Shown here: piece after piece, positions 1-64,000 of the stretch
How the letters are laid out: each line of letters begins with the position of its first letter
Position numbering within the stretch: position 1 is the stretch's first letter
Source: Paraphysomonas bandaiensis
Taxonomy: Eukaryota; Protista; Chrysophyceae
NCBI GenBank assembly: GCA_965644295.1
Contig: CBFFRP010000141.1
Span: forward strand, 285,973-349,972
DNA length: 64,000 nt
Direction of reading: 5' to 3'
Notes under the pieces: model-generated
What the model was told of the DNA's origin: nothing
Seen by the model: only the letters and a program-made list of their open reading frames with translations
Database searches by the model: none
Position numbers and translations under genes: made by a program

Positions 1-829
1 TAAGTAGTACACTATATGCTATATTGAAGTAGTACACTAATTCGAAGTACTCTGACTAAACAATTAATTTAGAATTTGAGATTTTAAGCGTGAGAGTTGT
101 TGTAGAATCACCCGAGCAATAGAGGTGCTATATGAGAAATTATATGCATGTTTGTAGGAATCTTTGTCTTGATAACTGCAACTATAGCTACGACTAGGGC
201 CTCTACACCAAATAAAAAGTTTATCTTCCTAACTGGAATTTAATAGAGAGTTTACGCCGTAGCCATTGTAATGAAGCTCATGACAAGGTGCTGATGATTT
301 TGCATTATCCACGTGTATACTTAGACCCAATAAGTACCACCTCAAACGGTTTACCATCGACACGTCTAACTCTCAATCCATGATTAGCTTGAAATTAAAC
401 TACATCCAGCAATATGGAACCCGTATTATTCATCGCACTCCGCAGCAAGATTCTCATATATGGTTTCGAAATGATATAGTTTTTATGAGGTTTTTGCGGT
501 TAGCTCAAATTTAATTCACCGAATTATAGTACAATTTGTTTGTCTGCATCATGAAGTCTATGAGTCTGAACTTGTTCTATAACTTCTCGTAGGTTGAATT
601 TGCAGGATCTTGAGTGCCCCTAGAACTCTTCCAAAACAGCCAAAATAAAACCTACTGACTCTTTCAAATCTATGACCACGCAGGGAAATTTGACTTTGTT
701 TATTTGAACACCACCAACAAGGTTCTTCCGAAAGAAGGGCTCTTTGACATTGTAAATTCAAAATTACTGACCGTGGTGCTTGCAGCTTTATACAAGCGGG
801 TCATGAGAACGGTTGGGTACAGAAACTAG

Positions 830-2150
830 TATAATCTATAGGCTGACTAATCTATAGGCTATACTATGTACTACTAGTGGCGGGCAACCGTCTCTGGACT
901 GCTTGTGCATCGCTGCGAGCACCATGGTGCAACCGTCCCTTGTAGTGAGGTTAATCGGGGGGTCTGCCTTTGGGCAGTGTGTCTGGCGGGCCTGTATCAT
1001 GGGATATACGGGGGATGGTTGGGGCTAGATGTATATGAGAGTGTAAGTCTGTGGTGGAGATGGTGCTGGTTGTCGAGGTGGGATTTTGGGATCACGATGT
1101 GTACTAACGGTGATAAGGATAATTTATTCAAATTATCATCATAACAAGAAAAGATAACTGAAGTAAATGATCCGTATATATATTTGCCATATGGGATGAA
1201 CAGGCGAATCTACTGCACTATCTAGTATTTCTGCTATTACTATGAACTGTACTATTAGCTGTAAAATCTAATAAATATAATTCTACTATATAACGCTACG
1301 AAAGCTGCTTGTGCATCACTTCTTGTACTAAGGTGGTGCGACCATATTTTGCACTTTAATGGGCTGAATTCACTGTGGAGATCCGCTGAGTTCATATGAG
1401 GGTCAGGGTTAATGTCAAGTCGAGGTAATATCAAAACCTAGTAAAAATAATAACTCAATACTTAGATATGAAACCTGGTGAAATCGCTTTACCAAGTTTT
1501 GGTATTACCTCGACTTGTCAAGGAGTGTAGGAAAATAGGAGGCACGATGCTCACATGTCTACGTGGGGTAGAATGCGGATCTTTGCTGTGTGTTGAGTGT
1601 TGCCGCGTGTCTCTGATGTATTGGGGGAGTTTCCGCCTTTTTGATCTGGTTTGTGTTGGAACTGTTGATTGAAGGTTAGGAGGTGCGTTGCGACTAGAGC
1701 GCAGGGGAATACGATACCAGAGCTGACAAAATGAGTCTTCTAGCCCCACTTCGAGGAGTTTCAAGATGCGTGGTCGTTTGATGAGTGTTTCCTACTACGT
1801 ATCCGTGGGGAGAGTCGAGATACCTGTACAGAGGTGGAATAGTACCTGTGACTTTGGCCACTGCGAATAGGGGTTGTAAAGTTTTGATGACAGCGGAATC
1901 GAAGGTGTAGGGCTCGGGAGAGGATTAGGAGCGGTGTGTCTGGCGGGGCTAGTTGGTCCTTTCGGATATAATATCCTACCAGAAGAAGCGCCGGATCCCA
2001 TACTGACCAGGATATTGCTCGAATGACTCAGGTGATCCAAGTTAGTAACTGTGGGTCTCGTTTGAGATCTTGGACATCTTCTCTATGATGTCGGAAGGAT
2101 GACTCCTGTATTAGGCAGATCTGTTGATTCCAACAATTGAGGCGCATATG
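830..2150 (-). mobile_element. Degenerate repeat or retroelement remnant(s), two partly homologous pieces in tandem (possibly 3' ends of a non-LTR element or Helitron-like ends)
   Basis: GC-richer, intron-less, stop-interrupted Pro/Thr/Ser-rich minus-strand ORF fragments. GTGTGTCTGGCGGG occurs twice (~977 and ~1934). CTGCTTGTGCATC occurs at 899-911 and ~1305-1317, with a third, inverted copy at 42880-42904. Confidence 0.35.
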
Positions 2151-2810
2151 TACTTAATGTAATCAATGGGATGATCACATATCTTACGATCTTACTTCGT
2201 CACTGCAACTTGCATCGTCACTATAATCCGTTTAACCACTATATACTTATCGTCATTCATTCTCACAGTACGATTAATAAGACTACAATTGTATACTACA
2301 GTAATTTAAATACCTTATAACTACAGCTTTTACTTGCTCTCATATAGCAGAATTCAACATCACAATCAGAACTTGCAGCTTTTCTTGAGATCGAGGCCCA
2401 GATTAGTTTGGCCACAATAGCGACCAATTCTGTATGATTTGTCCCGCTTAAGAGTGGCATTGAATATTCATTGTCGAAGGTGTAGGCTGGTACTTGCCAA
2501 AGTGTACACAGAGCAGTCTCAGAGCGGTACACAGCAAGGTTACACTTTAGAAATTCAAGGAATACAGAATTATTGAGATGAGAGTGCTTTAGAATACTAA
2601 AATACATATTCGTGATTAAATTCAACTTTAGCTATAATCATTTATCATTAACATACAGAACTGTTCAATATTATCCAAGTAACACGATCAGCTGATTATT
2701 ATAATATAGAATTATTGCATTACAATAAAAACTACGACAACTTATCAGAAACCATCCACAGAGATTCACTGATATGGGAATGAGGTCAGGAAACATTTAC
2801 AGCGCTTGTA

Positions 2811-5800
2811 TCATATTTTCGTCGAAAGCGAAAGTGTAAGAACAGGGGGGCTTCGTCGCTTATCTTCCTCTGCTTGTGCTCGAAGAATTTCCTTCGATGT
2901 ACCTGCCTTCTTCGAACAATCGAGAAAATGCTGTTCCACTGGCAAATCGCCTGTAATCTTCAATTCATTGAGTGCAATTGTAACAGAGCCAACTTTTATG
3001 TCCATTCGAAATCTCACTTTGTAGTATACATTTGCCACCAGTGAAGAACCTTCGATCATGCTTTCTTCAACGGGAATGCTGACAGGGGAATTTCCCCAGA
3101 CAGGATTCAGTGTGTTTGTTTTTACATCAGTGTAGCACTTTTTCCCTTGAATTGAAAACTCAATATAGACATCAGTTTTTGCAAATCTGTCTAAGCAGTA
3201 CAAATTTGAAACGCTAATATTCGAAATTTCAATTATGTTCATTTTAGGCACAGATGTGTGATTTTCAGAGAACATTTCACTGTCACTGATGGAAGATGTT
3301 GCACGGATTGGAGCACTTTGATTTACATCATTAGCTGCAGTGTCTTTGTGGCCAAATATATACGAAGCTATACTTGACCTTCGAGAAGACTGTTGTACCT
3401 CTTTAGCAGCCGCTATGACCTTGTCTTGCATGAGTTTCTCTTTTTGAATTTTACGTTTCTCTGCCACAGCCAACTCCTTTTCCTTTTTACACCGATACAC
3501 TGCAGATCCAATCAGATATTTTTCCAAGCGAAGATTTATTTGAAAAACTACATACTCAGGTGGAGGGTCCACGAGCAAACTTGTGGGGAGGCTGTTTCCA
3601 TTTCCATGCTTTTTTATCATATCGTCCAATTGGGACATAAGTGCAGAGGTAAGTGAATCGGTCTGCGCCAAATTAAACTCTTCTGAACTAGAACTACGCC
3701 CACCTCGCAATTTAAAGACAGCCTTCACTAAATTTTTCAACGCATTCGCTTTAAAATGTTCTGTGTTGGCCTGGTCGACAACTAAACACACCGTTCTCGT
3801 GAAAGGAACAGACCCAATGGGTTCGGTCAAAAGCACGGATATATCTGTAAAAATTTGAAGTAGCTGTTCGATTCGAGCAACACCGCCAAACATAAGTCCT
3901 TTACTTGAACCGGTCCGAGATTTATCACTGATTCGATTTATAACACCACTGAAAAACTCTCGTATAGAATTACAATCATCACGAATAATTGACACATCAT
4001 CATCCCTGAAAACTATTCCGTGATTACTGGCTTCATTGAACATATTCAGGTACCACACTGTAACTTTGCGTAGGCATATTTCAATGACCTTTTCGAAGCA
4101 TGGACACTCAAGCGTGGAAATAAAGTCATTAATATAACTATTCAATTCCGCAAGAAGTCTTTTCACAAGTTGAGGAGATTGGCCAGTGCTGTGTGTCCAC
4201 GAGTCATATATCCGTGTGGTCGGCAAGAAAACATCAAATGACTTGAACATTATACATGTGAGAAAGTCCATTGCAACAGAGACATTAGCTGATAAGAGTT
4301 TCGTTAATTGATACATTGACTGTCCCATAACGCTAGCACTTTCGGGGCTCATGGCAAAGAGTTCACGATTGTACTCGTCGCCTTCAACTTCATAACCGCT
4401 CTCAACGCAAGCTTTAATATACTTGTTCAATATCTGATGTGAATCGTTAGCAATACTTGATAGCCACTTGACATGCATTCCCACAGCCTGGAATTCCATT
4501 TCGTCGTCAAAAGTCACTCCTGGAGTTGGAACCGGAGTGGTCCAATCGTGATTATACAGAACTTCGCTGTATCGGGACTCCAGCGCAACAAAGCCTGGTT
4601 AAGAGCAACCAAGTTAGTATTGAAGTATAAGTGTAAATGACACTCACAGTCAACGTAAATAATTCGTATACGCTCGTCCAGGAAATGAAGAAATTCCTGT
4701 ACGGCCTTCGAAAGTAACTCCTTTCGCATACGAACAAGTGACAAATAGTGATTCACTATACCAACAATATCGGATGGAATATTTGATATAAAGTGCTCGC
4801 CATCACTTACAACCAGCCATGGAAGTTTATAGAAAGACAGTCCATCAACCTGAGCCGTTCTGTTGGCCTAAACGGTACTCAGAATAGAAACAACTGAATC
4901 GAATATATAACCGCACCTCAAATGTGTTATGTACATACTTTTTCATTTCATCAACAAGCACTTCAGTGTACCAAAAAATCATAGTTTTGATATTTAAAGA
5001 CAGCGAAAGAAGAGGCTCCGGATCCACCTCGATATTAATCAACCGTAGCGAGCTCTTAACTATTGTGCTGAGGTGAGCATCGTTTTGCAGAAAAAATTGA
5101 ATGAGCTGGATCTTACTCTCGTTCCCCTAAAACAAGAGCGCCTGAGTAACATATATGCATACGTGGCTACAGTACCTTCATCGACAGTAATTTCTCTTTC
5201 GAATCAAAAAATCTTCCAAGTGCTCCTACAATAAGAATATAGTACCCGTTTATTATGACACCCAAACACTCTTCCAAAACTTTTCCTTGATGAGACCATC
5301 CACAGAGAGCAGTATCTCGTATTCGCATTTCTGCCGTATCTAATAGAAAACTAACAATTTGTTTGGCAGAATATACAACATCATCTTGCTCAGCGGAGTG
5401 CAAATAAATTCTCTCTGCCTCTATCTTATCTCTGGCTATCATTTTTCGAACCTCATCTACTTCGTAGCTCGGTCCCATTAATCCAGCGCCAAGCAAAACA
5501 GCTATATACAGCTTGATGCGGTAGTTCAATCGACGTAGGTGCTCAATTTCGCTACTTAGCCACTTCGCTTGCACTACATCATACTCCTTCGCTTCCATAT
5601 ACTTTTCAAGCCTCACAATCTCATTTTCATTTTCTGTCACTTCCGTATCAAGGAAGAGAATAGTAGATGATCCTAGTGATAACTCCTTCGTTGTTGGGAG
5701 AGCAGATGCATCAGTGTCATCCACGTATGATGTGTGATTTGGGTCTCCCGTCATACTTCCTGATGACGTAAGAAGTGCTACATTCTCCCTGAATGACTTC

Positions 5801-8800
5801 AAATGTAACCGGTCTCTAACTAGCAGACATAATTTTTCAGCCGGGCAATCAACAACGAATATTTCTACTTCAGCAGGCCTATAAATTTCGTTGCCGCTAC
5901 TTTCACCGAAATATCTGTGTACTGTAGCAATCACAGACAATACAGATGGTGTGACAACATCTACTCTAAGGACCTGATTCCATGGAATTATAACGGGGGA
6001 ATCCAACGTGTCCCGTTCTCTACAAAGTGTAACAACTAATTCTTTGAAATCATGATACACATCGAGCTTAGTTTTGTAACGCTTATTTCCACTTGTAAAA
6101 TCGAAATGCCCAAAAAAACCATTATTCTTGGGCGCATCGGATGCTTCTGATAAAGGAATAGCCGATATTACTTTCGAGAATTTCTGGGCACGGCGTACCC
6201 ACTTTCTTCTCCTAACTGACCTCCCTGAGCTGCTTGATGTTGACTTACCCTTCTTGAGGTTACTCATTATCCAATTGAAGTCAATGCCATATACCCAGCC
6301 GAATTCGTCCGTGTTGGTGTATGTCGTATCGATAGTCCATTCATAATCCGGTACCCACTTGTAACCTGGAGGAGGCTCGGCAGTGTTCAACGAGTGATAA
6401 TTGTAAGAGATTTCTCCTGTTTCGTCAGTAAACGGTCCTCGCTCAACACCACTAAAAAGATAGTTCTTCCCCCAATCCATCATGATAGACCGTCTTTGAT
6501 TCTCAAAAACTTCAATCAAAGTGTACTCATCAGTAGGTGGCTCAACCTCATCACGATCCTGTTCTTGCGAAGAAACCACAGAACTCTTCCGTAGGGAGAG
6601 AGAATCTTCCACAGAAACAGTTCTAGTACAGACTCTCTTGAACCGTCGGCGCCTAACCGAGCGCATTATTGCATTTGTACTCGATTCTCCTTTTCTGTAA
6701 TTGCTCATTATCCATCCAAAATCAATACCATAACACCAGCCGTCGGCATCGACATTGGTGTATTCTCTATCGATAACCCATGAATTGCAACTATCCCCTT
6801 CCCAAGTATAACCTTCAGGAGGGCGAAGACTGTCGTTAAATGGAGAAAATGGGCATACAACAGTCCCTGATTCATCTGTAAATTCCCGGCGCTCTTGCTT
6901 CAATAAATAGCTGCCACCCCATTCTAGGTTCAACGAGCGCCGCTGGTTTTGAAATACGTGATATTCAATGCGATCTTGAACTATAGGTGGAGTTCCGTCG
7001 AACCCAGCAGGAGTCACCGTCTTAGACTTTCTTTGAAAATGATGAAGCAGCATAGACGCCTTTTTCCCCTCATCACCTGCGGTGTCTCCCTGATAACTAC
7101 GCGACTGAAGTACGAGTCCATCAAATCCAGGGGAAAAAATAAATTGTTCTACGCTGTTATTTACATCACTCTCTGTTTTTGACATATGAAATGAGGTAAC
7201 GCAATCACAAAACCAGTATGTTGTGTGCTCATTTGATGGAACCAATTGCGATCTTAGAGTTATTTCAGGGGCACAGATGCTCTTCGTTCCCATAAATTCA
7301 CACTCTCGCATCATAAGTTGCAGCCGCACTTCTATGAAGCCCAGACCATTGTGATATAAGGAAGCCGATGGCGACATACCTTCTACTGGCTCCACAGGAT
7401 ACCTCTTCTTCATTAGAGAGCCTAATATAATATGAGTTAACGTATCATATAAGGTTAAAATGGGAGATACTCACCACTAAGTGCTGCTTTGGTATAAAAT
7501 TCTTCTTTGGGTATATACACTATGGAAAGTTTGTGATATTAGTAATTCATATCAAAAACTTAATTATACGCTCACCTGCACCCATCAAATGATCTCGACC
7601 ACTACGTGAATCATCAGTTACTACAAGTTTAATAAACTTTGCTGTATGCAGCCCATCGTTAGCAGTTAAAAAAAAGCACTCATTCCATTCTGGGCACAAG
7701 GACTTCTGTATAACACGGGACCTACCAAAACTAAGACAAATATTCTTTGTATACAAAAAAGTACCTATACGACTTGTAGCTAGACCTCCTCGACCCGTCC
7801 CAGTCGGCAAAAGAGCACGTCACTTTCGTATTTCTATCATTAGATGACGATTGGCTTTTCGTTATTCCCACGGCTGATGTTGCGATGGTCGACAAACTGA
7901 CAAGTGAATCCAAAGGGTGAGTTAGAATAGTATTAATTGTATTAGATCCTGGGGGTGGAAGGAGATCGACACCCTTTAACACCTCGACTCGATATGCAAT
8001 TTCATTATCCATTACCACTGTGGTTTCTATCACATCAGAGGCAGTTCCACCTTTGGTATCTACGCTGTAATCGCAAACACTCTCCAATGCACCCGGTGGT
8101 ATGAGATCCTTGTAATATACAAACTTCGAACCGATAATGCTTTCTTCCCCACCACTCTCACTCAACAAGTGCAATGTTAATCCAGTTGCCTGCTCTTCGT
8201 CGACATTATTCCAAGCCAAAATTTCACGCTCGCTAATATTAACGATACAGGGCTTGTCCCAGTAGGGAGCAATTCCACTCACCGGACGAGTGGTCACCGC
8301 CGTACAGCTTGGAGAATTCAGAACACTGTATATTCCGACTTCATCCTGTCCACTCATTCCAAGGGTAGCCACCGTAACAATACCCTCAGCAGCAGTGGAG
8401 GCAATACCAGCAGTCCCTTTTACCAACAAGTTGGTACCATCCACTGTTCCTTTAACAGCAGTCTTCACTATCATTGACGCTCCTTTAACTACAAACTTCC
8501 CCGGGTACCACGATCCACCACCGCTTGTCTGTTTCACACCTGACTCAATAGTTTCCTGTGACAAAGACGCCTTCTTGTTCCTCTTGACGGCCTCTGCTAT
8601 AGTATTTACAGATAGTTTTCCAGATAAGATATCTACTTTAAGGTCGTAAGGCAAATGCTCCGAATAATCCATACTCACGGTGATGGCATCCATTTTATGT
8701 AAATTCAACGAAACAGGTGCCGAACCAGACTTCAATTCTTGGCATTCCAGATGCATGCTTTCGGCTCTAAGAACACATGCACAGTCATATAACTGTCCCT

Positions 8801-9960
8801 CTATCTGTACACTCAAATTTCCTCTGAACTCCGGCTCACACTCAACAATTTCAGGGACATGGTGGGATCGATGCACCCGACCGATACCAACACTACTGTC
8901 TCCCGCTCCGTTTCCACTTTCCTGTTCTCGACGCAAATGTAATGCTACGAAGCTTCTCCTGAATGCTCGCACCCACGCCCACATCATGAATTTGTTCGGA
9001 GCCACCAGAGTGTACATATGCTGGCGTGTACGCACGAGGATAGAATTCCGACGCTGGGGTGGAACAAGCCGAGTGGTGTTATTCATTAGGTCGATTTGTA
9101 CAGAGCGGACGAATTCTGGTTCACTTCCTGCTCTGTGGGGCTTTACATGATTCAGGCGGGAGCGCAAAGCCGTGCTGTCACTGTCGTTTCCTATATTTTG
9201 CGATTCCGATTGAGTCACGACTGCGAGGGCTGCCGGCGACAAAAGATTTACATCATATAGCATATCACGAAAGAGAGACCAGTTTAGATCCTTTGTGCAG
9301 AGAATACCAGACTCTTTGAATGCATCTTGTATCGTTACTGCGGTCATACTATCCGCAAACTCTTCATCGGCAAGACGTTGTACAGAGGGTAGAACTTGCT
9401 TCGTCAAATCACAGTCAACCGTTTTAACAGAAATAAGGGTATCCCGACTCTACAATAGTGTTGTCAGAGGTAATAAAATTGCGTATAAACATGCTACCGT
9501 GATAAGGATCGTGTAACTAACAGATCCTCGAGGCTCTATTTTCGATGAACCTTTCTCAAGGGCTGTCTCATGAGTCGACTCCACTCCAGTAGGTATATCT
9601 TGTAAACTAATTTCAAATCGACCAAGCATTTTATGTGAGCCAACATCATCATGGTCCCAAATTTCGAAGAGTACTCCCCCTGTAAGGTGAAGTAGTGGTG
9701 TTTCAAAAGTTTCGTTCCATTTAGGAGATAGTGACCATCTCACAACAGATGTGCGACCAAGTATAGTATTACCTACTTTTAATACAACATATGGATCACT
9801 TGTTCTAACATCTCCAACAGGCAGCTGATCGATATATTACTATATAACTAAAGTCATGTATACTACTTACATTTTTACCCTTCACAACTGTTACTCGTAG
9901 TTGGAATGGTTGATATTGAGCCTGGGCAGTTGTTAGAGACAGATAATCCGGTGAATTCAT
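2811..9960 (-). CDS. Large multi-exon membrane-trafficking protein: C2 - PH-like - C2 - 2x DysF (dysferlin/peroxin) - Sec6/MUN-like helical bundle - C-terminal C2
   Basis: ATG at 9960 spliced to LPVGDVRTSDPYVVLKVG...SLSPKWNETF...EIWDHDDVGSHKMLG (C2). A further C2 reads QKSLCPEWNECF. Two DysF units: VFQNQRRS..W...PPEGYTW..WVIDREYTNVDADGWCYG...VRRRRF and FENQRRS...PPPGYKW...DEFGWVYG...VRRRKWVR. Sec6-like segment WLSSIANDSHQ...YINDF...VTVWYL...IRDDCNSIREFF. Terminal C2 KTNTLNPVWGN. The ORFs join through short GT-AG introns. Confidence 0.8.
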
Positions 9961-11082
9961 ATTCTCATGCAGTTTATAGTGTAATACGATCTATCTAGAG
10001 TATAAGTAGATCATATATATGTATGTATGTATTGCAATTATCTGATGGATGATCATATTCAAGATTCTGATGTATATATTCGCATACTCATCATTCACTT
10101 TATTTTTTCTACTTCCTTCAGAAACTTATAAAGGCATGAAAACCATGTATTTTATAGATATTTTTCTAAAAAATACATATATTTTGACATGGAAAATTGT
10201 GGTGTATATGAGCGAGACTGCTGATTGGCTAATGGTCGATATACAGTGTTTTTGTATGTGATCATCAGGACCATGTCTGGGTAGTATCTTACCACAGCCT
10301 GGTGGTCCATAGCTGACTGTGATGTTACCTAGCTGACGGGTGTGTATGTTAATGACCTATTGAAAACACTGTATGACTGTGATGACTGCATCCGACTCAC
10401 TGTTTATATACGGAGAGTGCCAGTTGAATAGGAGGGATAGTATCTTCACCAAAACTAAAGTCTATTAAATAGCAGATAACTAAAAGTGAACTTGTTTGTT
10501 TCTTATGTTGCCTAAGTGACTGTCATCAACCAAGTTTCTTTCTCTTTCTACGTAAGATGAATAGGAGAGTGTGCTATAAGCTATGAGGGCGACGTGGTAT
10601 CCTCTTTGTGCATGACAAGTCTATTTTAACATCTGAGTGTAATATATATTCTACGTTTCTGTAAATTATAATATTTTTATCAACATCAAATAAAGTTCAA
10701 CGAAATATAGTTAGACATGTGCATTTTCCAGCTAGGTGTAAACTAATTTAATTTATGCATATAGTAAGTCTGCTATATATTATATTATGAACTTGACCAA
10801 GTCAATGACACTAACAATGTCAGGTAACAGTCGCAGATATTTATTGTGATGGAAGCGGCCATACAGAAAATTTTATATGTACAGCAATAGATAATGCTTA
10901 TCTAAGTCTATATGATTCACCTTATTGATATTATACAATTTACGTCGAATAATGTATATAGTAGACACAAAGTGTGATAGGGTATTTTCTCGTAAGGGTA
11001 TGCGATTGCTTCTGAATGTTTGCAGAAGATTTAATACGCTCTCTGACAAGTCACACGGTATTCGCTATACACAGATTTATTA

Positions 11083-12309
11083 TTAATGCATCTTACTATC
11101 ACCACTACACGAATCTAATATAGCGGACTCTAAAAACTCTACAACAGCTTCTTCATTTTGTAGCTTGTTCGCATTGTTGCACGCGGCACCACCATCACTT
11201 TTTCGAGATATATTAAAAGATGAAAGATCGGGATGAAACTCCGGTGCATCCAAAAGAAATGAATGTCTCATTGCCTGTAATAATATATATAGATAAGCAT
11301 AGGAATTGCATCTGTCATTCCTGCAAAGTACGAACCTCTGTGGCAGTCAGTCTTGTAGAAGGATTTAACTGAAGAAGGGAACTCAAGAAGTCCAGACTTG
11401 GTCTAGACGCGTGTGGCACCAGTAATGTCAAATCTACCGGCTCCATATCTGGAAAGGACACCTTCGAGTAATCTGGAAGATTTACAACTTCCTGCATTCG
11501 GCATGGATTGGTTACATACGCTTAAAAATTCTAGACTACCTACCGGCCACGTCGCAGGATTCGGAGTACCCATTACCTGGAATACGCGGTAAAGCTGATC
11601 AATGTCATTGTTACCAGGAAACAATGGAGAGAGCATCATTAATTCTGCAACGATGGCACCAACGGACCATATGTCGACAGCCTTCGTGTAGTGCCTCGCT
11701 CCGAAGAGCAATTCTGGCGGTCGGTACCATCGTGTTGCGACCTGATGACTCATCGATTGGTCCGAAGAACTCACAAGTACACGCGATAATCCAAAATCAG
11801 CTAGCCTAACAGCACCACTGGCAGATAACAATATATTCGAAGGCTTTATATCCCGATGTAAAATGTTAAGTGCGTGACAATGGGAAAGGCCAGAAAGAAT
11901 CTGAAAACTATAAAATTTGATTAAGTCATCGGAGAAGAAATTATGAGCATTCACGATCTCTTGCTGCAAGTCTGATTCCATATAGTCGAATGCGAGTACG
12001 AGTGATGCATCTTTTGGATAGACTTTAAGGAGAGGTATAACATACGGACTGTTCAACTGTTTAAGAGATTCAATTTCGCGAAACACTGCCTTTGGAATAC
12101 CACCTGTCCCACTGCGAGTAGATATCAGGCTAACATGTTTCAAGGCAACCTTTTTTCCAGTAACAGTATCAATGCCAAGGCGAACATCACCATATGCACC
12201 TACATAGAGTCTTATACCATCTATATGTAATGAAACAAGTATACAAACCTTCACCAATCTTTTTTAATGATCTAAATCTTTCTTTACTCTCTTCAATAAC
12301 AGAATCCAT
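11083..12309 (-). CDS. CDK20: Cyclin-dependent kinase 20 (CCRK/LF2-like)
   Basis: MDSVIEES...KIGEG|AYGDV, VALK, PKAVFREI, HRDIKPSN, DFGLSR, HQVATRWYRPPELLFGARHY and PDYSKVSF. The ELLFGAR-Y and PDYxKxSF motifs are typical of CDK20. Three introns. Confidence 0.85.
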
Positions 12310-12652
12310 GTAAGGTTTAGATCAGAAGATTATGTGTAATATATACTTGGTGTCTTAACCTCAGCTGATAGTATTAATATACTGGGACTGATAGGACTCT
12401 GTATATTGTACAAGATAGTTGTAAAAAAGACCATATTTTTAAGATAGTAATGCAATAAAATTGGAATTATATCTAAAAACTAAGTATATTTCACACTATA
12501 CTGCTACATATACCGAGTATAATGCATATGCGTACAATACAGCAGAGTATAGACCATCATATAGAGCAAAGCCAACACACTATTGTCAAGTCAACCATAC
12601 TGGCAATTGCCATTATTATTCTGTCTTTATTCATTATCTTTTGCATAATATA

Positions 12653-13828
12653 ATGTCTTCATACATTTCTATTGCATCTGGTATAGTCTCTAAGATATCT
12701 CCTTCCAAGAAACCTGACTGGGCATGGTGCTATTGCTTCTTTCCTGCATTAGTTGTATATTTTGCATTGTTAATGAGTCATATTAACACCAAACCTACAA
12801 CGGGATATATTGAGATACTTGATAGTGATATGCATAAAATCATATCACCATCAGCTAATATCGAGATTATTGCAACCGGAATGAATTGGACTGAAGGACC
12901 TTTATGGATTGACGATGAGACTCTCTCCTCTAGTTATCTCTTGTTTTCAGACACAATAACTAACAGAGTTTGGAAATGGGAGGAAGGCAAGGGCTTCTTC
13001 ACAATTGGTAAAACTTTGTATATGGAGCATAGTGGTTGCAAACTGGACAACCCGTGGTGTACTAATATTAAGGAGCCTGGATCTAATGGGCTGATATCAC
13101 TTCTCGGGTCTAAGACGGATGATATCATTTTGTGTGAACACGGAGAGCGGTCAGTATCATTAGTATATGCAAATGGAAGTCGCGTTGTACTTGCCTCCCA
13201 CTACGAAAAAAAACGGCTTAACTCTCCAAACGATGTGGTGTGGTCTCCCGAGCAGAACTTATATTTTACCGACCCCCCATTCGGCTTGTATGATAAGTCT
13301 GGGAAGATAATTCAGGATCAACAGCAAAATCGCAACGGCGTGTATATGATTCCCCGACAACAGGTACATTATGCTCTGCAGAGCGGAGGAACGTCAGCTG
13401 ACTTGGTCCTTCTGGATGACACAATGACACGCCCCAATGGCATTGCTTTTTCGCCAGACTTCTCCAAACTGTTTGTATCAAATTGTGACCACACAGCGGC
13501 GTATTGGAAGGTATTTGACGTGAAGTCGGATGGTACTTTGGGGGATGGAAAGGTTTTCTTCGATGCAACAGAGTTGCGTGCTGTAGATCCTCTACAAAAC
13601 AATCCTGATGGGTTTAAGTTAGACATTAATGGTAATGTTTTTGCCACTGGTCCTGGTGGTGTATTAGTTATGTCCTCTGGTGGGAAGTTGTTAGGTAGAC
13701 TTCATCTAGATAGAAAAGCGTCAAATGTTGCATTTGGTAGTGATGGATATCTCTATATTACGGCCACAGATGCTGTGATGCGAGTCAAAGTACAAACACG
13801 TCCAGCGAAAGCTTACATGCTGCGGTAA
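12653..13828 (+). CDS. SMP-30/gluconolactonase-family six-bladed beta-propeller with N-terminal membrane anchor
   Basis: WTEGPLW, LLFSD, EPGSNGL, RLNSPND, YFTDPPFGL, RPNGIAFSPD, NPDGFKLDINGN. Hydrophobic stretch near the N-terminus. The likely ATG is 12653. Confidence 0.9.
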   Translation: MSSYISIASGIVSKISPSKKPDWAWCYCFFPALVVYFALLMSHINTKPTTGYIEILDSDMHKIISPSANIEIIATGMNWTEGPLWIDDETLSSSYLLFSDTITNRVWKWEEGKGFFTIGKTLYMEHSGCKLDNPWCTNIKEPGSNGLISLLGSKTDDIILCEHGERSVSLVYANGSRVVLASHYEKKRLNSPNDVVWSPEQNLYFTDPPFGLYDKSGKIIQDQQQNRNGVYMIPRQQVHYALQSGGTSADLVLLDDTMTRPNGIAFSPDFSKLFVSNCDHTAAYWKVFDVKSDGTLGDGKVFFDATELRAVDPLQNNPDGFKLDINGNVFATGPGGVLVMSSGGKLLGRLHLDRKASNVAFGSDGYLYITATDAVMRVKVQTRPAKAYMLR

Positions 13829-14683
13829 TTGGAAGTCGTGGTGTAAGTAATAACGCTATTTATTATTATTGAGAACGTGTAGCTATTCTTCTATATACTT
13901 GTTTAAATACAATCCTATTAGAATTGGACATTACACTGAAGTTGACCTTGCTCTTCAAGTAAACCTTACACTTGATTTGCTCATGCAACGCACTTTCAAG
14001 AAATATTATACTTATCAACCTTAACACTTCACAACATAATCATGCCACACGTTCTGAACATCTGCTCTCAGAAACAGCTGTTTATCATTCGTTCACCAGT
14101 CAATCCTATATCTTATATAGTCATATAATCATATATCATTAACTGAATTGACTTTCTTTGAAACTATGTTCACCCCGTTCCAACATGAGTTGAATTCACT
14201 TTTGAACTCTATTTGCACTATATATATCGTATCATACAGCAACACCTAACATACAAGAAGCGCAGTTTGTTGTTGTCACTGCGACAATGACACGAAATAT
14301 TGCTTTTGCTTGATGTAATACAACGTGGAAATCGAGGAGTAAAGGCTATTTATCGTTTCCAACTTCTAACCATACACCAAATTGAATAAACACAGGAGAA
14401 ATGCAGACACACAAACTGGATAACTGCACAGAGCATCTGCTAAAACAAAATTGTAAAGTTGACAATAAAATATAAAATGTATTAACTTTCATAACGCCAA
14501 ACAAAAAGAACCGCAGAATAGTGGTGCTATATCTACATCTCTACATCTATATTCATTTCTCCTATGTTTAATCGATCGTACAAATACCTATATTTACTAC
14601 GAGCAAACATAACTTATGACACCTCACAAATGACATGCCAGACTTCAAAAATTGCGTAGCTTAAAGCACGCATCGCACTAAAA

Positions 14684-16070
14684 CTACAGTATATTGCATG
14701 CGGCAAGTCCTTTCGCGTAGCACCTGCGTAGCCGATTCTCCTTAATCCACCTGATTTCTCGTCTAGTGATAGGATCCCAAGTCCGAATTTCCTTGCGATT
14801 AAAGTTGAAGACAGCCCCAAAAAAATGTCGCCCGTCTGTTGTTTGGGGTAGATCATTTTCCGGGGATACGCCAAACCTATTGTCCAACCGTTCTAAGTTA
14901 GTACAATTCGATGCAATAAGCTGAAGTAAATGGCAGAGGACAATTAAGCACTTGTGCGAATACTCACAAGACAATCAACAAGCGTCTCATATCATCCGGT
15001 GGAAGTTTCTTTTTATCAATGAGACCCATCTCTTCGAGCTGCACACCCCACTCTCGCAGCTGATGTAGAGGTAGGCCATATGTCAACCACGGGTTGTGTG
15101 TATACACCTCCCTTGCCTCACCGACAAAGTCGTCTAGGACATCCATCTCTAATTCTAATTCGTTATCAATATTATTCCAGTAGTTTACAACTTGCACATC
15201 ATCCGTGCAAAGCTTGATCACTATCCACACTGGTAACTCCTGCGACAACAAAAACAAATATGAGCAGGAAAAGTGGACGAATCTGTTATTGCAGCGAAAC
15301 AACTGGGCAGAAGTGACTGAAATAATATCATTCAAATACTCATCCTCTTGTACCTGTAATGGACGCAAGGCAGTAATGATGTCACCATCGCTTGACTCGC
15401 CATCCGTGGCGATCACTACGACTGCTTTCTGGTCCTGCTGTCTCAAAGTAGGCTCCATATCTCGAATTTGTCCAGTTATTTCACGTATATGTCGACACAG
15501 TGGTGTAGCTCCACTCGGACTCTGAAAAACAAATTTGTTATCAACCTGTAACATGAAAGGAGAAGGAATATACTTGGTCCAATAAGGCCCGGAACATTTT
15601 GTAATTTGCACCATTGTCGTTTTTCCTTCCGACAACTATAGGATGAGATCCATTGAGCAAGCGAAACTCTGTCGGCGCACCCAGTTTTTCAGCAAGTGTG
15701 GCATGGAATCGCAACGAATCCGCTAACTCAACCCATCTTGAGCATGGTACAGACCTCACCCTACCGTTAGGCGCTGTGATATTATGATGCCCATCCGAAG
15801 CTGCCATCGAGCCTGCAAAGGTGTTAGTTGTATGCATCCACTGAACACCAACCCACCAGAATCGTCAACCAGAATGAACCGTACAGGATACTTCATAGCA
15901 CTTTTAATTGCAACACTTTGAAGTCCTTGTGGCCATTTGTTTTCTGTTAAGAATCTAGTGACCTCTGCATGACCGTTATCGCTGAAGGGAGGAGGGGGAT
16001 AACGGCTCATTGCTATAGATGGATTGCTCTCTGGAGGGGGAGGCAAATGCCCCTGCTCACTGCCATGCAT
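14684..16070 (-). CDS. vWA (MIDAS) domain protein with Pro-rich N-terminus and C-terminal CaaX motif
   Basis: After splicing: FILVDDSGSM (DxSxS), GATPL, VVVIATDGE, LDDFVGEAREV...NPWLTYG. The last exon ends CNIL-stop. The start is uncertain. Confidence 0.8.
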
Positions 16071-17042
16071 AGTATATGTATATCCTACAAGATAAATGTG
16101 TATTGAGGTAGCTTTATATACTATACAGTTAATAGATGAGGATCACCTGTGCGCTATGTGTGTATCCTCTGCTCACTGCTGTACTGCAATACATACAGAG
16201 TATACCTCTATACCTGTATAGCGTATAGCTGTATTGAACTGCGTACATATATATATATAGGTATACGGTATACACGCATACAGTGTATGTAGGAATTCCA
16301 AGTCGTATTCTTTCTATATAAACTACAACTACGACTACAGATTGGAATTCTATACAGAAATACACTGTACAGCATATGTATTCTGCAATAATACCATACG
16401 ATAATACCCACAAGATATCCGTCCACTATATATGGGCGGCTGTCCATCATATCATATCTTTGCATTGCATGCTACAATGTAACCATATCTGTGGATATCT
16501 GAAGATCACGAAGAGTATTATCGTGGACAATATCAACATAGCCTGCCCTAATCTAGGGATTCAATCCATTTGAGTTACACAGTTGCGCTATGAGGTCAAG
16601 ATCCAAGCACAAGTGAATCATGTTGAATATCATGATATCCGTGTTCTGATTTTGATTCCAATTAATCTAACCCGGAGTCAGTCCTTGCAATGCTAATAAA
16701 ATATTACAAGAGATCTATCGCACCAAGACGAGTGCATATTTCTGCACGACTATTAATGTTGATATTGTAGTAGGTAGTAGGACTAGTTACTTTTTGTTTA
16801 ACGGCCCTATTCCTACATATTCTTCTAGTAGGAACGCTTACACAACAGTGTAACGACTAATTTCATTGAATGTTGCTTCCAATTTATGACTAGCTGCTTG
16901 AATTCATACTTGACTAGAAAAGATAGTTTTTGAAAGGAAATCACACTTTGAATTGTACTTAATGTCATTTATATATGTACCACACCCCATGAATTCTATC
17001 GTACAAGGCGAATAGTAAAACGATTTGCACGAATAAATTTTA

Positions 17043-18321
17043 TTATACATCACTGTTAGCCTCGTAAAAATGATCTTGAAACAACTGTATATCCGGGGCT
17101 AACTGCTTTCTTGATGCGCCCGTCGAACCCTGGTGATAAACTATGCAGCTCATGTCCATTCCAAAAAGCTGCTCAGCTTTTATCTGATCATCGTTCATTA
17201 TCGTTAAGTCGAAGCGGCAGTTTCCTTCACGACAGAGAAATTCGTGAAGGGATTGAGTGTAGTGCCTGGAAGGTGAACACACGAGTATTTCTCTCCTGCG
17301 TTGCGGGTGATGAACAAACGACATTACCACCATGCTATCCATACTGAAGTCACGAATCATGTTTCTTATCGCATCGCCGACCCCTTCCTTGTTCAGGAAG
17401 GCGGACACGGGCTGCAATACCGAAGATATTCCTACACAACCTTGCCCAAGTTGTCGTCCCTCCTCTTCGCTATGACAGTTTCCGCTGAAGAGCTTGAAAT
17501 CCATTCGGAGAGCATCCGAAGCGCTAAGTTCTCTCCAAAACACTGGATCCAGTTTGGCACCTCGCAATTTCTCGAAGAGATCATCACGGGAGTGGGGAGA
17601 AATCTCAGAAAGAGCACACAAAATACGAGAGTCACGCTCTGTTCCAATTCCGGCCACGGGGTCCATATTTATAGTACTTAGGACATGAGTAAAGGTTAGC
17701 AGGTAATAGATATATACTACAAACTTACTCAAGAGTAATAACTCCCATTAGAAGCGTTGCAATATCTTGAGTCAGCAGGTCACTTGATTGCACATTCTCC
17801 ATCACTTTATAGTACTCCTCTGCAACTAAAGTGCATGTTGATCCTGATGAAGCTTTTTGAGTTGAAGCATCGAAGGCAATATTGCGACACTCTGAGGGTA
17901 TCCATGAGTAATGTCCCTTGTCAATGTGATGATCAATAATTTCCACCACATTAGCACCATATTTCGCATGTAAATGGGGAGGCAAGTCGTTATGATCAGC
18001 AAGCGTCAACGCCAGGAGGCCTCTCTGAGATAATTCTTCCAGTGGGCACTCCTCAAGGCAGATAATTTCAGCGAGTGATAAATTCACTGTTTGAAGAAGA
18101 ATCTGCACCTCCCGACGAAAGTGCACATCAGAGCGCAGTATGGATGCAGCAGGTACATATGCTATATTCGAATTAGTGGATTTACATGACATTAAATATG
18201 CATAGCAGAGAGATGAGATAATGGAGTCAGCATCGCATGCTTGATTCCCCATGACGATGTTGACTTTAACATCGCCCACATTTCTTAATATAGATTTACA
18301 AGATTGCAAATATTTTAACAT
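17043..18321 (-). CDS. PRUNE: PRUNE/PPX1-like DHH-family exopolyphosphatase
   Basis: GNQACDADSIIS, LADHN, IIDHH, GSTCTLV, LD|TINM, DALRMDFK, SRKQLAP. One intron at ~17678-17728. Confidence 0.88.
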
Positions 18322-18859
18322 TATTTCATTAATCACTTATACACATATCACTATTAACAATCCATATCAATTCTAATAAGACATTAAAGTAGTGTTGTGT
18401 TGCTGGAGATGCATCCATATCATGCCATATCATGATAGGCGATCATACCACAGCAGTGTCCACAGCAATACTGCTGCTGCTGTCTAGTATTATCTAGCTC
18501 CATCCGTTAGGTTTACACCGGGGATGTGGCCCGGATAGACATCCGTTAACACCCGTCTCTATGTATGTTGTACTGCTGTGTGTACGTATGTACACACACT
18601 GCTATGATATGACAGTTAGGTACGACATACTCTGTATGACTGGGGCGTATACTCTGCTCAACACACATACACATATATATACACTAGCATTGATGGATCT
18701 TACATGCAAAGATCTGTATATGTATATGTTAGTATAAACTATCAGCCATCTATTCACTCCTAACACAATATTTATAATCACCCTGACAATCTCTATTATG
18801 TTTTTCATTCTGATTTCCATCTATCAACTGATGATATAAACTCTACTTTCACAGTCCCA

Positions 18860-19919
18860 ATGGATTTTTTCTTTGTTATTGGTATCACTGGTATTGGTAT
18901 ATATGCAACATTATTTCTATACTGTGTATTTCAAATTGCACTATTTATTCGCGCTATAAACAAGGACTATCAGTTCTTGATTCATAAACTTTCCTTTCAT
19001 GTCATGTATGGTGTGTACTCCCTATTGGAATGCTTATACTTTGTGAGCCTTTTTGTATACGATTACTACGTTCGATGGGGTACAGCGATTCATTTAATGG
19101 CTTTATACTGGAACTTGTTAGCATTTGTGACGGTATTTGTCTTAGAAATGTGTATCCACTGTTTCATTCGTGAATGTTTAGATAATAATGCTATGGAGTG
19201 TCACAACATATCACGGAAGAATATCAAAAACCCAACGATATGTGGGACGCATATTTTTGGGATTCAATTTAGTATCAACAATTGCGGATATTATTTTATG
19301 GTGTATGTATTCTGAAATTTGATTGCTTTATATCAATATTGTTTGGCTAGGTATTACTCTTGATGAGAATAATTCGCTGAATCCCTTACGATCGACTTTG
19401 ACTCTAATTTACGTTTTTTCGCTACTAATGTTATCATTGGGGTTGTACGTTCATGGTTACCGTCTGAAGTTGAAGTTGAGGCTCTCTATACCTCGCGGAA
19501 GCCCCGACGCGGCGACCATTAAAGCCAAGATGGAAGCAGTATATCAGCGAATAAATGCTGTTTTGATTGTGTGCATATTGTGCTATGGTCTGCGAGCTAT
19601 TCTTATACTAGTTCTAGTGTGCGACCGTGCAGCTCTGTATGATATTCCCCTGTTGGTGTGGTTTGTTCTGACCGCATTTATCCCCACAATCGGCCCGGTA
19701 TGTGGTACGATCTTATGCTATGAAATTCCTAATTGCTGTTTTCAGGGAATCACATTTCTCTATATTATGCGCTATCAGCCCGAGCATTGTAGTCCCAGTA
19801 GTAACGAAGACAGTGTTGATGTCATAAAATCTCCTTTGGGTCAGGCCGAGGAAGGGTCTGAAACGATTCCGTCTATTGTAGTTATGGGAGACATGCACAG
19901 CAATAGCAGCCCCAGCTAA
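18860..19919 (+). CDS. Multi-pass (~7TM) membrane protein, THH1/TOM1/GPR137-like
   Basis: Successive hydrophobic helices across short introns, with GLYVHGYRL and RINAVLIVCILCYGLRA, the pattern of TOM1/GPR137 C-terminal helices. Confidence 0.6.
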
Positions 19920-20452
19920 CTCTGACGGATTAGGTGTTCATAGCATTCATTTTGTTATCGATGAAAGAACTACACATATTATTTAGTATATTAAAGTATC
20001 TTTGTTTTTCGTTGATGATAACACCAATTCAGCAACAATGAACAAATATATCGCATCATTTTTGTAGCTCGCAACTGTCGGAGCATTCATTATCCACAGT
20101 GCATATGTGCATATTATTAAATCCTGTTTACTTTCTCCATAGTGGAATGAGTTGGCGTACTGAATTTCTATGCTTACGTGTTTAGTAAAAGTAGTTTAAG
20201 TTTTAAGTAACATGTGTTGGCGTAGTTTCTGTTCATTTTCGTCTGGTGGCGGTGGTACCAGATTAAAAGCACATTGAAATAGTGAGCTAATCCGCTTGGC
20301 ACATTACTTACTTTCAGCATATCAAGTTGTTGTAAATAATTTAAAATTGTTATTTAGAGATTCTATTATGATGGCAATACTTATTCTTTTAGATAATGGT
20401 CATTATTGAACTAGATCTCAGAGAGAAATTGTAGCTAGACTAGATAGATTAA

Positions 20453-21590
20453 TTAATCTCGTTTACACGAATTATAACAAACAACTACTACTAAACCGAG
20501 AGAATAACCCCACTGCTTAGGCCAGATCAGGTCTCGTATGTATTGCCAGATGCAATACTGCTCCAATAATTCGCCTATACTGAAGTGATTCGACCCACTG
20601 CGTCTGCTCCTCCGTGAGCTCACGTTCCTCTGCCAATAGATCCTTGTTCTTACACTACCCTTTCCCATAACTGAGCTGAATTTCTTAATAATATTCTTTG
20701 CATACTCGGATTGGTCCAACATATACCTGCTGTCGCCTCTGGTTATCCTGATATTCAGAAACCGCTGACACTCACCCAGATCATGCATTTCAAGGTTTTC
20801 ACTGAACCTACGCTTAACACTTTCCAAGTAGTTAAGGTTAAGGTCAGCAGATGCAAGTATAATATCATCCACATATTATATATTTACAATAAATGCAGCT
20901 TTCCATTACTCCATCTCATATACAAACATGTGTTCAAGATACATGCAGTGAAATGCATTTATCGATGTGTTTGTTCCACTGCCTTGGTAAAGACCTCAAT
21001 CAATATACATATATTATATATATTACAATATTTGCCAAAATATCTCGCTTCACTGGGTGCACATTTTGGAAAGGTTATATTCGGCGGAAGCAGTTGCAGC
21101 GTAAGTGCAAAGGCATCTGTATTGATTTTTTTCAGTTGATAAAGGCACTATAAGGATTGAGGTCTTTACCAAGGCAGTGGAACAAACACATTGATAAATT
21201 TATCAAATCGTTGCATTTCACTGCATGTATCTTGGACACATGTATATTATGTATACATAATAGATTCAGTGAGAGTGAGTTCGATTTACATGTGTTCAGT
21301 AATTCAGACTGGGCTGGTGATAGGATGCCTCGGCGGTCCACAACGGGATACATTTTATTTTTATGTGCAAGGTGATACTGGTGTGGCTTGAGGGGGTGTC
21401 CAAGGATCCCGGACTCCTAGTAGCGAAGTTGACACCATTCTTTATGAACAGCAAGAGTGCAAGGATCTCTCCGAGAGTCCTGTCCATCAATAGAGGTAGA
21501 AGTACATTAACATCAAGTATCACTGGGTGAGAGAGCTAGTTAATGGAAAATTTCCTACATCATAGTTGATTCATGTGTCCTCGCTGAAGC
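20453..21590. mobile_element. Ty1/Copia LTR-retrotransposon RT-RNase H relics, two fragments head-to-head
   Basis: Minus strand: (Y)VDDIILASA...MHDLGECQRFLNIRITR...LDQSEY. Plus strand: KAL*GLRSLPRQWNKHID, FSNSDWAGDRMPRRSTTGY, and PVH...KYINIKYHWVRE. Frameshifts and stops present. Confidence 0.88.
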
Positions 21591-21808
21591 GATAGATTAG
21601 AATATAATCCGTATTCTAATACATTCACGTCTCAGTCAGCACCGACTATTGATTACAATACACTACAATTTTATTGTACTGTACGTCAGCACTGTGTCAA
21701 CACATATACAGTGTTAATAGAACTTCAAACTAGGCAAAATACGTCCTGCAAGAATGCAATACAATTATAGGGTTTCCTAACTCAAGCGTATACAACATAC
21801 ATAATATA

Positions 21809-22905
21809 TTACTCAGGTGGTATAATGTCAGATAACAACAATTGAACATTCGAAAGAGCGATAATTCGTTTCAAATCATCGACACTCTCTAAGTATTCTA
21901 CAAATTTTGACAGCCAGTATCTGACAAAACTACAGTCAACATCACACATATCGCTCCCGTCATTAGCTCTTGCTCTACATACTATCTCCGACTTCATAGA
22001 CGAAATCAGTTTAGAAATCCGTTTCTTCTCTCCTTTTTCAGTGTAGAAAAAGCCTGACTCTTGTAATACCGCAGAAACGATCTAATAAAAGTAAATTAGA
22101 GTATTAAAGTGAGAGCGTAACACATACTTGTCGTAATTTAATATCTAACGTGTGCATGTAGTTGTCATGATTAGCGCTGTGGCTCTGACTTTCTAACCGT
22201 GCTTCAAGCACTTGCTGGCGCTCCACCGCTTTAGAGCACGCAAAATCAGCTTTCTCTATAATATTATTCACATGTTCATGCAAGCTGTACAAACATTAAA
22301 AGTATCGCAGTAGAGTAGAAAAGTACCTATCCAGCGACATATCTCCACTGATGCGCACATTATCGGATTCCCATCCAACATCACTTGGCGGTTCAAACTT
22401 TGACCAAATATTGCGCATAGACTACAAGGATAATGCGTTAGTGCTCCAAAGTTCATAAAATAGTAGTACCTCATCGGTAACACGCGATGCACCTGCCCGC
22501 TCAGCATTCCGTGCACACACAACATCAAACGTTGAGTCGATGTACACAGTTAGATACCCCGCCATATGATCTCGTGCTAACTGATATATTTTACGGCGCA
22601 TACTCCTGTAAAACATAATATCGTCTATAACGATAATATCCGCATGACATGCATTCAAAGCTGATGAGATTCGTTCAATACCAGCCCTTCGAGATAATGC
22701 AAAAGATTCTTCATTCCAGGAATCTAACATGACATGAATATACAGTATATATATCTTTTATATGAAGCATACCTCTATCTATCTCATAATCATCGAATGA
22801 TATGACTTGTACTGTACGAGGAGATAAGGACAGAGCATGGGATAGGGTAGACTTTCCTGAGCCAGGAACACCGCATATGACAATTACACAACAGTTACAA
22901 GGCAT
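21809..22905 (-). CDS. PSTK: L-seryl-tRNA(Sec) kinase
   Basis: P-loop VICGVPGSGKSTL, VIDDIMFYRSMRRKIYQLARD, RNAER and a C-terminal HTLDIKLRQ helix. Several short introns. Confidence 0.8.
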
Positions 22906-23023
22906 ATGAATAGAATAAAAGATGAGAGAAAAGTATTCACGGCATGTTAATGTGTCTATCTATCAGTGTTGAGGGTTGTATCTATGTGTTATTATATGCA
23001 TATCATACCATTGCATTCATATA

Positions 23024-24449
23024 CAGTCAGTTCTCGATATCGTCAATGAGGTATGGTAAAAATGTCCGTTATGGGAAAAGAAATAGGCTTGGTACAGGGT
23101 TTTTAAGATAAAACCCCCGATTTTATATAAAACTACAGTTTTTTAATAAAAATCCCTTATTTTGCGTGATTTTTGTAAAAGTGATTATAGAAGTTAGCAA
23201 TATATTGGATACTGTATATGTGCAGAGAGTATGCAACAGAGAGAGTATCATGAACACATTCATAATATATACTCACATTGTTGTACGTAACGATGTCAGT
23301 TGAATGCAGCATCGGTACCAAGCGCAAGAAATCTTTGAGTACTTTCTCGGATGTGCAGAAATGTAACTTCGTGAAAGAATATAAAGAGGGTCATTTCAAA
23401 ACCCTCAACCAATTCGTTGCATACAAGAAGAACATATTCAGCTGTTCAGCATTATGCAAATGGATTAAAGCCAGTGATAATGGGACATTGAAGATTGAAA
23501 CTTGCACAGGCCGCAAGAAGCAACGGAAGGGTTTATTTCCTGAGGTGGAGAAGAAAATTGTTGACTACATTAAATTTCAACCTAATGTCAACTCTGTGTA
23601 TCAAAGTTAGGGAGCTTTCCGCTGTGCCTGATATAGTTTCAGGAATTACTGAGATGAGTTCGTTTACTGCCGAACAGCGAGCAAGCGCAGTGGAATTATG
23701 GTGTAATGTGGAAAATGATCCATTGGTTGTCGAAACTGAAATTGAGGAAGCCATGGAGCGATTCGAATCTTTTTCTATTTCTCCGCAAATACCGATGGTG
23801 GATGATCATTGTCAAACTGATACAAATATTGACCCTGCAACTTCATCTAAGGTAACTTTGAATCAATTCAATGATGCCATGCGTGTTGTATATGACTTTA
23901 CTATGGGAAGTAGTGATGAGGATGCTGATGCTTTGCACTACACGTTTGTTAAGGCCGCTTCTGAAGTTACTAAACGTTACTTAGAGAAGCGCAAAAGGTC
24001 TTCGTCACAACGAACAATACAGCACTTTTTCTCGGTGCAGAGATCTAATTCTACACTATAGCAGCGTTATGTAGTAACTATGTTATACAGCTGTCCTGTG
24101 TCGTTAAGACAACGTATTTTTATCATGTAATAACAAGGCTTTCCACATAATTAATCTGTAGTGCCGTAATAGAAAGTTTTTCAGCCTTAAACACAGTATC
24201 CTGCTAAATTCAATTGTGATATATAGAATTTTTACCATAGACTTAGGGTTTTTTAGTATAAAACCGTGGTTTTAATATCCAAAAACTGAGTTTTATGCAA
24301 AATATCTGAATTTTTAAACAAAAACTGGCTTTTTATAAATAAACCTGTTTTTTTAAAATAAAACCCGGGGTTTTTTTATGGGAAAAATATCCGTTATTGG
24401 AAATTGTAACCCTATGGTACAATCCATTGACGATATCGAGAACTGACTG
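23024..24449 (+). mobile_element. pogo/Tigger-like Tc1-mariner DNA transposon, internally deleted (non-autonomous), 1426 bp
   Basis: Perfect 25-bp TIRs CAGTCAGTTCTCGATATCGTCAATG (23024-23048 and 24425-24449), each flanked by TA. The internal ORF has an HTH/CENP-B-like start (RKKQRKGLFPEVEKKIVDYI) joined to a C-terminal SQRTIQHFF tail. No DDD catalytic domain. Confidence 0.92.
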
Positions 24450-24991
24450 TACTATCATCCCGTATATACAGTATACATATGTACACAGCAGTACACGCGT
24501 ATTGGCATCCTTTGTGTATTTTTGTTCCAAGAAGCCTCTAATATTGAGGCAACAATTATCTGTATTATAGACGTAGTTATATAGCATTAATATAGAGGAG
24601 TTTTGATTCAATTTATTTCCGAAAAATGTGATGCTGACTGCCCATACGCGGTATAGCATATAGACATATAGACATATATATGTACAATGTACAGCAGTAG
24701 TACACCATATAGGGCAGTACTACTATGTATTCTCCTATACGTAGTGTGTGTATGTATATAGATGGAGATGTGAGCTATTATATGATTGGTTCTCGCGGAA
24801 GGGTGTGTGTCCCACAGGCGTCCTGCTGTATACATGACACCAACACAACTATCTATATGTACATGTACATACATGCATTACAATCTCTGAACTACAAAGT
24901 AATCAGAACATTCTCATATAGACAATTACTATTCTCACCTAAACTCTTCTACTCCCTCATTCTGTCCATTAGATAGCCTCTAACAGAGAAT

Positions 24992-26268
24992 ATGTCTGTG
25001 TCGTCACGCAGTGTTGATTGTTATGCAACAAAAGATTTGAATTCATGTGATTTTTTCGAAAAGTATGTGTTTACTAGACAGCCTGTGAAGTTCATTGGTC
25101 ACATTACTGACCCCAATTGGAAAGCAGAACAATGGTCGAATGAGTATTTACAACAAAAAGTTGGTGATGCCACTGTTAAAGTAGAATACAGAGATGGTAC
25201 TCACGATAGATTTGGAAAAGGAACGGAAAAAATAATGAGATTTGGTGATGTTATCGATTCTATCAAATCTGGAGATGAAAACTTGTATTTAACCACACAG
25301 AAGCTTAATTATACTATCGAAGGTCAGCCTTTTGTTCTGTCGCAGCCAATGCTAGGTCTCAGAGAAGATATACCGATAAGGCCTACGCTTATGGGCAATC
25401 TCATCACGCAGAATATCAACATGTGGATGGGTAGTACTTCCATTCCAACAACTTCTGGGCTTCACCATGACTTTCATGATAACTTGTATATAATTCTCCG
25501 AGGAACTAAAACGCTGACCTTATTTCCACCAACAGAGTACAAGAATCTATACCTTGTTGGCGATGTACTACGTTTGCATGACAACGGGCGCATAAACTAC
25601 ACTGGACAGCCTACGCGAGCTGATGGGTCGTGCATTGGCTCTGACGAGGCCATGCAAGCTGCAAAGCGTCTGGCAGAGGCCGAGAGGCGGTTAGAGAATG
25701 AGGTATTTGATATACATATAGCTGCGTGGTAGCTGACTATGTGCAGGAGTCTGGTGCTGAGAGTGATGTTGAGGAAGCCCTTCAAGCTCTGTTGGATGCA
25801 CAGACTGCAGAGAATGAAGACGATGGGCTGTGCTCGGATGATGAAGATAGTGCTGAGGAGGATGGTTTTAGTGAGTCAGAGGATGGTGACGAACAAGCGT
25901 GTAAACGTCGGCGTCGAATGTCAGGGAGCGAGAAGGATGAAGAAGAAGAAGAGGAAGCCCTCTCCTTGGATGACCCTCCAAATTTCAGTCGGGTTGATAC
26001 TTCTCTTGACGCTGACGAACTTAATCGGCTGTACCCGCTATATGTAGAGGCCAGAGATAGGGCTGCTGTCACTGTGACATTGAAAGCAGGTGAAATGCTT
26101 TACATGCCTGCAGGATGGTTTCACGAAGTGAAGTCACAAGGGCCCGCCCCATTGGGCCATATGGCCGTCAACTACTGGTTTCATCCCCCTGATGGTTCCA
26201 GTTATGAGAAGCCTTATACTAGCGAGTTTTGGGAAAATGATTGGAAGTCGAGAAATATTGAACAGTAG
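24992..26268 (+). CDS. JmjC (cupin-8 type) 2-oxoglutarate oxygenase with acidic insertion
   Basis: NINMWMG, SGLHHDFHDNLY, RGTK and LKAGEMLYMPAGWFHEV...MAVNYWF (HxD...H triad). One intron at ~25703-25746. Confidence 0.88.
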
Positions 26269-27067
26269 AAACTTAAATTTAACTATTTTATATTATGCGA
26301 TTTAAGTGTTCATCTATAGGACAACAGTTATATACCACCACAACGGACAAAATAGAACACTGTTTTCACCGGATTACTAATAATCATCTAACTATCCACT
26401 ATCCATGCGTTTATCGCTAATGAGATATACTATTAAATAAACTGTTAGCCTTTTAAATGTTCGAGCATGTGGTGTATCATGAGAAAACTTGTCTATCACT
26501 ATTCAACCTAGTCAATTAGGTTGAATTTCCTAGTCATACTATTTTCGGTGTAAAAACCTAGTCAACGCAATAAATGACTCAACTTAGCCAATTATAGTAT
26601 TAAACCTAGTCATGAATTGTACTCGCATATAGCTACGCGTTACAGGCCTATAGCTTGACATCACAGGCATATAGCTACGCATTACAGAAGCATGAGGTCA
26701 TAGCAGGTGAAGTAAACCCAATGCAACATACATCAGTCTTAGTGATGATGAAATAGGAAATAGTCATAGTAGGGATTTTTAGATTATTTTCTACTTCTAC
26801 ATTTGCTTTAACAAGTTCTTCGACTCGGGCATAGGAACATTGCAGCATATTTAGACATTTAGGAGCCACTCAGTTCTCAGTTGTGCATGTTTCACATGTT
26901 CACATATAGGACATATATATTTTTGCGAGTACTTCTTTAGAAAAAATAGACGTCGACGGCTCACACGAAGCCAGTATTATTTATCCACGTTTTACTGTGA
27001 TATACGCTATCAAATATATTCTACAGATTATGTCACACATGACTGAAGTACACCGCCGAACAAGCCA

Positions 27068-28050
27068 CTAGCGACCACCAGCCCTCGTCAGAGCAACATC
27101 AAGAAGTTCTTTAGCCCGCAAAATTTGATAATCTGTGGCATCTACATAATCCCCAATGCTGATGGCATAAAGCTCTCGCAATGGGAGTGAAGCGAGAGCC
27201 GCCTCTTCGGCGCTGATATCTTCATTTCCCAGTCTTTCCGCCACTATCTTACTAGCGAGTTCCCGACTGGCAACCCCTTCAACAGACTGTGTTCTGTCCA
27301 CAATATCTAGCAGTTCCTCGATGCTTTGTTCCTTCAGCTTTTCTGTTATTTCCTCCTTCTCCACTTCATTCAAATGTGCCTCGTCATTAACCAACAATGC
27401 CTCTATTTCCATTCGTCGGAAGGCTTGTTCTCGATCTCGACGCTTATTTTCTACCTGTAAGAGAGTCACATTAGCTACACATGTATGGAGAAAAGGCAAA
27501 CCTTTTGAATCCAAAACGATTCAATTGCATCTTCGTCCATAGCTGGGAACTCATCGATTGCAACACTCCGAGTACCATCCTCCTAGAGGGCACATACGTT
27601 ATAATTCTCATAGGAGGCAAGCAAGGGAGCAACATTACCTTGTGTCTCATCACAAATACTTCAAACGTTTCAACACTCTTCTTGCTTTTAAAATGTGGAC
27701 TTGCAATTTCTAGTTGCAAAATGATATTATCATGAAATATTCCATCCTGCAACACAGTTATATATAGTTATATATCATTACAAAATTATAATATGAATAA
27801 ATACCTCCTCGCTGAACGATATTATTTTAGAAAGAGATAAAGTATTATAAATCCCACTATCAGATATCTTTCGTAACTCATTCAATGCAAACTAATGAGA
27901 CAGATGAAGTTGATAAAGATTTGTAGTTAGCTATTCTACACATACCTCAGCTGCTTCAATTTTTCTATGCTCTTGAGCGTGATCATGAGAGAACACAACA
28001 TTAGAACCAAGGGATAACAGTAGGAGGATATACGACATCGTTTGTGTCAT
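27068..28050 (-). CDS. Secreted uncharacterised protein with possible cystatin-like N-terminal fold
   Basis: Signal-peptide-like [17 protein letters not shown]. The spliced exons read AAE|[29 protein letters not shown]|[19 protein letters not shown]..., followed by a helical/coiled-coil C-terminus. ATG at 28050 or 28038. Confidence 0.6.
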
Positions 28051-28234
28051 TTCTTCTAACCCACTAAGTTGACAGTGTCAGTTAGTGATCATAAGCAATG
28101 AGAGTGGCTTGCATAAAGGTTTCATACAACATCAGCTTATACGTGTATGAGCTACTGATAAGCTATATGTAGGTATTATTTATTTTGTTTTATTTATATT
28201 ATATAATTTTTTAAGTGGTAGCATCAGCTCCTCA

Positions 28235-28324
28235 CCTGCCTTAGCTCAGTTGGTAGAGCATTGGACTGTAGAGGTTGTAACTTAGGATATCCAATGGTCG
28301 CTGGTTCGAATCCGGCAGGCAGGA
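28235..28324 (+). tRNA. tRNA-Tyr: tRNA-Tyr(GTA) with 17-nt intron (28272-28288)
   Basis: Acceptor CCTGCCT/AGGCAGG plus A. D arm GCTC-AGTTGGTA-GAGC. Anticodon arm TTGGA-CTGTAG^A-TCCAA. T arm GCTGG-TTCGAAT-CCGGC. T7 Pol III terminator at 28350-28356. Confidence 0.97.
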
Positions 28325-28870
28325 GACCATTAGGTGACGGGCCACTTCCTTTTTTTGCACACTATGCATACTGTATTCCGACTGTATTTGACGTATTTTG
28401 TTATGAATAACGTCCTAGTTTCCTGTGCACTTTCCTGATATTGTCTCACAAAAATAGGGGTTTTCAATATGCTTCCAGTATTTTTCTACACGGTATACTG
28501 GAAACTAGATGTATATTTGCATTCTTGTCTTGCGAACAAGTGTCAACTCCACAGTCCTGTATATGACAAATACAGTGCATATACCGAATATATACAGTAT
28601 ACACTATACGCTCTATACGCATATATATATATGTACGAGTACATGCACTATATTCTATATATACCAAACCTGTACTGTACCATGTACTATACATATACCC
28701 TCATATCATTATTCGAGAAATCATCATACAATTATAACTTATAGAAACACTTATATAGAGAATACTTTTATCAAATAAACACACTATTAAATTAATTGAA
28801 AACAAGTGTGAGGATCGATCCACACATTCCTATAATCTATTGGTCTTAATACATATAGTAGTTTCACAAT

Positions 28871-31456
28871 ATGGCACTCAAACTATGGCATTATTTCTGT
28901 ATAAGTAGCATATTAATGTTTATGATGGTAGTCTATGCATGTTATACAAGAGAACAATTTTATCCGATTGTTCTTTTGTTAGTTACATCAAAAGTGTCTA
29001 TTGTACTGCTGTCTAACATGGTCTTTACTCTTGCTTTATTATTGGGACAATTTGGAATCAAATTATTTTTTGGTCAGCTTCGAGATGCAGAGTTAGAGTT
29101 AATATATGACCGATCCAAATACTCTATTACTGAAACATGCTTGGCATTAACTATTTTTCGGAATGAGTTATCGCCTTCTGTGTTCGCGTTTTTCTTGCTG
29201 TTGCTTTTTGTAAAGATATTTCACTGGCTCTCCAGGTGCAGGTTAGATCATCTTGAGCAAGTCGCCACAGTGTCAATTGTCACTCATACCGCCCTGCTGT
29301 TGATATTAGTTATATTGATAGCTGTTGACGCGCTGGTGTGTTATTATTGTGTGTCATACTCCATCACAAAAGGCAAAACTGTGATTGTATTGTTTGCTTT
29401 CGAGTTCGGAGTATTAATTCTTACCTCAATAAATAATTTCGTCCGGTATGCCATTAATGTTGTTGATGGTTGGACAGAGAATGGGCTTCACTACAAAGGA
29501 CTGTACTTTATGATTCTTGACCTTATTTGCGATGGCCTCAAATTTTGCACATATGTTATGTTTTTTTGCCTTGTGTTCGTGTATTACGGCCTCCCTATAC
29601 ACATTGTTAGGTGAGCAAGGCTGTGCGCATTTATTACAACGCTATTCTCATATGTATCACAGAGATATTTGGATGGCGTTTGCTGCATTTTATCAGCGCC
29701 TCGTCTCGTTGATTCGCTATTTGCGACTTACGAACAAGCTGGAGGAGCGGCTGGAGGACGCTACAGAGGCTGAACTCGCGGAGGCACAAGAATGCCTGAT
29801 ATGCCGTGAAGGCATGGAACGTGGAAAAAAGCTTCCCTGTAAGCACGTCTTTCACTTGGACTGCTTGCGGATGTGGCTACAGCATCAACAGGCCTGTCCA
29901 TTATGTCGGTCGGATATTCCTGTCACCAGAAGAAACGTTGGCCAGAATAACACAGGAGCTGCTGAGGATAGGGAGGAGGGAGAAGAAGCGAGAGCGGAAT
30001 CTGCGGCAAGAGAAGAAGATGGGGCCCTTGAGGACACCCTTCCTCACCCTACTGGAATAGAAAATAGGGCGGAAGATGCCACTCGACCGGTTACTAGAAA
30101 CTCTCCGCCCTTTTCCGCAGACCTGCTTAAGAAGTCTATTCCCGGTTTTTTCATTGTCCTCCCGCACCCCCTGGATGAAGGTCTGAAAGTTGTACGATCC
30201 CCTGGCGAAGTAGGGCCAGATCATGTCCTGCGCACTCTCCTCAAGGTAGTTTTTTATGTGCACTAACATAGCCCTTTCTGATTTTTCTGCAGGACACTGT
30301 TGTTTTCGTGAATGAATACACATCTCTGTCTGAGTTTGTTGAAGGACACGGTATGCAGAGCATCTTATGGTTACATATCCCGGATGGGTGGGTGCCCATG
30401 GAGCAGATTTCCTCTGAGGGAGCGGGACTGATACCATTACTTCGACCCTATCTGCCTCCATACAGTGTTGGGACTCCTGCTGCACCGGTATCGCTCCCCA
30501 CCGCTGCGAGCAGCATGAAGGATAAGACGACTCTGCGACGTTCCTCCTCTTCTCGTCAGCAGTCCCCACAGCCCTCTGCGGCTCCCTCCCAGACTGCTGG
30601 TAGCCATTCACTCCGACATACACCCGAGAGAAGCGTGAATACAGGAGCTAGTTCGGGATCAACAAATGCTGCACTCTCTGATGCCATAACACGAGCGCGG
30701 GACGACATTTCACAGCTGACGCGCGACATCCGTAGGGCCTCTTCGGAACACTCGCGCACCTCCACGCGACGCGGCACTACCAGCTCGGCTCAGACTAGCA
30801 GGTCAACGAGTAGGGTTGAGAAATTGGTAGCTATGCAGCAACAGATCGATGCCCTTAGCAGCAGCATTGCAGATATCAGTGACTCACTCTCAGCAGTTCG
30901 AGCTGGACTGATATCCGCTTTAACAGGTAATATTTTGTTATTGATTATTGGTATTTGTTTGAAATGTAATTGGATTTCAGATGAACTTAGCCTACAAGAC
31001 GAAAGTGATACACATTCGTCACCATCACCACACCGACCTCCGTCTCTGCCACGCACTCCACAGAGGAGTTTATCTGGTAGCCGCGAAGGCTTTCCACCAT
31101 CTGACTACACACCACCTCGAACTAAATATAGCAGTGGCATAGCAGAGTCTCGAAACTCGCCCGCTGCGTCGAAGAAATCTATCTCACCACAATCAGCACA
31201 GCATTCCTTATTAGATTCATCATCTGAAGGGAATGAGAAAATTCATGCGGGCGACTCCGCAGCAATACAGACCAGTGATCAGAAGCCCTCAGAAGCACCC
31301 CCTCTATCACCCGGAAGCAACTCCGATATCAGGCAGCTGAGAGAAATGTATTTCAATAATACGACAACAAAAGTTAAAGCCCACACCGATTCCCATCCAG
31401 CTCAATCCAATGATAACGGTAGTGAAAAAGAAATGACGTCAGACTCATTGAAATAA
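28871..31456 (+). CDS. HRD1: ERAD E3 ubiquitin ligase HRD1/synoviolin with extended C-terminus
   Basis: REQFYP, FFGQLRDAELE, ETCLALTIFR, KIFHWL, FAFEF, YYGLPIHIVR|DIW and RING-H2 CLICREGM...LPCKHVFHLDCLRMWLQHQQACPLCR. Confidence 0.93.
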
Positions 31457-32626
31457 TTCATTTAGTTTTCTAGTATAATACGGAATGCTTCGTCTTCACT
31501 GTGCAATATGTAAACAGTAAAAAGTCTCTTATTTTGTCAAAACCAGTGTTTAATATCACCGCCCAGTAGCTTTACATTGGGGATAGGAACAGTAACGGTA
31601 AATGGTGAATATGTATTGAAAAGAACTTCATTAATTCAGCACTAGTCAATAATTACCTTTTGTGAAAGACTGGAGTGAAAACGCAGCTATCAAAATGATG
31701 TGGTGCTTTGTAGGAAAGTCATATAATCATATAATGCTACGACCTTGAAGATGCTGTGCAAAGTATTTCGCAACTCGATAGAGTGATGACATTTAAATTT
31801 TTGTTTGTGTAAGCTAATAATAATATTTGCTGTAATATTTTCTAGTAGTGTGAAGCTGAAATAAGAAAAAATATTACGTAGCTAAGGGTTTCCTTTGCTC
31901 GGAATAAGTATTGATAGAGTTTTGTATCGGGAGGAGAAAGGATCGCAACCACTGTGATTACAACTCATATATGAACCCAACGTACAAAACTGGGACAAAA
32001 CAGACTCAGGAGACAACGTGAAGATCGAAGTGCTTGTCTATGTCATAAGAAAGGCAAGGAAGAGAATTAGAAGTAAGGCATACCATATAGAGAAGGAGGA
32101 GTGATACTACAGGGTGACAAATTGCAACTTACTAATAGTTATGATTCATAATTACAATATTTTTCTAACAGTGACACTATATGAGGCATGACTCTCATTA
32201 TGTTTTTCTATTTGCTGATCATATAACTGTATATTCGGTAGAGCTGTGTGGATATGTATCCTATCAAATAAAAACAAAGCTGTTTACACATTGAGCGCAC
32301 TTAATACTAAGTTTATTTGTAACATAACAGTATCCTTTACATGCAATCTCTCAATGCTGTTGACTACTGTATTATATTTATAGTATCACAGTGACTCCAG
32401 TAGACTCTCATTGCATAATTTAAGACGCATCGTTTTTGTTGAACATGAAATACTAAAGATGAAACATGAAAAATCTTATTGTTTGAATTTCAATTGATGT
32501 GAAATGCTAGACCTTATAAGGATATATTACATATATATGGTTTCAATGCCTGCGCTGTATCCACATCATTTGGACAGTAAAGAATGACGGACTCCGGAAA
32601 AAAATATATACGGATTACACTACTGT

Positions 32627-32981
32627 TGACGAGTATTACGCTCCTCTAGAGGTAAAAGTGGAAGACTACGACCTAGACAATGAACCACATGGGCTGAATC
32701 TGGAGGGTTTGAAAGAGAAAAGGAAGATGCGGGAACGAATGATGCAGAAAATAGAAGAGAGCAAATCATTCTGATATTTATGACCGCTCGAATAACGAGT
32801 CTATTGATGCAATAAAGTTGTTGGAAGAGTATGAGGGTATCCATTCGGCCAAACTGTTTTCTGCACCATACGTGCCCACATCTTCCATTTCTCTTTCAAT
32901 TCCTCCAGATTCAGTCTATGTGGATCATTGTCTCGGTCGTAGTCTTCGACTATTACCTCTGGAGGCTTGTAATATTCGTCA
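32627..32981. repeat. Gap-free inverted repeat, 128-bp arms (32627-32754 and 32854-32981), ~85% identity, 99-bp spacer
   Basis: Manual alignment gives 19 mismatches in 128. Both arms read as homologous peptides: DEYYAPLEVKVEDYDLDNEPHGLNLE and DEYYKPPEVIVEDYDRDNDPHRLNLE. Confidence 0.9.
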
Positions 32982-33203
32982 CTCGACGATCTCCATACAG
33001 AGGCAGCGAATCATGACTTTGTTCTTTGTTCTGCGAACCCAGACAATAAGGAGAAAAATATCGTCTAAGAAGTAACAACAAAATTAAGAGTTTTTTAGAT
33101 AAAAAATAAAACAAATATGAAAAAACTGGGGAAATTTAGGAAAGAAGGAATATATATGTACAGTACACACAACCAGTCTCTATGTACATCTGTAGCAGTC
33201 TAT

Positions 33204-33699
33204 ACCACTGTATATGTACTTACACACCACTCTATATGTACTTACACACCACTCTATATGTACTTATACACCACTCTATATGTACTTACACACCACTCTA
33301 TATGTACTTACACACCACTCTATATGTACTTACACACCACTCTATATGTACTTATACACCACTCTATATGTACTTACACACCACTCTATATGTACTTATA
33401 CACCACTCTATATGTACTTATACACCACTCTATATGTACTTATACACCACTCTATATGTACTTACACACCACTCTATATGTACTTACACACCACTCTATA
33501 TGTACATACACACCACTCTATATGTACATACACACCACTCTATATGTACTTACACACCACTCTATATGTACATACACACCACTCTATATGTACTTACACA
33601 CCACTCTATATGTACATACACACCACTCTATATGTACTTACACACCACTCTATATGTACATACACACCACTCTATATGTACATACACACCACTCTATAT
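33204..33699. repeat. 22-bp minisatellite (TATATGTACTTACACACCACTC), ~22 copies
   Basis: Direct tandem repeat with no unique spacers. Variants CTTACAC, CTTATAC and CATACAC. Confidence 0.95.
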
Positions 33700-33849
33700 G
33701 GAGATATTTAAATATGGCCCCATACATATAGAAGACACACAGCTCCAGGATATGCTCATCTAACTAGAGATCACCCATATATAAGCAAGATGATCACATA
33801 CCTCCAATATCAATAAACATATTCATCATATTACCAAGTATCATAATCA

Positions 33850-36800
33850 ATGAATAACACTAACAGTAATACAAATTCCACTATAGATAATGATTTCAAC
33901 AATGACACCAACAGTACCAGTACCAATACTGATATAACAGAATTTGGTGGTAGAAGAAAACGTAGTCCACCACTAGCACAATTAGAAACATTAACATCAC
34001 ATAATATATGGATAATTCTTTTATTACCATTTCTATTAGCAGTTATCACTATTGTATTAGATATTAATAAAGGATTACATCGTGAAGTGATACGATTATC
34101 ATCAAGTTATTGTGATAGACCCTTAATATGTCATACATATGATAATGTGTTAAGTTTTGAAATTACTACTGATGCTATACTTTTAAAACATATATTATTA
34201 ACTGGTAAATTACACGGACATATGATGTCAGATTTACCGTCTATGCGAACGAGTATTGAGATAGAAGCTGTGGATAGCGCTGGAATAAGGAAGCAGTTAC
34301 TACTAGAGACTCTTACTCACCGACTTAGTCGCTATCCATCTTGGGTTCCGTTGGGAGGATTTGCGGCTGAGCGTCCATGGCTACTGCCACAGAGCAGGTA
34401 TATACGAGGAACAGTTACTGTAACCTCCCCAAATGGGGAATCTGCGGAGGAGCTCCTGGACCACACATCATTTGCTGTGCACTTTCAACGCCGATCCTTT
34501 ACAGCCCTGCGTGCAGCACTACAAGTGATACTTGCTCTGAGCTCACTTTTCGTGTTAGTAGCTTGGACTCGTCGTATGGTGCGACACCATGTTGGACTCA
34601 GAGAGTCCGTGCACGGGTCTGCTGGTGGAACGTCATCTTTCGTTTCGTCGAGGTATCACTGCTGTTTAGCTTATCTCACGCCAGAGCAGGTATGGTAGTA
34701 TGATAGACATATATCTATAAACAATGTTTATGTATCTTGTAGATATACACGTTTTTGCTGCTTGTGTCTTTGGTGATGTGGCAAGATCTGCCAGGAGCGA
34801 TGTGCACGCTGATGTTATATTTATTCTCTATGGAAGTGTCAGAGACACACTTGTTTGCCACCTCTCTGGTAAAATTGTGGGGTCAGCAAGGTACTAAGAT
34901 GAGCCCTGTTAGTGCTGTCGTCACGCTTGAGATTGTAGGGCTTTTCTTCTCCCTACTGCTGCTTTCTGCAGGCGTGGGATGCGGACAAGAGCGGGGGCCG
35001 GAATCAAGGCGAGCAGTGCGCATAGCAGAGGAAAAGAAAATGGAAGATTCGTGGTGGGCAGTAGATGCATTCAATGACAGTCGCTTCAGAAGAGTGAGCG
35101 TCAAGGGAGGGAGGTCCGCATCCTCTGGAAGCGATGTATCAGTGCGATCTGGCCCGGACTGGCTTTATTCTTCCAAGGACGAGGCGGATAGTTCGTCAGA
35201 ACAAAGTACGACTTGTCGAGATATGGGAATGGGACACGGTAAGGTATTTTCTCTTTGTCGGAGCTATGGCGATTTGTCTGAGGAACACTTGCCACTTGTA
35301 AGAAGCCATCCACTCTCTCCTTTATTCTTCGACTTCATCATAGGGAAATGTGTCGTGCTCTTTGTTGATTTGGTTGTCGTGACAACTCAGAATATCTTGA
35401 CGTTTCCGACAGTGGCGGATAGCATTACTGGAATACACATTGGTCTATTCATTGAACAGAGTCTGTATGCTGTGTTCAGCATATTTCTAGTTCCTGTTCG
35501 GCTGTTTTGGATAGTCTTGATTGCGGGGGCGCTTCTGGAGAGTGGAGTACAACTTAAAGCTACTCGATACATGAGCTCACGCTATCAGCATGTTGCGTTC
35601 AAACTGTTTGTGAATCAAGTTTTTATGGGGCTTGGGTTACTCTGTGTCACCTATGTGTTCCAGATATACAGGTTCCTGAGCACTGTTACACGACAAGCCG
35701 GAGGGCAAAGTGTGAGTGAGTTATGGGAGAGTAGTGTTGTCACAGCTGACAGAGGATTCGGTGCTTGGGGTGGGCGCGAAGCGGAGATAGGAGAGCTGTT
35801 GTACGTATCTGGCATCTGTTATGCCATAGCATTTCTTTTTGCCGCACCCGTAGCCTCATCTTACGCTAATATATACGAACATAGCGAAAAAGGCCTATCT
35901 GGAACTATCCATGAGTACCGTGTACTTGAACCAGCTGCCACAGCACGCCCGGATTCGTGGCGACACAGTAATAAGCGGAAGTCATACCAGTCGATCGGTA
36001 CCACTGGCAGCGCGTCTTCTAGTTCTTACTCTGAAGATATATCGGCTGCCTTCGAGTCGGATACTAGAGGTTTAGACCTAGAAATGTTTCCGTTAATTCC
36101 AAGTTCGGCGATGCGGCCGTCTTTCTCTCCTAGACGGTCAAAGAAAAGAAATCGTAAAATGTTTTGCCTGGAGACGGCATGTATTATGATGGAGTGCGCA
36201 TGGCAGACGTATTTCATTCCGTTAGATGACCCGCGATCAGAAGACGAGGCAGCAGCTCGACTTGCAAGCCAAGATATATTTGCAACCATGCTGGGAACCT
36301 CTGCCCAAGCAAAGATGAATGTTTCGCAATACGGCCTGCGATATATTCGCAGTTTTTTGTCTCGGCGAGGGGATATTAGTGGGTACTTAGCTAATGGCAG
36401 TGACCGCATCATTGTATCGTTCAGAGGGACCGTAGGTGGCTCTAATATGATCACTGATATGAACATGCTACAGACGCGATACCCTGACTGGACTTTGAAG
36501 AAGAGGTACCTAAGAGAATTGTTTGATTCATTGTTGCAGAGTGAGGGTGTGTCACACACTGGATGCGAAGTGGATACACCCGATGAGTTTGACATATACT
36601 ACAATGAGAGCAAGAGCGAGAAAGACGTCGAACTTGGGTCTGTTTCTTCGAATTCGCGTGTTGAACATGGTGACAATACCGATGAGGACAGGGAGTCAGA
36701 GAAGAAATCTTCTCTCGGAGAGTGCATGCGGGCGATAGTGTCAGTCATTCCTGTGGCGAGACACACACTCCCACTCATTCACTACGGGTTCTGGCAAGCG

Positions 36801-37535
36801 TACGAGTCCATTCGGGAGGAATTTCTTAAAGTGCTCATAATCGGCGTACTGGATAAGCTAGGAATTCCAATTGGTGCACTAGCTCGTGGAGTCAGAACGG
36901 ACCACGAATTTTATCAAACGAGACAGCCTTCTTGCGATTCTGTTGGCAAAGAGAAACACCGCGAGTTTCTGGAGCTGTACATATGTGGACACTCGCTTGG
37001 GGGCGCACTCTCTGTCCTTGCAGCACTCGATGTATCTCATAACGCCGAGGCAATTCTTGGCGAAATATTCAGGCGATGTCCTTTTTGGCCTCAAACCCAT
37101 CAACCAAAGGTGTTGTTACCAACAGTTTATACTTTCGGAAGTCCGAGAATCGGCAATGCACAATTTTCTCGTATTGTTGAACAGAATATTCCGAACTTGT
37201 TTAGAGTAGAAGTTGATGGGGACATTATCTGTCGAATGCCGCGGTGGCTGGGAATGTACCGTCACTGTGGGATTCACATAATTGTCGATGCAGAGGAAGG
37301 TGGTAGTTTGATTGTCAACCCGACTATTGTAGAGTCTCAATTGTTGAGAAGAGGGAGTGGAACGACCGCGCATCACTCCCTGTCAATGTATAGAGCGTGT
37401 TTAGAAGCATGTTTTTTACCAAATGAATTGGAGGTGTATTTAAACAAATATTACTCCTTCATGTTGGAAACTGATAAGCAGGTCTCATCGACTACGAGTT
37501 CAAGCCATCTACGGAATTTGCCCGAATGGTTATAG
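33850..37535 (+). CDS. Multi-pass membrane protein (TMEM181/Wntless-like TM region) fused to a class-3 lipase domain
   Basis: Several TM helices plus a luminal beta domain, then IIVSFRGT, IHYGFWQAY, GHSLGG (nucleophile), YTFGSPRIGN, DIICRMP and HHSLSMY. Introns near 34690-34742 and 34890-34937. Confidence 0.85.
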
Positions 37536-37797
37536 GCTGGATTTTATTATCTAAACGAATAAATTTTTTGTGTTTTTCGTGTTTTGTGTTCTGCTATAGG
37601 TAATAGAATTACTAACGTGTACCACTAGCTTTTTAAATAATACATGTACATAGAAGTAATCAACCTATTAAAAGTGTTGTTATCAACGAAACAGTGCAGC
37701 CTTCGCATGAAAGCAATCGATCCGAATGTAAAACGAATGCTTGACCGAATAAGAATGACGCAATAAAATGGTTCAGCGTTTTATCCCTTATATATAG

Positions 37798-37905
37798 CAG
37801 GGTCTGGTAACTGTTAATGGTAATGGCATTAATGGTAACGGCATTAAAAGTAATGCCATTATAATTGCCGGGAACCGGACTACCATTAATGGTTATCTGG
37901 CCCTG
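37798..37905. mobile_element. hAT-type MITE, 108 bp
   Basis: Imperfect TIR CAGGGTCTGGTAAC...GTTATCTGGCCCTG. Perfect 8-bp TSD ATATATAG (37790-37797 and 37906-37913). Internal ATTAATGG repeats. Confidence 0.9.
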
Positions 37906-38199
37906 ATATATAGTAGCCAATATATGTTCAACACTTCTACCTTAACTGTAACAAGCTACGTTTCCTACGACGCATAGTCCTCTTATTTCTTCCACAAGCA
38001 TATGAAAGTATACTACCGCATTCAATATGCAATATGCTACACTCTCACTCTCACACCATCCTTATAATTAAGATGAGTATTATATATTAGACAATAGATG
38101 CTCACCCTGAACCGATACTTCTGTTTTACGACAACGTTGTATAACGATGAGATATCATATGCAACAACAGAACTGTGTTCATTGATTTAAATCATACGT

Positions 38200-39317
38200 T
38201 TAGTTCATTACATCAGAATTACAAGACTGCCTCTCCTGATGTGCTTCAATTATATGTTTAACCGTGGTAGGAAAATCAGTGGAAGCAAGAAAACCAATGC
38301 GGTCTATCGCTTCCCAATGGCAAAGCGAATCTGGCCAAGTAACAGAAAAATTCGCAATGCTGGGGTTCGACTCAGGATCATAGGAGTAAGAGAAATCTGG
38401 GTAGTGCTTTTTTATTTCCTCAAATAGCTCGGCAGGGGTGAACGAAAAACCAGCCAATGCAGTTCCTCTGCAGTTAGGTGGGAACTTCGAGGGGGGCGAT
38501 TGCATGAGCTTCAACATGCCTTCAATGAGGTCGCTCGAGTGGATCATCGGTAGTTTTACATCAGGGCTCACTGGGCAAACATAATGCTCTCCGCGTACTG
38601 CAGCTGCCAATGCATCCAGAGCATACTCTGTCGTACCTCCTCCCCACACTGGCTGCGTATGCAGAACACCAGGAATTATTACGAATCGTGTATCGAATCC
38701 TTCCCTATCGGCATATTGATGTAAGAGTTCGCGACATTGCCGTTTCTGTACCCCGTAATCACTACCCGGGTTTTGGTCAGGGTTATCCATCACCCATTGT
38801 GCAGTGGCACCCTCTCGAGGAGAAGACGTTCCATAACTGCCGATAGAATCCGAAAAATACAGCTTCTTTATATTAAACTCTTTCATACACGCGAGCACTC
38901 GTTGCATCCCACCAACCGTTACATCATGTGCACTAGAGGGATCTTTCGCTGTGTCTACAGAGAGAGGAGCCGCTAGATTCCATACAGAGTCAATAGAATC
39001 TGCATGCCGTTCAAATACCGCACGAATCGATTGATTATCTCGAATATTAAACCCAAACTCACATATAACATCACTAGCAAGATGATCAGGTAGAGGAGAG
39101 CGATGGAGTGCTATAGAGAGTAAGAGTAAGTGAGTGTGAGTGAGTGTGTATGACTGTATATGTACCTGCTATTACAGAGTGTTTTCCATGTGTTTTGATG
39201 AGTTCTGATATCAGATTTTGACCAATGGAACCTATGAGTGAGAGGATGTGGTGAGGGATGTGAGGATATGGGTGGATATGTGTGACCTGCAGCGCCTATG
39301 ACGAGAATACGCTTCAT
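38200..39317 (-). CDS. TDH: L-threonine 3-dehydrogenase (extended SDR type)
   Basis: MKRILVIGAAG|SIG, WNLAAPLS, SDSIGSYG, YGVQK (YxxxK), GGGTTEYA, LPMIH, SFTP and TWPDSL. Two introns. Confidence 0.85.
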
Positions 39318-39497
39318 AGTATGATATGATACTAATAGTAAGATACTGTACAGGTATACCTATGAGGATATATACATACACATACACTTCTGATTACATG
39401 CACTTCACTTCCTTTAAGAATATCAGCCAGAACAATCCTCCGCTCCACATACATACAGCAGTATATGCATACATACATACAGCAGTATATACATATA

Positions 39498-39922
39498 TAC
39501 ATACATACATACATACATACATACATACATACATACATACATACATACATACATACATACATACATACATACATACATACATACATACATACATACATAC
39601 ATACATACATACATACATACATACATACATACATACATACATACATACATACATACATACATACATACATACATACATACATACATACATACATACATAC
39701 ATACATACATACATACATACATACATACATACATACATACATACATACATACATACATACATACATACATACATACATACATACATACATACCTACATAC
39801 ATACATACATACATACATACCTACATACATACATACATACATACATACATACATACATACATACATACATACATACATACATACATACATACATACATAC
39901 ATACATACATACATACATACAT
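39498..39922. repeat. (TACA)n microsatellite, ~106 units
   Basis: Near-perfect tetranucleotide run with two single-base interruptions. Confidence 0.97.
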
Positions 39923-41648
39923 GGATATCGCCATATCTTCTATGTACACCTTCACCCGATCATTACATCTCACATCCCTCCCATCTCTCTCCCCCCTCTC
40001 ATCAGACTATGACTCTGATGTTGTTATTATTGGTAGTGGTATTGTAGGGTCTTCTCTCGCTTATCATCTCACTGCTACTCATCATACATACAACACACAG
40101 AAGATCCCCTCTGTGACGGTTATAGAGAGGGGATCTGTGGGATGTGCTGCATCAGGTACCTCTCATTGCTTGTATTCTACACTTAGACTTACATTATACT
40201 CTACGTACATACATACATACATACACACGTATATATATGCGTACCTGTACTCTACTACACCGTACATGTATACTAATCTTATAATTCAGTCATATTATTT
40301 TAAATGGACTTGCATTTTACGTATGTTATTTGCTAGGTCTGAGCGCAGGTACCTTATGGTCCACTGGATATGGGAATGAATCATCACCCCTTCATACGGA
40401 GTACCTGTGCGCTGATAGCTTAGAAGTATACCGCGAAATAGAGAACAAAGGATATAACTGTGGTCTTACCAGGAACGGGATAATGGTGTTGGCGTGCACG
40501 AAAGATGAAGATGCATTCATACAAGAAGAATACGAGAATCTTACTAGACATGGACATACATGTAGTTATATTTCCTCCAGTGAGGGTATAGTGCAGGTTG
40601 ATACTGCACTACGTGGAGGTTGTGCAACATCTGCACTGTTTGCACCTCTTGGTGGGTACGTCGACCCACTCTTGGCTACTACTGCTATCAGCGATGCAGC
40701 ACGCGCACAGGGTGCTAAGGTGTTTGAAGGGCAGAATGCGGTGACGGTATTTCGTCTCGGCCCTTTTCCTGTTGAAAGCGATATAGAGGACAAGACACGT
40801 CGCCGATATGCTGTGTATTTGGATGACGGCAATTTGATATTCTGCTCTCATCTTGTGGCTGCTGGAGGTATATTTTGTGGTTCACCGCTTCATTCCTTGG
40901 GTATCTACGTTCCTGTAATGCCTGTGAAAGGCACAATGTGGGAATCTAATTCAGAGGCGGAAGTAGGGTCATCATCGCTCGCAGTCAAACACGTCATATA
41001 TGCAGCCGAAAGTGAGCTCGCATGGTCTCAGAGGAAAGAATCCTTTCCTGACTGTCCCAACTACTGCACCCATGATCGCAACGGGTTTCAGAGAGTGAGA
41101 CACTGTTACGGACGACCCAGGGGAGATGGGAGCGTGATATTTGGTGGTGGAAGGATTCCCACGACCCCCTCAGACACAGAGGTATGTGCTGTACAACGGT
41201 AAAATTCAGACCATATACTTCCTCTGTGAACAGGTGAATAGATCATGTGTGGAAGAGGTATTTCAACAGGTACAGGAAATATATCCCAATGTAGCAATTT
41301 TGGGAAAGACAGGGGGGGAATGGGCAGGCTTAATGCCTTTCTCTGTCGATGGGAAGCCTTTAGTGGGGAGTTTGAAAGGAGTGAGCGAAAGATTTGACGG
41401 TCTGTGGATTGCAGGTATGTTATTTAAAACAGCCATTGAAAATATCTAGTTACCAAGGATGGGTAGGCGGATTTGGGGGCGAAGGAATGATGTTAGGACC
41501 TGGAGTGGCGAAGCAGCTTGCAGTTTGTATTCGTACTGAAATAGATTCAACACTTTGTACTACTCGAGAGAAATCCAAAGCTAGTGAGCTACTCGTTGAT
41601 ATGAATCCCTGTCGTACTAATGGTGTGCGAAGAACAACAGAAGTGTAA
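39921..41648 (+). CDS. FAD-dependent oxidoreductase, DAO/sarcosine/glycine-oxidase family
   Basis: DVVIIGSGIVGSSLAYHL (GxGxxG), VIERG...ASG|LSAG, GYVDP, PVKG, WAGLMPFSVDGKPLVG and GFGGEGMMLGPG. Confidence 0.88.
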
Positions 41649-41911
41649 CAATATACCTCTTAAAGAACTTACCGGCCATGATTAATAACTTGTTGTGTGT
41701 TTGACAAGCTTTGTCACAAAACTTTGCTTAAGACAATTTGTAACTACCATGTCAAATCTGGAATATGGATACACTAAATTGAATGAGCCTTTATTCGAAA
41801 ACAATGAAAACCCAGCTTATACCGTCAACTGCATAATGGAAAGTGTGTTGTGTGGATATGGCAATGTTGTATGGGTTTAATGGTTGCATGACGTAGAATG
41901 AATTATATACA

Positions 41912-42815
41912 CAGAAATATATGGTAACGGTTTATTATTTAGCAATAGGCGTTAAAAGCTCCCATAATTACTAATTTTTAATTAAATAGCAGACTACGAA
42001 TTGCAACTACTTCTCGCTCTCCACTGGCACATCAGGATCTTCTTGCAAGGCTTCAGCCATGGCGGGTATAAACATCTCACAACATGTAATTGGCTCGTAG
42101 GAATAGCAACGATTCTAGACGCTCAGGAGTCATAATCAACTTTGTACGACTAAGAGCCTCACAACAACATTAGGGTGTGCTTCAATATATGAAGCAAGCA
42201 GCGGTAGTTGGACTCATAGAGGTACCAAGTCGAGCTTTCTTGGTGTCCAGAACATGCTTTGCAAAGTCAGTTCCCTTGAATTTTAGCCACTTGCCTTCTC
42301 AATATTTGCACTCTGGCAACAATGCTTGCATTCAGGGATAGGTATGAATACAGCTCTGGAAATTCTTGTAGTAGCTTATCAAAAACTGGCGGGCTTGGTA
42401 CAAATTGGTTCCGTCTCTTTGTAAGGCAAGCGTAACACTATGTAATTTTTCGAGTTGAGTGTTTGGGTTGTGATGCATATTGCTCAACAAACAATTTTCT
42501 AACTCTTATAGCATTGAGAAGATAATGGGCAAAGTTGCCACAAAGTACCTGTAGAGTTGCATGAACATTGTTGTCCAATATTGTTTAGAGTTTATTCGTA
42601 GTATAGAGGAGATACTATATTATCTTAAAAGCACTCAGTTCTATATAGCATATATCAAGTGCCTGTACATGTCATTAATGGCCCATTAATGGTAGTGCAG
42701 TTCCCGGCATTAATAGTGGCATTAATGAAAATGCCCGAACAATTATAATGCTGTTGCCGTTAATAGCCCATCAATGGCAATTAGTGCCATTACCATTACC
42801 GGTTACCAGGCCCTG
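41912..42815 (-). mobile_element. Decayed hAT-type transposon: transposase C-terminal relic plus terminal TIR
   Basis: Minus-strand fragments in 42010-42575: LHSVTLALQRDG, FDKLLQEFPELYSYLS, SRTKLIMT..PERLESLLFLRAN (hAT dimerisation-domain pattern). The right end (42801-42815) is the reverse complement of CAGGGCCTGGTAACC, with ATTAATGG subterminal repeats shared with the 37798 MITE. The left boundary is uncertain. Confidence 0.7.
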
Positions 42816-43412
42816 ATGCTCCCTGCGTTTGCTTTGAGTGATTGGATTGGTCGAAACTGGGTAAACCTTGGTGCTTGTGGTGACGCACAAGCAGTTTTCG
42901 TAGCTCTAAATATCAGAGTCTAACGCAAGTTAGTAAAACTGCAATGCTATATTAGTTCTGATTCTTAAGCGCCTGGTGCTAATAATATGATGTTCACTAC
43001 TACACTACTAGGAAGTTGCAATGTATGATTAGAAATTCTACCATAATTCTAATCACTTTAGCATTGAGCAAGATTCGAAATTGCTGTTAATGAATTTAAA
43101 TTATAAGATGTATACAATGCACTTTACTCATTACATTTACGTAAATACATAATCATGGTGTCTTGCATTGGTGATATCGTTTTGGTAATATAATGTCATA
43201 TGCAACTTGTTCTCATGACCATTCCCTGTGTTCAACACTTATATGACAACACCTTAGCAATGACTCCCATTTGTATTTTCTTACTTAATTCCAGTCATAG
43301 CTGACAATGATAATATATGTACATGTTCTACGGTTTTCATATGCATTAGAAATATAAATCCAACATAACTGTCCACAACGACTATCCAGACAATTCACAA
43401 AAATTTTCAATA

Positions 43413-46400
43413 CTAAGATAAAAACAGCACATCAGGATAAGATTCGAGAAGAATAGACATCGTGCGATGAAATAAATCTCTCTCTCTTGTAGATGAAAAT
43501 ACCATGTCAAGTGTCCTATTGGCAGTAATAATTGATAAACAACGTGCAGGGTCCAGTAAACCTCCTTTCAATAAAACTTTTGTCTGGACTCCTTTCCGAA
43601 CTTCAGTGATATCAGCCATTTTAATTGACTTTTCTAGTTGGGACCTGCTTCGGAACAATGTGAAGCTATCTTTGTTGCTAGATTTCCAAGATATCTCCTC
43701 TACAGAGGGATCGTAAAATACCAATTTAGATTTCGGGTAGCCACTAACTCCATGCTGCAAAACAATGTCAATACAAGTGTGGGAAATACGCAAACCGTAC
43801 CTTTACTACTTCATATCCATTCATCAATTTTTCACGGAGTGCTGTTTTACTCATTGAGTGCTGGCGCTGTACAACTGGAACTTCTAATGGATATTCCGTG
43901 GCATCCTCTGTTTGTTTGTCTTTCACACCACCATGGTCATCATCGGTTGATTTGCTCTCATACACATCGTCATTGTCGATTTCCGCATCTGTCTTGACTA
44001 ACCCAGTACCAGATGCACTCGAATTGAGTCTTTGCATTGCAGATGCATGACCTGACCCATCTTCAATCGACTGTTTACTGCTTGACGATGAACTACTGTC
44101 TTCTCTTTTGGGTGAAGTTCTTTCTGTCGCTGACGACTCTTTGGACTCAAGTCTTCTGTTAAGAACACGTAGTGTAGGTTTTTCAGCAGAAGTGTCTTCG
44201 AGCATACAAGGTATAGAGTCGCTATTTTTTGATTCATCATCATCTTTGAGATCTTCAACATCACTCTTCAGTACTACATGCGACCTCGTGTTAGATTCAC
44301 TACCTTTAAAGGAAATATCAGTGCTAACAGAGGGGAAAGTAGCGGATGCAGAGTTCATGGAAGCGTAATCACTATGTCTGCGGGAATTATCATCTATGCT
44401 CTCTGCAATAGAATGTGTGGACGACTTATCAGAAATTTTGCTACTCGATCTAGCTTTCAACCTCTTTTGTAGATTCAATTCTTTCGAGTTAACAATATCA
44501 TTGAATACACCACAAAAATCTGAAACATCAATGGGATCCACTGACTCACTATCTGATTGCTGAGTTCCTTCTACATACTCATTGCTCTTGAAAAAACGAC
44601 CACCATGATCGTGACTATCCCGGTAGTGTTCTTGGTCATACCGTCGCGACATATAGCTGGAATCACCGCTGTAACGAGTTGGCCTATCGTCAGCCAAGTG
44701 CTGCCTAAATCTTTCCCGACTTCTGCTGCGACTATGTCTCCTCCCAGATGTTCTATTATCAGGAGCCCTGCGACGCTGCTTTCTCATGGAAGCCGGCGAC
44801 ACACTGCCTGAAGGTTTAAAAGGTTTTTGTCGAATACTACCACATTCACTTGAACTATCATGGTGCCGAAGGAGAGATTTCCATCCTTTCTCCTGTTCCT
44901 TTGTGATCACCGTGTTATCATCACTTTCGGCGTGCATTTGGCGAGATCTAGACTCTGTTGGCTCAAACACAGTCTTCGGCATATTAGAAACAGGCTCTGG
45001 CATTTTTCGATCAAGTTTTCGTTTCATAAAGTTGTAGTTCTTGTGCCCACTCGTTGTATCAGCACTTGGATTGGAGTATCTTCTTGCTGTTACGTTCGAC
45101 GGTATATCACCACTATATCGGTTTTCAATTGGCTCATCCATAACTGAAGGATTTCCACGCACCCTACTTCGTAAGTGTTCTGGAAAGGGTATAGCGGTAG
45201 AGTGTCGGTCACTGGTGTCAATAGTTCGAGCTTTCACACTCCGTACAGACCGAGAAGATTTCGAAACTTCTATAGGAGATCGCAACGTATGAACAAAGTC
45301 CTTGCCAACATCATTAAGCGTTTTGCGCTTCGCAGGTTGTTGGGCATATGACTTCGTCGGAACCAGTAATGATGAACTCTCTGGCAAAACTACTCTAGTA
45401 TGCTTTGCAGTTGCGTTGCGACTCACAGTGCTTCTGCTCACAGTTGACCCCTTTTTAGGCTCAGTGTTAATACTAATATTCAGTGAACGCAAAGATGGTC
45501 TCATCAAATTGTTGACATATCTTACTGGAGCCTTGTGAGCGTATGTATCAACTGAAGTATTCGCTCCTGCACTTGCTGATGGGTTATTGAACCTCAAACT
45601 GGCAAAAAATTCGTTATGCTTGTCAACTAATGGTACAAATGAGTCGTCAGTTCGGGCATCAGATGTTCTGTGATTTCCCAATCCGTAGTGAGATGAACGC
45701 ATTTTGTTCATAACTGACAGAGTCGTTTTGTCGTACATATCAGTTTCAGGGGCAGCCAACATGTTCGAGACATCTACCTCCGGGTAACTGTACCATGTCT
45801 CATCCTCCAGAAGATACCGTACCGAATTTTTCTTTCGTAAGCTCACACGACTCATCATTGCTTTGAGTGATTCAATGTATCTGAAGGCTAGTGTCTGAGA
45901 TCTAACCAACTGGTCATACTGGTATTCCACCTCGCTTGGAGGGGGCAGCGGAGGAGGGGGAAAGTTTGAAACTAGAGTTGAGTCATCATCATTTTGATGA
46001 TCTGGTGGAGGCGGGTACCCGGATTCGTCGTCGAAGTACCCAGGAACACTTTCCCCAGTCAAATCAGCCACACCAAGTTCCCCGTTGCGGGTGTGATTAT
46101 TGAGCGTATTATTAGCACCCACCATCGGAGCAGACGAAACGGTAAAACTAGCTTCTGACTGGTTGTCTGAAATCACACGGGGAGATATAGTTCTCCATAG
46201 AAACATAATATCTTCATATTCCTCATCTGCTTCTTCGGCTGCTTCATCTAATAAGTCACACATGCGAAGATAGTCCTGAATTTCCTCATGGAGGTCAACC
46301 AAAAAATAGTATGATTCATGATACTGAATTTCTTCCGGATCAAGAGCGTTCCTCATTTCATTCAACTGTTCCTCAAATGCAAATGCAATTGAATCAAATA

Positions 46401-48828
46401 ATATCATGGAGTCATGACGGGAAATAACAGTTGCGTTCAAAGCTTCATCAGGCTTCATCATCAATGACTCAAGTCGACTTCGTAACGTTCCCATCATAGA
46501 CCGAGTATGGAATTCAAGCTGTTGTAACTCGCAATCGGGTTCGATTTCAAGAAAGCTTGTCCCTTCGTTATCGAGAGGAAGTTGCAGCAATCGTTCACAA
46601 CCCTTATTTATTTTCAGTCGCATTCGACTCACAATACTGCGTAACTTAGTATTAGCAACCCCAGTGTACACGGGATTGATATCTATCGGGGCAAAAAATT
46701 CCTTCGCGGTTAGCGTTGTTATAGCACTGGGGTGACTGTATACAGCAATAGAGAAGATTCGCCAAACACACCAAATTAGCATTCCGGCAGAGTCGACTAT
46801 TTGTACAGTCGAATAATTTTCTGACTCAACATAGCTGGAACCTTTTACAGGCCACCAGCTACGATGATCATAGTATTTACTCGCCAGCTGACTCAAATAT
46901 GGATGCTTAAAGGTGTCCTCATTATCAGCACTATCATTCTCTCCTAATATCAACTTAATTATATTCGGTAGTATCAAAAATTCAAGAATATAGGTGTACG
47001 TTCCGTCACGCCCACATATTTCAGCGAAACAGCGCGCAAGTGCAGTTGCGGTTGCAGGAAATACCATCACCACCTCATCTAGAAACCCACACTCAACTAT
47101 TCTTCCTGCCAGGGAAATTAACTTCGTAAACGTTACCACTACAGGACTACTAGACGCAGGGAGATCACCGTAAGTGCTGTTGCTATCTGTCATGGCAACA
47201 ATAGCTGGCATAACCGGTTTCCAAATCATTCTATAAAACGAGGAAATATCACGACGAATGCCATAACTTTTGAGAAGAATGGAGAGTATAGTAGGAGAAC
47301 GTGGTATTTTACCGTTGAGTTCATTTCCAGAAGGATTCGAAAACAGTGGACATTCAAGAGGCGTGAAACATGACATTCCACTTTCTATCTTGAAATTGGC
47401 GAGAAGCCTACACAGTAGTACTTGCAGTCCATTCGGATTCGTGAACAGCACACTTTCTTCGATATCGTTGCACACACGCTCTATTTCAGCATTTAATGAC
47501 TCCAAGAGCAGAGCTGTTGTGGAGGAACTATCCGCGGAATACGGATGCAACACCCTATGTAAGGCTGTAAAGGCTAACAGTGTCGCTTCAGGGCTGTCCA
47601 CGGGCATAGCTGACATCGCTGCCACAAGTATCTCCGGCTGGTTGCGTACTACATCAACCAGATGCTGAGCAATAGACACTAATTCATTGATGACGCCAGG
47701 AGAGTGTACATCATCAGCATCTCCGTATTCACTGCACTCCCTGTCTTTCGTTTGCGCAAGCACTCGGCACCGAATATCTCGTTTTTTCGCCAGCATAACC
47801 CGCAATTCCACCATGAGCTGGTGGACCTGTTCGTTGGATTCAAGAAGCCCTGCCGCAAGGCTACGAACTCCGAGGGCTGAAACTGCTTCAGGATGCTTCA
47901 TTGCCCTGTTTCGACTTCTCGTGGACGCCACGGAAGATGGCGGCTTTCTTGGTGTCATATGACTCGCCCTAATGTCCATCCACTTTTGTGATCTTTTGGA
48001 ACGGCGAGATGCGAGCGACATTGACACGCTTTCTCCTGTACGCGAATATACAGACTCGATGTCAGTCTTACTTGTATCCCCATCAAACTGTTCTCCAGCT
48101 CTTTCCATGTCGTCTCCAGTGGGTTCAAAAGAATGTGTGCCCTCATCTGGTGTGTAAACTGGAGGCATTCTTTCACCCACAGACCGTGACCGATCGATAT
48201 CTTCAAGGTTCCCTAGATGCTGCATGAGCTGCATCCAGTCCACACTTTTAGCGTCACTCAGGACACCACCTCCACCAGAATTAACAGGTTCTTCCGTTTG
48301 CGGTGATGCAGATTGACGGTTTTCCTGTGCTGAGGAAGTAGATTCCTCTGCCATCTTCTGCGAAGAAGAAATGTTCGAGTATGGGTGCAGAGAAACAGGT
48401 TCAGGCTCGCTATCACTTGAAGACATATCTTCAGCTTCGTTGGAACCGAGCGTATCACTTTTTATCATACTCTCTCCACTACGTTGCTTCAAAATCGAAT
48501 TTGCCGCACCACTATAGCCATCTCGAAAGAGACAGTGAGATAAACATTCTCGCAACTGTGGGGGATCCCAGCCACTCTGATTCAAAGATGAATTACTGTA
48601 AAAGTAATCTTTTTCGCCATCACTAAGATAAGTCTCTTTAACAACCCACCCTGGAGGAAGTGGTAATTTTCTAGCAGCATCAAGGGCCTGTATGATATAC
48701 GGATGCTCTTCAGACTCAACACCCATTCTCATATCTTTATATAGTTGACACCCACTTGTATCGATGGCTCGAATCCATCCCTTCGGCAGTGGGAGGTTTG
48801 ACTCCTCCGACTCTGATATATCATACAT
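43413..48828 (-). CDS. ~1800-aa protein: 2x WW - divergent RasGAP-like domain - long disordered region - C-terminal PH domain
   Basis: LPKGWIRA...EEHP and LPPGWVVK...YFYSN...SGWDPP (WW). ILSILLKSY...VFPATATALARCF...ILEFLILPNII (RasGAP-like). GYEVVK|HGVSGYPK...ISWKS...ITEVRKG...CLSIITANRTLD (PLC-type PH). Confidence 0.72.
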
Positions 48829-49679
48829 TACAATTGATATAAAAGTATTCAATTCTTCGGACAGATCACAGGATAGCAAAAAAATATATCAACTAATCTA
48901 AAAATATCTCTCAACTAGTCAAAAACTAGTGAATATATAACAATAAATATTCATTTGTATTGCATAAGAATATAACTGCTCTATACAGTATTCATTGTTT
49001 CTATTGATATCAATCAAATCAACTTTATACAGAAGCTGAATTCATTATGTTCATTATCTTCTATCACTAGAAGTAACAGTTAATGAAGATATTATATAAG
49101 ATGGTGTTTATATATGAGGATGGCTGTGAGGTAAGTTGGCTCTTGTGTATGTATGTTATCGCCATCTTGCTGTGTGTTGTTGTACTCCATAACTTTGAAG
49201 TCGAAGTCAACGAACACATGATACAGAATACAGAATACATTAATGTATACTGATTGTATATGAATATGATGACAGACTTTTTATAAAATCTACCCTTTTT
49301 TACTATTAGATATTGGATTTTGAGAATATATGAGAAAAATATCGGATTACTAACAACAAAGTATAGATTTTACCATGAAAATGGTAGTTCTGAAAAACGC
49401 AAGCTTCTGGATTCTACAATATCTAATCAAAAAGCCCCAGAAAATTCGAAACTGAATATTATAGTGACCCCATAAGATATATCCCAACTTATGTGGTTTA
49501 TCATTCGAGAAGTTTCGACTTTTAACTCCTTGTTTTTCTCTATCTCTAGATAACCACAGAGGAAAGTGGTGTGGGAGTTAATCTCAGCCGCAACACAACT
49601 CATACTTGCACCACAAAATTGTTGGACAAGTAGTATATACATCTATTATATATAGAATCTTGCTAAATAAACAGCAATC

Positions 49680-50915
49680 ATGTCAAAGAATGCAGTAGGT
49701 ATGTGAAATCCTTTTAATATATGTTACAATGATCTAATTTATTGTTTGCCTGTGTAGCTATTGCGAAGAAAAGGTGCGGGTTTAAATATATCATATTTTT
49801 AGGTTAATGCCTGGTATAGCGAAGGAAATGCCTTCTTCAAAGCTAAAGATTATCGTGCTGCCATAGAGAAGTATACTGAAGCAATTGCAGCCGATAATAC
49901 GGATGTTACTTTCTTTTCGAATAGAAGGTTTGTAGATTGTTTATACCTTCTTTTATGTAATAATCTGGTTTATTCAACAGTGCGTGCTACGCTGCTCTTA
50001 ATATGTGGGAGCAGGCTGCCGAGGATGGAAAGCAGTGTATTATTACAAATCGCTCTTTTGTGAAAGGATATTTCCGTGCCGGCCTCGCTCTCCAGAACCT
50101 CGGCAACCTAGAAGCTGCCCTGGACGTCATCAAGCGTGGTCTCGGAGTCGACCCGTCTAACGCTGACTTAAAACGCATGTCCCGTGAAATTGAAGAGGCC
50201 ATGCGTCAACGCCGTGTGGAAGCCGCGATCGAGACTGCGAACAAGCAATACAATGCTAACGAAATCAACGATGCCTACAAGACCGTGGACGCTGCTCTGC
50301 GCCTCGACCCCAACAATAGCACACTCAATAGTTTAATGGATCGCATTCGCCCCAAGTACGAAAGAGCTGAGAAGGCTCGTGTGGCTGGGCTTGACCGCAA
50401 TGAAAGGATGAAGGAAGAGGGAGATACCAAGTTCAAGAATGCTGACTTCGAAGGCGCTATTGCTTGCTACACCAAGTGCCTTGAGTCCCTTCGCAACGAT
50501 GTAATACTTTCTGCTGTGTTTCCTTACACATCCCTGACCTGTGTGCTGTTTTTTTTCTGTGCAGGCTCACCCTCTCGCCCTTAAGTGCTACGCTAACCGC
50601 GCGGCCTGCTACAAGCAGCTTTCTAACTTCGAGGGCACTATTTCTGACTCTACCATGGTTTTGGAGCACAAACCTGACGACATTAAGGTGACTTCTACGT
50701 TATTGATTTGCGTGCGCGTTTTCTCATTTGTCATGTAGTCACTCATGCGTCGCGCCCAAGCCAGCGAGGCAAGCGAGAGATACAAGTCAGCGCTGCAAGA
50801 TGTCAGACAGGTTCTTTCATATGGTCCCGAGGCCTGTGGTAAGGCCACATACGATCTCGCCAATGGCATGCAGCACCGTCTTAACAGAGTGATTGCTCAG
50901 CTGAGATCCGGATAG
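49680..50915 (+). CDS. TPR-repeat co-chaperone (STI1/HOP-like carboxylate-clamp TPRs)
   Basis: K..GNAFFKAKDY..AIEKYTEAI...FSNRSACY, KEEGDTKFKNADF, YANRAACYKQL. Two micro-exons (19 and 16 nt) at the 5' end. C-ending codon bias. Confidence 0.88.
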
Positions 50916-52102
50916 GCTTGATTATAGTTGACTGAATGCTATAGTTGGGTTTGGTTCTCAGTAGAAAAATCATGCACATGCATTACAACTGCTGTTGGTG
51001 GTAATGCGCAATATATACTACTATTATAACTAACAAGTTGATATCTACTATGCCATAATTTTTTCTATCCAGTTTTATGTTAACTTGCAATTGTTTAGTC
51101 AGTGTTGGAATAGATTTGGTGTGTTCTTGCTAAGTTTATGAAAGTGCAATAGACAATAGAGTAGTTCAGATTGCATAATTACATATAGTATCTTTCCAAG
51201 CTGTGATATTCTCTAACCTCCCTGTCAATACATAATAAACATGCCTATGAACACGTCATATCGTCTTGTGCGTGCTTATATATATCTCACCACCGTTCAA
51301 CTTACTCTTGTCTGTTCGTAGTTTCTAGAGTAGTGCAAGCATCTTACTTTAATTACCCTACATAGTAGCGAATATTTGATGATGGTAAATTAAAGGTATC
51401 GAGAGTTTTTATTTAACGCGGTGAAATGAGTTTGCCACATGTATATATTATTTATTTACCCTGCCAATGAACTCCGATTCATATTATACTTGTTGAAAAT
51501 AATTCCTTATTTTGAAAAGACTGATTACGTAGAGGTATGAATTACATCGCACAACAACTATTTGAAGTTTACATTATTTATCAATATTGAACGCAGCCTT
51601 TGTCTAGTGGTATTATTCAAGCACTCTTAGATGTCAAATAAAATTAACAGCAATACCCGTCGAGTATGCCTCTCCTCAGTGCAACACATTATAACTTTGA
51701 GTAACCGCACAGTTGTCCGTCTACAAGTGTTTCCTATCAAGACTAGCAATATGAGTCCCACTTGCAGATCCAGTCTGCCAACGCTTGTAATGGACACATA
51801 TTGTCCATAGCACAGACATCCAGAACGAGTTGAGTGTAGGGCACAGAATACAGAGTATTATTATTGTCCTATAGATTCCAGAACAGCTTAGCTTGTCCAG
51901 TAATACAGTTAAAATACAGTGTAGTCCGACATATCATATAATCAGGCAGGATCTTATGTATGAAATCTACAGTAACTTACATATATATACAGAGTATCAG
52001 TATATATATATATATAGTAAAGTGATCAGGAGTATTTCACATCTACACTCATTAACTTTCTACTTTACATACTCCAGTCATCCTGGATAAGCTTATAACA
52101 TC

Positions 52103-53264
52103 ATGATGCATGTATTGATAACTGGAAGTATTGTCGCACTCCTCTTTTATGTGTTTGTTTCAGGACCGTTACAAGGATATACAAGAAATAAACAGTTTGT
52201 AATGGCTCCACATAGTGAGTTTGATATAACACCTGGATCGTATATTCAAATGGAACATATAATGGAAAGAAAATGGAATGCGGATTCACCTGAAAGTGTG
52301 ATTGTTAGCCCTACTGGGGAGTTATTTGCAGGAACGAGTGATGGCTGGTTGGTTAAGCTGGAGAAGAATGGGGATACTGCTCCGGTGGCTCATGTAGCTG
52401 GCCGACCATTAGGAGGTGCAGTCACAAAGGATGGAACTGGAGTATATGTATGCGTTGCTGGAATTGGTTTGGTGTTTGTCGACCTACAGAGTAAAATCCC
52501 GGAGATCGTATCGACTTTGAGTGACGGGATGCCCATACGCTTCGCCGATGATGCAACCCTTGCCTCGGACGGAAAGGTGTATTTTTCGGATGCCTCTGTA
52601 GTTGCTCCGTGGGTAGAGAAATCTGGCGAGTATGCATCGCTTGGTGCTTCTCTGGTCGACCTCCTGAAAGGGTCTGGCACCGGGCGTCTCCTAGTTTTTG
52701 ATCCTGCCACAAGACAGACAACCACTTTGCTTGACGGACTATATTTCGCTAATGGGGTAGCGCTTTCAGCGGAAGAGGACTTTATACTGGTGGCTGAGAC
52801 TTTTGGTTTTAGGATCACAAGGTACTGGCTTACTGGGTCAAAGGCAGGGACTGTGGACTACTTTTCCACCCGTTTACCAGGAGTTCCTGATGGAATATCC
52901 CGGGCCGAAGATGGTGGATTCTGGGTTGCTATTAATTCTAAGGTGATTAGTCAATATTTGAGGTATATATATGTCTGATGACAATGCTTCTCAGGCGGAT
53001 AAAGTATTCACCACCATGGCCAACAGCCCGTTGCTGAGTTATATTGTTGCTCATCTGCGTCTCGATATCATTCCGTTGCCGCCGCCATTTGGGGCAGTTA
53101 TGAAACTCAATCAAAGCGGACTTCCTGTGCTAAACATATTGGACGTTGATGGTATAGCCACCATGCCCCTCACGTCAGTTATAGAGCACAATGGAGGATT
53201 GTATCTTGGATCTCTGAAAAACAGATTCGTTGGATACATCGACTTGGAAAAAATCAAGCAGTAG
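52103..53264 (+). CDS. Strictosidine-synthase-like / APMAP-family beta-propeller hydrolase
   Basis: N-terminal anchor, SPES, GRPLG, FADD, VYFSDAS, GRLL, LYFANGVALS, LPGVPDGI and LYLGSL. Confidence 0.88.
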
Positions 53265-53621
53265 TGTTCGTCTGTAGATGTGACTCATCTTGCATTGATT
53301 GCAATTATTTAACGATGCTAATATTTTGAATTGTATTGTGTTCCACTAGTATAATTTTGAGATTATTCTTATTTGTAATAATCATTACCAAATTTATGAA
53401 TTACAATGAGTTGCTTGCTGAAATCTGTAGTCATTACACATTTGGTATGTTAGTATTTTTACTTGTACTTGTTTAGAACTTAAATTCGGCTGTAAATAGT
53501 AAATAATGTGAGCACTCAACGGGATTCGAACGTTCATGATTGTTGAGTTCTGATGTATGATCTACATATTGTGAATAGTGAAAAGTTTGAAATTGGTGAA
53601 ACCACGTAGTCCTATGGAAAT

Positions 53622-53748
53622 CAGGGCTGCGTATCAATTAATTGTCCATTATTGAAATTGAAAAAATTAAAATTGGTACATCAAATCATAATTGCAATTG
53701 TAAATGACTACTCTACAACCTGCGTCAATTAATTGACACGCAGCCCTG
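53622..53748. mobile_element. hAT-type MITE, 127 bp (second family)
   Basis: 23-bp TIR CAGGGCTGCGT(A/G)TCAATTAATTG with 22/23 match. Flanks ATGGAAAT and ATAGAAAG are a 6/8 degenerate TSD. Confidence 0.8.
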
Positions 53749-54200
53749 ATAGAAAGAGTGAATTTTGTCCATTCAGTTGCTATACGTCTATATAAGTGAA
53801 ATTCAGTAATGACCATATGATAAACGGATATAAAAGGGAACATATATTTTACAGATTGTACAGATCATTATTATGTGAAGTGGTTAGCTTAATAATTATG
53901 AAGTACGTAATTACGTAGTGCAAGCGTGCAAGGAATGCTTCAATGAAAAGTCTAACTCTAACAAATAAAAAGTGAAAGCGATGGGAAATCCAATGCGACA
54001 GACTATATCCTGGTAGTACAAACAACCAGGTAACTGGCGTTCAAAAATTGCACTAAAAAACTCGATACCCACATTGCACGAAAGATATAGTTGAATTACT
54101 ATACTGGGATATATTGCATATATAAAGCGGCTACTTAATCAAATAAATTCAGGTTTATAAACTAGAAAATAAGAAATATCACACAAAAAAGAATACTAAA

Positions 54201-54845
54201 TCAATCCCCTTTTATTGCCGACACTATTTCATCTACAGCAACTTGCAAGCGCTGTCTTCTGATTTTCTTCTTGCTTGGCATTGGTTCATTACCTTCCTTT
54301 CCCGATTTGCAATCCTGGAAAAACGTTTCTGCTGTTTTGAGCTTACGCTTAAGTTTCATTTCTTCGCGTTTTCTCAATTCGTTTTGTAAGGCTTCTTCAG
54401 ATCCCCATTTCTTGTGTGCCGCTGCCTGCGCATGCTTGCGGAGATATAGCTTCATTGCAGTCCATGAACGATGGTGTGGATTGCGCTTTTCAGCAAATGG
54501 GAGGGAATTAATAGTAAAATCAGAGAGTAAATATTTCGAAGCCACATCGCTTTTTGTCAGCTGAGAGTATATATCTAAAGTGTGTGCACAGTGTTTGCAC
54601 ACTTTCTCTCCATATGATTCCAAATAAAACTTATCTAAACCAGTCATCCCACAACTATCACATATATCTTCTTTAGTCTCATGTGATTCATCAACACTAT
54701 TATCCTGTACATCACTCCTCTCTGATTGGCTCACTAAACTCACATTCTCTTCTTTCTGTTTCAGTTTTAAACTTCTTAATTTTAAAGCATTGAGTCGTTT
54801 CTCCTCAATACGAGCCAACACTTCAGGAGATAATTCTTGGTCCAT
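54201..54845 (-). CDS. XPA: DNA repair protein XPA/RAD14
   Basis: RIEEKRLNALK, zinc finger CDSC...VCKHC, LTKSDVASKYLL, NPHHRSWTAMKLYLR and KKWGSEEAL. Confidence 0.92.
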   Translation of the reverse strand: MDQELSPEVLARIEEKRLNALKLRSLKLKQKEENVSLVSQSERSDVQDNSVDESHETKEDICDSCGMTGLDKFYLESYGEKVCKHCAHTLDIYSQLTKSDVASKYLLSDFTINSLPFAEKRNPHHRSWTAMKLYLRKHAQAAAHKKWGSEEALQNELRKREEMKLKRKLKTAETFFQDCKSGKEGNEPMPSKKKIRRQRLQVAVDEIVSAIKGD

Positions 54846-55269
54846 AGTTACTATTCAGATCGTTTTGAGGGTAGAGTACATAGGTGATCAGGTGGAGGTG
54901 TGTAGTTGAATAGTACTGACAATGGAACACAGAGTCTGTAGAGACACATAGACACATGCATATATATGTACATGCATGTACAGAGCGTATGTGGTATATT
55001 CCATACACTACTGCCGCATCCAGCACTTTCTTTTATGTTCTGTTTTATATACAGTGAAATACAGTAGCATATGAAATACCACACTCTACGATTGTAGCAG
55101 ATATCTCTATACGATATACGTATATAGTATATAGTATATAGTATATGTACAGCAGCCAGTATATATAATGCTGTATATACATATATATCCACAGTGTACT
55201 TACTATAGCAATAGAAGAGAGATAATCAAAGCACTCCATTCCAGTCCATATATTATCATCTACATAATC

Positions 55270-57783
55270 ATGCTTAAATATTTATTTTATATATCATGGT
55301 GGATCTCTTTTGTTAATTCTCTTTCCCCAGTAACTCTTGAAACAAACTCTTCTAGTATTACAATACAAAATGGTTTTACTTATCTAGTGTATGATATATC
55401 TATACAGAGTATCACAACTTTATCAGCTGATTTTAATGGAAATGGAAAATATGGTCATAATATTTTATCATTACCATTTAAAATGGAAGTTGTATCAGCT
55501 GATGATGATGTACTATCTAATAACCGACGAGCTCCTATTCAGTTTACATATGATGTAGTGAGTAGGTCGAGTGACCGAGTTGAGGTTCTTTTATCTGGGA
55601 TATCCAATTCAGATGATAACCCTATTGCTGAGGAGTCATGGCGCTTAAGTTTGGAGCGTGGTCATAGATTTGTAGAGATTCAAATTTCTGGCTCGGCGCT
55701 TCGTCATGCGGAGGTACTGTCAATTCGACATGGTGTTTATACTGGCGCATCGTCCCTCTACGGTCTTTACGACCGTGGGTTAGTGCAAATGATGAACAAT
55801 ACGGATATGTGTTTTGGTTCGAGCGAGAGTATTTCTCGTGCCTATATGCTTGGAAACGATATGTCTCTTGACGTCCTTATCTCTTACCCTAACGAGACTC
55901 AAGGTACCAAGGCGTTCGATACCGTATTCCGTTCTTCCACATCACAGTTTTCCAGTGCTTTCGAACATGTGGTAATTGGATCCTATCCACACAAGAGTTT
56001 GTATATGGAGGAAGCTTGGGGTAAACTCTGTTGGGAAGGGGCTCTTCCTGTAACCTTGAAAATGGGTGAGTCCTGGTCGTTTACCTTGCGCCTGGGGCCA
56101 AATAACATGGACTTCCCGGTGTTTCCCGTCCCAACATATGCATCGCAGGCACAAATCCCGTTGACTGACCTGCGCACTTTCCTTACAGGCGCATATGCCT
56201 CGGGTCCAGGCTGCTTGCAAAGTTACTATGATATGAGGCAGGGCACAATTGCTCCTACAGTAGCACACCCGGACATTGGCTACTTCCCGGATACGAACTT
56301 CTTCGATCCGGATAATTTCATTTCTCTCTCAGCTATGTTATTCTCCGGTGATGCGTATATGCATAAGCAAGTAAAAGAGGTTTTGGAGCGTACGGCCAAT
56401 ACTATGTGTGGGATAGGATCCGACCAGGTGGAGGCTTACTGCAAAGGACGAAGCACCCGTACCCGACCCAGGAAAATGGTTTCGGCTCATCCATCTGCAG
56501 CTTCCCTTGATCAGCGGGCCGGGCAATTGATGCATCATTTTATAGACCTTGTTCCAACTTACGAGTCCATTGCAGGGTCAGAACAACTCGGACCGAATAT
56601 CTTTTGGTCGCTGTGCACGTTGCGATATGCTGCAGTAACTGGAGACATGGATTGGTTGGCGAGTATGGAGCCGTACATCGCACTCTCCTCCCACTTTCTC
56701 CTTTCCTTTTTTGACGAAGATATGGGCCTACTTCTCGTTCCGGGTCCGCTCTGGATCGATGTCTTAGTGCGAGAGAACTATACTTCTGACAGCAACGCTA
56801 TCGCCCCATTCGTCCTAGACAAACTCGCTGACGCCTTCTCTGCCTTGGATACTCACTGCTCTTCTTCATTACGGTGCGAGTCCAATCCTGAGCGGGGTAG
56901 ATGGGTGTCGGAATTGAGACGTGTAGCGAGTATTATTAAAGGGAGCATGAATTTATACTTGTGGGAGGACTCCCAAGACGATCACTACGTTACACAGTTG
57001 AATCTTGACCGGACAACTACCAGAGACTTTATTGATTATGACGCTAACCTATTAGCAGTAGCATTTGGCGTTACACCATCCTCACGAGTGGAGAGTGTAC
57101 TACAGCGCGTAGACAGCGGACCATATACCCATGTTCGGGGGACGTGGTGTAGCGAGGTGGCATATTCGGGAGATGCCGACGACTGCTACATTGTCGGAGG
57201 AGATGTGTGCGGGGACTCCGTAGTCACTCTGGCACGCATAGGTAGGACACTTGATATATCTTTGTGTAGCGCTAACGGTGTAGTAGGCTGGGCGGATGCA
57301 CATGCTCGCAAGCGTGTAGGAGATCTGGACACCTTTAACACGCTGCTTCTGGAGCCTTTACAGGAAGACCTCATCACCTACACGTGGCTTTACGAGCGGT
57401 ATGACAGTGCAGGAGAGCAGACTCGTACCCCGTTTTACTTTGAATACCCTTCACTGGTTACAATGATGCTATTCGAGGTCAGATATGGTATATACATCGA
57501 TGTGGATGCCGTTAGAGTAAATCCCTTCCCGGCACAAGATTTTACGTTTGCCTTTGGCAGTAATTATGTGCAGTACAGCCAAAATTACGTGGAACTTAGG
57601 TTTTCAGGGAGTGGAGTATTGAAAGTGTTTTATATTCATTCCCTTCAGCCTAATTCGCTGTATTCCGTCAACAATGACGGATGTATGGACAGAACTCAAA
57701 ATGTGAGAACGGACGCTGATGGAACACTACAGTTTGAAATGCATCTTTATTCGGATTGCTCTATTAAGATCAACGCGGAATAA
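55270..57783 (+). CDS. Secreted six-hairpin (alpha/alpha)6 glycosidase-like protein
   Basis: Signal peptide MLKYLFYISWWISFVNS, N-terminal beta-sandwich, YAAVTGDMDWL, LWIDV, MNLYLW...DHYVTQ, DFIDYDANLLAVAFG, WLYERYD and FEYP. Probable in-frame 45-nt intron at ~57242-57286. Confidence 0.72.
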   Translation: MLKYLFYISWWISFVNSLSPVTLETNSSSITIQNGFTYLVYDISIQSITTLSADFNGNGKYGHNILSLPFKMEVVSADDDVLSNNRRAPIQFTYDVVSRSSDRVEVLLSGISNSDDNPIAEESWRLSLERGHRFVEIQISGSALRHAEVLSIRHGVYTGASSLYGLYDRGLVQMMNNTDMCFGSSESISRAYMLGNDMSLDVLISYPNETQGTKAFDTVFRSSTSQFSSAFEHVVIGSYPHKSLYMEEAWGKLCWEGALPVTLKMGESWSFTLRLGPNNMDFPVFPVPTYASQAQIPLTDLRTFLTGAYASGPGCLQSYYDMRQGTIAPTVAHPDIGYFPDTNFFDPDNFISLSAMLFSGDAYMHKQVKEVLERTANTMCGIGSDQVEAYCKGRSTRTRPRKMVSAHPSAASLDQRAGQLMHHFIDLVPTYESIAGSEQLGPNIFWSLCTLRYAAVTGDMDWLASMEPYIALSSHFLLSFFDEDMGLLLVPGPLWIDVLVRENYTSDSNAIAPFVLDKLADAFSALDTHCSSSLRCESNPERGRWVSELRRVASIIKGSMNLYLWEDSQDDHYVTQLNLDRTTTRDFIDYDANLLAVAFGVTPSSRVESVLQRVDSGPYTHVRGTWCSEVAYSGDADDCYIVGGDVCGDSVVTLARIGRTLDISLCSANGVVGWADAHARKRVGDLDTFNTLLLEPLQEDLITYTWLYERYDSAGEQTRTPFYFEYPSLVTMMLFEVRYGIYIDVDAVRVNPFPAQDFTFAFGSNYVQYSQNYVELRFSGSGVLKVFYIHSLQPNSLYSVNNDGCMDRTQNVRTDADGTLQFEMHLYSDCSIKINAE

Positions 57784-58798
57784 GTTTCTAAGTTAAGGTA
57801 TAGAGTCTACGATGCACCGCATTTATACTCTATGTTTTGAAGCCTACATATCTATGTGCATTCACTGTAATAATAATCTCCTACATCTGTGAACCTCTCG
57901 TTATTAAACATATCTTGAAAGATCAAACTATTCATCATCAGCATTTGTACATCACTATATTTCACTGTACATTCAAGTGACATACTGAATATACTCGTAT
58001 AAGATCATATTCTAATAAGTAAGAAGGACCTTTATTAGGATTCAGCTTAAGACAAGATAGTATCTGTGAGTTATAATGTTCAATGAAATATATCATGAAC
58101 TGAATTAGAGAGAGTATCTGTTGAAGATACATGATCATCATCATAACGTCGTCATTATCAGTTACACTTCTAACCATTCCGTTGAGCATGATAGCTATGT
58201 TTTATATTGTTATCTATAACTCTCACTTTACAGACTCTGGTATCTCATACTTGTTAAGATGTTATCTATACTCGGTTAAGTAGTAGTTTACTATGGCACA
58301 AACTACTTGTTATCAGGGATAGGGAACAATATATTCTTGTATTGTAATATATTGTAAAATATATTGATTGGTGGACTGGTCAAATATTCCATCAATATCT
58401 AAAGTTGAAATATCTAAGTAGAGGTGCACGAGTCATGTAGTATGTAGTTGACAGTTGTGGCCGGATGCAAGCATATTTCAATCAATATTGAATGAATATG
58501 GTGATGATGATGTCATCGATGATGGCTCAGAGTACTAAAAATGGAAACTACGGATGTGTTTACTTACTGGGAAAAATTTAATTTTGGCCCTTTTTGGCCC
58601 TCGGCCCGCTAGGGCCCTCGGCCCGCATTTGGCCCTCTACTACAACTAACAATAATAACAATAATTCTTAATTAAAAACACACACAACACACACTACAAC
58701 CACAAGCAACAATAACGCACAAAGCAAAGGGCAGTATTACGCACAAAGCAAAGGGTCAAATTTAGCAAGAGTTATTAATATCTTAAGCAAGAGCAACT

Positions 58799-59436
58799 TT
58801 ATACCAAAACATTTTTCGGAGCTGGGTCTACTTCCTTCTGAGCTTCCTCCAGCTCATTAACTAAAACTTCTTCATTAATAGACATTCTGGACTCCAGATT
58901 ATCTACCCTACTGGCAGTTGCTACACACAACTTAGTGACGTTCTCCAAATTGAGAGCAATTCCCCGTAACATTTCCTTAACTTCATCTAACTCAGATGAA
59001 CCAACAGGACCCTCCGAATCAGACATTTCGATATATATCTATAATCTACAATAATGATATCTTCACTTACGTGTTTTACCGTTAGTAAATTTACTATGAA
59101 CAACTCAGGTCTTGCAACCTAAGATCACTGAAAAGATATGAAATGGTTGTTTATCGAAACAACAAAACAGAAAGCTATAATAATAACTCTTTAAGAAACC
59201 AACAGCCAGAAACACAAGCTCCCCTGTATCCTGCAATCTAAAGCTCCCAATAGACAGATCAGTCAACCAACTATGTTAATTTCATAGAGAATTATTATTA
59301 AAAACTAAGTTACAAGCAAAACGAAAGACAGACCCCTAGTCTAAAGACTCCTCCTCATACACAGGACATTGAATGCAACCACAACCGTACAATATGCTCA
59401 AACATGTACTACACTACATACGATTCATATCCTACA
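58799..59436 (-). mobile_element. Probable 5' fragment of an LTR retrotransposon: LTR-like ~59120-59436, PBS-like site, short gag-like coiled-coil ORF (58799-59026)
   Basis: On the minus strand the segment begins TGTAGG, runs ~316 bp to ...GATCTTA, then GGTTGCAAGACCTGAG (GGTT start, like half-tRNA-primed Copia PBSs), then a 75-aa coiled-coil ORF. No second LTR or pol. Confidence 0.4.
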
Positions 59437-60374
59437 TCGTTTATAGTCAAAAACCCCCTGAAATACGCCTAAATAGGTCTTTTCCAAAAACCTCCGATTT
59501 TTGAGTCCCAAAAAACCCAAAAATCCCCAATTTTTGAGAATTGCAGAAAATCGCCGATTTTCGAGCCACAAACACCCAAAAATGACAATCTTCGAATCCA
59601 CAAAAATTGCAAGCACATTTCATGACAACTGCAATCACATTTCAACCCGTTAAACATCGCCATTCCTGCGAACCAGTGTACAACAGACCTAGCCATCTAT
59701 ACATAGGGAAATTTTACCATCAGCATGCCTAGAACACCTATGCATCTGTGCCCAATGGCACCCTACGAATTCCTCCCCATTCCACAGAAAATCGATGGTG
59801 TGTGATAATGGGAAAATAATCGTATATCATAGTCCGGAACGATGAGCAAGCACATAGAGCTGTTCAAAACCATCAGAAAGCTTCTCATAATGATGAATGG
59901 ACTACGAATATCGCACATGCGGTACCAATCAATGTTTCCTAACTCAAATCGCTGTTACACCGACTGCTATATGGATATAGGTGTAAACCAACGGGTGGCA
60001 ATCACGTAGGCCCACGAAATTGTGTGTATCACTGCTTCCTAACCCCAATCGCTGCCGTATGCCTCCTCCTAATCACGCTGGTATTACTCATCCCCGTCGA
60101 AAAGCTCGTAGGAAATACAGAAGTCGTGTCCATGATGGTTAGTAAGTCTTGTTTCGTTCCCTTTAGATCACTCTAATAATTCAATCTATCAACTACTTAT
60201 AAAACTTGTTCATTCCTTCTCCATATACTATAACCGCCTATTATACCAATATATATCATCATATAAAACTACCAAGGGCGTTATAAAAGCCCACGGCTTT
60301 ACACATATCTATTTGCTTAATTTTATATAAAGTCATTTAAAAAAATAAAAATATATAGTATTATTATAACATAC

Positions 60375-60587
60375 ATGAACAAGTCAGAAAAGAATATTGC
60401 TTATCAGAAGCAATACTACAAGAAGAATAAAGACAAACTAATAGCTTATAATTGTAAAAAGGTTAAATGTGAACTATGTGACAGAGAGGTTTGTAAAAAC
60501 AGAATTAAACTACATTATAAAACTGCTTTATGTAAACGAACACAAGAAGAGAAAAAGATGTTAGAAGAAAGGAAAGAAATAAATTAA
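60375..60587 (+). CDS. Small basic zinc-finger protein (viral type)
   Basis: YQKQYYKKNKDKL...KVKCELCDREV...LHYKTALC (CxxC...H...C). Preceded by the shared promoter-like motif. Confidence 0.7.
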   Translation: MNKSEKNIAYQKQYYKKNKDKLIAYNCKKVKCELCDREVCKNRIKLHYKTALCKRTQEEKKMLEERKEIN

Positions 60588-60738
60588 TAATTATTATAAA
60601 ATGGTTTAAAAACTTATAAATATATATATAAAACCCCCAATTTTTCAAAATAATTTATTCTATTCAAAATAATTTATTCTATTCAAAATAATTTTAGAAA
60701 TAAAACCCCCAATTTTGTTTTTAAAACCCTCAGTTTTA

Positions 60739-60996
60739 TTATATTATTCTTACATGAATTTCATCGATCACATCTTCAAAATGCATGACAAATTCTTCAA
60801 AGTCTTTAATATTTATTGTATAATCATGCCAAAACAAATTAGGGTTAGAACTACGAGCGTTAAATTTAGAATGGTCTATTTCTTTAAAGAATTGTACACT
60901 ACGAGCGGTAAATTTAGAATGGTCTAATGATTCAAAGAGTTCTAAACAAAGTGGGCCACTTTTTTTTTTATACTTAATAATTACATCGATTAACAT
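60739..60996 (-). CDS. Small hypothetical viral protein with internal duplication
   Basis: ATG at 60996. DHSKFTARS and DHSKFNARS come from a 29-bp direct repeat spaced 48 bp, which preserves frame. Confidence 0.45.
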   Translation of the reverse strand: MLIDVIIKYKKKSGPLCLELFESLDHSKFTARSVQFFKEIDHSKFNARSSNPNLFWHDYTINIKDFEEFVMHFEDVIDEIHVRII

Positions 60997-61102
60997 TGTA
61001 TATATAATTAGAAAAGAAAACAAATTTATACAAAAACCCTATAAAACCTTGAAGTCTAATTTAATTATAGAATATAATAATGTTGTTATATTATATATAT
61101 AG

Positions 61103-62548
61103 ATGTCAATTTATACAAAGCCGAAAACAAGCAATAACGCTATTTTCAATGCAGAAAATCATAAACAGATTGAAACAGCAAGAGTGATATTAAATATGGC
61201 GGAATATGCAAGATTAGACAATGCTAAATTTACAGCGAACGTTGAAATCTTGAATGGTAATAACTCAACCATAAACAATGAACCCCAAACAGTGGCCTTT
61301 ACAGATTCAAAAAATAATATGTTGTCAGATATGAATACAAGATTATTAAACCTCACTGAAAATGAAATACAAACATTAGACGGTATAAATACCAATGAAA
61401 CTATACAATCACAATTGAACACATTGACAGCAAGTTTTAATGGCCTTGATGCTCTCCAAGATATAGACTTAATTAATATACCGAATTTGCAAACGGATGT
61501 GGCAAATTTACAAGCCCAAGATATAACATTACAGAACAATATAAATGCTAAACATGATATAATAGATGTGAATAATAAACTTGATTCATCATTAATATAT
61601 GACTCAACAGAATTAGATACAATTGATAATATAATAGTAAGTTTACAAGATCAAATAACTAATAATGACACTGATATAACAAACTTACAAACTCAAGATG
61701 TTACACTTCAAAATAATATAAATGCTAAACATGATATAATCGATGTAAATAACAAGTTGGATTCTTCATTAGTGTATGATTCAACAGAATTAAATACAAT
61801 GGATAATATTATTTCTAGTTTGAATGCTCAAATAGCAAGTAATGATACAGATATAACAAGCTTACAAACTCAGATTACTAATAACGATACAGACATAACA
61901 AACTTGCAAACTCAGATTACTAACAACGATACAGACATAACAAACTTACAAACTCAAGATACAACATTACAGAACAATATAAATGGTAAACATGATTTAA
62001 TCGATGTGAATAATAAGTTGGATTCATCATTAGTTTATGACTCCACATTTACTGATACAATTGATAACTTACTAAGTACAATAGACGGCAATATTACAAC
62101 ACTTGAAAATACAAAATTGAATTTAACAGGCGGAACAATGACAGGAAATATAACAACTAAACAAATAAGCGAATCCATCAGCACAACATATACGTTTTCT
62201 TCAAATGTGTTGACATATAATTATAGCAATGGTTCAATTATATATTTCAATGGTTTAACAAGTGATACAAATTTTGAACTTGATATAACGAATATTAATT
62301 CAAGTAACTTAATAAATACTTCTTTCACAGTTTCTGTTATAATAGACACATCAACATATAAGGCATATATAAACACTTTAAAAGTTAATACAGTTTCAGA
62401 AACTTTGAATGTGTCAGGAGGACTCGCAAATATTAATGTAGACGATGTGACAACATCAGGAGCAATATTGCAAACAATAACAATAATATATACTAACTCA
62501 GGAACATCACCAACGAAAGTAATATCAAATATAGGTTCATATTATTAA
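61103..62548 (+). CDS. Trimeric coiled-coil fibre/adhesin-like protein (putative virion fibre)
   Basis: N-terminal MSIYTKPK...IFNAEN. Three modules of LQ.QD.TLQNNIN.KHD.IDVNNKLDSSL.YDST. 14-aa QITNNDTDITNLQT heptad repeats. KLNLTGGTMTGNI hinge and a beta-rich C-terminal head. Intact 481 aa. Confidence 0.75.
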   Translation: MSIYTKPKTSNNAIFNAENHKQIETARVILNMAEYARLDNAKFTANVEILNGNNSTINNEPQTVAFTDSKNNMLSDMNTRLLNLTENEIQTLDGINTNETIQSQLNTLTASFNGLDALQDIDLINIPNLQTDVANLQAQDITLQNNINAKHDIIDVNNKLDSSLIYDSTELDTIDNIIVSLQDQITNNDTDITNLQTQDVTLQNNINAKHDIIDVNNKLDSSLVYDSTELNTMDNIISSLNAQIASNDTDITSLQTQITNNDTDITNLQTQITNNDTDITNLQTQDTTLQNNINGKHDLIDVNNKLDSSLVYDSTFTDTIDNLLSTIDGNITTLENTKLNLTGGTMTGNITTKQISESISTTYTFSSNVLTYNYSNGSIIYFNGLTSDTNFELDITNINSSNLINTSFTVSVIIDTSTYKAYINTLKVNTVSETLNVSGGLANINVDDVTTSGAILQTITIIYTNSGTSPTKVISNIGSYY

Positions 62549-62720
62549 AAATATTTATTCTATTCAAAATATTTTTTCAAAATAATTTATCAAAAATATT
62601 TATTCTATTCAAAATATTTTTTCAAAATAATTTATCAAAAATATTTATTCTATTCAAAATATTTTTTCAAAATAATTTATCAAAAATATTTATTCTATTC
62701 AAAATAATTTTTCAAAAATA
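62547..62720. repeat. 45-bp tandem repeat, ~3.8 copies, sharing subunits with the array at 60641-60695
   Basis: Unit AAAAATATTTATTCTATTCAAAATATTTTTTCAAAATAATTTATC. Confidence 0.92.
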
Positions 62721-62742
62721 TATAAAACAATTTAAAAAAATA
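62721..62742 (+). promoter_or_regulatory. Putative viral promoter motif TATAAAACAATTTAAAAAAATA (also ~63387-63408 and a variant at ~60326-60347)
   Basis: Recurs ~22-28 bp upstream of three plus-strand ATGs (60375, 62765, 63434), followed by a TA-rich spacer. Confidence 0.6.
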
Positions 62743-62764
62743 TTATATATATATATTATATATC

Positions 62765-62932
62765 ATGCCTAGAGAAATTAAAAGAAAGTGCAAACATTGT
62801 GGTAAAACTATGAAAAGAATAAACAATGATTGGAATTCAAGAGAATATCATAAGAAATGTTATAAAGAGATTGAAGAGATGAAGTCAATGATTATGAATA
62901 TGGAGAAATATAAGAAAGTGTATAATTTATAA
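62765..62932 (+). CDS. 55-aa Cys/His zinc-finger micro-protein (absent from ORF track)
   Basis: MPREIKRKCKHCGKTMKRINNDWNSREYHKKCYKEIEEMKSMIMNMEKYKKVYNL*. CxxC...HxxC. Preceded by the shared motif. Confidence 0.72.
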   Translation: MPREIKRKCKHCGKTMKRINNDWNSREYHKKCYKEIEEMKSMIMNMEKYKKVYNL

Positions 62933-62995
62933 ATTATGTTGTCATTATAGTTAGTTAGTATTATATATACATATGTATATGTAACGTTTTAAAAA

Positions 62996-63319
62996 TTAAT
63001 AGCCTTGTTCAGGTTTAATATAAGAACCGTGTGAATCATCATATTCTTTTAATAGCTTTTGTCTTTTCTCATAAGCTTTAGTTTTTTCAAGTTGTTCACT
63101 TGGTAAGTTTCTATTGATTGGATTCTTATAATATATTTGTTGTCTTTCACTGAGAAGTTCAACTTGTTTTTTTCGTTTCTGTATTTCCAAGTCTTTGATT
63201 AAGGCTTTATACTCTTCAATTTTTTTCGTAATGTTTGATATTTCAGTTTGAACTTGAGGTTTCTTTGTCTTTGGTATTGCGAAGAGTTCATTTTTTAAAC
63301 ATATAACAAAATCTGCCAT
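62996..63319 (-). CDS. Lys-rich coiled-coil hypothetical protein (viral segment)
   Basis: Intact 107-aa ORF divergent from the 63434 ORF, with a heptad segment ISNITKKIEEYKALIKDLEIQK. Confidence 0.55.
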   Translation of the reverse strand: MADFVICLKNELFAIPKTKKPQVQTEISNITKKIEEYKALIKDLEIQKRKKQVELLSERQQIYYKNPINRNLPSEQLEKTKAYEKRQKLLKEYDDSHGSYIKPEQGY

Positions 63320-63433
63320 AAAGTATATATAATAATGTTTATATAAAAAATATAGTTTTCAAATTTAATAAAAATAATAATTTTATTATAAAACAATTTA
63401 AAAAAATAATTTTATATGTATAATATATATATT

Positions 63434-63829
63434 ATGAAAACTTTAACAATTGACATTGAAGAAATTGACAGTTTATATTCAAAGCTACAAAATGATAAAG
63501 AAATAAGATGTATTGTATTTGAATGTGAGAGAATGAGAGAACTAAATTTAATTGATTTTGAAATTGGTTTATCATATGAAGAAGAAGAGGAAAAAGATAT
63601 ATTACATGAAAAAAACAATAGAAAAATCAATAAAGTTATTCCAAGATTTATTCCCAACACTATAACACATCTAAGTTTTAATGATGAAATCCACCTTGAT
63701 GAACGTGCATATAATTATTTTCCTCAAAGTATACTTAAAATTAAGGATGAATACAAACACATAATAACAAGAGATGACATTAAAGAGATATTAAAACAAT
63801 TCTTACATTTAAGGTATGAAGTACTTTAG
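63434..63829 (+). CDS. Hypothetical viral protein with FNIP-like motif
   Basis: Likely ATG at 63434, after the shared motif. FIPNTITHLSFN resembles the FNIP/IP22 unit IPNSVTHLTF, and FPQSILKI is a weaker second unit. Confidence 0.6.
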   Translation: MKTLTIDIEEIDSLYSKLQNDKEIRCIVFECERMRELNLIDFEIGLSYEEEEEKDILHEKNNRKINKVIPRFIPNTITHLSFNDEIHLDERAYNYFPQSILKIKDEYKHIITRDDIKEILKQFLHLRYEVL

Positions 63830-64000
63830 AGGAGAAAAGGTATATTAATGTTAAGGATAACTGATGTAAACATGTCAATGTGTGATGACAATGAATGGAT
63901 ATGCATGCATGTGACATACTATCCATTCATTCATAATACGTAGTGCGTATGTGACAGGAAAACTACGGAAGCGAAGTTTACACTTCAACTCTTACAAATG

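Follow-up and report, generated by a model that had tools for sequence, protein, structure and literature searches.

A probable truncated fragment of a Polinton-like virus in a transposon nest of the Paraphysomonas bandaiensis genome

The AT-rich block close to the right end of the 64,000-nt stretch analysed here (the window) is probably what a deletion has left of an integrated Polinton-like virus (PLV), a non-autonomous piece of a family with multiple copies in the genome of this protist. In the best reading, the family was recently active and the window's copy sits in a transposon nest rather than forming an intact arm of a virus, and intact copies may exist elsewhere in the genome; we infer both the PLV class of the island and the order of events. 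The viral origin, of PLV/virophage type, proposed in a first-pass annotation of this DNA was upheld by the fold and family of the fibre protein, by one PLV-like context, by the silent variants of a multi-copy gene and by the lack of matches among phage records. Its further proposal of "one arm" of a "possibly reactivatable" virus extending rightwards found no support for this copy, since a remnant of a retrotransposon and a deletion joint cut the island off at its left, no pair of terminal inverted repeats (TIR) or target site duplications (TSD) was found around it, and the sequence gives way to host-like composition before the window ends.

Table 1. Position of the features in the window
Feature	Position	Strand	Remarks
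Last gene of the host, ~870 aa, without a family match	55168..57783	+	Single-copy depth reference
High-copy non-coding host repeats, one interrupted at 58569	57870..58569		Depth
End piece of a second, lower-copy repeat	58570..58826		Contig ends; GC-rich short subterminal repeats
Truncated gag-like ORF	58799..59026	-	Residues 1–67 match a 489-aa protein exactly
5' LTR of the gag-bearing retrotransposon (likely)	59097..60303	-	TG at 60303, CA at 59097 on minus strand
Virus-derived AT-rich island, PLV-like fragment	60304..63830		Right end approximate; composition and viral context
Motif copy 1	60326..60343	+	49 nt ahead of Zn70 ATG
Zn70, basic protein of 70 aa	60375..60587	+	CxxC..H..C, predicted zinc finger; multi-copy
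Motif copy 2	60595..60612	+	No ATG at the usual spacing
19-nt tandem array	60639..60694		Same unit family as the 45-nt array
85-aa ORF, doubtful	60739..60996	-	No family found
Fibre/spike protein, 481 aa	61103..62548	+	
45-nt tandem array, after the fibre gene	62542..62717		3.9 copies, 98% matches
Motif copy 3	62721..62738	+	44 nt ahead of Zn55 ATG
Zn55, 55 aa	62765..62932	+	CxxC..HxxC, predicted zinc finger; 25-member cluster
107-aa lysine-rich ORFan	62996..63319	-	22-member cluster
Motif copy 4	63387..63404	+	47 nt ahead of second ATG of FNIP-like ORF
FNIP-like ORF, 131 aa	63434..63829	+	137 aa from first ATG (63416); one weak FNIP-like repeat
Right flank (likely), host-like composition	63831..64000		GC and Markov score; outside read-data coverage

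Extent of the island and its flanks

GC content was 0.242 between nt 60291 and 63830 versus 0.407 between nt 1 and 58500, the lowest value among 3.5-kb host windows being 0.366 (mean 0.407, SD 0.021), and the best change-point fell at nt 60306, thus confirming the drop expected at about 60.3 kb. Six ATG-initiated ORFs occupy 80% of the island and none of them needs an intron, as first described. The limits originally given (59437..63848) enclosed a real AT-rich block but had to be narrowed at both ends: nt 58570–60290 showed host-like GC (0.39), nt 59437–60303 are non-viral, with a negative Markov score denoting host-like composition, and the AT-rich DNA ends at about 63830. The 20 windows of the island scored from -0.3 to +30, the viral composition starting 22 nt ahead of a promoter-like motif, with no terminal repeat at that point. 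The last 170 nt scored -14.5 versus a host mean of -13.8 (SD 8.3, n=329); these bases being host-like, the viral DNA probably ends within the window, with a right boundary that the 170 nt would place near 63830. They are likely host flank, but might instead represent a further insertion or a terminal repeat richer in GC, and no similarity above shuffles was found with the rest of the window. No TIR or TSD pair, as would be sought around an integrated virus, was retrieved in nt 57800–64000, the window stopping 170 nt past the island; a 10-mer common to nt 58545 and 63960 was discarded as terminal repeat, being too short. Rfam gave zero matches in the same interval.

Alternatively, a mostly intact and larger element might continue to the right, with nt 63831–64000 representing a nested insertion or a GC-richer viral region and the hallmark genes lying beyond. 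The intact look of five of the six ORFs, the conserved upstream motifs and a visible right flank of just 170 nt are in accordance with such an arrangement, and nested insertions within PLVs are described (PMC8547959; 10.64898/2026.07.28.741278). However, the composition of the right flank equals the host mean, and since a retrotransposon and a deletion already interrupt the element at its left, one terminus would be missing in any case; we consider this alternative unlikely.

At the left, individual long contigs spanned the last host gene with 0 mismatches (runs X1 and X3), and a jump in depth with loose contig ends was observed at nt 58569 in 4/4 runs. Contigs of X9 and X12 match the window up to nt 58826 and then diverge from it; the repeat piece ending there, which may resemble a Mutator-type end, formed no hairpin better than shuffles. 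The gag-like ORF follows a 489-aa protein (cluster of 21 members) for 67 residues and then continues, across the joint at about 58826/58827, with 8 unrelated residues, a tail present in none of 15 stored family members. This joint within the gag-like ORF is probably a deletion joint. Atlas leads for the gag-like protein, to be read as leads only (0.80–0.85, below 0.9), were Retrotrans_gag, Ty3_capsid and zf-CCCH, and Pfam gave no match for P0176 when the flanking element was examined for gag. Between this ORF and the island lies a segment of ~1.2 kb, bounded by TG..CA and upstream of gag, with very high depth; contigs stop at its right end (nt 60295, 60299 and 60303 in X1, X12 and X9, respectively) and at its left end (nt 59097 in X12, 59121 in X9). 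The segment is likely an LTR, present in one copy only in the window, from which a second LTR and pol (RT, integrase) are absent.

An assembly mosaic, in which real repeats and viral genes of different loci, or of a free virus in the culture, were joined through repeats, has also to be considered. Indeed, all compared DNA to the right of nt 57870 is multi-copy, the joints 58826/58827 and 60303/60304 were bridged by none of the contigs listed, a listing beyond which 17,300 pieces lie, and assembly artefacts at such elements are documented (PMC10120064; PMC8547959). Nevertheless, the contig ends coincide with the TG..CA terminus at nt 60303, and the break in gag is clean, with no counterpart in the 15 stored family members, as real insertion and deletion joints would give. 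In addition, the viral gene occurs, in many variants, in runs of four studies that also contain the single-copy host gene. We consider a mosaic very improbable.

In the preferred reading of a truncated PLV, the virus would have integrated among host repeats, and then received an LTR retrotransposon immediately ahead of the Zn70 promoter (60303/60304). Later, a deletion extending leftward from inside gag (58826/58827) to another repeat would have removed the rest of the retrotransposon together with the viral DNA beyond, and with it the expected genes for capsid, ATPase, polymerase or helicase, and integrase, leaving the block of accessory and fibre genes. Expression, or complementation in trans, is the most that could be expected of such a copy.

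Fibre protein, upstream motif and small ORFs

The fibre-like ORF of the first-pass annotation was substantiated by its repeat shaft, by the predicted tail-fibre-like fold of its head and by its family of homologues. The protein is predicted to consist of a short N-terminal motif, a shaft of 59-aa and 14-aa repeats and a C-terminal beta-sandwich head of 140 aa, modelled with a pLDDT of 89.9. The head model gave 84 viral structure matches at E<=0.001, those with a name being tail fibres, and among solved structures it came closest to the capsid spike of a phage, with a middling score (Z 6.5, rmsd 3.2, 93 aligned residues). On structure prediction, the protein is thus a fibre with a repeat shaft and a phage tail-fibre-like head, which might serve as virion attachment spike, anchored by the N-terminus at the penton and binding the receptor through the head. 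Relatives numbered 250 at E<=0.001 among 1.84 billion representatives, and the head was carried by 85 of 239 stored proteins (at the C-terminus in 82), thus defining an unnamed family of at least 85 sequences. No Pfam family covers it, and matches of the fibre to PHROGs, NCBIfam and Pfam, all below cut-offs, were rejected as coiled-coil noise. Scans of viral contigs retrieved 0/200 candidates with the head alignment (A5), 0/44 with alignment A1 and 0/11 with P0034, and no match was found by tblastn in 50,697 phage records. A predicted beta-sandwich head similarly ends a repeat shaft in the tail fibre model of Synechococcus phage S-H38 and in the capsid spike of Pseudomonas phage Pa223 (9ny6), but the head described here is only 6–25% identical to them.

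The recurring upstream motif noted at first proved real: TATAAA-N4-TTTAAAAA has four copies, all of them in the island and none in the remainder of the 64 kb. Of seven intergenic segments, four share it, whereas in 1000/1000 shuffles no word of this shape was common to more than three. This AT-rich motif is likely a virus-type promoter for non-structural genes, and is shared by both zinc-finger proteins and the FNIP-like protein; copy 2 possibly marks a lost gene. The start of the FNIP-like ORF at nt 63434 was assigned from the spacing of the motif.

Among the six ORFs originally described as apparently intact, five look so; the 85-aa ORF is doubtful, as it is partly made of a 48-nt duplication and overlapped by a 57-aa opposite frame, and its exact sequence is absent from the protein collection. 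The two putative zinc-finger micro-proteins carry CxxC motifs and belong to clusters of database proteins, with Pfam matches below threshold. In Zn70 (22-member cluster) the Cys and His residues are invariant in 15/15 aligned sequences, and a weak likeness to an 85-aa protein of the viral contig described below was found (pairwise E 2e-4); a viral-contig match (1/33 candidates) to a tailed phage was discarded as a chance similarity of 13 residues. Fifteen aligned members of the 107-aa ORF family share 93–99% identity, and the viral-contig scan of this ORF gave 0/117 candidates. Near-identical database variants of Zn70, Zn55 and the 107-aa ORF number 22–25. The FNIP assignment came down to one weak FNIP-like repeat, matched by a single sub-threshold Pfam hit (16.8 bits versus a cut-off of 21, E 0.0077), with 0/24 candidates in the viral-contig scan.

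Viral context and copy number

Five independent loci with a fibre homologue were found, just one long enough for hallmark genes, the other four measuring 1.5–3.5 kb. All loci from the metagenome scan (3/14) and the prokaryote-genome scan (1/8) lie on contigs shorter than 3.5 kb, the latter in a bacterial MAG where it was probably misbinned. The informative locus is an IMG/VR contig of 24,184 nt (L001/L006) whose fibre shares both shaft and head with that of the window (BLASTP E 9e-25; head profile 56 bits); it was the one locus retained from 39 candidates in the viral-contig scan of the fibre. This contig encodes a Pox_A32 ATPase (E 6e-19), a D5_N primase-helicase (E 3e-15) and a protein with a weak, sub-threshold match to Peptidase_C5, an adenain-type protease (E 0.0069), and is therefore PLV-like. 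The longest contigs of close fibre relatives are also PLV-sized (23,786 and 22,779 nt). By position, we presume capsid, penton and tyrosine-recombinase genes as well; none of these candidates matched a family, and that for the capsid gave a poor model from the single sequence (pLDDT 29.7) and matched itself alone in the viral-contig scan. The motif was not found upstream of the genes of this contig, apart from one stray match, and tblastn of the six small ORFs against the fetched relative loci (E<=0.5) gave no match. On sequence homology, the island thus appears to carry genes related to those of a PLV-like genome, through the fibre and in one context only. Fibres are swapped among PLVs, virophages, giant viruses and phages, and for this reason classify poorly.

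As already reported at first pass for the window, hallmark genes were absent: no island ORF encodes a double jelly-roll major capsid protein, a penton, an A32-type ATPase, a pPolB or primase-helicase, or an rve or YR integrase. This makes a complete PLV less likely and leaves a PLV-derived fragment unaffected. It is quite unlikely that the fragment stems from a giant virus or a virophage (Maveriviricetes), though a piece lacking a capsid gene may belong to either class. The window holds no capsid gene, and FNIP repeats are present in virophages and giant viruses. A 287-kb contig carries one of the fibre relatives. Chrysophyte genomes contain virophage capsids too (PMC10120064). On the other side, the 24-kb context offers the A32 ATPase and the protease, with no Pfam match to a virophage or NCLDV capsid there or in the island, and gene sizes and packing suit a small virus.

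Read data came from 4 of 24 listed runs, with window coverage compared rightwards to nt 60590. In 4/4 runs, host and viral gene co-occurred and Zn70 was far deeper than the single-copy host gene, the summed contig depth of its bins, which is not a copy number, being 19,429/4,357 versus 88, 12,615/2,941 versus about 22, 156/176 versus 0–3 and 64/90 versus 0–5. In a variant table displayed for 40 of 91 rows, 7/7 listed variants of Zn70 were silent versus 17–34% expected, so that the gene is apparently under purifying selection; protein variants with amino-acid changes also exist.

The predominance of silent variants would also fit a mini-element without capsid (fibre, zinc fingers, FNIP-like protein) as the amplified unit. 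Helper PLVs would spread it or the host would keep it, and its fibre would act as host-range module or receptor decoy. Zn55 and the 107-aa ORF lie on same-length contigs in five cluster rows, which suggests linkage in other copies, and fragments possibly dependent on complete copies are discussed for Halocafeteria (10.64898/2026.07.28.741278). Yet no TIR or TSD was found around the block, and full-length multi-copy viruses would be equally expected to yield short contigs; this reading is very improbable.

Comparison with known elements

The closest likeness is with the endogenous PLVs of stramenopiles of the Gossevirus (GKS1) group, which likewise form an AT-rich, intron-free, dense block in a protist genome and carry a phage-like fibre. 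The 24-kb contig, the nearest context of the island, encodes an ATPase, a primase-helicase and a cysteine-protease candidate. The island itself measures 3.5 kb instead of 15–30 kb, genes for capsid, ATPase, polymerase and integrase are missing from the window, no TIR was found there, and its placement in the group would be tentative. The group is defined by a GKS1-type capsid (PC_0014), absent from the window, and usually a cysteine protease, a core marker according to 10.64898/2026.06.19.733378 and PMC7805220; the 24-kb contig was not found in the supplement of the latter. As for the family of the island, many copies per genome are reported for chrysophytes (33–104 capsid genes; PMC10120064). 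No paper linking Gossevirus with FNIP emerged from a limited literature search, and the family may already be published.

The decay of PLV fragments in transposon nests is already described in stramenopiles, so that this locus is instructive rather than surprising. The virus family to which it points is multi-copy, searches of IMG/VR and phage records gave no close relative of it, and the DNA of the host protist is present in several public runs, where Zn70, the fibre head and the upstream motif offer handles for recovering complete copies and perhaps the identity of a helper virus. A bolder proposal, quite unlikely at present, takes the block as the visible part of an undescribed, recently active PLV family, amplified to tens of copies in a marine protist of wide distribution. 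A helper giant virus would read the promoter motif common to the non-structural genes of the family, and truncated copies such as this one, induced by infection, would supply fibre variants or decoys as an inducible antiviral or host-range reservoir.

Fragmented PLVs and virophages lie beside transposons in Halocafeteria seosinensis as well, whereas the island adjoins a likely LTR element whose putative gag is of CCCH type, and host and virus family differ. According to PMC8547959 and PMC10120064, Ngaro retrotransposons are inserted in the EMALEs of Cafeteria burkhardae and a Ty3/Gypsy element in a PLV of Hydrurus, a retrotransposon thus abutting or sitting inside an AT-rich endogenous virus as in the window. 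Split direct repeats of Ngaro type were not found at the locus and, unlike the island, the EMALEs are virophages, mostly complete and flanked by TIR.

Extent and composition of the island

The GC content, 0.407 in 1–58500 and 0.393 in 58570–60290, dropped to 0.242 in 60291–63830 and was 0.353 in 63831–64000; the lowest value of any 3.5-kb host segment of the window was 0.366, and the best change-point fell at 60306. A comparison of order-3 Markov models, the viral one trained on the fetched loci alone, gave a positive score in every 200-nt window from 60201 to 63601 and a negative one across the windows of 58401–60001, and the final 170 nt scored -14.5, the host mean. Therefore, of the virus-like island placed at 59437–63848 by the first-pass annotation, viral-type DNA is retained from 60304 to about 63830, 59437–60303 being host-like. 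It probably terminates there, within the window, a rightward continuation of the island being unlikely.

Left of the island the window carries typical eukaryotic genes (XPA, RING, kinase, JmjC-type cupin and lipase among them), with Pfam matches in 12 of the 13 frames tested. The host may be a stramenopile; the label "marine" derives from TARA names occurring in protein clusters. For the host gene nearest the island, public RNA runs contain a share equal to the gene's length. The long 22-nt and ACAT tandem arrays of the host gene cluster suggest a long-read assembly.

Features of the window
Feature	Coordinates	Strand	Remarks
Copia-type reverse transcriptase fragment	20453–21243		RVT_2, E 1e-9; adjoined by a 318-nt MITE-like fold-back, arms 94–97% complementary
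Candidate transposon	23022–24451		perfect 27-nt inverted repeats, TA at ends; broken reading frame without Pfam match
tRNA-Leu	28235–28324		single ARAGORN prediction
22-nt tandem array	33204–33700		22.6 copies, inside host gene cluster
ACAT tandem array	39447–39922		119 copies, inside host gene cluster
Host gene (depth reference)	55168–57783		~870 aa, without Pfam or PDB sequence match
Non-coding repeats	57870–58569		very high copy, modules permuted; contigs show many joints and loose ends
gag-like ORF	58799–59026	-
Likely LTR	59097–60303	-
Zn70	60375–60587	+	70 aa, predicted zinc finger
85-aa ORF	60739–60996	-
Fibre	61103–62548	+	481 aa
Zn55	62765–62932	+	55 aa, predicted zinc finger
107-aa ORF	62996–63319	-
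FNIP-like ORF	63434–63829	+

Island genes, upstream motif and fibre relatives

Six ATG ORFs take up 80% of the island. Exact sequences of Zn70, Zn55 and the 107-aa ORF were found in the protein collection (clusters of 22, 25 and 22 members, respectively), and the Cys/His residues of both zinc-finger proteins were retained at all positions covered by the alignments. The 85-aa ORF, without support, is doubtful. The proposed FNIP gene stood in part: an FNIP-like repeat was detected, but a single one, with a sub-threshold Pfam match.

The recurring upstream motif, TATAAA-N4-TTTAAAAA, proved real: its four copies all lie in the island, none elsewhere in the window, and it is common to 4 of 7 intergenic segments, against a maximum of 3 for any same-shape word in 1000 shuffles. 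It precedes the ATG of Zn70, Zn55 and the FNIP-like ORF (second ATG) by 49, 44 and 47 nt, respectively; one copy has no gene downstream, and none was found before the fibre gene. Judged from sequence, it is likely a putative promoter of non-structural genes.

The fibre-like ORF was upheld, with three 59-aa repeats and 14-aa repeats, differing mainly at third codon positions, and a C-terminal head of about 140 aa with a tail-fibre-like predicted fold. An exhaustive search retrieved 250 relatives (E<=0.001); the head was present in 85 of the 239 stored, C-terminally in 82 of these. It was predicted as a confident beta-sandwich (pLDDT 89.9), whose model gave 84 viral model matches at E<=0.001, the named ones including tail fibres. 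The best solved structure match was a phage capsid spike (Z 6.5, middling), and the ESM Atlas lead was consistent (0.92–0.93, virus clusters, one named tail-fibre C-terminal domain). No sequence match to the fibre was found among 50,697 phage records. PLVs with phage-like fibres are reported in excerpts of PMC12220804. The locus also points to an unnamed fibre-head family.

Among five independent fibre-homologue loci, one was informative, the 24,184-nt IMG/VR contig L001/L006, whose 2106-aa protein has shaft and head in common with the window fibre. Its Pox_A32 ATPase and D5 primase-helicase scored above the Pfam cut-offs; an adenain-like protease match was below cut-off. Its 499-, 300- and 282-aa ORFs are presumably candidate capsid, penton and tyrosine recombinase. 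A protease and an ATPase in a ~24-kb element would fit the Gossevirus group (10.64898/2026.06.19.733378; PMC7805220). A virophage or giant-virus origin of the island is distinctly unlikely. L006:1–21497 is part of this near-complete PLV-like contig, and its fibre carries two Ig-like domains beyond the shared head. The remaining four loci (1.5–3.5 kb) contain further long low-complexity genes only; one fibre-gene contig, L007:1–2704, whose content is almost the same as that of L003/L005, has been placed in a Bacteroidota MAG and is probably misbinned viral DNA.

The probable retrotransposon neighbour and a proposed origin of the island

The gag-like ORF has 67 aa identical to a 489-aa protein (21 cluster members) and then stops matching; the ESM Atlas leads, below 0.9, suggest retrotransposon Gag. 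Contigs of other copies diverge from the window at 58826/58827, on both sides. Such contigs also end at 60295–60303, where the minus strand starts with TG, and CA at 59097 coincides with the end of another contig. Together, 59097–60303 and the gag-like ORF likely represent a 1.2-kb 5' LTR and the start of gag, and 58826/58827 is read as a deletion joint connecting this start to the terminal part of another repeat (58570–58826), which in turn breaks into a host repeat at 58569. The LTR end is separated from the first viral motif by 22 nt, an interval that contains no terminal repeat, so the retrotransposon likely inserted inside the virus. Among the contigs listed (four runs, 56000–60590), none runs across either 58826/58827 or 60303/60304. 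An assembly mosaic is very unlikely.

We favour, with moderate confidence, a PLV copy struck by a retrotransposon and then deprived of its core genes. Insertion into the copy would have been followed by a deletion taking away these genes, leaving it incapable of particle production alone, with promoter-like motifs kept and expression in trans possible. The GC drop and likely LTR retrotransposon neighbour resemble the GC drops and Ty3/Gypsy neighbours of the endogenous PLVs in which, in excerpts of PMC10120064, stramenopile genomes are rich. Other papers describe endogenous virophages with retrotransposons (PMC8547959) and, in Halocafeteria, partial viral genomes adjoining retroelements and MULEs (10.64898/2026.07.28.741278).

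Read depth and copy number

Part of 56000–64000 was present in 20 of the 24 listed runs, and contigs of four runs from four studies were compared over 56000–60590. In all four, the reference host gene had single-copy depth and near-identical sequence; from about 57870 rightward (to 60590), depth was far higher and contigs were fragmented. At the Zn70 bins, depth exceeded that of the host gene by a factor of 15 to several hundred; because summed contig depth is not copy number, this is taken no further than likely tens of copies. An amplified mini-element without capsid is highly unlikely. Among the Zn70 variants listed (40 of 91 rows) 7 of 7 were silent, against an expected 17–34%, and amino-acid variants also exist in the protein alignment. 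This silent excess suggests that the gene was under selection during the spread of the family rather than in long decay. The locus is of value in drawing attention to a multi-copy virus family that is uncharacterised and recently active. The compared part makes up 57% of the searched 56000–64000, and the shares of runs X1 and X3 were 0.81 and 0.70, so both also contain words right of 60590.

The candidate transposon at 23022–24451 is likely, from its sequence, a non-autonomous element of Tc1/mariner/pogo type; its AT-rich subterminal repeats show a weak resemblance to island positions 60692–60743 (E 0.33).
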